From contig CAYRPF010000123.1 in NCBI GenBank assembly GCA_964426185.1, forward strand, positions 1 to 5,559: 5,559 nucleotides of DNA. Direction: 5' to 3'. The first letter of the stretch is position 1. The number at the start of each line of letters is the position of its first letter. The notes under the pieces were generated by a model. The model ran no database searches. It was not told where the DNA came from and was given only the letters and a program-made list of their open reading frames with translations. Below are positions 1 through 5,559 of this stretch, one piece after another. Both the position numbers and the translations under genes were made by a program. The stretch is from an uncultured archaeon. GTDB taxonomy: Archaea; Asgardarchaeota; Lokiarchaeia; Sigyniarchaeales; Promethearchaeaceae.

Positions 1-8
1 CTATCTTC

Positions 9-281
9 CTATTCATTGAAAATTTTCCGAAATCTATCAAATGTGGATTTAATTAGCGAATAATGAATGAAATTTCCCTTTTTCCAGCCTTGAATAAGTT
101 GTGCCTTCTCAAGTTTTTTCAAATCACGAGATACAGCGGGCTGACTTTTTTGTAGTAGGGCTTCAAACTCACACAAGCACATATCTTTTTGAGAAATCGC
201 TTCAATAATCATCAAACGATCAGAATTGGATAAAACCGAAAAAATTTGATTTAGAAATTGAAATTTGCTGTTGTTTCGTAT
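9..281 (-). pseudogene. ArsR/SmtB-family winged-helix transcriptional regulator, probably a 5'-truncated remnant
   Basis: The frame is open from 281 to TAG at 11-9: ...QIFSVLSNSDRLMIIEAISQKDMCLCEFEALLQKSQPAVSRDLKKLEKAQLIQGWKKGNFIHYSL. This fits the ArsR pattern F-x-x-L-x-x-x-x-R-L-x-I, CxC-E, SQPAVS-x-(H/D)-L-x-x-L and the wing G..x.Y-x-L. Similarity extends upstream of the track's TTG (215), but there is no ATG/GTG/TTG upstream before the in-frame TAA at 284-282. Confidence 0.75.
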
Positions 282-935
282 TTAGCTGATAAGATTCTGC
301 CGGGTTATCCTTATGCAACCGATCCAAAAACGGGTATGCAATTGTTTTATGGATATATTGGAAAATCTTCATTTGGAGACATAATACTGAGAATCTTTCT
401 TGGTCCATTGGCTGCAAGCTGGGAACCGGTTTTTCGATATTTGGCAGATAGTTTCATCGGTAGTATTATCGGAATTTACATCGGTCAAGATTCCAAAGAT
501 ATAAAGACTAATTGGTTGAAAAAATTCGTATGGGTGGGATTTATTATGTTTATCGTGGGTGTTATGGGAGTAAATCTCAATAATGCGTTAGTTTTGATTA
601 ATAATGGTATAGATGGTGCCTTAGATCTTTATCTGAAAATTTCAGAGCACAGGTTTTGGACTGCAGCAAACGGGGTCCCGGTATTGGGTTGGTTGTTCCA
701 ATTTCTATTTCTAAACGGCTTTACCATCTGTGGGATCATGCTTTTGATTCGATTGGTGGAATTTAGAGGAAAGGGCCAAAAATTTGCTGAAAAAACCAAA
801 TATTTCAGAAGAATTGGTTTTATTGCATTTACCATCTATACCATCCAATGGGTATATAATTTAATGTTCTTTATTGTCTCGTCCATCAACGGGGAGCCGT
901 ATAAGCGAGTCTTTTGGGGTGGAGGTTTGTTTTGA
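258..935 (+). pseudogene. Polytopic membrane protein fragment (DUF418/DUF1624 acyltransferase-like by resemblance), likely truncated at both ends
   Basis: 225-aa ORF with several hydrophobic segments (FVWVGFIMFIVGVMGV, VLGWLFQFLFLNGFTICGIMLLIRLVEF, IGFIAFTIYTIQW). EPVFRYLA and FFR-like R-x-G-x-x-A-F-T-x-Y segments are typical of the C-terminal half of such proteins. The start is a TTG just after an in-frame TAG (252-254), with no room for a promoter, and the ORF stops abruptly after WGGGLF. Confidence 0.55.
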
Positions 936-1250
936 TAAAGAGTGTTTTTTTCAATCATCGTAGAATAAAAGTCAGTCTCATTTAACCATGAACCTAAATA
1001 AAGCATGTGAGAAAGGAATTGATCGAAAATTCTTCTATAAAAAAATACATAAGTGGTCTGAATAAAAATTTTATGTATTTGGAATAAACATTCGAAAACC
1101 GAAACTTCCATACCTCAAGGTTAAAAAGATGAAACTAATTCTAAAAATACAGGTATAATATAGTAAATATGGACGCTTCGTTAATGGAAGATAAAATAAT
1201 CTACTAAGCTAATGCAGTGTTATAAAATAAATAATTTACCAATAATAATT

Positions 1251-1258
1251 TTTATAAA
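1251..1258 (+). promoter_or_regulatory. Candidate archaeal TATA box (TTTATAAA) for the Ubl operon
   Basis: TTTATAAA ends 45 nt upstream of the ATG at 1304, and an SD-like AAGGT lies at 1292-1296. The region is very AT-rich and alternatives exist (TTATAAAA at 1220-1227). Confidence 0.3.
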
Positions 1259-1303
1259 TGAAACCACACAAACATATTAAAATAAACAAAAAAGGTTATA
1301 AAA

Positions 1304-1558
1304 ATGAATGAAAATAAAATTAGCATTATCTTTATCATAAATGGCAAAGAATACCAAGTGGAAGCTAATATTAACTCTAAAGTAAAACAAGGGGTTAGTA
1401 AAGCTTTGAGAGACGCTGGAATATCAGGTTCCCCAATGGAATGGAAAGCGAAAAAAGAAGATGGGACTAATGTGAATTTAGATCAGAATTGGGAAGAACA
1501 AGGGATTAAAGAAAATACAAAGATTTTTTTGACTAAGGGAGCAGGTCGTGGAGGTTAA
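1304..1558 (+). CDS. bilA: Ubiquitin-like beta-grasp modifier protein (DUF2604-like, BilA-type), single domain with C-terminal GG
   Basis: 84 aa. N-terminal beta-hairpin ISIIFIINGKEYQVEAN, helix VKQGVSKALRDAG, W-x4-E-D-G-x-x-V, last strand TKIFLT, and tail GAGRGG-stop. First gene of a cluster with E2, JAB and E1. Confidence 0.93.
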   Translation: MNENKISIIFIINGKEYQVEANINSKVKQGVSKALRDAGISGSPMEWKAKKEDGTNVNLDQNWEEQGIKENTKIFLTKGAGRGG

Positions 1559-1568
1559 CCTTTTTTTT
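1552..1568 (+). terminator. Possible leaky intra-operon terminator after the Ubl gene
   Basis: Perfect palindrome AGGTTAACCT (1552-1561) spanning the stop codon, running into a T8 tract (1561-1568). Oligo-T tracts are archaeal termination signals. Confidence 0.35.
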
Positions 1569-1592
1569 GTTTAATAATTCAATAAATTCTGG

Positions 1593-2150
1593 TTGATTTC
1601 TTTGGATGACAATTATTTTTCTTCTACTACATCTTCGACAAAAGAGAATTGTTTTATTATATTTCCATCAGACTCCCATGTCCCATATATAAGAAATGTA
1701 CTTTATATCATAAAGCAGAGTTTAAATGAATTTAAAATTAAACCAATTACACTTAGTGGAAAAATCCGTTCAAGTGAAGACTATTTAGATAAAGTTATCG
1801 AGTTAATTGATAAATGCAAATTTGGGATAATTATGTTAGATGGGCTTCGGTTTAATGTTATATTAGAAATGGGAATTATGATTGGGAGAGAAAAAGAGAT
1901 CATTTGTCTTCAAGAAAAGCAAGCAGAAATCAATTTGAAGTCTATTTATCCAGATGAACCTACAAAAGAAATAACAGGTTTAACACCTGGTTCCTTTGAT
2001 AAAATAATAAATCCAAAAGTTGAGATTAGTATACACCTCTCTGATTTTGGAAAAAGACATATATGTATTTATGATAAAAATAATCTGGAAGAAACAAAAC
2101 ATAAAATAATTGACGAAATATCAAAAGTATTAGAACTCTTAGTACAATAA
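1593..2150 (+). CDS. TIR-like / nucleoside 2-deoxyribosyltransferase-like (flavodoxin-fold) protein
   Basis: 185 aa. Beta1 CFIIFP, helix DYLDKVIELIDKC, strand FGIIMLD, signature N88-V-I-L-E92-M-G94-x-x-x-G-x-x-K-x-I-I, and late LSDF..HI..YD. TTG start at 1593, or at 1602 (GGTTGA at 1591-1596 could act as SD). Co-oriented, 34 nt after the Ubl and 18 nt before the E2. Confidence 0.75.
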   Translation: MISLDDNYFSSTTSSTKENCFIIFPSDSHVPYIRNVLYIIKQSLNEFKIKPITLSGKIRSSEDYLDKVIELIDKCKFGIIMLDGLRFNVILEMGIMIGREKEIICLQEKQAEINLKSIYPDEPTKEITGLTPGSFDKIINPKVEISIHLSDFGKRHICIYDKNNLEETKHKIIDEISKVLELLVQ

Positions 2151-2168
2151 AACGTTATTTATTGAAAA

Positions 2169-2795
2169 ATGATGAAAACTATGGAAGAAAAACCAAAAAT
2201 TGAAGGAAATAAACTGACAATTACCATAGGTAACTTCCCTTTTAAACTAAATCCTGAAGGAGTTAAATTTCAACCGATTCAAATACAAATTAACTCATCT
2301 ATTATAAGAAGAAGACATATCAAAGTTAACTCTGAAGTTGATCTACTTGATAGTAGAGTCGCAAAATTGTATTTCAAAAAGGAAGTAAATATGCTTAAAA
2401 AGAAGGCTGAGGTGTATAAATCGATATGGTCAATCAAGGAGATTTATTTTCCAAATATATTTCTAAATATTTTCTCTTTAAAAGGAAAAATTTTGTTTAT
2501 TTTATCAATTAATTTGAAAAACTACAATTATTATCCTCCAGAATTTGGATTACTTACTAAAGATATGAAAATATTGAAAAAAATAGATTCAAAATACGTT
2601 ATACCAGATAAGAACGGGTATATTCATATTAAAAATCATAATCAAGGACTTTGGTTTTGTACCCCGGGAACTTACAAATATCATGATTTTTACTTTGACA
2701 TTGATCGCTGGGAACTTGAAAGATATAATACAACATGTGATTTAGTTGAAACAATCAATCGAATCATCGGAATGATAGATAGAAGTCAAGATTAA
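2169..2795 (+). CDS. bilB: E2-like Ubl-conjugating enzyme of the CEHH (Metal_CEHH / type II BilB) family
   Basis: Motifs D-x-x-V-A-x-x-x-F-x-x-E-V, W-x5-FP, N-Y-N-x-x-P-P (E2 YPxxPP equivalent), F-C164-T-P-G-T-Y-K-Y-H172 and D-R-W-E-L-x-R. Located between the Ubl and JAB/E1 genes. The start could be 2169, 2172 or 2181. Confidence 0.82.
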   Translation: MMKTMEEKPKIEGNKLTITIGNFPFKLNPEGVKFQPIQIQINSSIIRRRHIKVNSEVDLLDSRVAKLYFKKEVNMLKKKAEVYKSIWSIKEIYFPNIFLNIFSLKGKILFILSINLKNYNYYPPEFGLLTKDMKILKKIDSKYVIPDKNGYIHIKNHNQGLWFCTPGTYKYHDFYFDIDRWELERYNTTCDLVETINRIIGMIDRSQD

Positions 2796-2814
2796 GGGAA
2801 GTGTTTCTACATCA

Positions 2815-3291
2815 ATGAATAAAACCCATCAAATCTATATTCCTTATACAATTATTGAGAAAACTCTTCAGTTAATCAAAAAATATGGGAAAAAATTTAC
2901 TGAAGGTTTTGTTTTATGGGTTGCATCTGAAAACTCCGATTTTTATAAAGTAAAGGATGTATGGGAACCCAAACAACAGAATTCTTTCATTTCGTATTAC
3001 ATTCCTGAAGAAGAAGTCCATAAATTAAATGTAAAAATATATAAAAAAAAGTTGATACTTATTGCCCAAATCCATTCTCATCCGAGTTATGCATATCATT
3101 CTCAAACAGATGATGATTATGCAATAATACATTTACCTAATTTATTTAGTATTGTCATCCCATATTTTGGAAATATTGATAACTCAGAATTTTTTGAAAA
3201 ATGTGCAATATTTCAATTAAAGAAGAATCATTGGAAAAAAATATCAAAAAAGAAGGTGAAAAAGACATTCAAGATATTAAAAGAAGAATAA
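2815..3291 (+). CDS. bilC: JAB/JAMM (MPN+) zinc metallo-isopeptidase (deubiquitinase-like, BilC-type)
   Basis: Catalytic E30 (TEGFVLW) and complete metal motif H87-S-H89-P-S-Y-A-Y-H-S96-Q-T-D99, followed by FSIVIPYFG. Confidence 0.93.
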   Translation: MNKTHQIYIPYTIIEKTLQLIKKYGKKFTEGFVLWVASENSDFYKVKDVWEPKQQNSFISYYIPEEEVHKLNVKIYKKKLILIAQIHSHPSYAYHSQTDDDYAIIHLPNLFSIVIPYFGNIDNSEFFEKCAIFQLKKNHWKKISKKKVKKTFKILKEE

Positions 3292-4811
3292 AAGAAGATT
3301 CGCTAAACAGAAATCTAGATAATTTTAAAAAGCTTACAAATATAGAGGATAAGCAAGCCTACTCACAAATATTTGATAATTTCAAACTTAATGTCATTTT
3401 ACAATGTAATGAGGATGGTAATTCAATCAATAAGAATGATGCTTTATCTGCGAGCATTTTTCTTAATATAGTAAGTAGATTTCTTTCATATATTTCATTT
3501 AAGGGAAATTATAAGTTGATTCAAAAAACTTTTCCTATGAAAAGCTTTGCTAATAGCTTAGAATCCAAAAATTTCGATGAATCTCCAGATTTAACTATTG
3601 TTTTTGGAAATAGAAGAATTGAATCTAAAAAGGTATATTATGTTACATCCAGTGGATGGAGTATATATATATCAAAATTAAAACCATGTAATTGGGATAA
3701 TTTTTTAGAAAATCCCCTTTCTGCATTATATGTTGGAAGCTTTATGGCAGGAGAAATCTACAAAATCTTGTTAAAAGATTATGTTTCCACAGAAATTCTC
3801 GATGAATTTATCTATGATTTTATTACTTTCGGACAAGACCAACAACCAGTTCTAGAACCCGAAATACCTGAATTTTTTAATATAGATTTAACTCTAATAG
3901 GTTGCGGTGCTGTAGGTCAAGCGATAGGATTAGCTTTAAAAGAACTAGAATTGCGAGGTAATTTAAACCTAATAGATAATGAAGCAATAGAACCGTCCAA
4001 TTTACAGCGTTATCCACTAGCTTTTGAAGAAAATGTGGGTCACCTAAAAACTGAACTACTTGCTCAATATATCATAGGCCGAAATAATCTTCTCTTAGTT
4101 ACGCATGAAATCAATACTTTATACCGAGTTGCCAAAAGTGATTATGAAATCTTGAATAGAATGAATGATGTTATTATTTCAGTAGATAATAAAAAAACCA
4201 GAATTGATCTCCAAGCTTCCCTGCCTAAAATGATATGGAACGTTTGGACAGATACGAGTAGAAATAATTTAAGATATGGATTTGGAAAACACGATTTTCA
4301 AGATGAATTTGAATGTTTAGCTTGTGCTTATTACCCTGACGAAAAAATTCCTGATCAAATTGAATTAAATGCAAAAATTTTAGGATTAACACCGGTAGAA
4401 ATTAATCAAAGAATCAAGAACAATGAATTATTCAAGCAAGAAGATTTGAATTATGTTTTTGAAAACTTTACTGTTCCTCCGAACCATATCAATAATTTAA
4501 AAAGTTTAGTGGGTAAACCGTTTGAAGAAGCTCTTCATGGGAAATGTGGAATATTTAATGTAAAATTATCAGAAAAACATGAACCAACTCCTGCCCCGCA
4601 TATTCCTACTTTAGCCGGAGTGCTGGTTGTGATATATTATATTCTCTCTAAAATTAATCCCACATTTTGTGATCAAAATATTTTCATCGGAGAGTATGAC
4701 GCTTTTTCGTATCCAAATAAAAATTGTATGCTAAAGAAGAAAAAAAATGATTCTTGTGTATGTAATGATGAAATATATCAACAAGCATATAACGAAAAGT
4801 GGTTATTATAA
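3201..4811 (+). CDS. bilD: E1 Ubl-activating enzyme (ThiF/UBA family; BilD-type with N-terminal inactive adenylation-like domain)
   Basis: G234-C-G-A-V-G nucleotide loop, D-x-E-x-I-E-x-S-N-L-Q-R-Y, K(TEL), V-D-N-x-x-T-R, Zn ligands C372-L-A-C375 and C519-V-C521, and candidate catalytic C449 (HGKCG) in an insert after CxxC. The ~230-aa N-terminal region (SSGW, NPLSALYVGSFMAGEIYK) looks like a degenerate ThiF repeat. The start codon is uncertain (see findings). Confidence 0.93.
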   Translation: MCNISIKEESLEKNIKKEGEKDIQDIKRRIKEDSLNRNLDNFKKLTNIEDKQAYSQIFDNFKLNVILQCNEDGNSINKNDALSASIFLNIVSRFLSYISFKGNYKLIQKTFPMKSFANSLESKNFDESPDLTIVFGNRRIESKKVYYVTSSGWSIYISKLKPCNWDNFLENPLSALYVGSFMAGEIYKILLKDYVSTEILDEFIYDFITFGQDQQPVLEPEIPEFFNIDLTLIGCGAVGQAIGLALKELELRGNLNLIDNEAIEPSNLQRYPLAFEENVGHLKTELLAQYIIGRNNLLLVTHEINTLYRVAKSDYEILNRMNDVIISVDNKKTRIDLQASLPKMIWNVWTDTSRNNLRYGFGKHDFQDEFECLACAYYPDEKIPDQIELNAKILGLTPVEINQRIKNNELFKQEDLNYVFENFTVPPNHINNLKSLVGKPFEEALHGKCGIFNVKLSEKHEPTPAPHIPTLAGVLVVIYYILSKINPTFCDQNIFIGEYDAFSYPNKNCMLKKKKNDSCVCNDEIYQQAYNEKWLL

Positions 4812-4858
4812 AAAATTCTTATTTTTTTGATTTCTCTTTATAATGAGTGGGAGTTTTC

Positions 4859-5559
4859 ATGAAAATATTAAAAGAGATACAAGATCTTGTTTCAAAACAA
4901 TCAGTCACATTTTTGGTAGGAGCAGGAATATCCTTTGATTTTCCATCCAATATAGAACCTTCTAATTTAATTATTAATAATATATTCACACATTTCTTCC
5001 CAAAATCAATAAAATATGACAAAAGAGATCTTAGTAAATTGAAAAATGTACGATTCGAAACAGTAATGTCAAAATTTATTAAATTATTTAATGAAAATTC
5101 ATCATTTATTAATTATTTCGCTGAAAAATCACAATTTAATCCGATACACTCTTTTCTAGCAAATCAATTATCTAAAAAAAATATAATCTTAACAACGAAC
5201 ATTGATTTATTAATAGAATCTGCATTTTGTAAACATTTTCCACATTTAAAAAATCAAGGAAAAACAATCATAACTAACGATGATTTTATTAAATTTTCTA
5301 ACCCAAAATCTCTTTTTAATAAAGGATTTTATCCAATTTATAAACTTCATGGATCTGCTTTTGATTTTTTTAACAGAGATTTTCCAGAACGTAATAAAGA
5401 AATAAAGGAGTATATTCAATTTAAAATTGAGAATATCTTAAAGTATAAGGATATTGATAAAAATTTTTTTCAATTGAATAAACCGCAACAAGATGTTTTT
5501 CAAAATTTAAATTATATTTTATTTGTTATGGGATATAGTGGAAATGATGATTTAGATAT
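4859..5559 (+). CDS. SIR2-like domain protein (SIR2_2-type, putative NADase), partial, runs off the 3' end
   Basis: Not in the ORF track. Manual translation from ATG 4859 (GGGAG at 4849-4853) is open for 233 codons to the window end: MKILKEIQDLVSKQSVTFLVGAGISFDFPS...NPIHSFLA...IILTTNIDLLIESA...PIYKLHGS...LFVMGYSGNDDLD. All sirtuin hallmarks are present (GAGxS, TTNxD, KLHGS, GYSxxD), with no Zn-finger cysteine pairs. Confidence 0.92.
   Translation, partial: MKILKEIQDLVSKQSVTFLVGAGISFDFPSNIEPSNLIINNIFTHFFPKSIKYDKRDLSKLKNVRFETVMSKFIKLFNENSSFINYFAEKSQFNPIHSFLANQLSKKNIILTTNIDLLIESAFCKHFPHLKNQGKTIITNDDFIKFSNPKSLFNKGFYPIYKLHGSAFDFFNRDFPERNKEIKEYIQFKIENILKYKDIDKNFFQLNKPQQDVFQNLNYILFVMGYSGNDDLD

Follow-up and report, generated by a model that had tools for sequence, protein, structure and literature searches.

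The window, by which we mean the whole 5,559-nt stretch of DNA analysed here, is one whole 5.6-kb contig. At positions 1304-4811 it appears to hold a complete, intact type II-like Bil cassette, with genes for a ubiquitin-like protein (Ubl), a CEHH-type E2, a JAB protease and a two-domain E1, all on the forward strand. The order Ubl-E2-JAB-E1 is the one described for the type II Bil of Ensifer aridi (PMC10557695), and for profiles built from the four core genes and their archaeal relatives the best PDB match is in each case an E. aridi type II Bil chain. An NDT/TIR-like gene lies between Ubl and E2, and a SIR2 gene comes after E1; all genes named in the preliminary description of this DNA are present.

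The BilA-like Ubl (84 aa, 1304-1558, forward strand; DUF2604, 2.9e-14) is a single beta-grasp protein whose profile has Ubl(BilA) 8tyx_A as its best PDB match (5e-14). Its C-terminus, ...GAGRGG, is followed by the stop codon without any tail. The terminal GG is conserved in the Ubl alignment (A3), and the C-terminal glycine aligns with the terminal glycine of BilA, residue 97 of 8tyx_A; Gly97 is the reactive glycine of E. aridi BilA (PMC10557695). Since the protein already ends at Gly-Gly, trimming by JAB would be unneeded in this copy.

The E2 is BilB-like and of the CEHH family (208 aa, 2169-2795, forward strand). Its match to Metal_CEHH is weak, the model being found in six of the seven E2 family members with 4.7e-5 at best; the best PDB match of the profile is E2(BilB) 8tyz_C (2.2e-5), with Cys164 aligned to Cys138. 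This candidate catalytic cysteine and the invariant His172 are conserved in the E2 family. The predicted structure (pLDDT 63) recovers BilB as the top three Foldseek matches, canonical E2s coming after, and its active-site loop (residues 162-184) is modelled with pLDDT below 50. The position of E. aridi His151, which stands beside the catalytic cysteine and is called conserved in the E. aridi paper (PMC10557695), is taken by Phe176, and the Glu of CEHH is replaced by Lys170. Both substitutions, together with the low-confidence loop, would count against a Bil-type E2 function.

The BilC-like JAB/JAMM isopeptidase (158 aa, 2815-3291, forward strand; PADLOC BilC, 8.9e-10) contains Glu30 and the motif HSHPSYAYHSQTDD. 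Its E...HxH...S..D residues are conserved in the JAB alignment (A4), and DUB(BilC) 8tyx_B is the best PDB match (9.5e-26). The gene overlaps that of the BilD-like E1 by 61 nt. The latter (526 aa, 3231-4811, forward strand, in a frame that opens at 3201) matches PADLOC BilD (4.8e-7) and ThiF (5.8e-12). Numbered on the 526-aa protein from the 3231 start (P0001), it presents GCGAVGQ, a zinc site made of Cys362/365 and Cys509/511, and a candidate catalytic Cys439 in HGKCG; the G-loop, CxxC...CxC and HGxCG are invariant columns of the E1 alignment. Profile A1 aligns with E1(BilD) 8tyz_A at 4.4e-51, positions 27-504 of 507 against 25-506 of 535, that is, end to end with the two-domain (IAD+AAD+CYS) structure, as expected from the two-repeat E1 of the preliminary description. 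Other E1-like genes of the genome match this profile over the ThiF core only.

The four-gene cassette was found again at 10 related loci, and these, with the residue conservation and the PDB matches, support a Bil identity for the four proteins. The founding example of type II Bil (CEHH/6C operons) is Ensifer aridi TW10 (PDB 8TYX/8TYZ/8TZ0; Chambers et al.; PMC10557695), with which the window shares the four proteins and their order, a single beta-grasp Ubl with a reactive C-terminal glycine, and an E1 made of an N-terminal inactive domain, an active ThiF domain, a CYS insert with the catalytic cysteine and a Cys4 zinc site. Both do without an E3: no E3 gene was found within the window, and the E3-less Bil-type machinery first proposed is supported, in type II-like form. 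The window departs from the E. aridi system in its archaeal host and an E1 clade well apart from the named bacterial E1s, in the Ubl that ends exactly at Gly-Gly, in the Phe and Lys of its E2, in the extra NDT/TIR-like gene within the cassette and the SIR2 gene after it, and in the overlap of the JAB and E1 genes, which measures 55-61 nt in five of the related loci checked. Type I BilABCD (Collimonas sp. OK412; Millman 2022; Hor et al., bioRxiv 10.1101/2023.09.04.556158) is likewise E3-less and ordered Ubl-E2-JAB-E1, and the PADLOC BilC and BilD models match the window's JAB and E1. However, the BilA and BilB models do not, so that PADLOC leaves the window's Ubl and E2 unrecognised, and a type I Ubl consists of two beta-grasp domains, as in ISG15, where the window's Ubl has one. 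By sequence, the window is clearly closer to type II than to type I.

The eukaryote-like Ub/E1/E2/RING-E3 system of Caldiarchaeum subterraneum and Asgard archaea also conjugates a Ubl through E1 and E2, with deconjugation by a JAB-type enzyme, and the genome that contains the window has this system as well (ubiquitin PF00240 and a UQ_con E2). In the window, by contrast, a RING E3 is lacking, the E2 does not belong to UQ_con (it has no Pfam match) and the Ubl is of the DUF2604/BilA type, not PF00240. As ubiquitin and UQ_con E2 are present in the same genome, the Bil cassette would represent a further pathway beside them, in line with the original suggestion.

While the homology of the four proteins, their catalytic residues, the gene order, the host and the physical linkage are shown directly, the chemistry, the target and the defence role discussed below are inferred, the chemistry from the homologous E. 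aridi enzymes of solved structure. The active adenylation domain of E1 would adenylate the Ubl (84 aa) at its free C-terminal residue, Gly84, and the Ubl would then be held on E1 as a thioester at Cys439 of the helical CYS insert. From there it would pass to Cys164 of the E2, to be attached to target lysines with no E3 involved, and the JAB enzyme would remove or edit the conjugates.

The gene between Ubl and E2 (1593-2150, forward strand, TTG start) encodes a stand-alone NDT/TIR-superfamily, N-glycosidase-like protein of 185 aa, separated from its co-oriented neighbours by 34 and 18 nt. It matches CAP12-PCTIR_TIR at 1.7e-5 (25.2 bits, with the cut-off at 24.7 bits) and Nuc_deoxyrib_tr at 3e-3; D83, E92 and D151, residues of catalytic type, do not vary across alignment A6. 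Searched with Foldseek, the AlphaFold model (pLDDT 80) returns nucleoside 2-deoxyribosyltransferases, DNPH1, MilB, the retron Ec86 effector and TIR domains at the top. On the other side, 35-47 nt past E1, begins an N-terminal SIR2 domain of the NADase type, truncated where the contig ends (4847-5559, forward strand, likely start ATG 4859; SIR2_2, 1.6e-7), with the motifs TFLVGAGIS, YPIYKLHGS and VMGYSGNDD. It is the only SIR2_2 match of its genome. The SIR2 N-domain is found in 135 of 400 Asgard genomes, within frames of 600-1800 aa, and in 124 of the 148 genomes of two families of the host order, where the family reaches eight copies per genome; the expansion that had been supposed for it is real. 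Two full-length relatives that we examined are SIR2+TPR proteins. Elsewhere in Asgard genomes both the NDT/TIR-like and the SIR2 domains form N-terminal modules of TPR proteins, and none of those examined adjoins Bil.

Thoeris (ThsB TIR and ThsA SIR2-SLOG) resembles the window in that both have a gene of the TIR superfamily and one for SIR2 on the same strand, here within a few kb of each other. Yet PADLOC ThsA and ThsB have no match in the window, the nearest folds to that of the TIR-like protein are NDT, DNPH1 and MilB, TPR repeats but no SLOG domain were detected in the two full-length SIR2 relatives examined, and the Bil enzymes stand between the two genes. One may also read the six co-oriented genes (Ubl, NDT/TIR-like, E2, JAB, E1, SIR2) as a single hybrid system in which Ubl conjugation is tied to an effector that degrades NAD or nucleotides: either the NDT/TIR-like or the SIR2 enzyme would be under the control of the Bil enzymes, or these two would themselves act as abortive-infection effectors. 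The short spacers and shared strand of the NDT/TIR-like gene inside the cassette, the SIR2 gene close behind E1, the invariance of D83, E92 and D151 and the fact that both are classic defence effector domains speak for it. So does the recurrence of the Ubl/NDT-like/E2 arrangement in a second NCBI assembly and an ENA contig, with identical or 99%-identical proteins on a JGI contig, but all these datasets appear to be one population (99.8-100% identity), and none of the 10 related cassettes, including the closest one (60% E1 identity), has a gene between Ubl and E2. As the two domains otherwise sit in TPR proteins away from Bil, as up to eight SIR2 copies per genome make chance adjacency plausible, and as the T-runs past the Ubl and E1 stops and the TATA-like elements suggest separate transcription units, we consider such a hybrid rather unlikely. 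The NDT/TIR-like and SIR2(-TPR) genes are most likely defence genes of the effector type next to the cassette, from families typical of the lineage, rather than established members of the pathway.

The left 0.9 kb of the window ties it to its host, being a diverged duplicate of the adjoining archaeal region on contig C96 of the same genome. The ArsR/SmtB-type HTH regulator at 9-215 (reverse strand; HTH_5, 2.8e-9; NF033788, 2.8e-14; CLCE...LIQGWKKGNFIHY) is a partial copy, at 82% nucleotide identity, of a C96 gene that adjoins an ACR3-type transporter gene (window 2-283 matches C96 2374-2655). What had been called a membrane protein is indeed an open frame at 258-935 (forward strand), but a fragment and probable pseudogene of an acyltransferase-3/HGSNAT-like gene, so assigned from the Pfam matches of the full-length C96 paralogue: it covers residues ~191-407 of that 560-aa protein (tblastn 78% identity, C96 5841-6491; blastn 73% over window 282-917). 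Positions 1-55 are identical to the last 55 nt of C96 (blastn 100% over 55 nt), an assembly-graph overlap and the sole end overlap of the window contig; 55-mers of this kind are shared by 39 contig pairs of the assembly. The junction is spanned by an independent assembly, GCA_054388175.1, at 99.8% identity. C96 encodes EMG1/Nep1 and RNase P Rpp21, the best named matches of Nep1 being Promethearchaeota, including Promethearchaeum syntrophicum, and the genome has actin (432 bits), ubiquitin, UQ_con E2 and ESCRT-II (EAP30). The host is a Loki/Promethearchaeia-type Asgard archaeon, as the preliminary description had it, and the contig is neither chimeric nor misbinned.

A bacterial, misbinned or chimeric contig, or a recent import of the cassette from bacteria, could be argued from the 5.6-kb length, from a GC content of 28.8%, which lies 5.4 points under the genome mean and in the lowest 1.2% of the genome's 5.5-kb chunks, and from the literature searched, where Bil is described in bacteria only. 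Set against the linkage to archaeal core genes in two assemblies, the duplicated archaeal left flank and a tetranucleotide profile typical of the genome (r 0.978, 37th percentile), this is extremely improbable. The E1 trees agree: a branch with 100% SH-aLRT divides 57-60 E1 rows from those among which the named bacterial E1s are found. Within the 57-60 rows the window's E1 falls in a clade of 17-20 rows with Heimdall and Hermod proteins, a Nitrososphaera protein being in the sister clade; all named members of the well-supported deep clade as a whole are archaeal, the label resting on five named proteins and archaeal-looking gene contexts. The nearest named relatives are Heimdall-, Hermod- and Promethearchaeota, while the nearest named bacterial E1s are just 24-29% identical and lie across the 100%-supported branch, which argues against a recent bacterial import. 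Of the "bacterial-type" Bil machinery first described, the Bil part stands, and the bacterial label is misleading.

At the other extreme, the cassette could be an ancient vertical Asgard pathway from which the eukaryotic E1 pseudo-dimer or ISG15-like conjugation directly descends, or to which one of them is sister. The E1, with its inactive and active adenylation domains, CYS insert and zinc site, belongs to a type for which the E. aridi paper draws a comparison to eukaryotic E1s (PMC10557695), and Asgard archaea of at least the Loki, Heimdall and Hermod types have the cassette. Yet it is present in Nitrososphaera too and patchy among Asgard genomes: the E1 was detected in 3 of 400 and not found in two genomes of the same genus, so that the cassette is rare, accessory and island-like. 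Compared by profile score, eukaryotic E1s match the E1 profile only across the ThiF core (positions ~195-310, 21-38 bits), scoring lower than MccB, ThiF and MoeB and much lower than BilD (177 bits). With a single beta-grasp domain in the Ubl against the two of ISG15 and a separate eukaryote-like ubiquitin and UQ_con set in the genome, we regard this ancestry as very unlikely. The bearing on eukaryotic E1 origin and ISG15 that the preliminary description anticipated gains no evidence beyond that of bacterial BilD; because the cassette is rare and eukaryotic E1s match the ThiF core only, it is weak.

As to function, the targets and biological role of bacterial type II Bil are stated as unknown, and a stress-response role is discussed for it (PMC11601603). 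A housekeeping or stress-response modification of proteins, rather than defence, is possible but on balance doubtful here. Several related cassettes adjoin core genes (ribosomal proteins, his operon, NrdD/ArgRS) rather than obvious defence islands, and cassette GC follows host GC from 26% to 62%, suggesting long residence; but the GC of the window is lower than that of its host, the distribution is very patchy, other loci have defence-type neighbours (RM/Vsr/IS, PLD/MTase/HEPN-NTase, NERD, Nmad3/SLFN-AlbA_2), and effector-type NDT/TIR and SIR2 genes accompany the cassette here. Most likely, the cassette would serve in defence against viruses or mobile elements, as part of a variable island of low GC. 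Altogether, we hold with good confidence that the window carries a type II-like Bil cassette on a Loki-type Asgard chromosome, on an archaeal-named branch and with defence as the most likely role; it adds an archaeal branch to a Bil family known so far from bacterial anti-phage defence.

Among possible expression signals, the AGGTGA Shine-Dalgarno motif cited as an archaeal trait does not hold up, with two matches against 1.7 expected, one of which (3254) encodes E-G-E of the conserved E1 N-terminus. TATA-like boxes and oligo-T tracts are present as described, which is weak evidence in DNA of 71% A+T. The octamers TTATAAAA and TTTATAAA (1220-1259, forward strand), 45-85 nt upstream of the Ubl start, form a candidate archaeal promoter. 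A T8 run (1561-1568, forward strand), 3 nt past the Ubl stop, may be an archaeal terminator or attenuator, and a T7 run (4822-4828, forward strand), 11 nt past the E1 stop and followed by a TTTATAAT element, may combine a terminator with a separate SIR2 promoter. Runs of T7-T8 lie directly 3' of the stops at 935, 1558 and 4811; three of the six plus-strand runs of at least seven T are intergenic, with intergenic DNA making up 9.6% of the window.

Contig C123 (5559 bp, 28.8% GC) belongs to a genome of 3.26 Mb in 155 contigs, 92% complete and 2.3% contaminated, with a GC content of 34.2%. We scored the eight ORFs of the window against Pfam, PADLOC and NCBIfam. Beyond an ArsR-type regulator (9-215, minus strand) and a 225-aa membrane ORF (258-935, plus strand) lie six co-oriented genes on the plus strand with short spacers. 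The first encodes an 84-aa ubiquitin-like protein (Ubl, 1304-1558) that matches DUF2604 at 53.7 bits and ends in GAGRGG directly before the stop. It is followed by a 185-aa NDT/TIR-like protein (1593-2150), whose CAP12/Pycsar TIR match barely passes the Pfam cut-off, a 208-aa E2 candidate (2169-2795) with a weak Metal_CEHH match, a JAB protein (2815-3291) matching PADLOC BilC at 8.9e-10, and a ThiF-type E1 (ORF 3201-4811, called start 3231) matching PADLOC BilD. The last, a SIR2_2 protein (4847-5557), is cut by the contig end.

The Ubl, E2, JAB and E1 proteins were each aligned with relatives from other loci, and the resulting profiles were searched against PDB sequences. Each of the four profiles (4/4) has its counterpart in the Ensifer aridi type II Bil system as top-scoring PDB chain: BilD for E1 (8tyz_A, 4.4e-51), BilC for JAB (8tyx_B, 9.5e-26), BilA for Ubl (8tyx_A, 5e-14) and BilB for E2 (8tyz_C, 2.2e-5). 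Type II Bil, or CEHH/6C, has the published gene order Ubl - CEHH/E2 - JAB DUB - E1 (PMC10557695). The window keeps this order, all on the plus strand, with one extra gene directly after that of Ubl; in 10 related loci the order occurs without any insert. The Bil-type machinery recognised in the preliminary description is thus borne out by both the profiles and the gene order.

The E1 alignment is nearly full length, positions 27-504 of the 507 in the profile being matched to residues 25-506 of the 535 in 8tyz_A, and therefore extends from the N-terminal inactive domain across the active ThiF domain and CYS insert as far as the C-terminal CxC. The HGxCG motif aligns with the Cys417 region of 8tyz_A, and CxxC and CxC are invariant; the conserved residues are GCGAVGQ, Cys362/365 with Cys509/511, and HGxC439G. 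The protein is accordingly predicted to be a multidomain E1, with inactive and active adenylation domains, a CYS insert with its catalytic cysteine and a Cys4 zinc site. With the local Pfam copy, BilD_N gave no match in the E1 family; the domain appears in the precomputed annotation of some relatives, weakly where its strength is stated.

In Ubl, a predicted beta-grasp protein with a conserved C-terminal glycine, the terminal GG is aligned to the terminal glycine of BilA (chain residue 97), its reactive Gly97 (PMC10557695). The Ubls of some relatives have a tail (FSS or MFD). The putative JAB/JAMM metal site appears intact: in the alignment, the counterparts of Glu30 and HSHPSYAYHSQTDD in 8tyx_B are E33 and HSHPGRAYHSTTDD, the two metal-site motifs being nearly identical, and Glu30 and HSHP...HS..DD are conserved across the family.

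The CEHH motif of E. aridi BilB consists of Cys138, Glu144, His146 and His151 (PMC10557695). Two of these have invariant counterparts in the E2 family: Cys164 aligns with the catalytic Cys138, and His172 with His146. The motif glutamate is kept in four of seven family members, its place being taken by Lys170 in the window copy. His151, placed beside the catalytic cysteine in the E. aridi paper, aligns with Phe176, in a loop where the alignment is gapped and the model of low confidence. The AlphaFold model of E2 has a pLDDT of 63, and its top three Foldseek hits are BilB chains, followed by canonical E2s.

Taken at the level of sequence, the conserved residues of E1, E2 and JAB fit an active pathway. 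By homology with type II Bil, we propose that it would conjugate Ubl to targets in an ATP-dependent manner; it may also serve in immunity. In several clade members the JAB gene runs past the start of the E1 gene, so that 52-61 nt are read in two different frames (window 3231-3291; 8001-8055 and 3033-3087 in the related loci L006 and L017). The E1 N-terminus M-x-I-x-I-x-x-x-G-E-K-x-I-Q is conserved across this overlap. The conserved arrangement suggests that translation of JAB and E1 may be coupled.

We now turn to the host, which the preliminary description had taken for a possible Loki-type Asgard archaeon; five lines of evidence confirm it. Nucleotides 1-55 of the window are identical to the final 55 nt of C96, a second contig of the same genome. 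Such 55-mers are common to 39 contig pairs of the assembly, as is characteristic of an assembly graph with k=55, and an independent NCBI assembly, GCA_054388175.1 (99.8% identical), runs unbroken from the C96 sequence into window 1-2038. Among the genes of C96 are EMG1/Nep1 and RNase P Rpp21, both core genes of archaea and eukaryotes. Among named proteins, its Nep1 is matched best by those of Promethearchaeota MAGs and of Promethearchaeum syntrophicum (46%), with far lower scores for Thorarchaeota and other archaea. The genome also encodes the Asgard signature proteins actin (432 bits), ubiquitin, a UQ_con E2 and ESCRT-II EAP30; the ubiquitin and UQ_con families were matched in 0/14 control genomes. 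Compared with 5.5-kb chunks of the genome, the window is unremarkable in tetranucleotide usage (37th percentile), but its GC content is within the lowest 1.2%. As far as assemblies can show, the C96 linkage, the signature genes and the tetranucleotides rule out a misbinned or chimeric contig. No contig of the genome was found to extend the 3' end of the window.

A word-based protein search with E1 returned about 38 close relatives at 216-729 bits, followed by a drop to 131 bits or less. Those with names come from Heimdallarchaeota (two) and Hermodarchaeota, and a genome scan added one from a Promethearchaeota MAG. An exhaustive profile search gave 444 representatives at E<=1e-30, the names among some of them being Nitrososphaera (615 bits), Pseudoneobacillus, Bacteroidota and Chloroflexi. 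We built trees with FastTree (189 rows) and IQ-TREE (75 rows). In both, a clade of 57-60 rows is split with 100% support from the rows that hold all named bacterial proteins. Within this clade the window E1 falls in a group of 17-20 rows (95-99%) together with the Heimdall and Hermod proteins, and the Nitrososphaera E1 belongs to a sister group. All ten loci examined from the clade (10/10) carry the same four genes, at GC contents from 26% to 62%, which argues for a cassette long resident in archaea. The trees thereby show the Bil cassette as apparently of an old lineage, common to Heimdall-, Hermod- and Nitrososphaera-type archaea, with all named members archaeal; since most clade members are unnamed metagenomic proteins, the archaeal label stands on five names and on gene context. 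The earlier epithet "bacterial-type" holds only in that bacteria gave the first described members of the family, and not for the position of the window E1, which groups with the named archaeal proteins, apart from the named bacterial E1s.

Two observations concern relatives in this family. In G178 (Promethearchaeota isolate YT5_1216), the E1 match at 6539-8119 of locus L013/L049 is interrupted close to the 5' end by two TAA codons in frame, and the longest clean ORF opens later, at TTG, with 485 aa; either the copy is in decay or its E1 is simply shorter. P0105, a bacterial protein, and its relatives are full-length BilD-like E1s of about 500 aa that are labelled Prok-E2_C (PF14459) in Pfam, one protein of this type being named "E2 ligase fold family C protein". 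Their alignment with the E1 profile spans the full length, so that the family name may mislead in their case.

At E<=1e-20, E1 is found in 3/400 sampled Asgard genomes, that of the window included, and is absent from both genomes of the same genus (2/2). A query with a single peptide pattern matched two loci among genome contigs, too few for a taxonomic census, and found no relative in the viral contigs of IMG/VR. Such an occurrence marks an accessory cassette that moves horizontally, as is typical for genes of defence. In some related loci the neighbours are RM, PLD/HEPN, NERD or Schlafen-like genes; others have housekeeping genes on their flanks.

A different conjugation or defence system at this locus was also considered. 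Asgard archaea can encode a eukaryote-like ubiquitin system, and in this genome its ubiquitin and UQ_con families are indeed present, but elsewhere: PF00240, UQ_con and RING E3 match no protein of the window, and we reject this reading. Nor do we see support for any particular kinship of the cassette with eukaryotic E1 or ISG15. Eukaryotic E1s align with the Bil E1 profile over the ThiF core only, at 21-38 bits, below MccB, ThiF and MoeB, against 177 bits for BilD; the cassette is patchily distributed, and the genome has its eukaryote-like ubiquitin and E2 as separate genes. The suggested bearing on the origin of eukaryotic E1 and on ISG15-like conjugation is therefore not supported, and this locus does not make that origin easier to test. 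No other gene of the genome matches the Bil E1 profile outside the ThiF core; two further ThiF-type E1-like genes, on contigs C57 (21493-21804) and C37 (21689-22003), match in the adenylation core only, and one of them may belong to the eukaryote-like ubiquitin set. Thoeris, which pairs a ThsB TIR protein with a ThsA of SIR2-SLOG or TM/macro type, would account for a TIR-like and a SIR2 gene in one place. We reject it as well: no PADLOC model of ThsA or ThsB matches in the window, and two full-length relatives of the SIR2 protein (L047 1872-4355; L048 1749-3551, in other genomes) are SIR2-TPR proteins. The C-terminus of the window copy itself lies beyond the contig end and is expected to carry TPR repeats, a SLOG domain there being less likely.

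The type II Bil assignment leaves the two additional genes to be placed. The AlphaFold model of the NDT/TIR-like protein (pLDDT 80) resembles nucleoside 2-deoxyribosyltransferases, DNPH1, MilB, the retron Ec86 effector and TIR domains; Asp83, Glu92 and Asp151 are invariant. Eleven further Asgard genomes encode the domain as the N-terminal part of long open frames (L039-L044 among the loci), and one full-length example (L038 1465-2958) has TPR repeats. The same E2 and NDT-like genes are also found on a JGI contig. In L006, an NDT/TIR-like copy (17102-17575) lies 7.5 kb downstream of the Bil cassette. The SIR2 N-domain was suspected earlier to be expanded in the lineage, and it is: 135/400 Asgard genomes have it, almost all in the order of the host, with up to 8 copies per genome in frames of 600-1800 aa.

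In the 10 related cassettes no gene separates Ubl from E2 (0/10); in the window, the stops of Ubl and E1 are followed by T7-T8 runs, and a TATA-like element stands before the SIR2 gene. For these reasons we treat both genes as island neighbours; that they are functional parts of the Bil pathway seems unlikely. It is quite doubtful, too, that the cassette gained a functioning fifth component by capturing the stand-alone NDT/TIR-like N-glycosidase, perhaps along with the downstream SIR2(-TPR) protein, so that conjugation would be wired to nucleotide or NAD depletion. If true, this would be a hybrid of tagging and abortive infection without described precedent in Bil or Bub systems. Complex prediction of Ubl and E2 with the NDT/TIR-like partner scored 0.09 against a mark of 0.32, which is evidence neither way.

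In the Bil literature searched, Bil systems are described and solved from bacteria only. Neither this literature nor the archaeal and Asgard defence surveys searched mention Bil, ISG15-like or ubiquitin-like defence in archaea, save for a 6A_MBL/Hypnos note on one Asgard genome. The cassette represents a known system in a new, archaeal variant, and E3-less Ubl conjugation thereby gains a wider range of known hosts. In one and the same Loki-type Asgard archaeon, a eukaryote-like ubiquitin set can stand alongside a type II-like Bil cassette. With a Ubl already mature and identifiable catalytic cysteines, the cassette is also a small and intact set of genes suited to biochemical reconstitution.

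The left end of the window consists of diverged copies of C96 pieces: window 2-283 corresponds to C96 2374-2655 (82% nt) and window 282-917 to C96 5844-6479 (73% nt). The two source segments are 3.2 kb apart in C96, and the ACR3-type transporter and BioY genes between them are absent from the window copy. The ArsR gene is hence a partial duplicate, and the "membrane protein" an internal fragment of a 560-aa acyltransferase-3-like gene. Read from these copies, a rearrangement scar adjoins the Bil genes. In a synteny comparison, the two same-genus genomes share DNA identity of only 64-75% over short pieces, too little to define an insertion site. Searches for tRNA genes and Rfam families were negative for the window (Rfam), C96 and the joined assembly, and the window has no repeats of note.

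Scans for sigma-70 promoters and hairpin terminators gave matches at chance level. The predicted transcription units are Ubl by itself or attenuated at the T8 run, a stretch from the NDT-like gene to E1, and SIR2 on its own. Three of the six plus-strand runs of T>=7 lie at most 15 nt 3' of stop codons, those of the acyltransferase fragment (945-951), Ubl (1561-1568) and E1 (4822-4828), a placement consistent with archaeal oligo-T termination and putative separate transcription units.

What the first reader, a model, noticed from the sequence alone, without database searches (positions are those of the whole stretch)
1304..5559. Ubiquitin-like conjugation operon (Ubl-E2-JAB-E1) interleaved with TIR/NDT-like and SIR2 enzymes: candidate new hybrid defence system
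Seen in sequence: six co-oriented genes with gaps of 34, 18, 19, -91 and 47 nt, in the order Ubl, TIR/NDT-like, E2, JAB, E1, SIR2, with catalytic motifs apparently intact. Established: four-gene BilABCD systems conjugate a Ubl to viral proteins. TIR and SIR2 domains are NAD-consuming signalling or effector modules in Thoeris, CBASS/Pycsar, DSR and short Argonaute systems. In CBASS, E1-E2/JAB proteins (Cap2/Cap3) regulate a signalling enzyme by conjugation. Inference: Ubl conjugation may control or be sensed by a nucleotide-signal/NAD-depletion arm, or a Thoeris-like TIR+SIR2 pair may be merged with a Bil module. I do not know of a described Bil system with this six-gene architecture.
Basis: partly seen in the sequence, partly recalled or inferred. 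Interest (0 to 1): 0.9.

Follow-up and report, generated by a model that had tools for sequence, protein, structure and literature searches.

The report
Asgard Bil operon with inserted TIR-like gene
An Asgard (Loki-type) archaeon carries a bacterial-style ubiquitin-like tagging operon (Type II Bil) with one extra TIR/NDT-like gene inserted into it and a separate SIR2 gene next door, but about twenty related operons lack both extras, so this looks like a one-off mosaic in a defence island rather than a new six-gene immune system.

Summary
Six co-oriented genes lie at 1304-5559, and all six domain calls were confirmed.

Four of them (Ubl, CEHH-type E2, JAB, E1) form a divergent archaeal Type II BilABCD operon. 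Their best solved relatives are the Ensifer aridi BilA, BilB, BilC and BilD structures.

The proposed six-gene hybrid system is not supported:
- In 19 related loci where spacing can be read, Ubl is followed directly by E2.
- Custom HMMs found no TIR-like or SIR2 gene of these types in 325 kb spanning 40 Bil-type loci.
- The SIR2 is cut by the contig end. It belongs to a multi-copy Lokiarchaeal SIR2-TPR family (137 of 400 genomes, up to 8 copies each) that occurs without Bil, and its base composition differs from the Bil block. It is most likely an independent neighbour.

The TIR/NDT-like gene is a real, clean insertion of about 680 nt at the bilA/bilB junction. Its composition matches the Bil genes and it sits 18 nt upstream of bilB. 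Its relatives are N-terminal domains of TIR-like-TPR proteins. Whether it works with Bil remains open; I put that at about 25%.

The scan had already noted the plain four-gene Type II Bil in another Asgard genome (e1-5588840).

Interest is moderate: a new variant of a known kind, seen in one lineage only.

The parts
258..935 (+). Truncated fragment of a multi-copy 560-600 aa membrane-protein gene, with host-like GC (37%). It marks the upstream edge of the AT-rich block.
   Evidence: matches only part of 560-600 aa frames in relatives, with a 77%-identical paralog at G000:C96; similarity stops at about 930, while the paralog continues for about 150 more codons; composition.
936..1303 (+). AT-rich intergenic region upstream of bilA. 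It is the presumed promoter region, with a TATA-like TTTTTATAAAT and an AAGGT site before the ATG.
   Evidence: Sequence read. The promoter assignment is inference only.
1304..1558 (+). bilA: single-domain ubiquitin-like protein (DUF2604) that ends exactly at ...KGAGRGG, so it is already in mature form.
   Evidence: Pfam DUF2604 2.9e-14. Best solved relative is Ubl(BilA) 8tyx_A, 6.3e-7. The GRGG end is conserved in 9 relatives, which carry 0-15 extra residues.
1559..1592 (+). Intergenic spacer with a T8 run straight after the bilA stop. It may act as a partial archaeal terminator.
   Evidence: Sequence. Relatives have no such spacer, because their bilB starts at or overlaps the bilA end. The terminator role is inferred.
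1593..2150 (+). Inserted stand-alone TIR/NDT-like gene (CAP12/PCTIR-like, 185 aa, TTG start), with D83 and E92 conserved. Relatives carry this domain fused to TPR repeats.
2169..2795 (+). bilB: CEHH-type E2 with catalytic C164, in the motif C164-K170-H172. The second His of CEHH is replaced in the whole clade.
   Evidence: The clade profile hits E2(BilB) 8tyz_C at 8.6e-6. The AF2 model's top three Foldseek hits are the BilB chains of 8tz0/8tyz (6.8e-6, TMt 0.65-0.69), followed by UBC E2s. C164, H172 and W181 are invariant.
2815..3291 (+). bilC: JAB/JAMM deubiquitinase-like peptidase (E30, H87, H89, S96, D99).
   Evidence: PADLOC BilC 8.9e-10. Best solved relative is DUB(BilC) 8tyx_B, 4.8e-19, with E30 aligned to its E33.
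3201..4811 (+). bilD: multidomain E1 with adenylation motif GCGAVGQ, catalytic C449 and zinc cysteines C372/C375/C519/C521. It overlaps bilC by 91 nt.
   Evidence: Best solved relative is E1(BilD) 8tyz_A, 8e-23 over residues 128-533. Invariant residues. 41 representatives have E<1e-30. The overlap is conserved in relatives.
4812..4858 (+). Spacer with a T7 run, a TTTATAA box and a GTGGGAG Shine-Dalgarno-like site before ATG 4859.
   Evidence: Sequence. Functional roles are inferred.
4859..5557 (+). N-terminal part of a SIR2_2 (SIRim-type) gene, cut by the contig end. It is most likely a SIR2-TPR protein and a separate gene.
   Evidence: Pfam SIR2_2 1.6e-7. Relatives occur in 137 of 400 phylum genomes, multi-copy, as the N-terminal domain of mostly 600-1900 aa frames. 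SIR2_2 plus TPR repeats were found in all 7 relatives scanned. GC is 22.6% and GC3 13.7%, lower than every 700-nt window of the genome. No continuation was found on other contigs.

Best explanation
The locus is a mosaic in an AT-rich, horizontally acquired defence-island-like block of a Lokiarchaeial (Promethearchaeota) genome. It has three parts. (1) A complete, divergent Type II BilABCD operon. By analogy with the E. aridi and Collimonas systems, the E1 (C449) adenylates the Gly-Gly end of the Ubl and forms a thioester with it. The Ubl then passes to the CEHH-type E2 (C164) and is attached to lysines of a viral or cellular target. The JAB peptidase trims or removes the Ubl. (2) A 185-aa TIR/NDT-like gene inserted exactly at the bilA/bilB junction. 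It derives from the N-terminal effector domain of Lokiarchaeial TIR-like-TPR proteins and lacks their TPR sensor part. It is probably co-transcribed with bilBCD and encodes a nucleotide or NAD+ N-glycosidase-type enzyme. No conserved link to Bil is seen. (3) A separate downstream SIR2-TPR-type gene that probably acts alone, with the TPR repeats as sensor and the SIR2 domain as NAD+-consuming effector. Shown here: the homologies, the folds, the insertion point, the lack of conservation and the composition. Inferred: all enzymatic activities, the defence role and the transcription units.
For: Core is Type II Bil. E1, JAB and Ubl each have the E. aridi BilD, BilC and BilA chains as their best solved relatives (8e-23, 4.8e-19, 6.3e-7). 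The E2 matches BilB by profile (8.6e-6) and by fold. The gene order Ubl-CEHH/E2-DUB-E1 is the one Chambers et al. define for Type II Bil (bioRxiv 10.1101/2023.09.26.559546). Not a conserved six-gene system. The closest locus (G015, same order; E2 58% and E1 49% identical) has four genes only. In 10 close and 9 distant loci the Ubl-to-JAB distance is 460-915 nt, room for one E2, against 1257 nt in the window. The distance from the Ubl stop to the conserved E2 core is -66 to 74 nt in relatives against 716 nt here. HMMs of the TIR-like and SIR2 subfamilies find nothing in 325 kb of 40 Bil-type loci. Genes downstream of E1 differ between loci: HNH/GmrSD-like, Schlafen AlbA_2, dTMP kinase and unknowns. 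SIR2 is independent. It belongs to a multi-copy SIR2-TPR family present in 137 of 400 genomes, and in G015 the copies lie on other contigs than Bil. Its GC3 is 13.7% against 19-23% for the TIR-like gene, bilB, bilC and bilD (bilA 27%), and a T7 run and its own Shine-Dalgarno-like site precede it. TIR-like gene. None of the 11 phylum genomes with relatives has the Bil E2. Its composition matches the Bil genes (GC3 19%). An 18-nt gap without a T-run separates it from bilB. Island context. The Bil genes lie in the lowest 1-8% of genome GC windows, and a truncated host gene sits at the upstream edge.
Against: The TIR-like gene sits inside the operon with both neighbouring reading frames preserved, keeps its conserved D83 and E92, and has the same composition as the Bil genes. 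All of this also fits a selected, functional fifth component. A rare conserved TIR-bearing subclade could therefore have been missed. The C-terminal half of the window's own SIR2 is unknown, so a signal-sensing domain there cannot be excluded. No transcription data exist.
Confidence: 0.6

Rival explanations
1. Five-gene variant: the TIR/NDT-like protein has been captured as a working accessory of this Bil operon. It could be an effector whose nucleotide or NAD+-degrading activity is switched on or localised by Ubl conjugation, or a substrate or regulator of the E2. The SIR2 gene remains a separate neighbour.
For: The insertion is clean, lies at the bilA/bilB junction and leaves every frame intact. 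The gap to bilB is 18 nt with no T-run. Composition is identical to the Bil genes. D83 and E92 are conserved. In relatives the domain is regulated by a fused TPR part that is missing here, so something else would have to control it. There is a precedent for conjugation machinery linked to TIR proteins: Thoeris operons with Cap2/Cap3 (bioRxiv 10.64898/2025.12.03.692087).
Against: Seen in one strain-level sequence only; all database copies are identical. Absent from 19 related loci. The protein ends in ...ELLVQ, without the Gly/Ala tail that marks Cap2/3-conjugated TIRs (one search compared). A T8 run separates it from bilA.
Confidence: 0.25
2. One reading: all six genes form one hybrid system, with Ubl conjugation coupled to a Thoeris-like arm in which the TIR makes a signal and the SIR2 depletes NAD+.
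For: The six genes are co-oriented with short gaps. The TIR-like and SIR2_2 domains are each single-copy in this genome, and both lie on this contig.
Against: Neither extra gene recurs at related Bil loci. All 7 scanned SIR2 relatives carry TPR repeats, with no SLOG, Macro or other signal-binding domain. The SIR2 differs in composition from the Bil block. The TIR-like fold is at least as close to NDT/DNPH1 N-glycosidases as to signalling TIRs. The two genes are not adjacent.
Confidence: 0.08
3. The TIR-like ORF is a non-functional remnant: a domain-sized piece of a TIR-like-TPR gene left behind by recombination and not yet decayed.
For: It has no ATG start, only TTG at 1593 or 1602. It lacks the TPR part that relatives have. 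A truncated gene at the upstream island edge shows rearrangement in this region.
Against: The ORF is intact and ends cleanly at the domain boundary, after a helix that aligns with relatives. The AF2 model is confident (pLDDT 78). Conserved residues are kept. Stand-alone 140-190 aa proteins of this fold are widespread.
Confidence: 0.07

Closest known systems
Type II BilABCD (CEHH/6C) operon, Ensifer aridi TW10 (Chambers et al., bioRxiv 10.1101/2023.09.26.559546; PDB 8tyx, 8tyz, 8tz0)
   Same: Same gene order, Ubl-CEHH/E2-JAB-E1. All four proteins have the E. aridi proteins as best solved relatives. The Ubl is a single-domain DUF2604 protein with a conserved C-terminal Gly. The E1 and E2 catalytic Cys and the JAMM motif are present. 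The setting looks like a defence island.
   Different: The host is an archaeon (Asgard), and the clade is distant: the E1 aligns with BilD only over residues 128-533 (E 8e-23). The second His of CEHH (E. aridi H151) is Phe in the whole clade, and Glu is Lys in the window. bilC and bilD overlap by about 90 nt. An extra TIR/NDT-like gene lies between bilA and bilB. The Ubl ends exactly at GG and has no tail to process.
Type I BilABCD (Collimonas sp. OK412; Hör et al., bioRxiv 10.1101/2023.09.04.556158)
   Same: A four-gene Ubl, E2, JAB, E1 system that conjugates a Ubl to a phage tail protein. The PADLOC BilC and BilD models hit the window's JAB and E1.
   Different: The PADLOC BilA and BilB models do not hit. 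The Type I Ubl has two ubiquitin-like domains, whereas this one has a single domain.
Thoeris or CBASS operons with Cap2/Cap3 (E1-E2 fusion plus JAB) (bioRxiv 10.64898/2025.12.03.692087)
   Same: A TIR-family gene in one operon with E1/E2/JAB-type conjugation enzymes.
   Different: In those systems the TIR or CD-NTase is itself conjugated through a special C-terminal tail, and there is no free Ubl. Here E1 and E2 are separate genes, a dedicated Ubl exists, and the TIR-like protein ends in ...ELLVQ.
Lokiarchaeial TIR-like-TPR and SIR2-TPR proteins (effector domain plus TPR sensor architecture; Pfam TPR-S)
   Same: The window's TIR-like and SIR2 domains are 33-40% identical to the N-terminal domains of these proteins.
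   Different: The window's TIR-like protein has no TPR part. The window's SIR2 is cut by the contig end, so its TPR part is inferred.
NDT-superfamily nucleotide N-glycosidases (DNPH1/Rcl, MilB, BcmB)
   Different: Sequence identity is only 12-14%. TIR domains score within 1-2 Z units, so the substrate (NAD+ or nucleotide) is undetermined.

Membership tests
Type II BilABCD (CEHH/6C) | Gene order Ubl - CEHH/E2 - JAB DUB - E1 in one operon | tested here: met
   with the order as defined. One extra gene is inserted between Ubl and E2.
Type II BilABCD (CEHH/6C) | Multidomain E1 homologous to BilD, with a catalytic Cys | tested here: met
   8tyz_A E1(BilD) at 8e-23 over residues 128-533. C449 is invariant in the clade.
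Type II BilABCD (CEHH/6C) | E2-fold CEHH protein with a catalytic Cys | tested here: met
   Profile hit to 8tyz_C E2(BilB) at 8.6e-6. Top fold hits are the BilB chains of 8tz0/8tyz. C164 is invariant.
Type II BilABCD (CEHH/6C) | Full C-E-H-H motif, including the His next to the catalytic Cys (E. aridi H151) | tested here: not met
   The window has C164, K170 and H172. The position aligned to H151 is Phe in the whole archaeal clade. This is a clade-level difference, not decay of this copy.
Type II BilABCD (CEHH/6C) | JAB/JAMM peptidase homologous to BilC | tested here: met
   8tyx_B at 4.8e-19. E30, H87, H89, S96 and D99 are present.
Type II BilABCD (CEHH/6C) | Beta-grasp Ubl with a conserved C-terminal Gly | tested here: met
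   DUF2604 at 2.9e-14. 8tyx_A at 6.3e-7. The GRGG end is conserved in 10 sequences.
Type II BilABCD (CEHH/6C) | Ubl-target conjugation and antiviral protection | not testable with these tools
   This needs biochemistry and an infection assay.
Thoeris | A TIR gene paired with an effector that carries a signal-binding domain (SLOG, Macro, etc.) | tested here: inconclusive
   The two genes are not adjacent. All 7 scanned SIR2 relatives carry TPR repeats only. The C-terminus of the window's own SIR2 is missing.
Cap2/Cap3-associated signalling systems (Type II CBASS or Thoeris) | An E1-E2 fusion (Cap2), and a conjugated enzyme with the special C-terminal tail | tested here: not met
   E1 and E2 are separate genes. 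PADLOC 'E1-E2' models match only the adenylation region, residues 221-384. The TIR-like protein ends in ...ELLVQ, unlike the tail described.
TIR domain, CAP12/PCTIR type (PF10137) | Score over the Pfam cut-off, a flavodoxin-like TIR fold and a conserved Glu | tested here: inconclusive
   25.2 bits against a cut-off of 24.7. The fold matches TIR and NDT/DNPH1 about equally well. E92 is invariant. TIR and NDT cannot be separated.
SIR2_2 / SIRim (PF13289) | Score over the Pfam cut-off, and NAD-binding and catalytic N/H residues | tested here: met
   32 bits against a cut-off of 24.5. GAGIS, N118/D120 and H168 are read in the sequence. Only profile positions 2-96 of 141 are present before the contig ends.

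The most novel reading that the evidence does not exclude
The TIR/NDT-like enzyme is a captured fifth component of an archaeal Bil system, and its nucleotide- or NAD+-degrading activity is gated by conjugation of the free Ubl. That would be a ubiquitin-like-controlled effector arm in an Asgard archaeon, parallel to but mechanistically distinct from Cap2/Cap3-primed TIR and CD-NTase enzymes.
Probability: 0.2. Interest if true: 0.75.

Novelty: new variant of a known kind. Interest (0 to 1): 0.4.

Why it matters
Bil systems are the bacterial counterparts of eukaryotic ubiquitin/ISG15 antiviral tagging. [quoted passage not shown] The two Asgard defensome papers I searched do not mention Bil. The distribution is patchy: 2 of 400 phylum genomes, on atypically AT-rich DNA. 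That argues for horizontal acquisition rather than an ancestral link to eukaryotic ubiquitin. If the embedded TIR/NDT-like gene proved to be functionally coupled, it would be a first example of a free-Ubl conjugation system joined to a nucleotide/NAD-degrading enzyme. As it stands, this is a single-lineage arrangement. Its main lesson is cautionary: tight, co-oriented spacing in a defence island does not make a system.

Tried and rejected
I used contig scans instead.
- The word-based homologue search with the TIR-like protein found only the protein itself.
- The first genome-contig scan, with the single E1 sequence, found nothing.
- Complex prediction with E1(54-536) + E2 + Ubl and the TIR-like protein as partner gave no verdict (score 0.00). 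This counts neither for nor against binding.
- The look-up of sequencing runs listed no RNA holder. Only hydrothermal-vent and marine-sediment DNA runs hold parts of the stretch.
- Read laying showed only 150-400 nt Logan contigs. None bridges the contig end, so the rest of SIR2 was not recovered.
- Searching G000 for the rest of the SIR2 gene (PF13289, and tblastn with 12 full-length relatives) found no contig-edge continuation.
- Pfam PF14455 is too weak to detect even the known E2s of L013 and L014.
- An E1-profile survey of 401 alphaproteobacterial genomes gave only 2 hits, one of them the seed genome.
- The viral-contig scan with the E1 alignment found nothing. The TIR-like alignment was not conserved enough to scan with.
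- The inverted repeats flanking the TIR-like gene (1578-1598 / 2146-2166, 76% complementary) are one of 71 such pairs in AT-rich DNA. I rejected them as an insertion scar.
- I first took the 91-nt JAB/E1 overlap for a longest-ORF artefact. I withdrew that after seeing the overlap conserved in relatives.
- Cluster members on other contigs (20.7 kb, 3.5 kb, 1.35 kb) are identical strain-level copies, not independent occurrences.
- The literature searches for DUF2604 and for BilA/BilD/archaea/TIR found nothing relevant.

Full report
**What is there.** The window is the whole of contig C123 (5559 nt) of a 3.26-Mb, 92%-complete MAG. A same-order genome, G015, is titled 'Promethearchaeota archaeon' in its public record, so the host is a Loki-type Asgard archaeon.

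Pfam and PADLOC confirm the domain calls:
- DUF2604 Ubl.
- CAP12/PCTIR TIR-like, just over the cut-off, with a weak NDT match.
- Metal_CEHH.
- JAB, matching the PADLOC BilC model.
- ThiF E1, matching the PADLOC BilD model.
- SIR2_2.

The SIR2 ORF runs off the contig end.

**The four-gene core is a Type II Bil operon.**
- Against all PDB sequences, the E1, JAB and Ubl each have the Ensifer aridi BilD, BilC and BilA chains as best hit (8e-23, 4.8e-19, 6.3e-7).
- The E2 has no single-sequence hit. A 12-sequence clade profile hits E2(BilB) 8tyz_C at 8.6e-6.
- The E2's AlphaFold model is only moderately confident (pLDDT 61). Even so, its top three Foldseek hits are the BilB chains of 8tz0/8tyz, followed by eukaryotic UBC E2s.
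- Chambers et al. define Type II BilABCD as the CEHH/6C operon with the order Ubl-CEHH/E2-DUB-E1, which is the order here.
- Catalytic residues are in place: E1 C449, E2 C164, JAB E30/H87/H89/D99 and the Ubl GRGG end.

This clade differs from the bacterial type in three ways. The second His of the CEHH motif is Phe throughout. bilC and bilD overlap by about 90 nt. In relatives, bilB starts at or overlaps the end of bilA.

**Is the six-gene layout conserved? No.** The exhaustive HMMER search with the E1 found 41 representatives below 1e-30.

- tblastn with all six window proteins shows 10 close loci (E1 32-49% identical) and 9 distant ones in which both Ubl and JAB are visible. The Ubl-to-JAB distance there is 460-915 nt, room for one E2, against 1257 nt in the window.
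- The distance from the Ubl stop to the conserved E2 core is -66 to 74 nt in relatives against 716 nt in the window.
- No locus gave a TIR-like or SIR2 hit.
- HMMs built from the TIR-like alignment and from 20 SIR2 domains also found nothing in 325 kb of these loci.
- The closest genome locus (G015; E2 58% and E1 49% identical) is a plain four-gene operon.
- Genes downstream of E1 differ from locus to locus: an HNH/GmrSD-like protein, a Schlafen AlbA_2 protein, thymidylate kinase and unknowns.
- Within 400 genomes of the phylum, only G000 and G015 have this E2.

**The SIR2 gene.**
- Its 237 visible residues match 137 of 400 phylum genomes, with up to 8 copies per genome. The match is almost always at the N-terminus of frames that are mostly 600-1900 aa.
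- All seven relatives scanned are SIR2_2 followed by TPR repeats.
- In G015 the copies lie on contigs other than the one carrying Bil.
- The window's SIR2 is compositionally distinct. Its GC is 22.6% and GC3 13.7%, lower than every 700-nt window of the genome. The TIR-like gene, bilB, bilC and bilD have GC3 of 19-23%, and bilA 27%.
- A T7 run and a Shine-Dalgarno-like GTGGGAG precede its ATG at 4859.

I conclude that it is most likely a stand-alone SIR2-TPR gene cut by the assembly. Its own C-terminus could not be recovered.

**The TIR/NDT-like gene.**
- It is single-copy in the genome.
- Relatives occur in 11 other genomes of the phylum. In each case they form the N-terminal domain of a larger protein: TIR-like-TPR, one TIR-like-LRR, and one 260-aa protein next to cas6e. 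None of those genomes has the Bil E2.
- The alignment shows invariant D83 and E92, and the window's protein ends cleanly at the domain boundary.
- The AlphaFold model (pLDDT 78) matches TIR domains, nucleoside 2-deoxyribosyltransferases, MilB and ThsB by Foldseek.

The gene has the same composition as the Bil genes. It is separated from bilA by a T8 run and from bilB by 18 nt. It is a real, clean insertion of about 680 nt at the bilA/bilB junction.

**Is the TIR-like protein coupled to Bil? Unknown.** A complex prediction with E1 + E2 + Ubl gave no verdict. Thoeris operons with Cap2/Cap3 show that TIR proteins can be linked to conjugation machinery. In those operons, however, the TIR is itself the conjugated species, through a special C-terminal tail. 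The window's protein lacks such a tail. All database copies of this arrangement are identical strain-level sequences, so there is no evolutionary replication.

**Context.**
- The Bil block is atypically AT-rich for the genome (34.3% GC overall; Bil genes lie in the lowest 1-8% of windows).
- At its upstream edge lies a truncated fragment of a multi-copy membrane-protein gene.
- Both points fit an acquired island.
- Earlier scan notes had already recorded the plain four-gene Type II Bil in another Asgard genome (e1-5588840; its Ubl tail FTNSKD is that of L012).
- Those notes also include cases where a Bil-like operon next to another module proved to be two systems (e1-1178130). These agree with my reading but are not independent evidence.

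**Verdict.**
- The locus is a divergent archaeal Type II Bil operon with a lineage-specific embedded TIR/NDT-like gene and an independent SIR2-TPR neighbour.
- My odds are 0.6 for the mosaic reading, 0.25 for a working five-gene variant, 0.08 for the six-gene hybrid and 0.07 for a dead remnant.
- It is a new variant of a known kind, of moderate interest.

Noticed in passing
window 258-935: This ORF is a truncated piece of a multi-copy 560-600 aa membrane-protein family. A 77%-identical paralog lies at G000:C96. Similarity stops at about 930, right where the AT-rich Bil block begins, which suggests an insertion or rearrangement boundary.
   Followed up: partly
L012:4702-5559(-), L018:3038-3847(-), L019:2-616(-), L021:478-1341(-): A divergently oriented gene with an HFX_2341_N domain (nucleotidyltransferase-like), plus a SarA/Rot-like winged helix in L018, recurs just upstream of four related Bil loci. 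It is absent from the window. It may be a regulator or partner of this archaeal Bil clade.
   Followed up: partly
L055-L073 (e.g. L057:1444-3645, L061:1492-3660): Lokiarchaeales carry a large expansion of SIR2_2(SIRim)-TPR proteins: 137 of 400 phylum genomes, up to 8 copies per genome, mostly 600-1900 aa. A SIRim plus TPR-like architecture is also reported for eukaryotic sirims (bioRxiv 10.1101/2024.09.18.613514).
   Followed up: partly
L074:1477-2961, L076:1-2025(-), L011:10716-12182, L003:974-1756: The same TIR/NDT-like domain heads TIR-like-TPR proteins, a TIR-like-LRR protein in a 6.0-Mb closed genome (G010), and a 260-aa protein next to a cas6e-type gene. It is a shuffled effector module in Asgard genomes.
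   Followed up: partly
window 2157-2171 and 3189-3203: A shared 15-nt motif, ATTT[A/T]TTGAAAAATG, ends at the start codons of bilB and bilD. It may be a common translation-initiation context for internal operon genes.
   Followed up: no
window 1288-1298 and 1556-1566: An 11-nt perfect complement (AAAAAAGGTTA / TAACCTTTTTT) brackets the bilA gene. The 5' leader and 3' end of a bilA transcript could pair. This may be chance in AT-rich DNA.
   Followed up: no
L014 and L015 (Nitrosopumilaceae MAGs), L013 (Alphaproteobacteria MAG): Relatives of this Bil clade (E1 32-37% identical) also occur in Nitrosopumilaceae archaea and in an alphaproteobacterium. In L015, L044 and L048 the E1 match is split into two pieces, as if frameshifted, and no Ubl hit was found in L015. 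These copies may be decaying.
   Followed up: no
relatives L012, L017, L019, L021-L023 (Ubl/E2 junction): In relatives the 1-15 residue tail after the Ubl GG lies where bilB's coding region begins. The 'precursor tail' may therefore partly be a by-product of gene overlap. The window's Ubl has lost both the tail and the overlap.
   Followed up: partly
window 4816-4848: One short Logan contig of run X1 matches only these 33 nt of the bilD-SIR2 spacer and has unrelated sequence on both sides (loose ends). This could be a repeated intergenic element or chance.
   Followed up: no
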